From Heterodontus francisci (lineage: Eukaryota): a DNA stretch of 64,000 nucleotides. The notes under the pieces are model-generated. The model did no database searches and was not told the origin of the DNA. It was given only the letters and a program-made list of their open reading frames with translations. Numbering within the stretch: the first letter of the stretch is position 1; every line of letters starts with the position of its first letter. A program made the translations under genes and the position numbers. This document shows, piece after piece, positions 1 through 64,000 of the stretch. The stretch is from contig NC_090382.1 of NCBI RefSeq assembly GCF_036365525.1, positions 63,195,487 to 63,259,486 on the forward strand, written 5' to 3'.

Positions 1-599
1 TTAAAACTCCCACATTGCCTTAAAAAAGCACTGATGCCAATTCATTTTCATCTCAGTAACGCTTAACTTTCTGTGAAGCACATATTAGTGAGAAGCAAAA
101 TTGCCCCCATATCTGGCAAGGCTCTTCTGATTGATTTCTTACAACCCCAAATATATCACAAGAAAAATCTTGCAGTCTAATTGATGATCTTTCTCTTATG
201 TCTACCCTCCAATTTTTCTTTCCAGCACATATGTGTTTGTGTCCTAACCTATGTACTCCATCCTAGGGTGTTAAAATGTTGACTGCAATGGATCTAAATA
301 TCATGCACTGTGTAGAACGGTAGCCGTTCTAATACTGCCCATTCTGTACCACTGCTCAAGGCATATTTTGCCCTAAGTTTTAATTTATTTTTCTTCTACT
401 CGCTTCAATCTTGATAGTGTTTTATTCTGCGCTTTGGATCTGGCCTTTCTTGTAATTTCTCAATTTTGTAGACTTGGGACCAGGACAAAAGAACAGGTTT
501 AAGGGTTTCATTGTAAACATGCAATCAGGAAGTTGAAGAATGAGCGGGAGAAGAGATAGACTGCACCCAGATTTTCAGGTGCATCACTGGATGTGCTGA

Positions 600-3500
600 T
601 GGACTAGGGTTGTAGATAAGGCTTTAAAAAAATAGTTGGGGGGGTGGGGGGTGGGTTCAATTGAAGGGAAGTTTAAAAAGTCAAAAAGTAACGACACATC
701 AGAGGTGCAGGGCAGTGAAGGGGCATACATTAATCAAAGTGTGACAGGAAGGGACAGAGAATACAAGCACAAGAGTACAGCAGAAATTAGAACCAGAGTA
801 GGTAAAAATGGTAAAAAGTCAAAGTTTAAGGCTCTTTATCTGAATGCACGTAGCATTTGTAACAAGATAGATGAGCTGATGGCACAGATAGAAATAAATG
901 AATATGATTTGATAGCTATCACTGAGACGTGGTTGCAGGATGACCAGGACTGGAATCTTATTGTTCAAGGATATTCAATGTTCCGGAAGAATAGGCAGAA
1001 AGGAAGAAGAGGTGGGGTAGCTTTGCTATTAAAGGAAGGGATCAGTGCAGTTGTGAGTAATGATACAGGTGTAATAGATTGTGATGTAGAATCAGTTTGG
1101 GTGGAAATAAGGAATAGCAAGGGAACGAAATCACAGGTGGGAGTAGTCTACAGGCCCCCAAAGAGTTGCCTCTCTGTAGGATATTAATCAGGAAATAATG
1201 GAGGCGTGTAAGAAGGGCACTGCAATTATCATGGGTGATTTTAATCTGCATATAGACTGGACAAATCAAATTGGCAAGGGTAGCATGGAAGACGAATTTG
1301 TAGAGTGCCTCAGGGATTGTTACTTAGAGCAATATGTTGCAGAACCTACCAGGGAACAGGCTATTTTAGATTTGGTAATGTTTAATGAGGTAGGATTAAT
1401 AAGAAATCTCATATTTAAGGATCCTTTAGGGGGAAGCGATCATAACATGGTGAATTTCAAATTCAGTTTGAGGGTGAGTAACTTGGGTCTCAAACCAGTG
1501 TCTTCAACTGAAACAAGGGCAATTTCAGAGGTATGAAGAAAGAGTTGTCTAAAGCAGGCTGGGAAGATAGATTACAGGAGAAGTCAGTAGATGAGCAGTG
1601 GCAGACTGTTAAGCAGATATTTCATAACACTCAACAAATATTTATTCCAGTCAGAAGGAAGGACTCGAAGAGAACGATGAACCACCTGTGGATAACAAAG
1701 GAAGTTAAGGAGAGTATCAAATCAAAAGCAAAGCTGTGCAATGCGGCAAAAACGAGTGGTACGCCAGAGGATTGGGAAGTTTTTAGAAACCAGCAGCGGA
1801 TGACTAAAAAACTAATAAAGAGGGAGAAAATTGATTATGAGAGTAAATTGGTAAGAAATATAAAAATGAACAGTAAGAGCTTCTATGGGTATATTAAAAG
1901 GAAGAGAGCAGCTAAAGTAAGTGTGGGGCCCTTAGAGGATGAGAATGGGGAATTAATAACAGGGAACAGGGAAATGGCAGATTTAACCAATATTTTGCAT
2001 TGGTCTTCACGGTGGAGTACACTATAAACATCCCAATAATAATAGATGAACAAGGTGTAAATGGGAGGGAGGAACTTGTAACAATCTCTATCATGAGGGA
2101 AAAGGTGCTGGACAAACTGATGGGACTAAAGGAAGACACGTTGCCAGGACCTGATGACCTGCACCCAAGGGCTTTAAATAAGTGGCTTCAGAGATGGTGG
2201 AGGCATTGGTCATAATATAACAAAACTCACTGGATACCAGTGGATTGGAAAACCGTTAATGTGACACCCCTATTCAAGAAAGGAGGGAGACAGAAAGCAG
2301 GAAACTTCAGACCAGTTAGCTTAACATCAGTCATTGGGAAAATGCTTGAGTCCATTATTAAGGAAGAAATAGCAGGACATTTAGAAAAACATAATGCAAT
2401 CAAACAGAGTCAACATGGTTTCATGAAAGGGAAATCATTTTTGACAAATTTGTTCTAGTTCTTTGAGGATATAACAAGCAGAGTGGATAAAGGAGAACCA
2501 GTAGATGTGTATTTGGATTTTCAGAAGGCGTTCGATAAGGTGCCACATAAAAGGTTATTGCACAAAATAGGAACTCAGAGTATTGGGGGTAATGTGTTGG
2601 CATGGATTGAGGATTGGCTAACACACAGAAGGCAGAGAGTCGGGATTAATGGGTCTTTTTCAGGTTGGAAAGCCGTGACTAGTGGGGTGTCACAAGGATC
2701 GGTCCTAGGGCCTCAGCTATTTACTATCTACATTAATGACTTAGAGGAAGGGACAGAGTGTAGTGTATCCAAATTTGCTGATGATACAAAAATAGTTGTG
2801 ATGAGGACATAAAGAATCTGAAAAGGGATATAGATAGGTTAAGTGAGTGGGCAAAAATTTGGCAGATGGTGTTCAATGTGGGAAAGTGTGAGGTAATCCA
2901 CTTTGGTAGGAAGAATAAAAAGGCAGATTATTATTTAGATGGAGAAAGACTACAAAATACTGCAGTACAGAGGGATCTGGGTCTTCTTGTGCATGAAACA
3001 CAAAAGGTTAGCATGCAGGTGTAGCAAGTAATTAGGAAGGCAAATGAAATTTTGGCCTTTATTGCTAGGGGGTTAGAGTTTAAAAATAGGGAAGTCCTGT
3101 TACAACTGTACAGGGTGTTGGTGAGGCCACACCTGGAGTACTCCGTATTTAAAGAAGGATATACTAGTATTGGAAGCAGTTCAGAAAAGGTTCACTAGGC
3201 TGATTCCTGGGATGAAGGGGCTCTGTTATCAAGAATGGCTAAACAGGTTAGGGCTTTATTCATTGGAGTTCAGAAGAATGAGAGGTGATCTTATAGAAAC
3301 ATATAAGATTTTAAGGGGGCTTGACAGGGTAGATGTTGAGAAGATGTTTCTACCAGTGGGGGAATCTCGAACTAGGGGACATAATTACAGAATAAGGGAG
3401 CACACATTTAAAACTGAGATGCAAAGGAATTTCTTCTCTCAGAGGGTGGTGAATCTCTGGAATTCTCTGCCTCAGAGAGTTGTGGAGGCTAGGACACTAA

Positions 3501-3686
3501 ATGTATTTAAGGAGGAGGTAGATAGATTTTTGAAATCTCGGGGAGTCGAGAGTTAGGCAGAGCAAGCCCGAAAGAGAAGTTGAGGACTGGGACAGATCAG
3601 CCATGATCTTATTGAATGGCGGGGCAGGCTTAAGGGGCTGAATGGCCTACTCCTGCTCCTATTTCTTCTGTTCTTCTGTTCTTATG
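600..3686 (+). mobile_element. CR1-clade LINE (HER1-like), ORF2 endonuclease + RT, frameshifted, with 3' tail
   Basis: ORF pieces give APE motifs (LYLNARSI, IAITETWL, GGGVALL, IIMGDFN, SDHNMV) and RT motifs ([36 protein letters not shown]), then the CR1 C-terminus (RRMRGDLIETYKI, WNSLP). The 3' tail GGCTGAATGGCCTACTCCTGCTCCTATT is followed by (TTCTG)n/TTCTTATG. Confidence 0.95.
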
Positions 3687-3689
3687 GGA

Positions 3690-4300
3690 CAGTAAGGAGC
3701 AGGAGGGAGGTACTGTTCGTGGCCAGTAGGAAGAAGAAGCCTGCTTCCATGATCAAGAAGGCCTGAATGAAAGTTACAGAGGTCATCAGCAGCAGGAGTG
3801 TGATCCAAAGATCATGGATTCAGTGCCGTAAGTATTTCAATGACCTGAACAAGTCAAGAAAAATGAGCATACCGCTAGTCACCCAAATCCTGCACTGCAT
3901 CCCCTTTCACTTTGTCTTGTCAGTCCTACTCCATTCACACCACAGCATTTTCATCATGACCAAACAGAACCAGTGGACCTCCTGTCACCCTCACTCCCTT
4001 GGCATGCTCACCTCCTGTTTCCTCTCTCCAACACTGCCAGTGACTGCAATCCTCATCTCTTAAAACCTCAGTCGCCTCCAACCACTCTCATCAAACATGC
4101 TGAAATTACACCATTAACACAATCCTCAAAGGCATGCTCCTTACACTCATCACATATGTGTCTGATTCTCACCTTCACCATTTGCACCGCATTCATCGAT
4201 ATAAATATTCTTCAGAGCCACTGACAGGTATGTTGTGCCACCCTCGCAGAAGAGAGTATAAACTGCCAAGGATAGGACAAGGACCAGTAGAGGATTCTAA
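3690..4300 (+). mobile_element. PIF/Harbinger Myb/SANT-like ORF remnant
   Basis: Translation KKA*MKVTEVISSRSVIQRSWIQCRKYFNDL matches the Myb/SANT motif (W..V......RS..QC.K.FNDL) also present at 13467 and on the minus strand near 42200. Confidence 0.7.
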
Positions 4301-4861
4301 CTCAAAGTAGAGATTTCCCCAGTGATGGAGAAGCCTGGTAGGCTTCAGCAGAAATTAAGGCCTATATAATAATGGTCCTGTCCATCTGCTGGGAAATCTC
4401 AGGATATTAATCTTGCTTCCCAAAGCTTTTTTCCTCCTTCCACATAGCGGTCCTGTGAAGTAGTACTAACTGGGGTTGATGCTAAGAAATCTATTGAGGA
4501 TCTACTCTCCACTTAGATAGAAATATGTTCAATCATTTTCACACATTCACACATAAATATTAAAGTCTGGCTGCTATTCCTCCCCACTATAGAACACTCT
4601 CCATTGTCTCCAACCCACTGTTATTGACACAGCAGTCTCCTTTATGGATGGCCTGCTGAAATAGCAGACTGTTCATCAGTGCTAGGAACACACGGGTAGC
4701 TCAGCAGTTGAAAGCATGTCTGGCCCCATTATGAAAATGATTTGGGCCTCTGACTGTCATCATCAGGCAGGCATTCTGATCACTCCACCCAACACGTGTT
4801 CATGTAGCAAATATTAAATTTGACCTCAATAGATAAAGAAAAATCCAAATAAGTGCAAGTT

Positions 4862-6008
4862 AGCTTGGCTCAGGGATAGTCTCCTGACTCAATGACAACA
4901 GTGCCATCAGCTCAAGACCCACTACAATGTTGGAGGTGCTGTTCCTTGGATAAGGTATTAAGCAGAGGCTCTAGATGGAATTTTACAGTTTCCCAATGAG
5001 CGGGCTGGTGGTGGGGGGCAGGGCCGTAAAATTGAGTGGGAGGTGGGAGGGCTGCTCCCGATGCCTTCCCGCCCCCTGCTGCAATTTTACTCGGGGTGGT
5101 GGCAGCGAGAAACGGCTGTCCCTCCCCAGGCCAATCAAGGCCATTAAGTGGCCAATTAACTGCCACTTAAAGAACTCCTTCCGTCACCGCTTATTTTACC
5201 CGCAGTTGCTGGACGGCAAAGGCCCCAAGAGCACCACCTGATAAAACCTGGTAGCCTTTTTGTGGGCTGAGGGGTGTGGGGGGGGGGCTCCTGATTGGCA
5301 CCCTGTGACCCACAGAGGACTGTCCCTGAAACCCCAATCGCCCCCACCACACAACACTTTCCTCCCCCCCCCACCAACGGACCCCCCCCTTGCCTCTCTG
5401 GGGCCTGGCTGATTGTCCCCTGCGAGGCCACAAAAACTTACAATCTTTTGGGGGCCATCGTCCCTTCTTGCTGCCATTGGCTGGGTTTGGTCCCAGCAGT
5501 GACCACTGCTCCCAGTGGCTGTGCCAGAAGTAAGAGCAACTGGCCCGCTGATTAGCAAGCAGGTCCATTAGATAGGAATTCCTGCCTCAAGGAGGTTGAA
5601 GTCCCGTCCAAGGCCAATTAAGGACCTGGGAGCGAAAAATCCCTGTGTGGCTCCCCAGGCCCAGCAGAGGCGGGCTCGCTCCCGACTTTTCGGCTCATGG
5701 TCAGGGCCTCCCGCACATCGTAAAATTCCGGCCTCTGTCTGTCTGTTGAGGTGAACAAAAAGATCCCATAGTGTTATTTAAAGAAGAGCAGGACAGTGAT
5801 CCTGATACACTGGTCAACATTTACTCCTCAACCAAAGCCATCAAATCAGATTATTTGTTTGGTTTCTCCACTTTGCCTCTTGTGGGATGTTGCTATGTGC
5901 CAACTGGCTGCTGTGTTTATCTGTATTAACAACTGTGACTACACTTAAAAGTAATTCACAGGATGCATAGCACTTTCACATGCCAGGAATGGTGTTATAT
6001 AAATCCTT
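4862..6008 (+). mobile_element. Deu-domain SINE (SacSINE1/AmnSINE1-like), split by a MITE
   Basis: Deu-domain-like text GGAGGTGCTGTTCCTTGGATAAGG...AAAAGATCCCATAG...GAAGAGCAGG...CAGATTAT...AACTGGCTGCTGTGTTT...GTGACTACACTT...TATATAAAT resumes cleanly after the 4973-5733 insert. Confidence 0.75.
4973..5733. mobile_element. Non-autonomous Harbinger-type MITE (GC-rich)
   Basis: TIRs ..GGAATTTTAC / GTAAAATTCCGGCC and a 3-bp TSD TCT (4970-4972, 5734-5736). The interior resembles the 59592 and 63291 copies in opposite orientation. Confidence 0.85.
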
Positions 6009-7611
6009 GTTCATTATTAATTTGCCCAGCAGTCTCTTGATAACAAGCCAAGTCAAAATGAACAGGTTCTGTGAAATATTAATACACATAATATTTCTAG
6101 TTATTGTGAATAAATGGTGAGACAGTTAACTGCAGTCATTTGTGATATAGGAATGTGAATGTCAATACAATTTCAAACCCTTTGTATAAATATTGTTGAA
6201 TGTTGAAGCTTTTTTACATTGATACTGAAATATTTTAGATCATGCAATCATAATGTTGTAAACAAAAAAAAATCAGAGATTTTGAGAGAAAGTAGCTGTG
6301 TTCAGAACTGAATTTAAGTAATTAAAGATTCCTCAATGGAATATTTGAAAGAGTAGTCAAAAAGTCAGGTTACTGCTGAATTTAATATACCAATTAAAAG
6401 CTATCAGCAACGTATTTATGTTGCTCATTAAGTTATATAAAAACCTGCTGAGACAATTGTTTCCTTTGATAATATCAATGGATTTTCAATATAAGTTCAT
6501 GCCTACTCCATTGATCAGCTCAAGGCAACGTGCAGAGATAGAGATCAAACAGGTTTATTGCACTAATAAAAGTTGAATTATCTGCATTTAAGAAACAGTG
6601 AACAATTTGCTTGTAATTTGGCACCTACAACTCTAATCTTTCATTCATTATTGGCACAGAATGATTATTAGTAATTTGTTCTAATGGTGTAATTGCTTAT
6701 AGCCTATCCCAGGACCATGCATCAGTGAAACAAATGTTGTAAATTAAATTTTCTCACTAGCTTGTAGAGGAGCAGTAGATTAAACATGTTCAAGAATGTG
6801 GTTAACACGCTATTGCTTTTATTTTTTGTCAATTTTCTGTCTTCAGATATAGTTCCACTCATCTAAACCTTTCTGTATTTTCAACACCAATATCTCAAAA
6901 CTGAATGAGGTGCTGCATGTTTCTGTCGCTTGCAAATACCTTTATGATTGTGCTGATCTTGTTTATCTTTACAAAAGGTAAAAAAAATGTCACCCACTAA
7001 ATCATTCTCAATGTGTACGCAGTAACTTGGCGATGCAGCTTATGATGACAGAAGATGGAATTGCGTTCTAAGGCCTTGCAGTCTTAAATTTCACCATTAT
7101 AGCTGCAGTTCTAACTGAAACTTAATCAAAAGCATTAACTGTAATGTGCAGCTAAAAGTTAACAGATTAAAATGTTGAAACAACTGCAAATCAAGTGTTT
7201 TTTTCTTGGTTATCGTCACATGCTCTGTTCTATTCCACATAGACGTGTAAAAATATTGTACGTCCCATAACATTCCTGCACCTTATATTTGAAGATGTTT
7301 GCCAACTGGTTTCAAAACTAGACTCAACAAAGGCCTTTATATGGTACTTATCAGGTTATATATATGGTGTTGCATTAGCAGTACAGGTAGGCTGAATATA
7401 ATACTATTATGATCAAGATCTGTCTTAATCATATAGAAAGATTATAAAATTGGATTAAGAGTCTTGCATCAAAATTTGTACCTGAAGTGTCATATCTCAA
7501 AGGAATCATGAACTTGCAGGCCAAAAATATCACAATTGATTCAAGTACCAATTGTCTAATTGGGACCCAATTAAAATTATTTAATTCACTACATAACTAG
7601 GAAAAGAAAAC

Positions 7612-7709
7612 ACTCAGCTCACCACCACCTTCTTAACGGCAATTAGGGATGGGCAATAAATGCTGGCCCGGCCAGCGACGCCCACATCCCATGAATGAAT
7701 TAAAAAAAA
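7612..7709 (+). mobile_element. 3' tail only of the tRNA-headed LINE family
   Basis: CAGCTCACCACCACCTTC...GGCAATTAGGGATGGGCAATAAATGCTGG...CCCACATCCCATGAATGAAT(A)n is nearly identical to 48523-48618. Confidence 0.9.
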
Positions 7710-7728
7710 CAAGTTCCAGGTCAATTAC

Positions 7729-8005
7729 TGTAGTCTATGGATGTAAAGGGTTAATACAGAAGACAGTGAGAGAGACCCCTCCCACTGTAAGAGTGATAAT
7801 GCAACAGTCACATGAGATAGACAGGAGAAGAAGAGAGGGAGCAGCACAGAGGATGCTAGCTTAGGTGGCATGAGGAGTATGTATATAATATACTGTAAAT
7901 AATAAACAATTCTGAGTTAACCTTTACCGAGCCTGAGACTTTCTCCAGATCATCCCTGAAACGCTAGTGAAGACTCTACTAATAACAATACAACAATACG
8001 CAACA
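7729..8005 (+). mobile_element. Gypsy solo LTR
   Basis: TG...CA ends, an AATAAA signal and a near TSD ATTAC/AATAC. It shares AAAGGGTTAAT...CCCTCCCACTGT...AACAGTCACATG with the LTRs at 16847 and 27423. Confidence 0.8.
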
Positions 8006-8009
8006 AATA

Positions 8010-8283
8010 CCACTCACTGCATAAAAAAATTCTTCCTCACCTCCCTCCTGCATTTCTTGACCTAAACCTTAAATCTGTGTCCCCTATTCCTTGTACCATC
8101 AAATAATGGGACAGCTTTTCTTTGTCTACCTTATCTAAACCTGTCATAATCTTGTACACCTCCATCAAATCTCTCCTAAAACTCCTTGCTCCATGGAGAA
8201 CAACCCCATCTTCTCCAACCTAACCTTGGAGCTAAAGTCGCTCATTCCTGGAACCATTCTGGTAAATCTTCTCTGCACCCTGT
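8010..8283 (-). mobile_element. CR1 LINE 3' fragment
   Basis: The reverse complement resembles the CR1 C-terminal coding region (GDLMEVYKIMTGLDKVD..LSHY..TRNRGH), as in 3200-3450. Confidence 0.75.
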
Positions 8284-8295
8284 GATGGAGTCTTC

Positions 8296-8765
8296 AGGCT
8301 GAATTTAGTGAGGCCATTTGGAGTGGGAATGGAGGGGGAGGGGGAGGATGCTGGAGAATAGCGTCAGACACGTCCACCCGGAAATCCGACGTTGTGATGA
8401 CAGTTCTGTATTTAGTCAACGGCGGAAAAGCACCAAGGCGACGTTGCTGCCCCAATGCGATGGAACTGCCAGTTAAATTTTAAAGCAGCTAGTTACAATA
8501 CATTGGCATGCAATTGATCGCGATTCCATGAAGACGTGAGATTAAGTGGACAACAGGTGGCCCTCATGTGCCTTCGGATTCCCAGCCATCGAAAGATAGC
8601 AGCACTGAGATAAGGCCAAGGTGCCGCAATGAGTAGGCAGACAGGACCAACACTGGATAGGGGAAGAGGGGGGAGCGGAGGCCACGGTCAGCCTGCAGTG
8701 CTGTGCGCTCTGCATGGGTAAGCTTGGTCTCAGGTGGCAGTGCCAGTGGGCTTGGTCTCAGGTGG
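8296..8765. mobile_element. Harbinger/MITE end fragment
   Basis: It starts with TIR-like AGGCTGAATTT and has the GC-rich interior typical of the other Harbinger ends here. Confidence 0.4.
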
Positions 8766-8819
8766 TCCGTGTAGTATAAGGTAATATAGGGTTGTTACTG
8801 GACAGAATATGTAAATGGT

Positions 8820-9822
8820 CTGTGAGTGCAAACTAGCAAAGTTACCTCAAAGAGTATAGAGGTTTAGATTAAGATTGATGAGACTCAATGCTAAAACTGA
8901 ATATGCTCCCGGGAAACAGCAAGTAACAGCAGGTGCATTATCACGTATTTCATCAACAGAACCTCAAGAAGGTGACATTCTATTTCTTGAGGAAATAGAA
9001 GTGTTTGCTCTGACAACAACAGAGAATTTATCTGCTGCAGCTCAGAAATTGAGTGAAATCAGGAATTCTCAAAAGGAAGTGTTAAGGTAATATTTTGAGC
9101 AAAGGGGTCATCTGATCATTGTGAAAGATTTGTTGATATTTGACAAGAGATTAGTTATCCCAAGGATACTAAGATTAGAGATCTTGGAAAGATTACACCA
9201 AGGGCATTTGGGAATAACAAAGTGCAGAGCCAGGGCAAGACAGTCAGTTTGGCGGCCTGTATAACGAAAGAAATTGAAGAGATGATATCGAAGTGACATA
9301 GGTGTGCTATCAATCGTCAGGAGATGAAGGAACCACTCATGTCATCATCTTTTCTGTCTCGACCATGGAAGCGTCTAGATATGAATTTTTTTGAGCATAA
9401 GAATAAAATATTCTTAATCACTGTTGATTACTACTCAAGGTGGGTTAAAGTGAAGCAATTACAAGGTCAGAATTCAGAAGGTGTAATCGCATCCATGAGA
9501 GAAATCTTTGCTTTGCACAGAATCCCAGATATTGTGATATCTGACAATAGGCCACAATTTGCGAATGAATGCTTCAGAGAGTTTACAGAAGCACATGCTT
9601 TACTCGCATCACTAGTTTGCTGAGGGACCCTCAGGCTAATGGCAAAGAAGAGAGGTGTAAGGACTGTGAAAGGGTTGTTAAAAAAGAATGAAGATTTTCA
9701 ATTAGCACTTCTAAATTATCGATCGACACCAATTCAGAATGGTTTAATCCCATGCAAATTGTTGATGCGAAGAAAGTTGTGAACACAACTTCCTATACTT
9801 CCAAAAACACTCGAATCACAAG
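8820..9822 (+). mobile_element. Gypsy pol fragment (RNase H end + integrase), decayed
   Basis: YAPGKQQVTAGALSR, the HHCC region LHQGHLGITKCRARARQSVW, and the core RPWKRLDMNFFEHKNKIFLITVDYYSRW...VISDNRPQF. Confidence 0.9.
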
Positions 9823-9967
9823 TTGTGGCCTAACCAGAGCTTTATAAAGATTCAGTATAACTTCCCTGCTTTTGTATTCAATACCTCTATTTATGAAGCT
9901 GAAGATTCCATAGTCTTTGCTAACTACTCTTTCAATATGTCCTGCCACCTTCAAAGATCTGTGCATG

Positions 9968-10137
9968 AAGATTGGAATTCCACAGTAGGTCTCCTGATCA
10001 TCTGCTATAACTTTAGCGAAAGATCCAAGAAAAATGATGGGAACCCCATTTCTGCAATCTCTCTGGGTTTTTTTTTACAGAACTTCTACCAGAGTTGCAG
10101 CAGGCGATTGGGAGAATCCCCATAGAAGTACAATCCC
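9968..10137. repeat. Short fold-back (palindromic) MITE-like element
   Basis: The left arm TCTCCTGATCATCTGCTATAACTTT is an imperfect reverse complement of the right arm AGAGTTGCAGCAGGCGATTGGGAGA. Confidence 0.55.
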
Positions 10138-10467
10138 AATATATATGTAGAAAAAGTTAGTTATAGATATGTTAACAATTGCGTAATTCTAAATGAAACT
10201 TAATCATACTCATAATTATCTATTGTATGTTTGAATGGGAAAGGTAAAACAGTGATGCAGGGATTCTCAGGGTTGGCCACAAGGGCAGGTGTCTGGGCTG
10301 CATATGGGATGTCAGTCGGAAAGGACAAATGGGGGAGGAAATGTAAAGCAGAAAGAAGGCTGGGTCAAGTGCTTACATTTTTGACAGATTTTTAACTGTT
10401 TTTGGGAAAGTTCAACAATTACCTAATTTCTTTACCTAATGGCTGCTGGCCCAGTACTTAATACAGC

Positions 10468-11190
10468 ATATGAACATACCGACATACAAATTAGGACCAG
10501 GAGTAGATCGCTCAGCCCCTTGAGCCTGCTCTGCCATTCAACGCCTACCCCCAATAACCTTTCCTCCCCTTGCTCACCAAGAATCTATCTACCTCCGTCT
10601 TAAAAATATTCAGAGATGCTGCTTCCACCGCCTTTTGAGGAAGCGAGTTTCAAAGACTCACAACCCTCTGAGAAAAAAAAATTCTCCTCATCGCTGCCTT
10701 AAATGGGTGACCCCTTATTTTTAAGCAGTGACCCCTAGTTCTAGATTCTCCCACAAAGAGGAAACATCTTTTTCAACTCCACCCTGTCAAGACCCCTCAG
10801 GAACTTGTATGTTTCAATCAAGTCTCCTCTCACTCTTCTAAACTCCAGTGGATACAAGCCTAGCCTGTCCAACCTTTCCTCAAAAGACAAACTGTTCATT
10901 CCAGGTATTAGTCTAATAAACCTTCTCTGAACTGCTTCCAATACATTTACATCCTTCATTAAATAAGGAGACCAATAATGTACACAGTACTCTAGATGTG
11001 GTCTCACCAGTGCCCTGTACAACTGAAGCATAAACTCCCTATTTTTTGCATTCAGTTCTCCTCACAATAAATGATAACATTCTATTAGCTTTCCTAATTA
11101 CTTGCTGTAACTGCATACTTTTGTGATTCATGCACTAGGACAGCCAGATCCCTCTGCATCTCAGAGTTCTGCAATCCCTCACCAAGTACA
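10468..11190 (-). mobile_element. CR1 LINE, 5'-truncated
   Basis: ORF 10741-11031 reads LQLYRALVRPHLEYCVHYWSPY...RRVRGDLIETYK, and a CR1 tail lies at ~10470-10540. Confidence 0.92.
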
Positions 11191-11540
11191 TAATGTCTGT
11201 GATTTATCCCAAGCCTAGTTCCATCATACACTGCAGATTGCAGGCCTTACAGCCTTTGCCTGGCAAAATTTCTTTTTCATTATAGTATTGCTTTTACTTA
11301 GTATTGCAAAAGTACTTGCTGAATGGATTCTAACTCACTCTAATAATGTCTGGCTAGATCCTGCAACTCTTAATGAAACTTTAAAATAGTGGTTACAATG
11401 GAGATGAGCATATGAAAGATGATGATAGTACAATAAATGTACACTGCTGTGCTAGAAAATGCCAGACTAACAAATGACATCTATTGTAGCAGACCATAAA
11501 CTTTCTTCTTAATAGACATCAGGCTGATGTACAGAATACA

Positions 11541-11896
11541 GGGGCGGCACAGTGGCGCAGTGGTCAGCACCGCAGCCTCACAGCTCCAGCGACCCGGGTT
11601 CAATTCTGGGTACTGCCTGTGTGGAGTTTGCAAGTTCTCCCTGTGTCTGCGTGGGTTTCCTCCGGGTGCTCCGGTTTCCACCCACATGCCAAAGACTTGC
11701 AGGTTGATAGGTTAATTGGCCATTATAAATTGCCCCTAGTGTAGGTAGGTGGTAGGGAAATATAGGGACAGGTGGGGATGTGGTAGGAATATGGGATTAG
11801 TGTAGGATTAGTATAAATGGGTGGTTGATGGTCGGCACAGACTTGGTGGGCCGAAGGGCCTGTTTCAGTGCTGTATCTCTAAACTAAACTAAACTA
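11541..11896 (+). mobile_element. HE1-type V-SINE (tRNA head, V domain, CR1 tail)
   Basis: A box TGGCGCAGTGG, B box GGTTCAATTCT, V-domain GTGTGGAGTTTGCAAGTTCTCCCTGTGTCTGCGTGGGTTTCCTCCGGGTGCTCCGGTTTCC, and tail GGGCCGAAGGGCCTGTTTCAGTGCTGTATCTCT(AAACT)n. Confidence 0.92.
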
Positions 11897-12985
11897 ATAA
11901 GGGAAGAAAACAAATCTCAAAGTGAGAACAGATCTGTTGGCTTAACATTGCTAACTCTCTTTTTTTAAACTTAATTTCAGTCTCATAAGGTGAATGACAT
12001 CAAACACTGTTAAACCTCGAATGGAATCATAGCTAAGTCCAACACTTCACTGCATACCAAATTTCAGCTGCTGTTTAATAATGCTAGGATCCAATAAATG
12101 CTTATTTGCTTTGTATCAAAACTGTAAAGGTTATTTTCTTCTTCCTTTCTCCCATTTCTTTGGAATGAATGGGGCGGTAGTGATTTGAACACATTTCGTG
12201 CCAACCTTACACCTGAGGGCAACTTGATCCAATTTTAGAGCAGGTGTCACAATTGGCGGAAAGCATTCCCATCCAAAACGGATGGAATTCTCTTTGAAAC
12301 ATTTAAATTGGAGTTCTATTCAGTATTTAGGATTTCTATGCAAGTTTGGACTTCCACTGAGTGATGTAAATATACGGTAGTGTCCCCCAGGAGTTGGTGA
12401 TAGGACCTTTGCATGTTTTGTTAAATTTTGCAAGTTTTGGCTAAGATTTTGGTATGGGGGCATAATTTCAAAGACTGCAGACAGATGCCCCATTTACGAA
12501 TGTAAGGAGCCTAATGCCTGCTTAAGGCCACCTGAATTTGGGGCAGATATTAGAACACAGGACATTGATTCCGAAAATTAGGGCATCTATTTTTAAATAG
12601 TTACCCCGCTCAGAAAAGAAAACATACAATGGAAAGAAAAAAATTGTAGTGATATTCTTGTATGAAAATTTACAAGTTGACAAAAATACTGTTGTGCATT
12701 AATCTTATTCATTCCTACTTCAGTGAATAATACAATTTTACTGAAGCTGGAATGAATAGTATTATTGCACCATGTGCTATTTTTTCCATCTTAGGTTTTC
12801 CATATCAGGATGCCTGACATTCATAAAAAGAAAGACAATGATAGCAAAGCACAGCAGGAACAGCATTATAGGTTTTGGGGGAGAATTAGAAAAAAATTAT
12901 AAATTTGGCACTTCCCTTTTACAAACAAGTTCAAATTTCCAAGAACACCATTGTGAAAATAGGTATATTATAGGTGTTGAATTCT

Positions 12986-15900
12986 TGGGGGTTAAACTGG
13001 GTAAGACATGGCAACGAACTCTAATTTAAATGTTCCAATAAGGCTCCAGTCTATTTTGGACGGGACTGTGGTCTGCCTATTACGAAGCCTGCTCGAAAAT
13101 ACATCAGGTTGCCCTCAGGCATGAAGTCTGCCCAAAGTTTTTTCACAAACATTCCAAATCAATACATTGACACCAAAAACTGTGAGAAAGGCAGATGAAA
13201 ATAACCTTCACAGATTGTGGTACACAATTAACCCATTCAGTGCATGGCAGGTTAAGCATTAGATTTGTGCTGTCTGCTGATTTTCACAATTGCTGCGTAC
13301 AGCCAGCGCTACCCACTGTTCATGGGCTGCATGCTTCAGCAGGAGGCCCAATATCATGAGTGGCTAGTGCTCCCTAAAGGTAGCCAGCTTCACTTAAAGG
13401 GGAGATTCATTACTAATGCTGGAAGTTGTGTCTGAAACTTAATTCATCTTGAAGATTTTTGCCAAGATGGCTCAACCTGCAAGAGAATGTACACCAAGGT
13501 TTTCTGATAATGCACTGGAGACCTTGGTGCAAGACATGGAGAGAAGGAGAAGTAACCTATATCTGCAGATGGGCAGAAGACCCTTGAGATAAATTCTGTG
13601 GAGGCAGTGGGAAGTAGCAGTGGAGCTCAATGTCAGGAATATAGCGTGAAGAACATGGAAGCACTGCAGGAAGAAGTTTAATGATATAACAGGAGCTGTC
13701 AAGATGGGTGATTCAATCTTCGAATGCCACATCCTACCAACTGCAACACTAGCCTCATCCACTGCTCATTCTACAACACCCCCATCACCCACCTTCTAAC
13801 AATCTCTATCAATTAGTACTAACACTTCAATTCATATGGTTTACATCACCATCAGATACTTAGCACTGTTGCAAGCTACAACTTGAACACACTTCCAGAA
13901 ATTCAACCATGCCAACCACATCACCCAAATATATTGCGAGATACTCACTGATACACTTCCCTCTTTCTTACAGGAGAAGGTAGTGCATAACAGAAGGCAG
14001 CAGGAAAGAACTGGAGGAGGACAAGTGAGCATGTATGTTTAATCCTCATGGAGACACAGTGGAGGCCATGGCCATGGGGTGGGGGGCAGGGTGGTGAAGT
14101 GATCAATGATGAGGGTACATGCATACTTCATCCTCCTTCTCATCCCACTTCTCCTTCATCCTACAATCTGTTCTGATTCGTAAGCTTGGAATGATCTGAC
14201 CACACATTTATTACATTCTCCTCTCCCCTCAGCACAACTCTTTGCCACATTTTCATTTCAGATAATCAAGAACTGGAACCTTCCCAGTCAGAGAAGGAAG
14301 AGCAAGAAGGCAGTGAAGGTGAAGAGACACCAGTCACATTGGTCAGTAGCTGGTCAGCCACTAGCTCAGATACTGACACTGTGCATATGTTAGAGGTTAG
14401 GATAGAGGAGGGATCTGCAGGTGGTGAGACAATGAGCACAAGTGCACAGGAGGCAGAGCAGGGGAAATAAGGATAACACAGGTGCCAGAAGGCAAGGTCG
14501 CACACTAATTCTGCTACAGAGAAGTCAGATGAAAACTTTGATGGCCCAGACTACAGAAGAAGGCTGATGGACGTACACAACCAAATGTTTGGTGCACTGG
14601 AAAATCTTCCAGAAAGCCTGCAATCCATGTCAAGGAACATGGGCAAGTCCATTTCTAACTTGGCACAGGACTTTTCACAATGCTTGGAGCCCATCTTTAC
14701 TAACATGGAATGTGTGGTCACCTCCATCAGCACACCTGTGGAACCCACCACGATGCAGCATCTGATGGCCGATGTCACTGTTTCCATTGCAACACAAACA
14801 ACTTCCATTAAATGTCTGAGTGCTGCAGTGCAATCTCAGACTGCTGCCTTGCAAGTTCAGACTGCTGCCATTGTGGTTCTAAATACCACTGGTCAAAGGG
14901 GCTTCCATAGCATCACAGCAGTCCAGCAATCTGTTATCCAACAGATCAGTAGGATTGCTGAGGGACTCTCCCGGGAGAGTAACAGTGGTTTCATGGAACA
15001 GGAACCTGCTGTCCTCTCTGAGAATGGCAGCATTCCTTCTCCCACCTCTGCCACACTGCCACTGCCCTTACCTTTGCCTGTCAACAAGCCAGGCCATACT
15101 GCTGCAGACCATGGCAAAGTGGTGCAGTGTGAAAGCAAGACCTCTAGGCCCAGGGCTGCTCAAGGTCAACCTCCAAAGCCAACTGCAATCTGCTCAATTA
15201 CAGGTCAGCAACGTTCCACCACCAATACTGTAGCCATTGAGAAAGCATCTCATTGGAGCACTAGGAAAGGTAAAGGCACACAGAAGACAAGAAGCAAGGG
15301 AATACACAAGTGTGATTAAATAATGCATACAGAAGGAAACTTGTGAGTGAATTTATAAAATTAGATTTGTATTTGCATTTCCTGGTGGTTTTTATTTTTG
15401 TGTTATCAGTAAAAGAACAATGGTGGTCAGTGGTAAAGGAAAGGTAAGAAGGTTTTTTTATTCATTCATGAGATGTGGGCATTGCTGGCTAGGACAGCAT
15501 TTATTGCCCATCCCTAATTGCCCTTGAGAAGATGGTGGTGAGCCGCCTTTTTGAACCGCTGCAGTCCATGTGGGGTAGGTACACCCACAGCATTGTTAGG
15601 AAGGGAGTTCCAGGAGTTTGACCCAGTGACAGTGAAGGAACGGCGATACAGTTCCAAGTCAGGATGGTGTGTGGCTTGGAGGAGAACTTGCAGGTGGTGA
15701 TGTTCCCATGCAACTGCTGCTCTTGTCATTCTAGGTGAAAGATGCTGTCTAAGGAGCCTTGGTGCATTTCTGCAGTGCATCTTGTAGCTGGTACACACTG
15801 CTCCCACTGTGCGTTGGTGGTGGAGGGAGTGAATGTTCATGGATGGGGTGCCAATCAAGCGGGCTGCTTTGTCCTGGATGGTGTTGAGCTTCTTGAGTGT

Positions 15901-16730
15901 TGTTGGAGCTGCATCCATCCAGGCAAGTGGGGAGTATTGCATCACACTCCTGAGTGTGGAACTTTTGACGACTGGGATACTGTCATTGAGGTTTCTGGTA
16001 TCCCAAGGGATTAATCTAATCATGTAGAGCCCAGGCAGAAAGGGACTGTCTACGTTGTAGCCTTCCTTCCTCTTCCTATTCTTTCATTTCCTCTTGTACT
16101 TACCTCTCCTCTTCGTCCACTTCCTCCCCTTTTTAGCAGCTTGTCCTACCCTGTGTGGTCTTGCTTCATTCTCCCAGTCATGTTCAATTCCCAGAGAAAA
16201 CCCTACCAGGCCACCCATGTCTGGAAACAACTCCTTTCAGCACAATATTTTATATGACTAAAAAGCACTATGAAACCAAACAGACCACTCACTGCAGAGT
16301 ATTCAAATGTTAGCCAAATATAGGAAGCCTCCAAAAACATGTAAAGTTACACCAGAAGCCAAAAGGAAAATATCCATCAACTAACCTGTAAGTACTTCAT
16401 GATCCCTTTGCTGGGGTACCTTCATCCCATTTAACATTATGTTCAGCAGAGCAAGGTTAGGACAGGGTGTTGGTTGGAGAGAAGAGCTGTAAAATTGCAG
16501 TGATGGCTTGGTCATTTCAAATCAGCACTGCACACTCATTCATGTCATCACCTCACTGCTCTGCATTCTGTCGGCGGTCAGTAGGTGCACACATGCAAGC
16601 CCCTTTACTAAGATGGCATCCTGCACACTACCCATCGGAAGTGTGCGCATGCATCATGGATCCCATTTGAGTTTTATGTAGCTGGATAACATCTACAAAG
16701 CAGACATCACATGAAGCAACTTACTCTCCC
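12986..16730 (+). mobile_element. Decayed PIF/Harbinger element with a spliced Myb/SANT-like gene
   Basis: ATG 13467 starts MAQPARECTPRFSDNALETLVQDMERRRSNLY...WRQWEVAVELN...RTWKHCRKKFNDI. Acceptors lie before 13974 (TTCTTACAG|GAGAAGG) and 14262 (TTCATTTCAG|ATAA), and the last exon includes ORF 14567-15319. The ends are approximate. Confidence 0.7.
15453..15953 (-). mobile_element. 3' fragment of the tRNA-headed LINE family
   Basis: It is near-identical to 29192-29695 (QYSPLAWMDAAPTTLKKLNTIQDKAARLIG...WNSLP). Confidence 0.92.
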
Positions 16731-17087
16731 TTTTATTAAAACCAGAGCCAACAATTTTTTTTGCCTTTATTATCTTTTTCCTTCTTTAGATTTCTTAATG
16801 CTGCGATATATTTTTCTTCATACAAAAATAGGGTTGGGACTCCCTATGTCCTATAAGGAGCTGAAAGGGTTAATGTTGGAGACAGTAAGAACAATCCCTC
16901 CCACTGTGGTGAGGATGATGTAACAGTCACATGGTAATGGGTTTTGGAAGTTGAGTAGCAGCACGAAGCATGCTAGCTAGAGAGGCTTGAGGACAGTGTA
17001 AATAGAGATGTATAAATAATAAAAGAGTAATTAGTTGACCTTATCCAAACTACAAGACTTTAGCAACAATGCCCTAGCTACGCTACT

Positions 17088-19908
17088 CTTGGCATTTCTT
17101 CATGGACGAAGATTTTGGGAAGGTTGTAGTCATCAGTTGCAGGCCCGCTGATGGCTAGTCAGGCCTATCCGTGACTGGCAGATTCTCCCACAGCGGGTAC
17201 AAATGAAAGTGTAGTCACTGCTACGGGCAATTGGATCTATCCTTCTCCTCCTTTTCTCTTTCATGCTGGTTCTTCGCTCAGTCACAAAGGTATCTGTAGC
17301 CCTACTGATGTAGCATCTCCAGGCATCACGATCTGTGCCCTGCGCTTCCCACTGACGATGGTCAATGTGGCACACAGAGACTGTTATGACCAGGTGAGAA
17401 AGAGGTCGAGGGTTCCCTTTCAGCCTTCACCTGGTCTTACTGTAACAGGGTTTAATTTTAAACACATTGTGTTTTTAGCTCCCCCTTGGTGAATCCTTGT
17501 TCACCACTTTCCAATCATAAGGCAAAGAAACCAGCACAAACAGGCTTTCTTAGGTTTAAAGAAGAAAAGTTGAAATTTATTAAACTTAAAATTAAACTCT
17601 AATTCGGTTGATGCCTACAGATACATGCCGTGCCCACGTTAGCATGCATACACGATACACACATGCAAATAGAGACAGAAAAGAGCAGAAGAAAAAATAA
17701 AGTGGAAAGATTTGAGGCAATTTCTGAAGAGTTGTTGTTATGGTTCTTCGAGCTCATTGCAGAGTCCTTGGTTGTAGGTAGATCTTGTTTTTCGTTGGGG
17801 CCCAGTATTCTTCTTAAATCTTGTTCACTGTGGGACACTTTTCTCTCTTGAGGTTCATGTGTCTTCAGTGAATTCAGAGGCTTGTGAGAAAGAGATGGGA
17901 CCAGGCAGACAGGAGAGGCTGTGGTGAGCCAACTAGGAGAGATTTTCTCTGTCCAGGAGCATTCTGCTTTTTGTCCAAAACTGTTTGTACAAATTCAAAT
18001 TGCCCAGCAGGTTAGTCATATGACTAGTTGTTTTGCCCATGTCTGTTTGTGTATTTGGCCATCTTAGCAGTCAACCTGGAATGCGAGCTCCCCCACCTTC
18101 AATGTTTGGTAATCAAAAGTCCATTGTGGGTTGAATGTGTCAGGGTATGGCTGCTTTGTCCTTCCAAACACCGTCTGTTAATATGCAAGTTTCCAGCCAC
18201 AGTTGATATGTTTAACAAGTGCTTTCTTCACTCCAGGAACAGTTTTAAATCAACGTTCATGACAAACTTAATGTGCCTCATTCTTGGCAGGTGGCGGCCT
18301 AGCATGACAAGAGGGACTTCTTCAGGGAGTACATAAAACGTTTACATGGGGCCCCTCTGTTCCTTTTACCCATGGTCAGCTCTCCATATAACACGATCTT
18401 GGGCAGGCGACTGTTGTCCATCCAGGCAATGTGACCCGCTGAACGCAGTTGGCTTTGCAGGAGGATGGCCTCGATGCTGGTGATGTTGGCTGTTTCCAGG
18501 ACTGCAATGTTTGAGATGTGGTCCTGCCAGTGTATCTTGAGGATGCTGCAGAGGCAGCACTGATGGAAGTGCTGTAGAAGGCATACATGAAGGCGGTATA
18601 GCACCCATGATTTGGCGCCATACAGAGGGTGGTGAGGACTGTGGCTTTGTACACTTTGAGCTTGGTCTGTGTTCTGAGGCTGTGGTTCCTGCACACACAT
18701 TTGTAGAGTTTGTCAAATGCACTGTTTGCTTTTGAGAGCCTATTGTCCACTTCCTTGTCTATGGTGGCATCAAACGAGATGACGCTCCCAAAATAAGTAA
18801 ATTGCTTAACGGCATTCAGCTCGGTTCCCTCGATGACAATGCTTGGTGGTCTATATTCTTCTTGGGGTGCAGGCCAACGCAGGACTTCAGTTTTCTTTAA
18901 ACTGAATTTTAGTCTGAAGAATTGTACCGCCTCCGAAAAATGTGTTGTTATACGCTGCAGATCTGACTGACTGTGGGCCAGGAGAGCACAGTTATTGGCG
19001 AAAAGAAGTTCATGGATGAGTTTTCCTTGTGTCTTTGTGTGAGCCTGAAGACGCCTGAGATTCCCTCAGTCCGGAAGCATACGTAAACTCCCTCCTTAAG
19101 GTCTTCCGTTGCCTGCTGCAGCATAATGTTGGAAAAGATGGTGAATAGGGTTGGGGCCAGCACACATCCTGCTTCCTGCCCTTGGAGATACGGAAGGGAC
19201 TTGAGAGGTTGCTGTTTTGCTTGATTTGTCTGTACTGATTTTCTTGAAACTGCTTCACCATGACCAGGAACCTGGGTGGGCATCCAAGTTTTTCAAGGAT
19301 TTTCCAAAGTCCATCTCTGCTCACTGTGTTGAATGCCTTGGTGAGGTCTACGAAAGTGATGTACAGGCCTTTGTTTTGCTCACGACACTGTTCTTGTAAT
19401 TGTCTGAGTGCAAATACCATGTCTGTGGTACCTCCATTTGCTCTGAAACCATGCTGGCTCTCTGGGAGGTTTTCTTCCGCAATGGTAGGCACAAGCCTGT
19501 TCAGAAGTATTTTATCCAGGATCTTCCCAACAATAGAAGGAGGGTGATCCCATGGTAGTTGGAGCAGTCTGATTTTTCTCCTTTCTTTTTGTACAAGGTG
19601 ATGATGACAGCATCACGAAGATCCTGTGGAATCCTGCCCTGTTCCCAGCAGGCCATGGAAAACTCATAGTGCTTGGTGTATAGGGCAGGGCCACCATGCT
19701 TCAAGGCTTTGGATGGGAGACCATCGGCTCCAGGGGCTTTGTTATTCCTCATCTGGTTGATGGCGGTCACAGTTTCCTCTAGAGTTGGGTTCTCATCCAG
19801 TTCTTCTTTGATAGGCTGTTGTTGGATGTGATTGGTGGCAGTATCATGCACTGTGCACTTGGCATTGAAGAAAGTTTCAACGTGCTCCGACCAGTGATCC
19901 AGGACTGA
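17088..19908 (-). mobile_element. RTE-clade LINE, 5'-truncated, inserted in the Gypsy 5' LTR
   Basis: A 10-bp TSD CTACGCTACT sits at 17078-17087 and 19909-19918. Motifs: KAPGADG, LPESQHGFR, FVDLTKAF, RLPKIVLYGEL and the C-terminal CTRCGRICQSRIGLTSHQRAC. Confidence 0.93.
17382..18309 (-). mobile_element. Solo LTR (~930 bp) inserted in the RTE
   Basis: Termini TGTTATG...CATGACA and a 4-bp near TSD AGAC/AGAG. Removing it restores the RTE frame KKSLSVCHIDH. Confidence 0.8.
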
Positions 19909-20234
19909 CTACGCTACTACTACAACAACAACACACAATATGGTGGCACCAGTTAAAACTACCAGAAAGTACTGAGAAAAATTGACCTTGTGAAATAGCA
20001 CCAAAAGAACAGCAAATCTCGTCGGGGAACTGCAAAAAGCTCCAGAGCTATTCTATAGCCAAAGAAGACAAGGACAGTCAGGAAGTCAGCTGTGCAGGCA
20101 TTCAGACTGCATCACAGAAGAGTGGGGTTTGCAACGAAACAACCAGGTCCAGCAATCAGGTTGCAAGTTACAGTGCCGGGTGACAGTCCAGAATCAGGTG
20201 AGAGAATTTTAAAAGGGGCCATTGTTGGATACCT

Positions 20235-21390
20235 ACACTGTTTGGGATTTTCTTCTCCCTGCTGCTCTCACATGCGTTCAAGTCTTCAGAAGAAGGAATT
20301 TTCCTCCATGCAAGATCAGGTGGCAGGTTGTTCAACCTTGCCCATCTAAGAGCGAAGACCAAAGTACGGAAAGTCCTCATCAAGGAACTTCTCTTTGCTG
20401 ACGATGCTGCATTAACATCTCACACTGAAGAGTGTCTGCAGAATCTCATCGACAGGTTTGCGGCTGCCTGCAACGAATTTGGCCTAACCATCAGCCTCAA
20501 GAAAACGAACATCATGGAACAGGACGTCAGAAATGCTCCATCCATCAATATCGGCGATCACGCTCTGGAAGTGGTTCAAGAGTTCACCTACCTAGGCTCA
20601 ACTATCACCAGTAACCTGTCTCTAGATGCAGAAATCAACAAGCGCCTGGGAAAGGCTTCCACTGCTATGTCCAGACTGGCCAAGAGAGTGTGGGAAAATG
20701 GCTCACTGACACGGAACACAAAAGTCCGAGTGTATCAAGCCTGTGTCCTCAGTACCTTGCTCTACAGCAACGAGGCCTGGACAACGTATGTCAGTCAAGA
20801 GCGACGTCTCAATTTATTCCATCTTCGCTGCCTCCGGAAAATCCTTGGCATCAGGTGGCAGGACCGTATCTCCAACACAGAAGTCCTCGAGGCGGCCAAC
20901 ATCCCCAGCTTATACACCCTACTGAGTCAGCGGCGCTTGAGATGGCTTGGCCATGTGAGCCGCATGGAAGATGGCAGGATCCCCAAGGACACATTGTACA
21001 GCGAACTCGCCACTGGTATCAGACCCACCGACCGTCCATGTCTCCGCTTTAAAGACGTCTGAAAACGCGACATGAAGTCCTGTGATATTGATCACAAGTC
21101 GTGGGAGTCAGTTGCCAGCGATCGCCAGAGCTGGCGGGCAGCCATAAAGGCGGGGTTAAAGTGTGGCGAGTCGCAGAGACTTAGCAGTTGGCAGGAAAAA
21201 AGACAGAGGCGCAAGGGGAGAGCCAACTGTGAAACAGCCCTGACAACCAATTTTATCTGCAGCACCTGTGGAAGAGTCTGTCACTCTAGTATTGGCCTTT
21301 ATAGCCACTCCAGGTGCTGCTCCACAAACCACTGACCACCTGCAGGTGCTTACCCATTGTCTCCCGAGACAAGGAGGCCAAAGAAGAAGA
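20235..21390 (+). mobile_element. RTE-clade LINE 3' part (second family)
   Basis: ORF 20328-21062 (LLFADDAAL, FTYLGS, RRLRWLGHVSRM), the C-terminal CSTCGRVCHSSIGLYSH, and a (AAG)n tail. Confidence 0.93.
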
Positions 21391-23883
21391 GGTTGAAAAA
21401 TGCGGGGCGAGAGGTCAATCTCTAGGGAAAAGGTGACTCGGAGTTGTGTGGAGTTGGCAACCATTACTCAACCAGATCGCGGAGCGAAAGCACAGGAACT
21501 CCGAGAAAGAGCACGAATACCTCCATTAAAGTCAAGACCATTTAAAAAGGGCAATACCATAAAAAGCCTAACAAAGCCTAAGAAAAAAAAATGGATTCAA
21601 AATTTCAAATGCCTGAAAGTTTCCATGATCATGAAGGACCCAATCTGGTACAAAATTGGTTCTTATGGAGAAAAAGATTTCTACAATTTAGGATTGCTTT
21701 CCAGCTGTATTCTAAATTAGAAGCAGAACAAGTAAATATCCTTTTATACTCTATGGGTGCAATTGCGGATGGTGTGATTGTGGGCCAAGCAATAAACGAG
21801 GCTTCTGGTAAATTTAAGGATGTGCTACAAGTCTTCGATAAATATATCAATTTACATAGTAACAAAATTCTGGAAAGTGCAAAGTTTAACAAGCGAGTCC
21901 AAAAGATAGGCAAATCCATAGATTCTTTTCTAAATGATCTCTACAGATTGGCAGGGATGTGACTATGGAGAATTGAAGGCGGAACTGATAAGGGACCAGA
22001 TAGTTGTTGAAATAGCTGATTAGTCTTTATCAGATCTCTTACAGTCAAAAGGTGACCTTACACTTGAAAGGCAATCTAGATCAGACGATAGGCAGAAGTC
22101 CGAAGACAAAACAGAGCCATTCTGTGGGCTGAAGAGAAGCCTTGGATTGGAAGAAATCCAATGACTGAACAGGTCTTGAAGCCAAAGACGGAGAGGCAAT
22201 CTAGAGAGAAAAAGACACACACAAGTGAGAAGGCGCATGGCACCAGGAAACTGTGCCAGCGCTGTGGAGCCAGGAACACCCATAGACGGGAGCAGTGTCC
22301 TGTTAGTAAAGTGGAATGTTTCAACTGTTAGAAATAGTCCATTACGGGAAAATGTGCCAGAGCAAGACCTCTTTGCTTAAAGTCGTAAAGCAGAAGACTT
22401 TCACACAAAGAGCGGTAAATGAAGTGCATCAACTTCCAGCAGAAAAAGAGCCAGGAGATTTCCTAGGATAAATTAATGAATTAATGGTACAAATCAAGGA
22501 TTTTGGACGGCAGACATTTACATAGATGGGCACATAACGAATTTCAGATTGGACACAGGTACTAATGTCGCAGTTCTGTCAGACCAAGAGCCATGGTTGA
22601 TGAGACATTGCCTCTAACCGGCAGACATGCAGTTGCCTGGTCCAGGCAGATCCCAATTGAAAGTGAAGAGTAAGCTTCAAGCAACTCGCAAATATATAGG
22701 GAGACAAATTATGGAAACCCTATATCTTGCAAAACCAAGAATTTTCCCTCCTAAGGAGAAAAGCATGCATAGACCTGCATCTGATCAAGAAGATTGAAGG
22801 AATCAAACATCCACGGGTTAACAGTCGCTTTCAAGCAGACTATCCAAAACTTTTCACAGGTCTCGGAAGACTCAAGACAGAATATAGAATCACACTTAAA
22901 GAAATTGCCAGACCAGTATGTATCTTTACACCCAGAAAGATAGCTCACCTGTTGATAAACCAACTACAAGACCAGTTGGAAGAGATGACCAGGATGGAAA
23001 TCATTTCTCCTGTTGTGACACCAAAGGAGTGTTGTTCAGCTATAGTTCCAGTCCCAAAACAAAATAGTACTCTTCATATCTGTGTGGATTTAACGCAGCT
23101 TAACAAAGCAATGATGTGTGAAATTCATCCAATGTCCACAGTGGATGACAGCTTGACGAAATTGTCTCAGAGCATCATGTTTTCCAAACTTAAATCTAAA
23201 ACTTGACTCTGGCAGCTTCCCTTCGACAAGAACTCAAGATTATTAACCACATTTATAACACCATTTGGAAGATTTTGTTTCAATCGGTTACCATTTGAGA
23301 TAACTTCCGCACCAAGAGATCTGTCCAAAGGTCTATGTCTAACATCTTGGAAGGGCTCAAAGGATTTATTTGTCAACTGGATGACATCCTGATGCATGGA
23401 CAGACAGTAGAGGAACATGACCGAAGAGTTCGAGCAGTTTTACAATGACTCCAAGAAGCAGGGCTAGCATTGAACAAGAAGTGCGAATTCCCCAAGACCT
23501 CAATCCGTTTCTTGGGACACATAGTAAGTAGTAAAGGTATAATGACAGACCCACAGAAGACATGAGCCATTACAAAATTCCCTACTCCTACTTCCGTTCA
23601 GCAGCTCCAAAGATTCCTTGGAGTGCTGAACCAGTTAGCCAAATTCCAAATAGTCAAACCTCATTTAGCGCAGGTAAGAGAATTGCTAAGACAACTTCTC
23701 AAAAAAGATCAAGTGTAGTGTTGGAGTTCACATCAAGAACAAGCATTCCGGAAGATTAAAGAAATGCTCATATTGCCGGACATCTTAGCACACTATAACC
23801 CTACACTACCAACGATAGCTACAGACACTGCATCTATGGGGTTAGGCGGAATCATTTTCCAGGAGGAACCTAATGGTTCTTGC

Positions 23884-26255
23884 TGTTGTATGATTACCTT
23901 TAAGAGTGGTGTCCCTTTAAGATCTTAATATGCTAATGAGCCAAGTACCAGGATACAGTCATGTGACTATAAGCTTGAGTCACTCTGTAACTGTAACACC
24001 TAGAGGCAGGTCCTGTAAATAGTTAGCTCTGTACTGTATATATTTGTTAGCTGTTAATAAACCTATTTGAGATCTTCAACAACCTGAACTCCATGCACCT
24101 GATTTATGCTGCATCAGACAACATTTCAAAGAACTCATTACATGGTGGCAACTGTGGTGAGAAGGCAGAATCTAAGATTGAAGACCACAGGGGAAACAGC
24201 TTTAAAAATTACCTTCCTGCAGCCAGAGGAGAGAAAGATAAAAAAAACTAGTTCAAACAGTGAAGAACACACTTCCCTCAAGCTGTAGAAGACAGAGCAT
24301 TGAATGGCATGCTGCAAATCAATTATTGCGATCAGTGAGTCATTGTCCCGATGGTCCAGGAATTCCCATTGAAAAAAAGCTTTGAGGTGCTTTAAAGGCT
24401 CGGTAAAAGAAAAATGGAAAACCCAATCCCTATCTCAGGCTTATTGATTGTTTTCAAAGGCTCCATCAGGCTGATTGAAGTTGCACTATTACAGGAGGCG
24501 TCGGACAGCAAAAAGCACGGGAATCCTCAATTCATGCTGCCCACAACTAGAGCTATAAAAAGAAACCATCAAACCACTCAAACACTACAGAGTCTTAATT
24601 CACTCAGCCAAAGTTTAAAGAATACATTAAATCACTCAAGCATAATGAGCTTCCATTTAGCAGCCAAAGGTTTTTAAAAAGCCTTTAAAGCCACTCAACC
24701 ATGTAGAATTGCCTATTGAACTGCTGTATAAACAAACTCTAGCAGAGAAAAAACATTTAAAATGCCTATTGCACACCTGTGTAAACAGACAGACTCGAGT
24801 GCTGGAAGATAAATAAACAAACAAGGAGGGCTAAACACCTGTTCCTGTCAATCAAAGCAGCCAAGAGAATTGTTTTCAAAGAAAAAACAGTACAGACTCA
24901 TAGAATAATCTTAAAGCAGCTTTTAAAGCAAAAGAACAGCAGGAAGATGGATACCAAAGTTCTAAGCATGAACTGAAAAGTCATGGGCAGCCTATCTGAG
25001 TTCCAAACAGAGAATGCAGTTATGCATCACTGACCAAGTAATTGTAGAACTAGAGAAACAGGCTGCAAAAATACTAATAGCAGTTGGAAATGAGGGATTA
25101 CACAGAATCAGTACCTCAGGCTTACCTGAAGAGGACCAGAAAGATCCCGCAAAGATATGGCAAGTGCTAGAAGATCAGCTCTGATTATGAGTAAATTTTA
25201 AAATTCACTGCCTGGAATTGGTGTTCTACAGGGAACAGCTACAGGAATCAATAGATCAGTTCATCAGTTGATGCCTTAGCAAAGGCAGCGAATGCAACTT
25301 CTCAGAAACTGAGATGCAAGAGTGACTAATGGAGCTGGTGATTGTATCAACACCCATTAAAGCATTTCAGAAGGACCTGTTGGGGAAAAAGAAAGGTCAC
25401 AGCATTGATGCACTGCTGGAAGATGGCAGGAAATATGAAGCCATTGTAGCTAGACAACAGCATCTACAGCACTAGATGCAACCAATGGTATTGGCACCAT
25501 AACCAGTTTGAAAAGAGTAAGCAAGCTGTGTGATACGTGTGGTTGTTCCCACTCACCGTGACGTTGTCCTGCATTTCAAGACCTATGTAAGGTGTTCAGT
25601 GCAAAAGGACCCTGAGCCTGCCTATGCAAGAAGTCTGGCTCCAAAGACACAGCCAGAAGTCATGGTGGGACACAGGCAAACAGGTGACAGGACCACAGCA
25701 ACAAGGAAAGCGTCAGAGACCTGCATAAATGCAAGCCGATATACGAAGTCCACCGTGAAACAAACTTGAAACAAGACTCGGAGAAGAGTGATTCTCAATC
25801 AGAAGATGAGCAAGCATTCCACATTGTGAACCTGACACACCTTGTCAATGAAGTCAAACAGCTAGAAGCTTTTGCTACTATGAACATCATGTGCCCAAAG
25901 AAAGCTGACAAACACACACTCAATGTTAAGATTGACATCAGCGCTAGTACAAATATCCTATCAGTCTGAATTCTCAAAGATATGTACCGGAGTTTTTGGA
26001 AATCCATGATACAACCAGCAACTACCAAATTATCTGCATACAATGGGTCACCCATCCCTTGCATTGGCACATTAAAAATGCAATGCAGATACAGCAAGTC
26101 AGCATGGGAACCACAAACGTTCTACCTGGTAGACATGAGCAGACCAGCGGTAGCAGGACTACCAAGCTGTAAGAACCTCAACACCATAACCATCCACGAG
26201 GTCACCAAGGTATGCATTACAGCAGAAGACACCAAGGGTACCCGCATTGTGTCGG
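23884..26255 (+). mobile_element. Gypsy element B (LTR, PBS, decayed gag-protease) nested in element A
   Basis: LTR TGTTG...TTACA 23884-24142 with AATAAA, PBS TGGTGGCA at 24143, Zn knuckle CDTCGCSH..CPAF, and protease VKIDISASTNIL / KLSAYNGSPIPCIG. Confidence 0.8.
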
Positions 26256-26259
26256 TGCA

Positions 26260-27288
26260 TTTTTTTTTCCAAAATATACTTTATTCATAAAAATCTGTAA
26301 AAATTATATTACCAAACAGTTTCAGACAGCACCAAGTCAAAAAATACAAACAGTGCAAAGGAGATCAGTTTCCTTCAATACAGGAGTGAGTTGCCTCACA
26401 ACCCTTCAATTCCATTTGTCATGCCATATACATTTTTACATTTTACAGCACACAAAATTTTCCCGATACAGTTCGAGGGGTTTCCCATGGATCCAGCCCC
26501 TCCGTTCAGCTTGGTGGGGGGACCTTACACAGTGGTCTTTCCCCATTGAGCCTTTGCAGCAGCTGCCCCAAGCTTTAGTGCGTCCCTCAGCACATAGTCC
26601 TGGACATTGGAATGTGCCAGTCTGCAACATTCGGTCGTGGACAACTCTTTGCGCTGCAAGACCAGGAAGTTTCGGGCAGACTAAAGGGCGTCTTTCACTG
26701 AATTGATAGTCCTCCAGCAGCAGTTGATGTTTGTTTTGGTGTGCGTCCCTGGGAACAGCCCGTAGAGCACAGACTGCTGTGTTACTGAGCTGCTTGGGAT
26801 GAACCTTGACTAAAACCACTGCATCTCTTTCCACACCTGCTTTGCAAAGACACATTCCAGAAGGAGGTGGGCAACCGTCTCTTCCCCACCACAGCCACCT
26901 CGAGGGCATTGTGCAGAGGGGGTGAGACTTCGCACATGCAGGAAGGATCTGACGGGGTGGGCTCTTCTCACCACCAGCCAAGCTACATCTTGGTGCTTGT
27001 TTGAAAGTTCTGGTGATGAGGCATTCCGCCAAATTACTTTGGCAGTCTGCTCGGGGAACCATCCGACAGGATCCACCATCTCCTTTTCCCATAGGGCCTT
27101 GAGGACATTCTATGCAGACCACTGCCTGATGGATCGGTGATCAAAGGTGTTTTTCCGTGGAAACTGCTCCACGAAGGATAGGTGGTACGGCACAGTCCAA
27201 CTGGATGGAGCGTTCCACGGCAATGTGACCAGGCCCATCCTTCGCAACACCGGGAACAGATAGAACCTCAGCACGTAGTGACACTTGG
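26260..27288 (-). mobile_element. Tx1/L1-clade LINE 3' end
   Basis: zf-RVT-type C-terminus WRNASSPELSNKHQDVAWLVVR...CPRGGCGGEETVAHLLLEC, with a poly(A) tail seen as the T run at 26260-26268. Confidence 0.88.
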
Positions 27289-29191
27289 AGATCAGGGAGA
27301 CTCGTGAAACCTCCCAACAGAATAAATCTGTGAAGCTAGAGACTTGGTGAGAGAAAGGGTAGTAGGTAAAGTCAAGAATGTATATATTTAAGAAGATGCA
27401 TGGGTAAAGACTTGTGGAGAGATATAGTATAAGAACCTGAAAGGGTTAATGTTGGAGACAATGAGAACAACCCCTCCCACTGTAGTGATGATGATGTAAC
27501 AGTCACATGGTAATGGGTTTTGGAAGGGAGTGTAGCAGCATGAAGGATGCCAGCTAGAGAGGCTTGAGGAGAGTGTAAATAGAGATGTGTAAATAAGTTA
27601 TTTGTGATGCTAATCCAGACTCGAGGCATTATCAATAACACCCTAGCTATACTACTATCACAACAACAACCCACAACAGCCTGGGATCCCAGTGATCCAT
27701 TGCTGTCTTCAATGCCACTTTGTAATCACTGAAAACATACAGTGCCTTTGCAACAGTGGATTAAGCATCTCCCACATAAAATGTAGCATTTCATCTGGTT
27801 GCTTGGCAACAGTTTTCAACTACCAGCTAAGGCTTGATTCTTAAAGTCTTCTCACTGGGAATCTGATCATCTTGCATATAGCATTTACAGTACAGAAACA
27901 AGTCATTCAGCCCAACTGTTCCATGCCAGTGATTATGCTCCAAACGAGCCACCTTGTTAAATGAAAAATGTTCAAATTGTGTTATTGGATGTTCCAGCAT
28001 AAATGTATGAAAGTACAAATACTGTGTTTCTGACTCCAAAAAGTCTGCATCACTTCTATTGAGACCCACACAAAATGGCAGGCCAGTGATTGAGGAAGAG
28101 TCAGCTCCACTGTAACCAGTGGAATCAATACAACACCCTGTAATCAAATGTCAGTCACATCATTATATGCATTGAAAGCATTTACATCTGCCTATTATTC
28201 AAGTTTTATACCCTGAGCTTAATAACATACCAGTAATTGCTGTGAGGACTACAAAGTCAAGTTATACCAGCTGGATAGACTGGTTGTCCAACTTCCAAGT
28301 AAACTCAGAGCACCACTGTGTATGTCCAAGCAAATATGTGATGGCAAATATGGACAACCTTATGAATGTATGGATATACCTAGATCTATAGGTACCACAG
28401 TATTCTCACTCTTAGGAAGATGGTGTACATAATGTTCATGTTCAGCATAACCTGGTCAGGTGGCATTATTCAACGTTCCTGACTCATGCTTGTTAGTCAT
28501 ATATAACAAGACCACAATGTTCTATTTGAAGATCTAACGGGTGACTGAAATGCACTCTTCTCATATTAATCATACTGTAGGAGTATAATATGAGTTTGAC
28601 CTTTCAAAATCTATTTAAATATTGCATTTTATGAATTAATAGAGGAGACATCTAGAATAAATTAATTTTCTTCATAATTTCATCATTCAGTATAAACTTT
28701 ATCATGTCTTCATTATGCTGCAGCAGCATAGGACAGAAAATCTATTAAAATATTACACAAAAGAACATTATAAGCGACAGGCACTCTTCAGCTTACAACA
28801 AATTTTGCACAATTACTCTGATAATTTGTTTTATTGAATAGTGAAGTTATGTTTTAAATTTGATTAAATTTGCCTAGGTATATTTCAGTTATAGAGTACA
28901 AATTAGTTTGGCAGCTGTTCTACTCCAAATTACACTGCCCCCGGATACTTATAGTTCAAGTCTTACATTTGTGTTGAAGATTTAATAACATCATAACCCA
29001 GACACTACTGTTGACATTATGAATACTGCAAACCGTGACACACTCGGCCACATGATTATAGAATCCAATATAATTAACACAGTGGATTATTCCTCATCTA
29101 AATATCCTATAATGTGCTTATTAAATGGCATAACACTGCAATTTTCATTTCACACCCACCCTCTACAGCAATACACACAGTTTCACAAGAT

Positions 29192-32100
29192 TTTTTTTTA
29201 TTCATTCATGGGATGTGGGAGTCACTGGCCAGGCCAGCATTTATTGCCCATCGCTAATTGCCCTTGAGAAGGTGGTGGTGAGCTGCCTTCTTGAACCGCT
29301 GCAGTCCATTTGGGGTAGGTATACCCACATTGCTGTTAGGAAGGGAGTTCCAGGATTTTGACCCAGCGACAGTGAAGGAACGGCAATATAGTTCCAAGTC
29401 AGGATGGTGTGTGACTTGGAGGGGAACTTGCAGGTGGTGGTGTTCCCATGTATTTGCTGCCCTTGTCCTTCTAGTTGGTAGAGGTCGCAGGTTTGGAAGG
29501 TGCTGTCTAAGGAGCCTTGGTGCGTTGCTGCAGTACACACTGCTGTCACTGTGCGTCGGTGGTGGAGGGAGTGAATGTTTGTGGATGGGGTGCCAATCAA
29601 GCGGGCTGCTTTGTCCTGGATGGTGTCGAGCTTCTTGAGTGTTGTTGGAGCTGTACCCATCCAGACAAGTGGAGAGCATTCCATCACACTCCTGACTTGT
29701 ACCTTGTAGATGGTGGACAGGCTTTGGGGAGTCAGGAGGTGAGTTACTCGCCTCTGATTCCTAGCCTCTGACCTGCTCTTGTAGCCAAGGTATTTATATG
29801 GCTACTCCAGTTCTGGTCAATGGTAGTCCCTAGAATGTTGATAGTGGGGGATTCAGCGATGGTAATGCTGTTGAATTTCAAGGGGAGATGGTTAGATTCT
29901 CTTTTGTTGGAGATGGTCATTGCCTGGCACTTGTGAGGCGCGAATGTTACTTGCCATTTATCAGCCCAAGCCTGGATATGGTCCAGGTCTTGCTGCATTT
30001 CTACATGGACTGCTTCAGTATCTGAGGAGTCACGAATGGTGCTGAACATTGTGCAATTATCAGTGGACATCCCCACTTCTGACCTTATGATTGAAGGAAG
30101 GTCATTGATGAAGCAGCTGAAGATGGTTGGGCCGAGGACACTACACTGAGGAACTCCTGTATTGATGTCCTGAAGCTCAGATGATTGACATCCAACAACC
30201 ACAACAATCTTCCTTTGCGCTAGGTATGACTCTAGCCAGCGGAGGGTTTTCCCCTGAATTCCCATTGACTTCAGTTTTACCAGGGCTCCTTGATGCCATA
30301 CTCGGTCAAATGCTGCCTTGATGTCAAGGGCATTCACTCTCACCTCACCTCTTGAGTTCAGCTCTTTTGTCCATGTTTGAACCAAGGCTGTAATGAGATC
30401 AGGAGCTGAGTGGCCCTGGCGGAACCCAAACTGAGCATCACTGAGCAGGTTATTACTAAGCAAGTGCCGCTTGATGGCATTGTTGATGACACCTTCCATC
30501 ACTTTACTGATGATTGAGAGTAGGCTGATGGGGCGGTAATTGGCCGGGTTGGACTTGTCCTGCTTTTTGTGTATAGGACATACCTGGGCAATTTTCCACA
30601 TTGCAGGGTAGATGCCAGTGTTGTAGCTGTACTGGAACAGCTTGGCTAGGGGCGCGGCAAGTTCTGGAGCACAGGTCTTCAGTACTATTGCCGGAATATT
30701 GTCAGGGCCCATAGCTTTTGCAGTATCCAGTGTCCTCAGTCGTTTCTTGATATCACGCGGAGTGAATCGCATTGGCTGAAGTCTGGCATCTGTGATGCTG
30801 GGGATTTCAGGAGGAGGCCGAGATGGATCATCAACTCGACACTTCTGGCTAAAGATTGTTGCAAATGCTTCAGCCTTATCTTTCGCACTGATGTGCTGGG
30901 CTCCCCCATCATTGAGGATGAGGATATTTGTGGAGCCATCTCCTCCAGTTAGTTGTTCAATTGTCCACCACCATTCACGGCTGGATGTGGCAGGACTGCA
31001 GAGCTTAGATCTGATCCTATGGTTTTGGGATCGTTTGCTCTGTCTAGCGCATGCTGCTTACGCAGTTTGGCACACAGATAATCCTGTGTTGTAGCTCCAC
31101 CAGGTTGACACCTCATTTTGAGGTATGCCTGGTGCTGCTCCTGGCATGCCTTCCTGCACTCTTCATTGAACCAGGGTTGGTCTCCTGGCTTGATGGTAAT
31201 GGTAGACTGGGGGATATGCCAGGCCATGAGGTTACGGATTGTGGTTGAGTACAATTCTGCTGCTGCTGATGGCCCACAGCGCCTCATAGATGCCCAGTTT
31301 TGCATTGCTAGATCTGTTCGAAATCTATCCCATTTAGCACGGTGATAGTGCCACACAACACGATGGCCGGTATCCTCAATGTGAAGGCGGGACTTCGTCT
31401 CCACAAGAACTGTGCGGTGGTCACTCCTACCAATATAGTCATGGACAGAAGCATCTGCAGCAGGCAGATTGGTGAGGACGAGGTCAAGTATGTTTTCCCC
31501 TCATGTTGGTTCCCCCACCACCTGCCGTAGACCCAGTCTAGCAGCCATGTCCTTTAGGACTCGGCCAGCTCGGTCGGTAGTGGTGCTACCGAGCCAATCT
31601 TGGTGATGGACATTGAAGTCCCCCACCCAGAGTACATTTTGTGCCCTTGCCACCCTCAGTGCTTCCTCCAAGTGGTGTTCAACATGGAGGAGTACTGAGT
31701 CATCAGCTGAGGGAGGGCGGTAGGTGGTAATCAGTAGGAGGTTACCTTGCCCATGTTTGACCTGATGTCATGAGACTTCATGGGGTCCAGTGTCGATGTT
31801 GAGGACTCCAAAGGCAACTCCCTCCCTACTGTATACCACTGTGCCACCAACTCTGGTAGGTCTGTCCTGCCGGTGGGACAGGACATACCCGGGGATGGTG
31901 ATGGCAGTGTCTGGGACGTTGTCTGCAAGGTATGATTCTGTGAGTATGACTATGTCAGGCTGTTGCTTGACTAGTCTGTGGGATAGCTCTCCCAACTTTG
32001 GCACAAGCCCCCAGATGTTAGTAAGGAGGACTTTGCAGGGTCGACAGGGCTGGGTTTGCCGTTGTCGTTTCTGGTGCCTAGGTCGATGCTGGGTGGTCTG

Positions 32101-32393
32101 TCCGGTTTCATTCCTTTTTATTGACTTCATAGGTCTGGAGTCACATGTAGGCCAGACCAGGTAAGGACAGCAGATTTCCTTCCCTAAAGGACATTAGTGA
32201 ACCAGATGGGTTTTTGCAACAATCGACAATGGTTTCTTGCCCAATATTAGACTAGCTTTTAATTCCTGATTTATTAATTAAATTCAAATTCCACCTTCTG
32301 CTGTGGTGGGATTCGAACCCATGTCCGCAGAGAAATACCCTGGGTCTCTGGGTTACTAGTCCAGTGGTAATACCACTACGCCACCGCCTACCC
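29192..32393 (-). mobile_element. Near full-length single-ORF (APE-RT) CR1-group LINE with a tRNA-derived 5' head
   Basis: TSD CAAGAT at 29186-29191 and 32394-32399. A box TGGCGTAGTGG 32373-32383 and B box GGTTCGAATCC 32309-32319. APE (LTNIWGL, VILTESYL, GDFNVH) and RT (MGPDNIP, NYRPISLL, LDIKAAFDRVWH, SVLGP), then an ATGAATGAAT(A)n tail. The ORF is broken by frameshifts. Confidence 0.93.
32305..32390 (-). promoter_or_regulatory. Type-2 Pol III internal promoter (A and B boxes) in the LINE head
   Basis: TGGCGTAGTGG, then a CTGGA-CTAGTAA-CCCAG anticodon-like arm, a long variable-arm-like segment, and GGTTCGAATCC. Confidence 0.75.
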
Positions 32394-32761
32394 CAAGATG
32401 CAAATCGTTATTGTTCAACTGCATCTGGATCTCATCGTGCCCGTGATCTGCCTTTGTCTGAGGGAAGAGAGTTCATGGAATGGAATGAATTCCCATGACA
32501 GTGTTCTTATTTATTATGGGGTTTGAGCTTTGAGCTGGACCAATCTGTTTGTGGTCTACTCGTGTGTGGATGGCTGCTGGGATACTTATGCATAATCTTC
32601 TGGTTTTCCTGGTACTACCAGATGAATTCAGATTTTTCGAAGCACTTTTACCTTGATGGGATACAATCAACAGCTAATGTCATTTCTTCACCAACAACAG
32701 TCCTTCTAAGTATAAACATCCTAGCTTCCTGAGTACCAACAGCAATGCAGACTCAAGATTT

Positions 32762-32851
32762 TCATAAGAACATAAGAAACAGGAGCAGAAATAGGCCTTA
32801 CGGCCCCTCGGGTCTGCTCCACCATTCAATAGGATCATGGCTGATCTGATC
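32762..32851 (-). mobile_element. CR1 3' tail fragment
   Basis: Its reverse complement matches 3593-3686 (AGATCAGCCATGATC...CTGCTCCT..TTCTTATGTTCTTATG). Confidence 0.85.
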
Positions 32852-33059
32852 TGGAGTCTTCTGATATGCATCCTACTATCCTACTAAACCTGCTGAGCCT
32901 ACTGGTACCATTGCTCAGCTTGATGTAACAGGACTGCCCTGAACTTTCAACATGAATCTCCATTTTCTGATTAGTCTGTCCTATCTTAAAAGAAGACTGA
33001 CCAGCTTTAGTAGTCAGCATTCTTCCACGACAAGCCCACCAGACAACTCAGTTTAGCAT

Positions 33060-35230
33060 ATAGCTTTTTGTAGAAATGTTCCTCACCAACAAGTGTGTCC
33101 TTTTCTCTGTGTGAGTGTTGTGTGCCAGCATGTAGCGCCAATGTCACATCCCTTTGCACCGTTGGCCCTTCAGGAGAGCCAACATATGCAATAACAGCAT
33201 TGCCATGCCATCATTACTCATAAGTGTCTCAATGACATTGACATGGGCTCAGTCAGCTGCTGCCTCTAATGGTTTACACAGGGATGCTGCAGATGTAGAC
33301 TGGTGCACAGTAAGTGAGCAAGGGTGATGTGTGGTTTGTCTGATAAGCCACTTCCGTACTTCCCAACCTCACTGCTAGCCCTCCGTGTAGAGCCTGAGTG
33401 CCATCAGCCCTCCCATGCATCTTTCATGTTGTAGGTCCTCAGCATCCTCATAGCCCGAGGAGGAATCCTGTTGATGTCTCTCCTCATCATGCCAGGCCTG
33501 GCCCCTATTGGGTGCGTAGTTGTGCAGAGCAGCAAAGAAAGAAGCTGGCATTTTCGGCCCGTAGTACAGGGCATCACCCTATTCATACAGGCATTGGAGG
33601 TACACTTTCAGCATGCTGATCTCCTGCTCAATGGTGGCTCATGTAGCTCGGTGGCTGGCATTGTATCTCTCCTCTGCAGCAGTGGTGGAGTCCCTCACTG
33701 GTGTCGGAAGCCATGTCTGCAAAGGATAGCCCTTATCCCAAAAAGCCACCTCTCCATCTGAGCCAGTTCAGTGAACAGCGGTGGCAGCCGGGACTGGTGC
33801 AAGACCCAGGTGTCATGGCACCTGCCTGAGAAGCGGTCACACATTCGCTGCAAGCATCTGCAATGTTCACATGCCAGCTTCACCTCGATTGAGAGAGCTC
33901 CTTTAATGATGATGTTTGCAGGTGGTAGCCTGGCAGTAAGCCTGATGGGCACATGAGTGCGGTCTATGAACATTGCAATCTATGGTTCTCTGGCAATTGT
34001 GCCAGACCCAATGGCCCTCTGGGCCTCACTCTGAGAGGCCGACCTGAAGTGGACATCCTCACTGGTGACCTACCTGATGCAGCTGTGCACTGCTGATTGT
34101 GTGACCCCACAAAGGTCTCTGGTGGGCCCCTAAAAGGCTGCAGAGGTATCAGGCTTGAGAACCGCTGCTACTATGAGGAACAAAGGCATGGGATGTCAAC
34201 TGGAGCCCATGGGCTGCAGGGCAAAAAAACGTGTCACCACCCTCTCTATATGTGCAATCTCCTCAGACACTGGTGCTCTGACATCCGATGGCATGTCATG
34301 TGGGGCCTGTAGATGTACAGCAATCATAATGGCGAGCTTCCCTTGGGGGCTGCTGCTCACAACCAGGGACCTCTATGTGGATCGCACTAGCCTGTTGGCA
34401 TTGCCTCTGGTGCATACGGATCCTCACGTGCAGAGGATTACACAATGTAGGATGAACCACATCTATTTCCATGTGATAAATAAAGTTAAACTGCAAGTAT
34501 TCGAAGGTTCCCAACAGATTAGATTGGTGCTGATGGGTACAAGAGAGCTTTCCTGGATCACCTATGTGGCATGCCATGGCATTACCCATCTTGGCCAACA
34601 CTCAGAGTGCACAGCATGACCACATCAAGATCCTACCAGCTGAATCGATGGCCCCCTCCATCCATAAAACCTTAATGCTCCCGCCCTTTCTGGCACTCTC
34701 CCCACACACAGGGTGCCTAGTGTGCCATTGCCCCCTCACAAACACAGAGCGTACACTGTAAATGGAGGGATGGTACATGGTACCACCCTTCATGTCAGTA
34801 CAGCTTTCCCTCCAGTAATCCCAGACCCCCTCCCTTTCAGAATGCTGAGTTAGATCCTTGCATATCCCATCCTCCTCCCTTTAAGCATGCAGAGTTAGAC
34901 CCCTGCATATCCCCCCCCTTTAAAAATGCAGAATTAGACCCTAGTATATCCCCTCCCGACTCCCTTCCATGATACAGAGTGATAGCCGCCCATTCAACGA
35001 AAAATCCGGCAGTGTCGGTGCAGAGTCAACGGGCTGCATAATCATTACCATATGTTAATTGTGGTACCGCTGCCGTGTGGCGGGGGATCGCACCGAGGTC
35101 CCACCACTGCCAGTAATATGCGGTGGGCCCTTCTCGACGTCGCGGGTTGAGGCGGGTCTCTCCTCGCAGTATTTTACCGGCCCCTCAACGCCGCGGGTCA
35201 CAGCGTCGAGGGGCCAGTAAAATTCAGCCC
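33060..35230 (-). mobile_element. Decayed PIF/Harbinger transposase element
   Basis: Minus-strand FIDRTHV...RFSGRCHDTWVLHQS...WLFGI resembles the HARBI1-type DDE (IDCTHV, PGS.HD, WLLGD). TIR AAAATTCAGCCC ends at 35230. Confidence 0.8.
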
Positions 35231-35239
35231 GATGACTCT

Positions 35240-35625
35240 ATGACTCATCAGTTGTTAGGACCAAAACTAGATGCAACATATTTGTTGCAGATGCACCAAA
35301 CTATTGTATAACCTTCGTACTCTTAGTTTAGGACTGTATTGATCTAACAATATTTCCAATCTTTAATGAATGATCAATGATTACTTCAAATGCCTTTCCT
35401 GTTCACTTACTTTTAATGGGTAATCATGCATTGAGTATAGATGACTTGAGCTGCCAGGTCGCATAATATAGCATTTATTCACCTTAAATTACATCTGACA
35501 TTTGTGAATCCATTCACTTAACTGCTCTAAATCAACTTGCAACCTATTAATCTCCTTATTATCATAGCTTGCACACATCATCTTCATATTTTTGTACAAT
35601 TTAGCACTAATATGCAGCATCACTA
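35240..35625 (-). mobile_element. Ancient CR1/L2-like RT fragment
   Basis: Minus strand reads KLYK...EINRLQVDLEQLSEWIHKCQM*FKVNKC. Confidence 0.65.
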
Positions 35626-36019
35626 AAAAGCCACATTAATAGATGCACTGGGACTTTGAAAAGTCACTTACTGTTGTATGATCTGGGCGAAAGCACATTG
35701 TGGAAAAGAATAGTGAAAACTTTATCCACATGCTCCCTATGCTGTGAGAATGGTGGACAATAACACTGGGTGTAGAAAGTGGAACAATGTTCTGCTCTCT
35801 GGCAATAAAAACATGAAATTGACAGGTGAGAAAAGACCAGCTGGTCCATCATGCTTACCCCACACCATGATGGCTGGACCAGCATGACAAAAATTTGTTC
35901 CCACACCCTAAAGTCCCAGTCACCCCCGTAGCCATGTTATCGCCTGGGAGAGACATGGAAATTTCACATTGATGACCACAAAAAAAACAGCAATCTTTGA
36001 AATGGTGTGCTCTATATAG

Positions 36020-36571
36020 GGGCTGGATTTTGTTCTCATCCCAGCGATGGGTTTTATGGTGGGTGGGTGTGGGGGTGTGGTTGGTGGCTGGAGAATTGGG
36101 ACAGTGCGAGGAGGATGCCTAGTAAAACAAGGCGCAGTCCATCAGAGCTTCTGGGGGTGCCTCCTTCGTGGGCAATTTGTGGCCCATGGAGGACCACCAC
36201 CTGGAACAACTGTGCCCCCCATACCAACCTCCTCCCCCTGGACTGAATGTCCATTCCCCCATCGCTCCTCACCGGGCCTTTAGGACTGGCCCCAACGACC
36301 CCACCTCACCTATCACTTCTCTGGGCCTCCAGTGCTGGCAGTGGCCACTGCTCCCAGTTGCACTGCCGATACTGCTGAGCTGCCAGCCCCGTGATTATCG
36401 GGATCCCCGTCTCTATGCAGTCTTTAAAGAGATGGGGATCCCACCTCCTTAAACCTTGACAACAAAAGACTGGAGGATCACTCCAGGGGGCTGAAAAAAT
36501 GCAGAGGTGGGGTTTCCCCCGCCTTTTTGGCCCCTCGCCAGGAGTCCCACTTCCTGCATAAAATCCAGCCC
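36020..36571. mobile_element. Harbinger-type MITE
   Basis: Perfect 12-bp TIR GGGCTGGATTTT / AAAATCCAGCCC, and the interior is similar to 43892-44664. Confidence 0.9.
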
Positions 36572-36579
36572 TCGGTCTC

Positions 36580-38290
36580 ATCCATGGCTCAGTGGTAGTA
36601 CTCTCACCTCTGAGTCAGAAGATTGTTAGTATAAGTCTCACTCCAGAGATGTGAGCACAAAATGCAAGCTGACACTTCAATGTTGTACTGAACGAATGCT
36701 GCATTGTCAGAAGTGCTAATTGTGTATCTCATTGTCTTGGGCTGTTTGTGAGATCAGCACACAATAAGTTAACCAGCTTTCAGCTTTGCTGAACACGTAA
36801 GCTTTTTGAAGTAAAAAGGAATGTGGAAGGTCATTCATCCATGTCTTGATGGCCTGGGACAAGTTTGTCTGGCCACTGTGTTCTCAGTAATAGAGTGATC
36901 ACAGAGTTTAAGTGGACCATATAATCATGGTAATAGAATGATTAAGAGAGGTTGAGATGGGCTAAGTGCGCCTTGTTGTCTCCATGTTATTAGTCTGATG
37001 TCACATTGTTTGTCTTTTGATATATTGTGCTTCAATGGTAGTATGCACGAAATGAAAAGATCAAAGATAGAATTGGTATAAGAGTTTTGAGCGAATCACT
37101 GTATGCTATAGTGAATTGTGGCGGATGATGTACCGGTGTTCTTGTAGTGAATTGTGAACGAAATAAAGAATTGTGTAATCATATTCGAGTTTTGTAGTAT
37201 TATTCACCCGAGTACTCATGTTGGATCGTGTAACATGAGCTCATTAAAGACCTGATTCTGTGGTTATCACAACTGATGTCTGTGACCTCTAGTGTTTAAA
37301 GTAACAATAATGAAATAGAACAGAAAAGCAGTCCCAACACTAACTTTCAGATTAGACATGAAATTAGGTCCCTTCTGCTCTCAGGTGAATCTAAAAGAGC
37401 CAACTGCATTGTTCAAACAGAAATTGGATAGATACTTGAAAAAGGAACATTTGCAGTGATATAGAGAAAGAGCAGGGATATGGGATTAATTGACTAGCTC
37501 TTTCAAAGAGCACAGACACAATGTGCAAAATTTTAATGAAACCGACCCAATCGCAGTAGGGGGCCAGGGGTCGGGGGCTGTGACGGCAGCTGGTTGGGAA
37601 CCTGATTGTTGCTGCAGAAGGCTTTGCCGTGGCTGTTTACCTCACGTATGGCATTAGCATCCGCTTCCAGGTTCCTGGCCAACCACAGAGTGTGGGCTTG
37701 ATGACGACTGGCACCTGTCAATGGAAAGATAGCCAGTTAAAGGTATCTGGTAAGGATCAGAGTAATACTGATTCTTGAGGCTTCAGCACCACAGGAATGG
37801 AAGCAGACATGGTGTGCTCTTGCCTTGTTGATCCTCATGAGTTCCACACTGCTCAGAAAACACATGCGCTGGCTGTTAAAGCCAGAAGGCAGGGTTAAAG
37901 GAACAACTAATCAGCTATTTACATAATGAAATTAAAGAACCAACATCTCCACAGGGGTTTCATTCACACCTATAAATGCACTCTGGTAAAAGTCAGAAGT
38001 TAGCTATTTCATGCCAGGTTTTCAACACACCAGCATTTATGGGGATTTAATCCCCTGCCCGCATCTGAACCCTTGGCCTCCTCTGTGCTGTATGATTTTA
38101 TTCGAGAAGAGCAGGGAGTTCTACATGGTGGACAGGCCTATATTTATTCATCCCTCAACCAACATCACTAAAACAAAGTAACTTGTCATTATCTTGTTGT
38201 TATGGGATCATGCAATGCACAAATTGGCTGTCAAGGTTTCAACACTACAAAAGTAATTATACTTCAAAAAATACTTAACTGGCTGCAAAT
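36580..38290 (+). mobile_element. Deu-domain SINE broken into three pieces by later insertions
   Basis: The tRNA-like head (TGGCTCAGTGG...CTCTGAGTCAGAAG) is at 36585-36716, the middle (CTCTCAGGTGAATCTAAAAGA) at ~37345-37415, and the 3' part (GAAGAGCAGGGAGTTCT...CACAAATTGGCTG...ACTTCAAAA) at ~38100-38290. Confidence 0.7.
36743..37235 (+). mobile_element. Probable solo LTR
   Basis: TGTT...AACA termini, AATAAA at ~37162 and a near TSD TGGGC/TGAGC. Confidence 0.55.
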
Positions 38291-39726
38291 CAGATCCCAG
38301 TTTCAAATCTTAGTAGGTACTAAGTGAACCAAACTCAGCTGCAAGTGGGTGGAGGTATCTGAATTGATCTCATTATGCCTCACTAGGGAGGGGAAGAGCA
38401 GTTATGGAACCCACTTTTGTTTAATATTTGATGATTTCCTACTGAGTAGCACACATACATGAATGTCAGTTAAGGTTGACATTGCTTATGACCCCCTGGT
38501 GAAATATCCATCATACACCAAAGGAGGAAATTTAACCTGCGGGTTACCGGGGGCAGGGATCTGTGCAGATGGCAGGTTAAAAGAACAAAAAAGCCAGCGT
38601 GTCGGCAAGCTGACAGGAACCGGTCGATTTTTGCATTTAACTCGAGTGCATTTGTAAGCACGTAGGAAACCCTAATGGGACAACCGTGTCTGACGTTTGA
38701 ATATGTTAAAATGCAATTGACATAATATCATACCTAGGAACTGCATGGGTGAGAACAGCAAGGTGTAGAAATAAATGGAAAGGGCATAAGGAGGGCTACA
38801 TTCAACAGTGGATGAACACAGCCTAAATGATGGTGAACAAAAGGCAGTTGAGTGGAGTTTTAACCCTATATTCAGTCTTCAACTCTCAGCATAAGGCTTT
38901 CCTGGAACTCGTCAGGTAAAACAAGGCGTGAGAACAGCGGAGATTGACAGGGTTGGAGAATTGACAAACTGGAAAGGCTTTACTTACTGGGAGATGGCAA
39001 CTGCTTCTTTGCCTTTGAGCAAAAGCCTGAGAATGTGCTTTCACTGCTTTGGAGGTGATTTCCAAGACTTGAGATCATTTCTACTACCTTGGGAGTTTTT
39101 TTCCTTTGATCTGCACTAGCCAGCTGTCAGCCTTCTCTGCAGCATGGGAGCAGCTTATGCAGTGGGCCTTGAACCTCTGATGAGGAAAAAGAGGAACAGC
39201 ACTAGCAGGACCAGCAGCAGTCTTCTCCTCAACCACCTGCCACTCCATGGGACAGAAGGGATGCACAAAACTCTAACTTGCAGTATGCAATACCCCCAAC
39301 ATAGGCCATTCAGGCAGAGGATTATCTTTCTGCACTTGACTAAGCACCAGAGCCTCAGGCTTTCCCATCAGGTACTCACTGGCATTTGCAACCTTCTAGA
39401 AGAAGACCTCCTGCCACGTGGATCAGGTGGGTAAGCATTGCCAGTGACGGTCAAGGTCACCACAGCCCTGAATTTCTTCACCTAGAACTCCTTCCAGGGA
39501 ACTGCTGGTGACATCTATAGAATGTCACACTCTGCTGCCACTACCTAGGTCCATTTAGCTACTGATGAGTCCGGTCAGAATAGGAACATACAGGAACATG
39601 CAGGGATATAGGGAAAGATATTTATGTATGTCATATATATGTAGCGAGAATGCCTTCAGATTTACTGCTCTATCAGGACTCCGACAAGTACAGGGAGTCA
39701 TAGATTGCACACATGTGACCACTATT

Positions 39727-40080
39727 GGGCAGCACGGTGGCGCAGTGGTTAGCACCACAGCCTCACAGCTCCAGCGACCCAGGTTCAGTTCTCGGTACTG
39801 CCTGTGCGGAGTTTGCAAGTTCTCCCTGTGACTACGTAGGTTTTCGCCGGGTGCTCTGGTTTCCTCCCACAGCCAAAGACTTGCATGTTGATAGATAAAT
39901 TGGCTGTTGTAAATTGCCCCTAGTGCAGGTAGATGGTAGGAGAATAGCAGGGATGTGGTAGGGAATATGGGATTAATGTAGGATTAGTATAAAATGGGTG
40001 GTTGTTGGTCGGCACAGACTCAGTGGGCGGAAGGGCCTGTTTCTGTGCTGTATCTCTAAATAAATAAAAAATAAATAAAT
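39727..40080 (+). mobile_element. HE1-type V-SINE inserted in the Harbinger transposase
   Basis: It has the same head, V domain and tail as 11541-11896, ends in (TAAA)n, and interrupts the transposase just after IDCTHV. Confidence 0.92.
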
Positions 40081-41205
40081 CAAGATGTCCCCAGATCACC
40101 CAGCAGTAATCATCAATCAAAAGGGATTCCACTCCACCAATGTTCACCTGGTATGTAACCACCAAAAATCATCATGCATGTCTATGCGAGAGACTCAGGG
40201 AGCTGCCATGATGCCTTCATCCTGTGCCATTCAAGTCTCCCACAGAACTTCACACCTCCAAGCAGAGTCAGCGATGGCTGCTTGGAGACAAGGACTATCC
40301 TCTAACGATGTGGCTGTTGACATCTCTGAGGAGCCCGACCACTGTAACTTGCAAGTTACAACCAAAGCCACAAGAGCACTCATTGAGCAAACCATTGGGA
40401 TGCTGAAGATGTGATTCAGGTACCTGGACAGAATTGGGGGTGCCCTTCAGTATACACCAACAAGTGTTTTCAGAACAATAGTGGGTGCTGCACCTTGCAC
40501 AACATTACACAGCACAGAGGACTGGATCTGCAGGAGATAGGTGATTGCTCTATATCTTTGGAAGAGGGGCAAAAGGAAGAGCAAGATGTGATGAGAGCAC
40601 CTGTGGCCACTGCCAGGGATGCCCAGGATGGATTAAGGCACACTTCAGCTAGCCTGAGGCAGTGCAGCCCTCTGGCACACCAATTATTACCCCACTGTGC
40701 CACCCACCCCCCCTCCACCCCCCAGCCCCAGCACAAAGCAGTTCCACAATCAATAATACATCCGTCTCACTGACACCCACTGCTCGTCTTTACCTTTTGC
40801 CATACCATTTTTCACAAGGCAGCAAGCCACTGGACAGGTAATAAGCAACAATGTAAAGGGCAGGACAATGGAGTGCTGAAATAACATTTATACTTAATTA
40901 CTATTGAACAAAATTGTAACAATTTAACAGTCTTACACACTCTTGTACAACTACAAATCCTTTGTCTTCATTTTTCTATTACTCCTATGTAGTGCAACTC
41001 CTGTGGTTTCAGCAAAGCTAGAGGCAGGCTACTAGTTCCCCTGCTCAGATGGCCTTGGCCATTGCCCTTTGGGCTTTGCAGCCTGTGAGGGCCCCAATTT
41101 CACTTGTGAAGGGGCAGACTCAGTCATCAGGACTGGAGGCAGCATGCGGGTCTTTGACTGGGGGAGTTGGGGTCAGGAGTGGAAGCATTTTGAGCAAAGC
41201 CCCCA

Positions 41206-41301
41206 TTCCGAAGAAGGGTCACTGACCCGAAACGTTAACTCTGCTTCTCTTTTCACAGATGCTGCCAGACCTGCTGAGTGGTTCCAGCATTTCTTGTTTT
41301 T
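41206..41301 (+). mobile_element. Penelope-like element end with a minimal hammerhead core
   Basis: CCGAAGA-A-GGGTC-ACT-GACCC-GAAACGTTA followed by CAGATGCTGCCAGACCTGCTGAG; nearly identical to 60434-60530. Confidence 0.75.
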
Positions 41302-43137
41302 CCATGTGTTCTTTCTCCATCTTCCCTCTCATGGCCCATCCACACTTCCCTGCTAGCCAAGAGCTGGAGAACACCGCTGCACTTCAGCGATGCACTAAAC
41401 TGCCAAAGCAAGGCTTTCCTCCGTCCTGCTTAAGCTGGCAGATTGAGTGTGCAGGTTATTGGTTAAGGCTGGCATGCACTAGGTTGCCTGCCAGGCTGAT
41501 ACTCCATGCAGGTGGCTGCTCTTTGCATAGACGCAGACACCAGCATGAATGCCTGAGACATCATGACACTGATGGTGCAGTTGGATTCTACCAATCTCTC
41601 TCCTCCAATCATGCACATTATTTTGGAAAGTCCGAAAGAGCTGCACACACTTTCTCCTGCTGCTGCTACGTGAGTGAGTGTTGTATGTCATGTGGCTGTG
41701 TGATATTTAATTCTGTCGCCATGCAGCTGGGAGACTCCCAACTCTTCATTGCCAATGGCCAGGCATGTGGAGACCTGGCTTATCTCCAGCAATTCCTTTT
41801 CTGCTGCTGTCAGGATGACTGAAGGGTTACCCCCAGTTCTCTGCCTCCCCCAGTACAAGGAGAGAAAGAACAGGCCTATGAGTCAGATGTGGAATGTTTT
41901 GAGAGGATGGAAGGTCTACATTTGTGGAGGGTAATTGTGAGGAATGGGTATGGCATTGCAATAAGATGAGGATCAGTGTCAGTGGTGGTTGGTGAGAGGG
42001 GGATGTGAGGAGATGTCATGAGAGAGAGGGCTGTGTTCAACTGCAAATAGTGCCAGTCTGAGGATTGATGCACAGAAGGCTAGGGAAGGCAGAGTGAGGG
42101 GGTTTGCACTTGAATGCGGTATGCCACTCACCTTTCCTGCCCTGACCAGGTCATTAAAACTCTTCCAGCACTGTAACCAAGAGCAAGACACCACACTCCT
42201 GCTGCTGACCTCATCTACCACTTTCATCCATGCCCCCTTGCCCTCAGCAACTCCCTTAAGGCCCTTACAGCCCTCAGCTTGATGTCCAGGGATGCATTTG
42301 AGCACCAGTGTGAAGTCTTTGCCCGTTGACCCTCCATTTGTCGAGTTGCTGTCTTAGATCTGGCACGCTTCCATTTAGACCCTCGCAGAGTCCCTTTAAA
42401 TAGTGGAGTTGAACAGACAGCAGCCCGTAGTTTTCACAGCTGCCTGCTCCAATTGGTTGGGAAACCTGCAAGTCAGTTACAAATATCATAACTGAGTTAA
42501 AAAGAAACTTTTAGGTTCTTGACACACTGCCACCCTCCCACCGTGGCAAGCGGGTTGGAACATTACAATTCAGCCCTATTTGTCAAGAGTGGAACACAAA
42601 GAATGATGACATGTTGTGATACTGCACAGTCACAAGAGCCAGTTGACTTATATTTGAGTGTTCAGGAAAGGTAAGCTTGTAAGAACAAATGTTTGCAAAT
42701 TTTAAACACTCTATACAGTCAGTCAAGAGCTGATACTTCACTACTTCACCATAATATCTTAAATAACCCACATCCTTTACAGTCACAGTATATGGACATT
42801 TTACTTGATAAACAAATGCTGCAAATTTTCTGAAGAAATCATTCAGACACGATAAATATAAATGTTTAATATGGAGAATAATGATTAGCGTAAAGAGATT
42901 ATAAGACAGCTTACTTATATATACTACCCAGTCATAATGAAGTACTGTTTCATTTTAGCACAGATATTTTCACCAGCAACAAAAGTCATTATGGGCATCA
43001 ATGGACAGAATGTTCCATGTAGATACTCAAGACACCAAGGCACTTCAATAAAGAATTAACAGTTGGGACACAATCATTGACAGGTTATCAAATGATAACC
43101 AACAATGGATTACAAGAAAGTATGTCCCCAATATTTA

Positions 43138-43873
43138 CGGGGGCAGGATTTCCAAGCTGGGGATTGGGGGAGGAGTTCTGGTTGCCACATATAGGTTCCC
43201 TGCTCAGAAGCCAGCCTGATTGATAGGCCTGACTCACTGTTTGTGGGGACATTGATTTAAAAACATCCACAGTCCAGGAGCAGGAAAGCTTCCTGTTGCT
43301 GTGGGTGGAGATCACAAGGGAGTGGAAGGGATTTTGGGAGGGGTGGGGGAGGTGCTGCGAGTGTGCCTACAGTGTGGTTTAGGGTTGGGAATGATCGTGG
43401 GGGTTGGAAAGAGATTGGGGGCAGAGATGGGGGAGACAAGGAGGGGTTAGAGGGGTGCCAGGGAAAGATTGGAGGGAAAGATAGGGTGTTGGAGGAGAGT
43501 CGGTGATCGTGGGATGGTGGGGAGAACATCATTGCTGGGGGGCTTTACAGCTTTACTTGATGAGCTGGGGGGAAGCAAACCTGCTCCTCTGACCCACAAG
43601 CAGTGCTGGAAAGCACTTGCCTGTTCTATGCAACAGCCTTCACTTCCTTTTAGCTGCCAGATTTCCTTAAGCTCAGGAAACCTGGCTGGCCAGGGTCAAG
43701 CATGAAACACAGATAAAATCTGAGGCACACAGCCCCATTGAAATATTTAAATGAGTTCCTGCCTCCTGGGAGAGGACTGGTTGCTCCCGGTTTGAGGCGT
43801 GTTGGGTTCAGGTTTGAGACTTTTGCAATTATACTTTCCACCCAACCCAAACCCACCAATTTGAAATGATCCC
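43138..43873. mobile_element. Older Harbinger-type MITE
   Basis: GGGGCAGGATTT start, degenerate ..AAATGATCCC end and a G-rich interior. Confidence 0.55.
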
Positions 43874-43891
43874 ATAAGTCACACACATATT

Positions 43892-44664
43892 GGGCTGGAT
43901 TTTGTTCTCAGCCCAACGTCGGGTTCCGTGGCAGGGGTGGGGGAGGGGGGCTTGAGAATCAGAGAGGTAGCAGCCACCACAGAACCTGATGCTGGGATTG
44001 CCGGACCCAATTTTTCTGGGGGCCTGATAGGCTAATGTCAGCCTACCCGCCCAGAGGCCAATTGAGGCCCTTAAGTGGCCTATTGATGGCCAATTAAGAT
44101 CCTCTTCATGGCACCGCTAGGATCTTACCAGTGGCGAGAGAGGTGGGGGCCTCCACCATGCGGGGAGGACAACTTGGAAAATGAGGCATCCTCCCTGCAG
44201 GCTTGGGGTGGTCCCTCCTTCGTGAGCAATTCGTGGCCCAGAGGGCCCTCCCGGGAACCACTGAACCCCCCCCCCCAGGACCCCCCTCGCCCTGGACTGA
44301 ATGTCCAACCCCCCACCCCCTCTCGACAGGGCTTATGGGACCAGCCCCAGCGGCCACGCCTCATAAACCTTGGGTACCGGTGTTCCAATGCTGGGCCTGG
44401 GTCAGAGGCCTCTGCAGTACCGGCAGTGGCCACTGCTCCCGGTGGCATTACCGATACTGTTGAGCTGCCTGCCCTGTAGTTGGCCGGCAGCTCTTGGGTG
44501 GGATCCCCTTCCTATTAAATGTTTAAAGGATCCTGCCTCCTTAAACATTGATCCCAAAAAACCGGAGGATCACTCTGGGGGTCAGGAAAAAATGTAGAGG
44601 CGGGTCTCCCCTTGTCTTTTCGACCCGGTCCCAGGAATCCCACCTCTTGCATAAAGTCCAGCCC
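43892..44664. mobile_element. Harbinger-type MITE
   Basis: TIR GGGCTGGATTTT / AAAGTCCAGCCC with a perfect 3-bp TSD ATT (43889-43891, 44665-44667). Confidence 0.92.
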
Positions 44665-46724
44665 ATTATTTCTACTTTCCTTTTCTCTCCCAGTTATCTT
44701 GGTATAATCAGATCATTGTCTGGCCCATGTACATTTGTATATGCCAGTAAAGTAAAACAAGCAGCATTCATTTGACTAATATAATTTAATTTCTCAAGCA
44801 AATGGAGGACACACCAGAACTAGCAATAAACTTTTCTCAACTTACTTTATTATTTGGCATTGCAGCATTTTCATCAACTTTATCCAAAAGTCTTGAGTGA
44901 CAAAGCAGAAGGCATACTTGAATGGTATAGGAAGATAATCTATTCCTTGTCAACTGACAGAATGTGGATCCAGTTTCCATGATGTTCTATGAGGGAATCT
45001 GATCTGCTGTTCACATATGTGCTTGTCCAGCTGGTACGTGTGGACAAATCAATTCATCAAGGAAACCTTACAACCGGTTCTTAATCGTGGATGATAAAAA
45101 TGTGTCAATTTTCTCTTATGGTTGTTGTTGAGAGGCTATTGAGTGCATTCATCTGATCCCAGATGATGTGGAAGCATCCATTTTTCCAAGTAGCAATAAC
45201 AAAGACATTTCTATTTTCATCATTAAAACTGGAAATCAGTCTCAAAAATGTCATTTTGAACCTCCATATGTAAATCCCAAGGAAAATTGAATTTTTTCTC
45301 CAATTATGAAAACATGACAGTAATGAAAATTTATGGAACTGAAATAACAGTATACACACAGGTATGAGGAATCCTATAATGTGGATTTCTTACAGACTAA
45401 AATAATATTCACTTCACAGTGTGTTATTACTTTGCTAACGCTCTTGTATGAAACTGATTAAAACAAAATTTTTCCGTATTAGAACAGATTGATTGGTGAG
45501 AAAAACTTATGAAGGTCTTTAATATAACCAATTTAGATCTAGAAATGATAGTGATTCTTTGATCAACAGGCAGATTAGAATTTTGAAATCTCAGCATGAT
45601 TGTGAAAACCTGGTCAGAAAATGCCTTTTGTAATTGATTTCCATGTACAATAGCTTCTGCTCTTGGCTTGCTGCCCAGCCAAACTTGCACTTATATAATG
45701 AATCTGATAAGGCGAAATTTAATAGGAAAACATAGCTAGAGTACCTCAACTGCCTGAAGTTAAACCTTCTATATATTTCCATATTTCTGCTCATAAGTAG
45801 GTTTAGAAAACAAAATAGCTCGCTCTTCCCGTACCTAATGATTACTATCTACGCTGAATTTCTCCTTTGATACTAGACCTGTTTATCAAGCCTTTCAAAA
45901 CATATTTGTATTGTAGCTTTTGCTGCTTCTGCCAGTCATAATGAGCATGCACTTCCTGCCCACCATATTGGGAGGCTGTTTCGCACCTGAGAAAGGGGAG
46001 TCTTGGCAGAATATTTCAGCCAATGTGTTGCGACCCGTGAGCCAAATATCTGTCAAAGTCAGGGCATTAATGCAATTGCCCATAATAATAATAATAATAT
46101 TTGAAATGAAGCCTGTACCAGTTTCAGGTAGTTGCCATAGTCACCTAAAAAAAAAACCCTGACAAATTTAGCAGTGGTTTGAATGTACACACAGATCATG
46201 TGCAGGCTGTCACACTGCTAAATTCATCTGCAAATTGAGTGCTACAATGTTGTATTTATGCCCCAACAGAACCTTGTTACTGTTGGGGAAAAGCAGATTC
46301 AATTACCTGCATTCTCATAAAATTAAGTAATTAAGAATCTGGGGAGCAGATAGCAGCTCCTTTGTCACTTACTTCAATATAAATTACAACTGGAAGATAA
46401 CTCAGGTTTAGTAGATGCAGCATTCTGCGACAGATACCAATCCCAGACAAGTAACAGCATCATTAATCAGATTTCCTTACCACTACCAGAGGACTATTAG
46501 TCATTACCTTTAGACAAATGAAAATAGATTTTGGATTACTTTACGCATATTCTGCAGCCAAAATAAAAGCTATTGGTACCACATTTGCTCCACTTCATCG
46601 ACTTTTTGCAGTGCCAGAATGCCCTGTATTATTCTTAGTAATGTCCATTTCATGTATTTGGGCAGGGGTCAGCCTGAAACTGAAAAAAAAGGGGTTGGCA
46701 TCCTTCCATCTACAAAAGATGATG

Positions 46725-47030
46725 GACACGTAGCAAACAATCCAGTTAGTTGGGGGTGTCTTCTCTTGGTGCACCTTTGTTGATGGCTGTGAAGGCCAAT
46801 CCTTGAGAGGCAGGTTCTGCCACAAGTGCCAAACGTGAAGCTGCCAAGTGACGTTGTGAGTTATTGTTTTTGATGTTGGCACCTGTTGCCAAGCTGCTGT
46901 AGCAATTGGTCGTCATGGTAGTGCACATCAGTCCTCAGGATGTGTCACCATTTCCCTCTTTCACCAGCTAGTCACTCCCAAGTGCTATAGTCAACATTTA
47001 GGGCCTTCATGTCATGCTTGCAAGCATCCT
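46725..47030 (-). mobile_element. Old RTE 3' fragment
   Basis: Minus strand reads SFTFGTCGRTCLSRIGLHSHQQRC, the RTE C-terminal motif. Confidence 0.75.
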
Positions 47031-48618
47031 TGCAGCAGTATTATCACTGGACTAGTAACCCAGAGACCCAGGGTATTGATCTGGAGACATGGGTTCGAAT
47101 CCCACCACAGCAGAAGGTGGAATTTGAATTCAATTAATAAATCTGGAATTAAAAAGCTAGTCCAGTGATGGCCATGAAACCATTGTCGATTGTTGTAAAA
47201 ACCCATCTGGTTCACTAACGTCCTTTAGGGAAGGAAATCTGCTGTCTTTACCTGGTCTGGCCTACGTGTGACTCCAGACCCACAGCAATGTGGTTAACTC
47301 TTACATGCCCTCTGAAATGGCCTAGCAAGCCACTCAGTTGTACCTAACTGCTACAAAGTCAAAAAAAGGAATGAAACCAGACGGACCACCCGCATTGACC
47401 TAGGCACTGGAAACGACAACGGCAAACCCCTAGCCCTGTCGAACCTGCGAAGTCCTCCTTACCTGGGGGCTTGTGCCAAAGTTGGGAGAGCTGTCCCACA
47501 GACTAGTCAGGCACAGCCTGACATAGTCATACTCACGGAATCATACCTTGCAGACAATGTCCCAGACACTGCAATCACTATTGCTGTCCCACCGGCAGGA
47601 CAAACCCAGCAGAGGTGGCGGGACAGTGGTCTACAGTAGGGAGGGAGTTGCCCTGGGAGTCCTCAGCATTGACTCCGGACACCATGAAGTCTCATGGAAT
47701 CAGGTCAAACATGGGCAAGGTAACCTCCTACTGATTACCACCTACCTCCCTCCCTCAGCTGATGACTATGTCCTGTACAGAAAAAGCAGGACAAGTACAA
47801 CCCGGCCAAATACCACCCCATCAGTCTACTCTCAATCATCAGCAAAGTGATGGAAGGTGTCATCAACAGTGCCATTAAGCAGCACTTACTTAACAATAAC
47901 CTGCTCAGTGATACCCAGTTTGGGTTCCGACAGCCTTGGTTCAAACATGGACAAAAGGGCTGAACTCAAGAGGTGAGGTGAGAGTGACTGCCCTTGACAT
48001 CAAGGCAGCATTTGACTGAGTATGGCATCAAGGAGCCCTAGCAAAACTGAAGTCAATGGGAATCAGGGGGAAAACTCTCTGTTGGTTGGAATCATACCTG
48101 GTGCAAAGGAAGATGGCTGTGGTTGTTGGAGGTCAGTCATCTGAGCCTGGATGGGTGCAGCTCCAACAAACTCAAGAAACTCGACAACATCCAGGACAAA
48201 GCAGCCCTCTTGATTGGCACACCATCCACAAACATTCACTCCCTCCACCACCGACGCACAGTGGCAATAGTACACTGCAGCAACACACCAAGGCTCCTAA
48301 GACAGCACCTTCCAAACCCGCGACCTCTACCACCTCGAAGGACAAGAGCAGCAGATACATGGGAATATCACTATATGCAAGTTCCCCTCTAAGTGACACA
48401 CCACCCTGACTTGGAACTATATCGCCGTTCCTTCACTGTCGCTGAGTCAAAATCCTGGAACTCCCTTCCTAACAGCACTGTGGGTGTACCTACCTCACAC
48501 GGACTGCAGCGGTTCAAGAAGGCAGCTCACCACCACCTTCTCAAGGGCAATTAGGGATGGGTAATAAATGCTGGCATAGCCAGCGACGCCCACATCCCAT
48601 GAATGAATAAGAAAAAAA
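47030..48618 (+). mobile_element. Internally deleted copy of the tRNA-headed LINE
   Basis: It has the same head (B box GGTTCGAATCC 47092-47102), the APE start, RT pieces and the 3' tail of 29192-32393, with deletions near 47766, 47932 and 48146. Confidence 0.92.
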
Positions 48619-49239
48619 GAGCTTTGGGCATTTAACTGCACTGGTCATCTAGCTACAGCTATCTCATCATACAGAATGTCCGTGGGTATGCAACCGTCTT
48701 CCATCCCGCAGATGTGTATTTAGGCAGGGAACAGCATGAAAAAGATAAAAAGTGCATTTCACATAACTGCACAATCGCCTTAAGTATTCCCAATCATAGC
48801 TGATGGTCTTGCCATCCTGATCCTGTATACTCAACTATCCTGCAGATCTCAGAATTTAGGGGATGGTTACAACTTTTGCTAAGTTTCAATTTTCTAAAAG
48901 ACACTTCAAACCACAACTCCCACATAAATGTTAGCAAGAGTTTTGTGAATTTTCTGATTGACTGTGGCATCATGTATCAACAGTGGATATAACCATATAT
49001 CCAAACAGATGTGCTGATTATATTTTTTAATTTTTTCTTCACATGAGTTCCAACTACCCATGACTTTAGTTCTAACTTCCCAGGAGTTTGACAGTTTCTT
49101 CGCTAGCCTTGATATTTAGGTAAGGTGCTTTTTCTGACTAAAAAATTTTTCTGATCATTTTAGCTGCTGGAATTAAGCTTTGCTTCTGCAGCATGTTTTT
49201 TCTTTCCTCAAAACGCTCAGAGTATCACAATATTGAAGG

Positions 49240-49625
49240 TTGCTTCACTATTCAATACGATCATAGCTGAGCTTCTATGTCAACTCCACCTTCCTGCACT
49301 ATCCCTGTATCCCTTAATTCACATTGTATCCAAAAATCTAGTGATCTTTGTCTTGAATATATTCAACGACTGAACTACCACAGCCCTCTGAGTTCGAGAA
49401 TTCCAAAGATCCACAATCCTTTGAGTGAAGAATTTTTTTCCTCATCGCAATGGTCAAATCCTTATTCTGAGACTGTGACTTCTAGTTCTAAATTCCACAC
49501 CCTGGGAAACGCCTCCCATCATCTACCCTATCAGGCCCCTTCAGAATTTTGTTTGTTTCAATGAGATCACCTCTTACCTCCAGGGAATATAAACTCAGTC
49601 TACTCAATCTCTCTTCAGAGGACAA
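49240..49625 (-). mobile_element. CR1 3' fragment
   Basis: It is similar to 10530-10890 and to the reverse complement of 3240-3620. Confidence 0.8.
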
Positions 49626-49654
49626 AAGATGAGCAGCTGAATAAATATCATTCT

Positions 49655-50110
49655 CTTTTTTTTATTCTTTCATGGGATGTGAGGTTCGCTCACAAGGCCA
49701 GCATTTGTAGCCCTGCAGCCTTTGTCCTTCTAGGTGGTAGAGGCTGTGGCAATTGGAAGGTACTGTCAAAGGAGGCATGGTGAGTTGTTGCAGTGCATCT
49801 TGTATATGATGCACACTGCTGCCACTGTACGCTGGAAGTGGAAGGAGTGATGGTGATGGATGGGGTGCCGATCAAGCAGGCTGCTTTAACCTAGATAGTG
49901 TTGCTCGAGATGCAGTCACTCAGGCAATTGGAGAGTATTCCATCACACTCCTGACTTATGCCATGTAGGTGGTGGACAGGCTTTGGGGAGTCAGGCGGTG
50001 AGTTACTCGCTGCAGAATTCCCAGCCTCTCACCTGCTCTTCCCGCCATAGTATTTATATGGCTAGTCCAGTTAAGTTTCCTGTCAACGGTAACCCTCAGG
50101 ATGTTGATAT
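49655..50110 (-). mobile_element. Diverged 3' fragment of the tRNA-headed LINE family
   Basis: It aligns by eye to 29192-29240 and 29460-29842. Confidence 0.85.
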
Positions 50111-50204
50111 ATACATAACAGGAAAAGTTACGCCATCCTACTTCTCAAAAATAATAAAAGATCACAATATATATCCTGAATTATTCTTCTTTTCAATTAA
50201 CATT

Positions 50205-50664
50205 TAACTGCACAATGATTTTTATTTTTGCATTTCTCTCCATCTTGGAAATTTGCCTAGCGTAGCTCCTGAAAGTTCCCAGCAGATTTTCTGAACTCAA
50301 TTTTACACACCTCAACTCGGCCACATAATATATTCCACCAACAGTCCTGATTTTGACTAATTAACAACCAGATTCATAAATAAGTGTTTGTCATACTCAT
50401 GACTGAGCAAATCACACAGTATGTCAGTTTGTTTGAATGTCAATTGACTCCACACTCAACCCAATAGTTTGAAAAACAAATTTGAATAGTCCTTGCAGCA
50501 TTTCTATTGGTCTTGATTGGAACATGGATTTTAATAGCAGCTGCCTTTTTCCGGGAATCTCCATGTGAGTTCTCTGGCAGGAAATTGGTAGATCCCCCTG
50601 GAGAAATGGCTGAAATGACTAGCATGACCATTTGCATTGTTCCCCGAGCAGTTCTATTGATCAC
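50205..50664 (-). pseudogene. Exon remnant of the minus-strand pseudogene
   Basis: Acceptor CACTAG| at 50664. Translation SFQPFLQGDLPISCQRTHMEIPGKRQLLLKSMFQSRPIEMLQGLFKFVFQTIG, then a frameshift, then TDILCDLLSHEYDKHLFMNLVVN*SKSGLLVEYYVAELR. Confidence 0.6.
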
Positions 50665-50731
50665 CTAGTGGTGACCACAAGAGATTGGGAGAAACTTATG
50701 AAAATTCAAAGCCCTCATGTACTGTCACAAG

Positions 50732-53484
50732 GGGGTGAATTTTCGGGCCTCCCCCAGGGTCAGGAATAGAGGCAGGTGAGGTGGGCCCGAAAATACTGAC
50801 ACCAGCTGGCGTGTCAATTTTGAGAAGCCATTCCTGGCACCAGCAATGTTCACCATGTTGGGGTGAGGACAGGACGATGATCCCATCTGCCTCCCTATTG
50901 AGCCCAATTAAAATACTTAAACAGCTCATTAAAAGCTTGTTAGAGGAGGAGGTTCGAATTTTTAAATGTACATAGGTTTCATGCACTGTCCATTGCTGAC
51001 CAGCTGCAGGGAGACAGGTACAGAGTGGGCAGCCAGTTATGGCTTCCCCAGGGAATTACCCTGGCCCTGTAAGAGGGTCAGCAGGGTAAAGGGGGCATTT
51101 GGAAAGGAGGTTCTCTCGGCGCTGCGCAGGCGGCAGGGACATGAGCACTCAATGCACACGCACTGAATGGGGTCATCGCCCCACTGGCATCGCAAGAACA
51201 GAAGAGCAGGGAACAAGGCTGCCAATAACAATAGGACAGCTACCTGTCCAGAGGGAAAGCTGCAGCTGGCAACGGGGGCATGGCTGTCAGATTTTGGGCC
51301 CAGTGGTGATAAGGGGCAACACCCTCCACCGGAAGGGTGGAACCTCGAGCAGCAGGATGGCATGGGAGAGGACGGTACAGTGGCGCAGTGGTTAGCACCG
51401 CAGCCTCACAGCTCCAGCAACCCGGGTTCAATTCTGGGTACTGCCTGTGTGGAGTTTGCAAGTTCTCCCTGTGTCTGCGTGGGTTTCCTCCGGGTGCTCC
51501 GGTTTCTTCCCACATGCCAAAGACTTGCAGGTTGATAGGTAAATTGGCCATTATAAATTGCCTCTAGTATAGGTAGGTGGTAGGGAAATATAGGGATAGG
51601 TGGGGATGTGGTAGGAATATGGAATTAGTGTAGGATTAGTATAAATGGGTGGTTGATAGTCGGCACAGACTCGGTGGGCCGAAGGGCCTGTTTCAGTGCT
51701 GTATCACTAAACTAAACTAAAAAGGGGCATACTCTCATCGCAGATAGACCTACCTTGAGATGTCCGATACCCAGTGCCACAGGAGATGGTCACAGAGATC
51801 ACCTCGCTGAAGACCTCGCATCTCACAGCACATCTTGCCATGCCCTGATAGTAGCTGTCAAAGTCACTGTGACTATGAACTACTTCTCCTGTGGCTCCTA
51901 CCAAAGATCAGCTGTGGACCTTGGTGGCATCTCACAAATGGCAGCACACTACTGCATCTTGCAGGTCACTGATGCCCTCTTTGCCAGAGCAGTGCATTTA
52001 TTTCAGGACATACTTGGCCATGCAGCCATCGCTGGATTCCCCAGGTGCAGGGCATCATCAGTTGCACCCATGTAGCCATCAAGGCACCTAGTGATCTCCC
52101 ATGCAGATTCATCAACAGGAAGAGCTTCCACTCACTCAATGTCCAACTGGTCTGTGACCACAACCAGAGCTTCCTCCAAGTGTGCACTTGCTGTCTGGCA
52201 GCTGCCATGACTCCTTCATCTTCCAGCAGTTCAGGCTGCCTCAGATTTTCACTCCAACCCCCTCAAAGTGCCTAGATGAATCCTAGGGGATAAGGGATAC
52301 CCCTTGAAGACATGGCTACTCATACCTCACTGGGAGCCCCAGAAAAAGGCACAGGGGTACTAAAACCAATGCTACCTGCATAGTAAGACAGCCAGTAAGC
52401 AGGCCATCAGACTTTCGTAGATGCCTGGACCAGTCAGGTGGCATCCTCTAAAACCCTCTTGCAAGGTCTCTGTCATTGTGATCGCCTGATGCGTTGTCCT
52501 TAACCTGACCCTCTAGCGAGGTGTGGACTTTGAGGATGGTGAGGCCCTGGAAGGGGATAGCTCATTGGGGGAGCAGTATCAGCAAGAGGTGAGAGAGGAG
52601 AAAGAATCGGAGGCAGAGGGAGATGATGATGAATGGAGATGTTCCCTACTGCACAACAAGGTGGCCAGGCACAGCTCAGGGCGCAAGGTCTTGTAAGGAT
52701 GCCATGAATGTCAGGGATCTCCTGATTCAGGAATGGTTCAACCAGCTTGAGGGGCATGGCATGGCTTGGAAGGGAGACTGAGATACCTGTGCTAACATGC
52801 ATAGAAGATGCAGCCTGGAATATCAAATTGCTTACCGCCAATGACGGAAGCACATCTGCCCAGAGGTTTTCCCCTACCATGGAGGATCCTGTTACCTCTT
52901 TCACCACCTCATACGACATTCCTGTCACAGCAGCAATGAAAGGAGTCCCAGATGTGTGGCTTAAAGTGTTATCATTTATTTAGTGCAAAGAGAGGAAAAC
53001 AGTAGACAGAGACAGTAAAAACACACCCAATAACCCATCCAATGCTGGTAGCCTCCTCCTGCCACCCTCCAAGAAGCTGACCTCCCTCCTCTCTCTGTCA
53101 CGAACTCCAACATTTGATACAGGTTGGCATCAATCAAGTGAGGGGCAGCCCTACCCCAATACCAGGCCTGAGGCTGTCCTGTAACATCTTGCTTCCCTCT
53201 AGTGCTGTGGAAGGCTTTGACACAATCAGCAGCTTTCTCCCTTAGGACAACCAGCAGCCTGTGTGATGGCGGCAATGGGGAGTCTAAATCAGTTGCACAC
53301 TTCATCTGATCCATCTCCATCCCCGACCCCCACTGGCTCGAATTGGATAGGAAACCTGTCCCATATCAATTAAGAGCTTACCCCGTAACATCCGTGACTT
53401 TAATCAGTTTCCCACCAGAGGCAGGTTTCTGATCTGAAAACAAACCTGATTCCTGCATCCCGCCTCTGTGGCAAAAATTCTGCC
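50732..53484 (+). mobile_element. Decayed PIF/Harbinger transposase element
   Basis: TIR GGGGTGAATTTT / AAAATTCTGCCA. Motifs AVKVTVTMNYFSCGSYQ...GISQ, QGIISCTHVAIKAP...FINRKSFHSLNVQLVCDH and ILGDKGYPL. Confidence 0.85.
51369..51720 (+). mobile_element. HE1-type V-SINE
   Basis: It is near-identical to 11541-11896 and ends in (AAACT)n. Confidence 0.92.
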
Positions 53485-53534
53485 ACAGATCTGAAGGAAC
53501 AGTCACCATGCCAAAACTAGACAATAAATACTTT

Positions 53535-53868
53535 GGCTGGGATTTTATGGGCCCCCAGAGAGCATGTTGGAAATCTGGGTTGGGGGTTTAAAATCAGGTG
53601 GAATGGCGGGGGTGGGGGGGGGTGGTAACATGCCTGTCACCTTCCTGTCACCACTGGCATTTTACCAGTGGCGAGTGGGCACTTCACCACATGGTGAGGC
53701 CGTCCTTACCTGCTCGGTGGGAGGGGCTTCTAGATTGACACGCTGCGGCCCACGGAGGCTCCCCCCCTCCGGCGGCAAGGTCTTTTTGCCCCCCTGAAAG
53801 ACCCCCCCCGCACCTTGCCCTCACAACCGCCTCCCCATCCATCCACACCTTGTCGGGGCCCACCTGAG
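53535..53868. mobile_element. Truncated Harbinger MITE
   Basis: GGCTGGGATTTTATG start, and the interior resembles 4973-5420. Confidence 0.65.
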
Positions 53869-54469
53869 TGATCAGGTGGACAACACCTGATTGCTGCAGC
53901 AAACCAAAATCAGCATCTATATCTTTTATCCAATATCTATTTGTAAATGTCACTGTGGAACTGAATTGGATGCAGGATTCATAATACAAAATCTCAAGAA
54001 TGGTAATAGCTGCAAAAACATCTACTTCATTATCATATTGCTATTATTATGGATTGTTTCAGGAGATTATTCTGTTATCAGAGGTGTATTTCATCACAGT
54101 TTCTATTGTAAAAGATCACAAAGGTATGGGGTTCTGGGTGGGAGGGGGAGAGTAAATCACAATTCAGGTTGCTCCATCTTGAGATTAGAATGTTTCAGCA
54201 GTGTTGCTAAATAAATATACTTGGTATTTATTTAGATCAAGCCTTTTAAGGTTGCCTGTCAATTCAATCATGGTTTTGCTGCATTTCTAAGATTTGAGTG
54301 GTCCAAAATCAGCCAAAATCCAATCTCTGAAATATAACACATTCTGACCAATTGATGTATTCAGAATTGATTGCAGTGCAAATGAAATCCACCTGAAAGC
54401 CAGTGAAACAAAAAATAAGAATTTATATAATATCTTATCACATGTTTCAGAAACATAGCAAAAATCTCC

Positions 54470-56212
54470 CAATGATAATTACTTTGAAACAAGGTGACTG
54501 TTGTGTAGGCAAATTTAACAGCCATTTTGTGCACAGTAAGGGTTGAATTTTTTCAGCTCACCGCAGGTCCCGGCGGTGGCTCAGGAAGCGGTGCAATCAC
54601 CGCATGTCATGTGTGTGGTCGCCGACCGAGACCACGTGGTTGCTAGCTCATTAACATCACCAAGGCACGGGGCCCACCCCATTGCAGGACATGGCTGGGC
54701 TACAAGCTGTTGATGGTGGTGCCAGCTGATGAAAACACAGGTTCTTGCAGCATCTTTAAAGCACTGCCAGCCCTACTTGTACTGCTGCCTTTCACTGATT
54801 CAAAGACTCTGGAGTGCCACTGGATTTGGGGGAATCCACCGAAGCCAATGGTCCTTTCCACCTGACTGCCAGGGTCGGTTTGGTATCACACATACCCATA
54901 GTAACCACCCATTTTGAACAAGACATTGATCACTTTCTTGATGCAGCGATCGGATGCTGCCTGGGCAATCCCACAATGTCTCCAGTGGGTCCCTGGAAAG
55001 AGCCAGACAGGTAAAGGTTGAATGCCATGGTAATTTTCAGGGCCACGAGTTTGGGTGTCCAGTAAAGTCCATGGGTTGCAGCTCATCCTGCAGCATGGCA
55101 CATTAGTCATGATGGCCTCCCTGGAGAGGAGTAGTCTTCGCTGACATCGCCGCTCGGACATTTGTGGCAGTTGAGGTGAGTCCAGTCCACTTCCTGGCAC
55201 GGATGGACCATTCTGGGCATGGTCGGCTGCTGCCACTCTCTTATTGGAGCTTCTCTGGCACGCCCAGCTGGATTCTGGCCTTCCCTCCCTCTGAGCCACT
55301 GCTGCCCAGCATGGGGGTTCACAAAGACTAGGTGTATGAGAACAATGCCTGCTGGTCTCTCCATCTCCCGCGCGCTGTCTTTGGAGAGACAACCTTAGCC
55401 TGAGACCTTCCCATTGCTACTCCCCTCTCAGGACGCGTTAATGCATCTCAGCGCCCACCCTTGCAAGATCCCAATACCCGAGACTGCGCCCACCTTTGCA
55501 CCCAAGAATGTTCTCACCCTTGCAGAGAGCCCAGCACCACAGGCTGACAATAGCCTCTTCGCCACCCCCCTCCACTTTACCCCTATCCACTGTTCACTGT
55601 GGCTGCCTTTCCACAGTGGCACTGAGGCCTTGCCTTGGTGCCACCTTTAAACGGCCAAGGATCTGAAGGTGCTGTGCACCATTGACTAAATTTGAAATCC
55701 CCCTAAGGCTGGCTTGAATTCAATGCAAATGTATTCTAACTAGCTGTTCATCAATTCAAATTGCAGTCTGGCCACATCTTGGCAGCATTGCCACCATGAA
55801 GCTTTCCTGTCACTGACAAAATCTGGAACCAAGATCATGACAGTGGGTTTCTAAGCGAGAACAGCCACCCTGATTTCTCAGCCTCCCCGTCTCCACTCCC
55901 GATTCTACTGGCAGATAAAATTCAGCCCTAAGAGAAGACTGTCCAGTTATCTCTTATTTAGGTTATATTGTGTTGAGGGCCAAGATTGATAGTGGCCTAG
56001 AGTAGAAGAATGTCCTTCTCTACTGCTTTGGAACTTGCATCATTCACCTGAACCACTAGGACAGGTAGGCAGGTTTTAGTTTAACATGTGACGAAAAGGA
56101 CAGCAGCTCTGATAATGTCACACTCCCTCATCATTGCACTGCAGTGCCAGCTTAAACTATGTAATCAAGTTGTGGAATGGTCCTTGCCCGATTGCTACTA
56201 ACTAAGCTAAGA
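54470..56212 (-). mobile_element. Deu-domain SINE split by a Harbinger element
   Basis: The reverse complement gives Deu-type text (GTGCACAAAATGGCTG...CAACAGTCAC) at 54470-54539, continuing at 55932-56212. Confidence 0.6.
54540..55928. mobile_element. Non-autonomous PIF/Harbinger element
   Basis: TIR GGGTTGAATTTT / AAAATTCAGCCC with the canonical TAA TSD (54537-54539, 55929-55931). Minus-strand remnants of the transposase N-terminus (QMSERRCQRRLLLSRE) are present. Confidence 0.9.
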
Positions 56213-57469
56213 AGATACCTCAAAAATTATTTTTATTTTAGGACCTTTATTTTTCTATATCGATATTTCATTAGAAATTTTTATGAAAACAAATTGCCAA
56301 TTCAAACACATGGTGGTACAACCAGGTAGCATATTCAACACTGTATTTAGCTATGGTAGTCTCTTCTAATAATAGATATTGCATCCATTCCACTCTATCT
56401 ACAATCATTGGTCAAAGCTTCATTTCATCAAAAAGCGCCATTTGTTGCTCATGTAACCATAGGAAGCATATGCAATTTTGTTTAAAGAAACAGTGGCTTT
56501 CTGTTGTGAAGCTGTTCCACAGGATGTGTACAGTCTCTACAGTGACCACTGCACTCAATTGTCCTCCAAAATTTGTAAACAAAAATTAAGCCAAAATCAC
56601 CACAGATTTTTATATAACCATAATAAATAGGTAGCACAAATGTCAAACAGTACTGCAAGTTTTCACACTGCCAGGTCCAACCTGGAGTCAGCATTGCTCA
56701 TGGAGCAGTCGAGTTGGGTTTCCTCAGCAAATATGTGGAAATTAAGCACCTGCTTGTGGAATGACATCTCAATAATGATTAAGATGGGACAAGAATAAAG
56801 CTCTTGGCACACTAGACCATGTGAAGATAAACTTTTACAGATTTTTTGGTGAATGTGCTGAAACTAGTAGAAATGGTACCATGAGTGAAAAGTGCCTTCG
56901 AGGTAGAACAGAATGGAATGATCAACAGCATCAAAGGCAGCAGAATGGTCAAGAAAGGATTCTGAGCAGGAATTTTTAGTGCTATCATTCAAACTACTGC
57001 AATGGGATTGGGGTTGAACAGTCATTAATCCCCATTAGAATCGTTATTTTGAGAGTGCCACATCAATTTTAGAAGTGTTAACACAAGCTTCTAAAGAGAA
57101 ATTTATGGATAATCATAAGCGATTAAAGTTAGGAACAAAATAATCTAGAATGAAGGGTATTAAAGTATAATGTTAATCTAATCTAAATTTTGCCATCCTA
57201 GCTATAGGCTTTGCACTTATGTTGCAGCAAAATTAAAGAGACCAGATGAAAGTGATCACTGATACTGAATGTGATTTAATAAGTGATTAAATCCAATAGG
57301 TGCCTTTACAAAATAGTTATACAGACAAAGTAAATAGAAATCAGGGTCTAGGAAGTTTAAAGATTAAATTTACAAAGCCACAATATTGAAATAAGTAAAC
57401 CTATAAGAGAAAAATGAATCAGTAGAGGTCATTGGTGTGATTTGTAATACATAAGTTACAGTTATAATA

Positions 57470-58810
57470 CGAGTGACATTCTAATTCCAGGATGATCATT
57501 AGTTCTGTTTGCTATTCTTTCATAATGATAAAGTTCCTTTCCCCGACAGATGGAATCCTGTTCATCTTCAATTACCTAGTGAATAGCCTTTTCACTATTA
57601 TCATTTGAGTTTTCCTATATGTTGACCCTCATTCTGCTCTTACTTAGGATTAATGTTTTAATGTGATCAGCTGTATTTTTTGCATTGAATTCCAAATGCA
57701 ATTCTTTCCTACATATTTACACCTATTGTTGGCTAAATGTTCTTCTTCTTAGATAATAATCCCACTGCTTCTGTGGCTTTTGTGGTTGGCTGTCAAAACA
57801 ATTTCCCAAACAAAGTATCTCTACTGGAATCACCATAATTAGAACTATAATAATATTGGACCATAAACTATTTACTAATTCAACAAGGCAGCCATTTTGG
57901 GAAAGCATAGGGAGGTGGGCTGGCTGTGGTTGTATTTTCATTAGTCAGAAAAATAAAATAACTGCTGAAAGTAACAACAGGAAAGGAAATAGTGCTTAAA
58001 TAAAAATTATACTTATCCATCCTCATTGTCAAACAAATGAATCAAACAGCAGACAGTTCTTACATCAATTACTTCAGTGATTTAAAGCAACAATTTACAA
58101 AAATATCAATTGGTGTATCACCATGCACGTCCCTTGTGACCATATGAGCTTTCCACTGCCCTACTCCTAAACTGCTTCTATATACCATCTCAGTGCCTGA
58201 ATTATGAGATGTGAATGGTTGCTGAAAAATATTACAAGTTTCCTGGGATAGAGCTAGTTCTTCATTCAGGTCTTCCACTTCCTGGGATGGCCAAGGAATA
58301 GGCGGATTCACTATTAGGGGCTCCTTGGCAGTCTGGTCGTGGAAAGTTCAAGACTTCTTTGGGGATCTGATGAAGCTCCTCAGTGTTACTGCCATAAGAC
58401 ATGCACACCAGCTTCCCTATTAGCACTTGAACAGGTTTCAAGTCACCAACGATCAAAAAGCTTCTTAAATGCCTGAGGGAGAGTCAACTGAATGTGTTTT
58501 AGTTCCTCTCAGATGCTGCCTGTATACTTTGCAATTCAGCCGGCATTGATCACTTCTCTAAGGCCTGCAGTCCTTCATTCAGTGCATCTAGATTAAGTTG
58601 ATTGAAATAGGAGAATGTTTGAAAATTCTCTTACAGCTGTCACATTCTCCAGACTACCCTTCTATGCAACACTTTTAGATGTTGTTGCACAGCATGTCAG
58701 TGGATTTCCTTGTTATTCCAGCCATTTACGACACACCTTGGAAAGGCCACACAGTGTTTGATACTCTACTAGACTTCTTCCCTTCATCGTAGGCAACCAG
58801 TGCAGCAATT
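57470..58810 (-). pseudogene. Two adjacent exon remnants joined by a 99-nt GT-AG intron
   Basis: Donor AT|GTAAGA at 58064/58063 and acceptor TTACTTTCAG|C at 57965/57964. The spliced frame reads ...DVHGDTPIDIFVNCCFKSLK*LI-SYFIFLTNENTTTASPPPYAFPKWLPC*... Confidence 0.65.
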
Positions 58811-59591
58811 TTAACCTTTCAATCAGGATCGACTGCAACCAATATGGTGGGTATGTTGGGTTTAATCAGAGTTTAAGACAAGATATAACGCACTAGTTAT
58901 ACACCAAAAAACAGATCAAGTAGCAAGTACTGGTCCAAATTGGGCAGGGCGGCTGGCATGTGCGAACAGCTCATTCTCTGTTTCCTCTTCCACTTCTCTT
59001 CTTGCTGCCCCAAGTTTTCTTGACATCTCGAACCATTCAGGAGTGTTGGACCTGAGTCTTCCTTGAGAGTTCTTCGCCACCACCTAACTGCACAGAGGTC
59101 TCACAAAGTCTCTTACGTTATACCCTTTTTTAAAGGTGGAAATGTGGATGGATTATTGACAAGGTCTTTTCACCCTATGAGGATTTACCTTATTTTGAAA
59201 TATAAAACCTCAAGTTCTTTCTCTAAACCATAGGTTGAAAACCCTGCCTTGAATGCCACTCACCTGCCATTAGCTTCGTGAATGTACCTTCTATTCTTGA
59301 TCAATCACTCTTACTTCATCCTTTCCTTATTGCATCTCAAGCTGTTCTCCCTTACTAGTTCCATCCTCCCCAGAAAAATTCCATCTCTGGTGTCAAACTA
59401 TCTCCCAAAGATTTTCATTATCCATATTTGTCTCATCACCATTTATTTATGTCTAAGGCTGTTCGTAAAGTCTGCTAATAAACTGTTCATAATGGCCAAT
59501 CAGTTTAGCTGTTCTTGTTTCTTATTTCTTATTGAACTATTGAACCATGGATTGATTTGTTAAAATAAGTTCTATTTTACTTCCACACACT

Positions 59592-60327
59592 GGGCTGGAT
59601 TTTACCTTAGGCGGACGGGAATTCGCCACTGACGTAAAAGTTGTTGGCGAACCCGCTTCCACCTAGCCCAGGGATCCGTCCCACAGTTTACAGGTCCCCG
59701 GGCTTTAACTGTCCCGAGGAGGGACTTCCACCCGCTTGAGGGAGGACGTCCCGCCTCAGTGAGCTACCGGTCTATCAGGGGGCTGGCAGCTCTTAGTCCC
59801 AGCAGTGCCACCAGGAGTGGTGGCCACTGCTGGGACTACAGCCCAGCTGACGACATGGAGCCAGGAGTGAAGGTAAGTTGGGCATGTCACACCAGGGGGA
59901 ATGGTCATGCCCTGGTAAGGCTAGCGTGGTCGGTTGGGGGGAGGGTGGGTATCTTGGGTCCTGGGGTGGGTTGGGAGGCAGGGGCACCCTGTGCTCGACT
60001 GCCATGGCACACACGCGACGTGCGGAAAGGCCACCAGCTATCGCTGGGCAGCCTTTCAAGTCCCCAGCAAGCCCACTTGTCATGGGTAAAATACCTGTGG
60101 AGGCAGGCGAGGGCCCTTAAGTGACCATTAAGTGGCCACTTAAGGGGCTTGATTGGCCTCGGGTGGGTGGGCCGTTTCCCCCCCACCTCCCGCCCGACTG
60201 CCGTAAAGTTGGCCGGAGGCGGGAGAGGAGCAGGAAGGCCTCCTGGAGCCTCCCACTCAATTTTATGCCACCCCCATCCGCCCCCACGCCACCATCCCAC
60301 CCGCTGGGGTGGCATAAAATTCAATCC
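59592..60327. mobile_element. Harbinger-type MITE
   Basis: TIR GGGCTGGATTTT / AAAATTCAATCC with flanks ACT/ATT; same family as 4973 and 63291. Confidence 0.88.
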
Positions 60328-60410
60328 ATTAATTAACTTACTTTCAAGAAGAGTCCTAATCAAACAAGGCTGAATGAAAAAATGAAAAGCCCAGCATAGT
60401 TTTGTGGTAT

Positions 60411-60569
60411 AACAACAAGAAATGCTGGAACTGTTCCGAAGAAGGGTCACTGACCCGAAACGTTAACTCTGCTTCTCTTTCCACAGATGCTGCCAGACCT
60501 GCTGAGTGGTTCCAGCATTTCTTGTTTTTATTTCAGATTTCCAGCATCCGCAGTATTTTGCTTTTATTT
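60411..60569 (+). mobile_element. Penelope-like element end with an inverted 5' piece and hammerhead core
   Basis: A 14-bp TSD TAGTTTTGTGGTAT sits at 60397-60410 and 60570-60583. The 5' AACAAGAAATGCTGGAAC is the reverse complement of internal GTTCCAGCATTTCTTGTT. The core CCGAAGA..GAAAC is at 60436-60461. Confidence 0.82.
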
Positions 60570-61414
60570 TAGTTTTGTGGTATGGTTGTTTGTGTTAGTG
60601 TCTAATAATTACTGTTAATGGATGTTAAGGGTGAACAGGTACTGGGTGTTAATTAGTTAACTGTACTCAAATGTATATATAGAAAACGCCAGGCAGCACT
60701 GGCTGGGTGTTGTTAGGAGTGGCGAAGTAACCTCTGTAGCAAGCAATAAACAGTCTCCAACAAAGCATCCTAGTTTCAGTGTCTTCTTCACAAATAGGCT
60801 TGGATGTTTCTTGAACATTGGTAGCAGAGGGTGGCTGCCTGAAAGTGAAGATTTGAGACTAAGATTTGTTTTCAGACAGGAGATTAGAATTGGAGTTTTT
60901 TTTTGAGAAGCCTGTAATTGGAGGTCATTTTTTGAAGAAAGATGACAGAAACGAGGTTTAAGGTGTCAGGATATGATTTTCCACTGCTATTTTGTGAAGC
61001 CGAACCTTACGATCAATGGAAGAATGAAGTTGATCTATGGACATGGCTTACGTCTTTACCAAAAAGGAAGCAAGGAACAACCCTTGCACTTTCATTTCTC
61101 GCCAGAAGCAAAATCAGGGACAAAGTGTCCTCGGAGCTAGAGGCTCATCATTTTGATAATGAGGAAGGTTTGTACAATCTCTTGAAATTTATGGATAAAA
61201 TTTATATGAAAGATGACTTATTGAGTACCAATGAGGTGTGGTTGGACTTTGATAAATTTTTAAAAATGGATGGTTCTTCCATACCGGAACATATTATGGA
61301 GTTTAACCGACTATATGCAAGGTTGCAGCGATTCTACTTGGAAGTTCCTAAATCAGTACTTGTCTTCAAATTGTAGGATTGTGCTTGGATATCAAACATA
61401 GATAGGCTCTTGGT

Positions 61415-61757
61415 CTGCAAACGCGACATGAAATCGTGTGACATTGATCACAAGTCGTGGGAGTCAGTTGCCAGCATTCGCCAGAGCTGGCGGGCAGCCA
61501 TAAAGACAGGGCTAAATTGTGGCGAGTCGAAGAGACTTAGTAGTTGGCAGGAAAAAAAGACAGAGGCGCAAGGGGAGAGCCAACTGTGCAACAGCCCCGA
61601 CAAACAAATTTCTCTGCAGCACCTGTGGAAGAGCCTGTCACTCCAGAATTGGCCTTTATAGCCACTCCAGGCGCTGCTTCACAAACCACTGACCACCTCC
61701 AGGCGCGTATTCCATTGTCTCTCGAGATAAGGAGGCCCAAAAGAAAGAAAAGAAAGA
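61415..61757 (+). mobile_element. RTE 3' fragment inserted in the Copia gag
   Basis: An 11-bp TSD AGGCTCTTGGT sits at 61404-61414 and 61758-61768. It is near-identical to 21057-21390. Confidence 0.93.
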
Positions 61758-61909
61758 AGGCTCTTGGTATTATCCAGAGTTAGATTCAAAGAAAGAGATA
61801 AGCTTTTTGATCAGATGTCTGATGCCCTGAAAAATCTTTTGGGAAAACATTCCTTTCTGGCCACTTTCATGGCACTAATGGGCTCTTCAGGAGTGACGCT
61901 GAAGATGGA

Positions 61910-62248
61910 GCGAGGAAATTACTTGTTAAACAGATCAGGTGTGACTGGAAAAAACATTTGCAAACCATCAGACAGTGCTTGGAGGGACAAAGGGGCTATT
62001 CCCTGCTCCAATTTAACCCACATTGGACTTTGAGCACCAGGTATTGTGTGTAAGAAGAGACATTCCAGGTTCGGCTAAGAAAAGAGAATCCACAAACAGA
62101 CGGGGTCAGACCAGCTAGTCACATGAATAACCTGCTTGGCAACCTGGGTTTTTTTCTGCATTGTACAAAGAGTTTGAACTCTGAAAGACTGTTTGCTCCT
62201 GCAGTGAGAAGACCTCTCCTGTCTGCTTCCATCTCTTTCTCACAAGCC
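61910..62248 (+). mobile_element. LTR fragment related to solo LTR 17382-18309
   Basis: It shows reverse-complement similarity to ~17980-18230 (CTAGTCACATGAATAACCTGCT vs AGCAGGTTAGTCATATGACTAG). Confidence 0.7.
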
Positions 62249-63290
62249 TGATACAGCAATTGTCTTTGGGAAATCTGTAGCTTTGCAGTTTACACAGTCA
62301 GGACATTATTGTATTCTTTTAGCGAGACCTAACATCTCTAAGCAGCATGTTAAAGAGGTATTAATGGAATCTGGGGGTAGGGATTTAAAGGAGAAAAGGC
62401 AAATTATTTCAAAATTACATAGACAATTTGCACATCCATCTTGTCATAGGTTGAAGATTCTGTTAAAAGATGCAGGGGTAATAGATGACTACATTAAACT
62501 TATCAAGGATATCAGTGAAAAATGCAATATCTGTATTAAATAATATACAGGAGGATGCCATCGTGACCCATAGTGAGTCTCCCATTAGCAAGAGACTTTA
62601 ATGAAACAGTAGCGATGGACCTGAAGGTATGGGATAAAGACAAAGACATTTTTCTTCTACACTTTATAGACATAGCGACTAGATTCAGTCTGTCAATGGT
62701 AATTTATAGTAAAGACAAAGAAATAGTGGACAAGATAATGGAAAGGTGGATAGGAACGTGACTGAGAGCACCAGCTAGATTTCTAACTGCCAATGGAGGA
62801 AAATTTGCCAATGATGAGTTCAGGAGTATGTGTGAAAATATGAATATTGTAGCAATGCACACGACAGCAGAAAGTCCTTTTTAGTAATGGGATTTGTGAG
62901 AGAAATCATGATGTGATTGACAAAACACTCTGAAAAATTTTAGCCAACCAACCAAATTGTAAATTGACAACTGCAGTACATCCAAAGAACACACTTCAAA
63001 TATTTGGGAGATACAGCCCCCATCAATTAGTTTATGGCAGGAATCCGAAAATATCTTTGGTAATGTGGGATCATCCCCCGGCTTTAGAGGGGATTACAAT
63101 TAGTGCAATTTTTGCGGAACATTTGAATTCCATGCATGCAGCGAGAAGAGCATTTATTAAGGCCGAGGTTTGAGATAGCTGATCAGGCCTTCAGAAAATA
63201 ATATTAATACTGGGGACATGGTGTATTACAAAAGAGAAGGGCAGAAAGAAAGAAATAAAGCAGAAAGGAGAGGCCCAAGAAAAGTTAATA

Positions 63291-64000
63291 GGGCTGAATT
63301 TTACCCTTGTCGGAAGGGAGCCGTCCACCAACCGAAAAATCGTTGGCGATGCCATCTCCACCTGGCCTGGGGATCCACACAGGAGTTTACAGTCCCCAGG
63401 CCTTTACTCAGTCTTGGGCGGGACTTCCACCTCATTGAGGCAAGATGTCCCATCTAATGGATCTGCCAGCCAATCAGAGGGCCGGCAGCTCATATTCCCA
63501 GCAGCGCCACCAGGAGCGGTGGTCACTGCTGGGACTGCAACCCAGCTTTGCAAAGAAGAGGATGGACGGCCCCAGGAGAAGGTGGGCTGTAGGGGGGATC
63601 GGTCGGGCCCTGGCGAGGCAAGGGTGGTCGATTGGGGGGTGGGAGGGGGTGCGAGGGGTGTGCTGAACGTTGGGGATGGCTGGGGCATTGGGGGCAGCCC
63701 TCCGGGCACAGGTTGCCTGACCAGGAGGGCCGCCCCTCAACCCAGGCCATCAGAGAGCTGCCTGCTTCTGTCAGGTGACTTTTCTTGGGCCAGAGCCACC
63801 TGACCGGCCATGGGTAAAATTCCTGTGGCGGCAGGTGAAGGCCCTTAAGTGGCTGTCAATTGCCCACTTAAGGGCCTTGATTGGCCTGGGGCGGGTGGGC
63901 CATTTCTCACCGCTGCCCCACGTAAAATGGTGGCAGAGGCAGGAATGGGTTGGGAAGGGCCCCCTGAGCCTCACAATCCATCTTATACCTCCCTGCCCGG
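63291..64000. mobile_element. Harbinger-type MITE running off the window end
   Basis: GGGCTGAATTTTAC start, colinear with 59592-60290. Confidence 0.88.

Follow-up and report, generated by a model that had tools for sequence, protein, structure and literature searches.

A tRNA-headed Zenon LINE of sharks and rays as a candidate for transcription by RNA polymerase III

Introduction

The products of RNA polymerase III (Pol III) are generally short and uncapped, and vertebrate Pol III terminates at runs of four or more T (T4 runs). Among non-LTR elements, R2 has no promoter of its own and inserts site-specifically. Like the element proposed here, R2 has a single ORF and an RNA that is not a capped Pol II transcript; it differs in that its RNA is transcribed together with 28S rRNA and released by an HDV-like ribozyme (PMC12222951). 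Rfam gave no ribozyme match in the element described below.

Heads derived from tRNAs are known from SINE2 elements, whose fixed 5′ end carries the A and B boxes. SINEs are short and do not code for protein (Kojima 2018, PMC5786205), whereas here a head of this kind sits on a coding element. RTE-1_DAn and elements related to it, listed in Repbase, show that there is a precedent for tRNA-like sequence in a LINE, but they belong to the RTE clade (PMC5786205). Pol III transcripts have been reported to retrotranspose in cells without ORF1p (PMC2666806). A start codon other than AUG on a structured leader of ~180 nt is described for the type 6 (dicistrovirus intergenic) IRESs, in which GCU is the commonest first codon (PMC12221177), and the occurrence of such IRESs in non-LTR elements has been raised as a hypothesis (PMC3894237).

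Here, we analyse a LINE copy in a 64,000-nt stretch of the Heterodontus francisci genome (the window) and the family to which it belongs. As the family is already in print, what is new here is the mechanism, a candidate one, suggested by an anatomy that had gone unremarked. In the openly available literature that we searched, there was no report of an autonomous LINE transcribed by Pol III, nor any mention of the head of Zenon.

Results

Identity of the family

Judged by its sequence, the family is the published elasmobranch Zenon, a LINE of the CR1 group (Stuart et al. 2026, PMC13343379); the preliminary description had supposed that it might already be catalogued. Two exact 16-nt motifs matched three and five rows in the supplement of that paper, and those listed were all Zenon. 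The first 400 nt, head included, matched by eye seven shark and ray Zenon consensuses (CarCar, HypSab, RhiTyp, ScyCan, SquAca). By eye, all seven kept the A and B boxes, with a differing spacer, and none had a T4 run in these 400 nt. The 5′ ends of two hagfish and one coelacanth Zenon had no head and contained T4 runs, also by eye. The likeness to elasmobranch Zenon extends to the length (2.9–3.3 kb), a single ORF with APE endonuclease and reverse transcriptase (RT), the lack of ORF1, and a poly-A rather than a microsatellite tail. All Zenons are described as having an A tail and no ORF1 (PMC13343379), and because headless Zenons share both, neither argues for Pol III. The words tRNA, polymerase III and pol III do not occur in the main text of PMC13343379, where the head, the T-run deficit and the missing AUG are unremarked. 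A gene model of Heptranchias perlo contains a piece 85% identical to the family, and the nearest full-length proteins in large libraries were unnamed and 33–39% identical.

SacSINE1 and other Deu-SINEs are also tRNA-headed repeats of cartilaginous fishes (PMC5499810, PMC4824008). An identity of the leader downstream of the Zenon head with the Deu domain/SacSINE1 was considered and rejected, since the leader is unlike the Deu domain: the Deu motif given in the supplement of PMC5786205 had no match in it, and one Deu-type SINE shared no alignment (best E 0.29).

The window copy and its relatives

The window contains a decayed full-length Zenon copy at 29192..32393 on the minus strand (family length ~3.29 kb; 5′ 400 nt compared with the published consensuses by eye). 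Its tRNA-like head lies at 32301..32393 (minus), position 32393 being the fixed family 5′ end. Both boxes of the preliminary description were located on the same strand, the A box at 32373..32383 (element positions 11–21) and the B box at 32309..32319 (element positions 75–85). ARAGORN found no tRNA genes within the 64-kb window, and the intact family head gave only a weak tRNA-clan match in Rfam (E 0.95). The copy is bracketed by the 6-nt repeat CAAGAT, at 32394..32399 on the 5′ side and at 29186..29191 on the 3′ side, where it overlaps the A tail (29191–29199). This target site duplication (TSD), already proposed, is probably real, but most copies show none: matches of at least 5 nt were found in 5 of 37 full-length copies (null mean 0.8), and 6-nt matches in two of the 37 (0.06 expected).

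The 5′ part of the leader (32133..32300, minus) holds the start of a near-invariant block at element positions ~170–335. The leader had been called short, which is true of this copy because 71 nt were deleted at 32132..32133 (minus); the family leader has ~330 nt. The deletion is private to the window copy and takes out two leader hairpins, the AUG-GCC-UAG frame and the first base of a GCT codon. The single APE-RT ORF follows at 29254..32132 (minus). At family level it is, as proposed, one frame, with 975 open codons and no in-frame AUG until codon 285, but in the window it is not intact. It has two in-frame stops (31770 and 31503), and of its deletions near 31037, 29814, 29757 and 29534 three shift the frame and one is of 6 nt. 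The window copy is dead. In its frames Pfam still recognised RVT_1 (E 1e-32) and, weakly, an endonuclease. An ATG near 32130 had tentatively been put down to CpG decay, which it is: ACG or ACA stands at that spot in other copies. The 3′ end (29192..29253, minus) has TGAA repeats, a short A tail and, ~45 nt ahead of that tail, an AATAAA; it is common to short non-coding derivatives.

Four further pieces were found in the window. A second copy at 47030..48618 (plus) has three internal deletions. It had been described as carrying the same head and ORF; its leader-ORF junction (47281–47355) is complete, but its head is clipped at the 5′ side, with the first ~20 nt, including the A box, lost. The copies at 15453..15953 (minus) and 49655..50110 (minus), the latter older, are 5′-truncated and retain the 3′ end only. 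At 7615..7708 (plus) there is a 3′-tail fragment of the Zenon family or of its short derivative.

The family in the genome

The pattern across the leader-ORF junction had at least 8,876 exact matches in the H. francisci genome (6.0 Gb). A search with the ORF start alone gave 39 matches outside the window, all of which were taken as the ORF-selected set. Twenty-nine of the 39 reached the first 12 nt of the head and ten were truncated (three clipped in the head, four in the leader and three at the ORF start). These numbers agree with the earlier view that the head is not a chance SINE beside a LINE. There was no headless full-length form and no ORF1 in any of the 39 copies, nor a common extension upstream of the head, and the flanks shared only the leader itself and unrelated short repeats. 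An upstream extension with an ORF1 or a Pol II promoter had been named beforehand as evidence against the proposal. Selection by the head gave the same picture, with 20 of 21 copies running on into ORF sequence and one straight to the tail (21 of 40 matches examined). Since the copies end at the head without shared upstream sequence, the head is the 5′ end of the family, and the family has no ORF1. The fixed 5′ end sits 10 nt before the A box.

The copies were dispersed, with unrelated flanks, and 42 full-length copies diverged by 2–9% from the column majorities. Like a SINE2, the family carries a 5′ tRNA-like head with A and B boxes; with an element of ~3.3 kb and a frame of 975 codons it is neither short nor non-coding. 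We found no reverse-transcription misincorporation mark at the T-loop A, as a tRNA-type modification might leave.

Depletion of T runs on the sense strand

The sense (minus) strand of 29192–32393 had no T4 or longer run, as claimed before, and the other strand had 17, tail included, where the earlier manual count was roughly 16. The counts for the other elements also agreed, with no sense T4 in the copies at 47030–48618, 15453–15953 and 49655–50110, and ten in the CR1 at 600–3686. Among the 42 full-length copies, 27 had no sense T4 (mean 0.45 per copy), and no site was common to more than three. Conserved sense T4 runs, previously named as counter-evidence, were thus not found.

The strength of this depletion depended on the null model. 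Against synonymous-codon shuffles the ORFs had 0.26 T4 runs where 2.7 were expected (P 0.007–0.42 per copy), and dinucleotide shuffles gave P values of 0.02–0.42 across copies. For the window copy, P was 0.037 and 0.10, respectively. With the counts of the trimer TTT held fixed, the T4 deficit was not significant (P 0.27–0.86). The depletion expected against a codon-shuffled null was present in direction, but modest for T4 alone (P ~0.02–0.1). The absence of T4 is weak when taken alone, because the copies all descend from few masters and are not independent.

TTT counts, and comparison with control LINE families, bring out the T-run deficit more clearly than T4 does. TTT was the most depleted of the 64 trimers, and TTTT the most depleted tetramer. 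Relative to the synonymous null, TTT reached 0.25–0.60 in 11 Zenon ORFs (z to −4.1), 0.75–1.28 in 13 ORFs from two unrelated families of LINEs equal in T content (20–22%), and 0.90 in one distant headless relative, the sole one from one metagenome scan. The base-shuffle null gave 0.25–0.43 for Zenon and 1.34–1.66 for CR1 copies, and the dinucleotide null 0.50–0.79 for four Zenon copies and 0.96–1.16 for thirteen CR1 copies. In all, one Zenon family was compared with three other LINE families. Older subfamilies (74–92% identical) kept the deficit, with 17 T4 runs in 44.8 kb. Selection against premature termination would produce a deficit of this kind, but it may also have another cause.

Runs of T before the A tail were considered as built-in terminators and rejected. 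The total tail stays at 9–12 nt, the T part shortens as the A part lengthens (rho −0.58, n 54), and the T runs are scattered on a star-like tree.

The leader and the start of the ORF

Between element positions 308 and 3232 one frame has no conserved stops. It has no in-frame AUG for 284 codons, the first conserved ATG being codon 285, past the start of the endonuclease; homologous proteins (8/8) start with Met shortly before the endonuclease. Just upstream and in frame there is an AUG-GCC-UAG, whose AUG, at element position 299, is in a strong context and is followed after one codon by UAG-CAA. The 7-nt spacer to the GCT codon (332) keeps the frame of this AUG in all masters of H. francisci. 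An 8-nt spacer fixed in one master lineage would have ruled out upstream starts, but the 104 matches for 8–9 nt were spread over three subfamily types and are best read as slippage.

Right after the GCT, the four subfamilies differ by whole-codon indels. Among the copies scored, the distance from the GCT to the next conserved anchor was divisible by three in 70 of 77 young ones and in 41 of 47 old ones; types of 33 and 36 nt occur. The ATG at element position 354 was rejected as a start, being in the wrong frame and absent from the oldest subfamily. Because of the codon-sized indels after the GCT, and because one subfamily lacks ATG 354, coding begins at or before ~335.

Loss of the UAG was considered as a sign of selection for an AUG-started ORF. 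By eye, it was lost in 18 of 100 LINE copies vs 20 of 100 short non-coding copies; with losses equal in coding and non-coding copies there is no sign of selection for read-through, and the losses belong to a general CTAG mutation hotspot. In the three Squalus consensuses there is, by eye, a second in-frame stop between UAG and GCT. These consensuses look imperfect: as printed, their GCT and ORF are not in one frame, and columns seem to have been dropped.

The leader block at ~170–335 is near-invariant across the four subfamilies, more so than the codons after it, although the old copies were chosen by a pattern covering 307–335, which by itself explains part of the invariance in that stretch. 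A single intact leader had a stable predicted fold (z −4.4). A hairpin at 294–319, with a 7-nt anticodon-like loop that can pair with the GCT codon, folds in three of the four subfamilies. This pairing was not above chance, with a like match in 6–8 of 38–42 element hairpins and no covariation, and no IRES family was among the Rfam matches at E up to 10; the pseudoknot idea therefore stays a lead. A second helix, 272–277 with 328–333, was rejected (pair probability 0 in all groups).

Short derivatives and RNA contigs

The head and leader were also found joined directly to the last 75 nt of the element, with at least 5,459 exact junction matches at two main junctions. Other derivative junctions retain the first codons and then jump to the 3′ end. 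In DNA contigs the short form had a far higher depth than the ORF start. These derivatives look like repeated internal deletions of the Zenon LINE. They resemble Persaeus, which keeps the 5′ and 3′ ends of butterfly Zenon; unlike shark Zenon, Persaeus and butterfly Zenon as described have no tRNA head and no Pol III promoter (PMC6740152).

Contigs assembled from eight of 24 RNA runs covered the head-ORF junction in several organisms, and also the short form. Start, strand, cap and level are not readable from such contigs, and RNA-type contigs were dominated by 3′ fragments.

Discussion

Taken together, we consider it on balance probable that the 3.3-kb Zenon RNA is made by Pol III and translated without a cap or an AUG. 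The tRNA-derived head would have been joined to Zenon in the ancestor of sharks and rays, and its A and B boxes would be bound by TFIIIC. With the T runs purged, Pol III could read the whole body and the templated A tail as well, and would terminate at whichever T run comes next in the flank. Ribosomes would be brought by the structured leader to the GCT-ACA codons (element 332–337) or to a point just ahead of them. The protein would bind the 3′ tail of the RNA and insert it by target-primed reverse transcription, and may also move the short derivatives. A more far-reaching version seems rather unlikely to us: a wholly Pol II- and cap-free autonomous coding retrotransposon, in which the 165-nt leader block would act as a factor-independent ribosome entry site and the anticodon-like loop would pair with GCU. 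It would be the first in an animal genome.

The element may instead be transcribed by Pol II, as LINEs are held to be (PMC5786205), with the head as a captured Pol II promoter, as an RNA end structure, or kept for the sake of the short derivatives. The AATAAA before the tail fits such a transcript, as does the marginal signal of T4 absence taken alone; the T-run deficit would be a relic or have another cause, such as RNA stability. For the start of the protein this reading offers the plainer solution, capped scanning followed either by read-through of the UAG that closes the short upstream frame or by reinitiation that needs no AUG, as for L1 ORF2, and the strong-context AUG at 299, held in frame by the 7-nt spacer, fits it. 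However, the second in-frame stop of the Squalus consensuses and the equal loss of the UAG in coding and short copies speak against read-through. Transcription by Pol II also leaves the A and B boxes of all seven shark and ray consensuses, kept despite a changing spacer, and a deficit confined to T runs of the sense strand and not seen in three other LINE families, without a ready reason. We regard Pol II transcription as possible, though unlikely.

Two RNAs could also share the work, a Pol III template RNA mobilised like a long SINE and a separate capped RNA, e.g., a host read-through transcript, as the source of the protein. This would cover the head, the T-run deficit and the missing AUG with no need to translate a Pol III RNA. 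It would agree with the dominance of 3′ fragments among RNA-type contigs, as expected of host read-through, and with the efficient movement of Pol III RNAs in trans (PMC2666806). Yet a capped host transcript would still have no in-frame AUG, and the ORF has remained open and joined to the head in four subfamilies and, in the published consensuses, in five other species, which is easier to understand if the protein acts on its own RNA. We therefore hold a division between two RNAs to be improbable. The abundance of short head-plus-tail elements (at least 5,459 exact junctions) might suggest a SINE-LINE chimera formed by chance or once only, or an accident of composition. A chimera is refuted by the copy survey, with its at least 8,876 leader-ORF junctions and no headless full-length form among 39 copies, and the published consensuses have the same junction in five other species; we give an origin by chance hardly any credence.

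The short derivatives may provide a natural case in which a SINE family arose through deletion of the middle of a LINE, with the promoter already present. For Zenon itself, the leader and its ORF would offer a testable case for the translation of an uncapped RNA without an AUG. If the element is indeed made by Pol III, it would be a vertebrate example of a natural Pol III transcript that codes for protein and is several kilobases long, kept in both sharks and rays, and the textbook division between Pol II LINEs and Pol III SINEs would be blurred.

Relatives, derivatives and other repeats

A distant Zenon-like single-ORF element was found in a metagenome contig (L081, 896-3890). It had an A tail and an AUG, lacked the tRNA head, and its coding strand was T-rich, with 21 T4 runs. 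The two other LINE families that served as controls for T-run depletion (sequences L082-L089, L093-L095, L097 and L099) had many intact frames of 1,136-1,252 codons, which points to likely recent activity of both. In Heptranchias perlo, an aldo-keto reductase gene model (protein P0002) carried ~215 residues of the Zenon ORF mid-protein, likely an annotation error.

In additional short derivatives of Zenon, the leader and first codons were joined directly to the final 100-130 nt of the element, and the junction took several different forms (L136, L138, L139, L140, L142, L152 and L165; also L077, on the minus strand). At about 5700-6200 of L122 lay a tRNA SINE of the Deu type whose tail was L2-like; it was unrelated to the Zenon leader. 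Three more short repeat families, of 240-350 nt each, recurred within the 64-kb window: one with three copies (11542-11893, 39727-40068 and 51370-51721) and two with two copies each (21057-21388 and 61413-61745; 16852-17087 and 27428-27656).

Tail composition and CTAG substitutions

In many of the Zenon copies L001-L080, the T/A boundary in the 3' tail was shifted, leaving 1 to 9 T, while the total tail length remained within 9-12 nt. These tails suggest that, after insertion, A is converted to T where the two bases adjoin.

The T or A in CTAG contexts mutated to all three other bases, several-fold above other non-CpG sites. The affected sites included element position 305, at the UAG of the upstream short frame, and others, e.g., 2439 of copy L043. 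Coding and short Zenon copies alike had the raised substitution, and CTAG is a mutation hotspot of the Heterodontus francisci genome.
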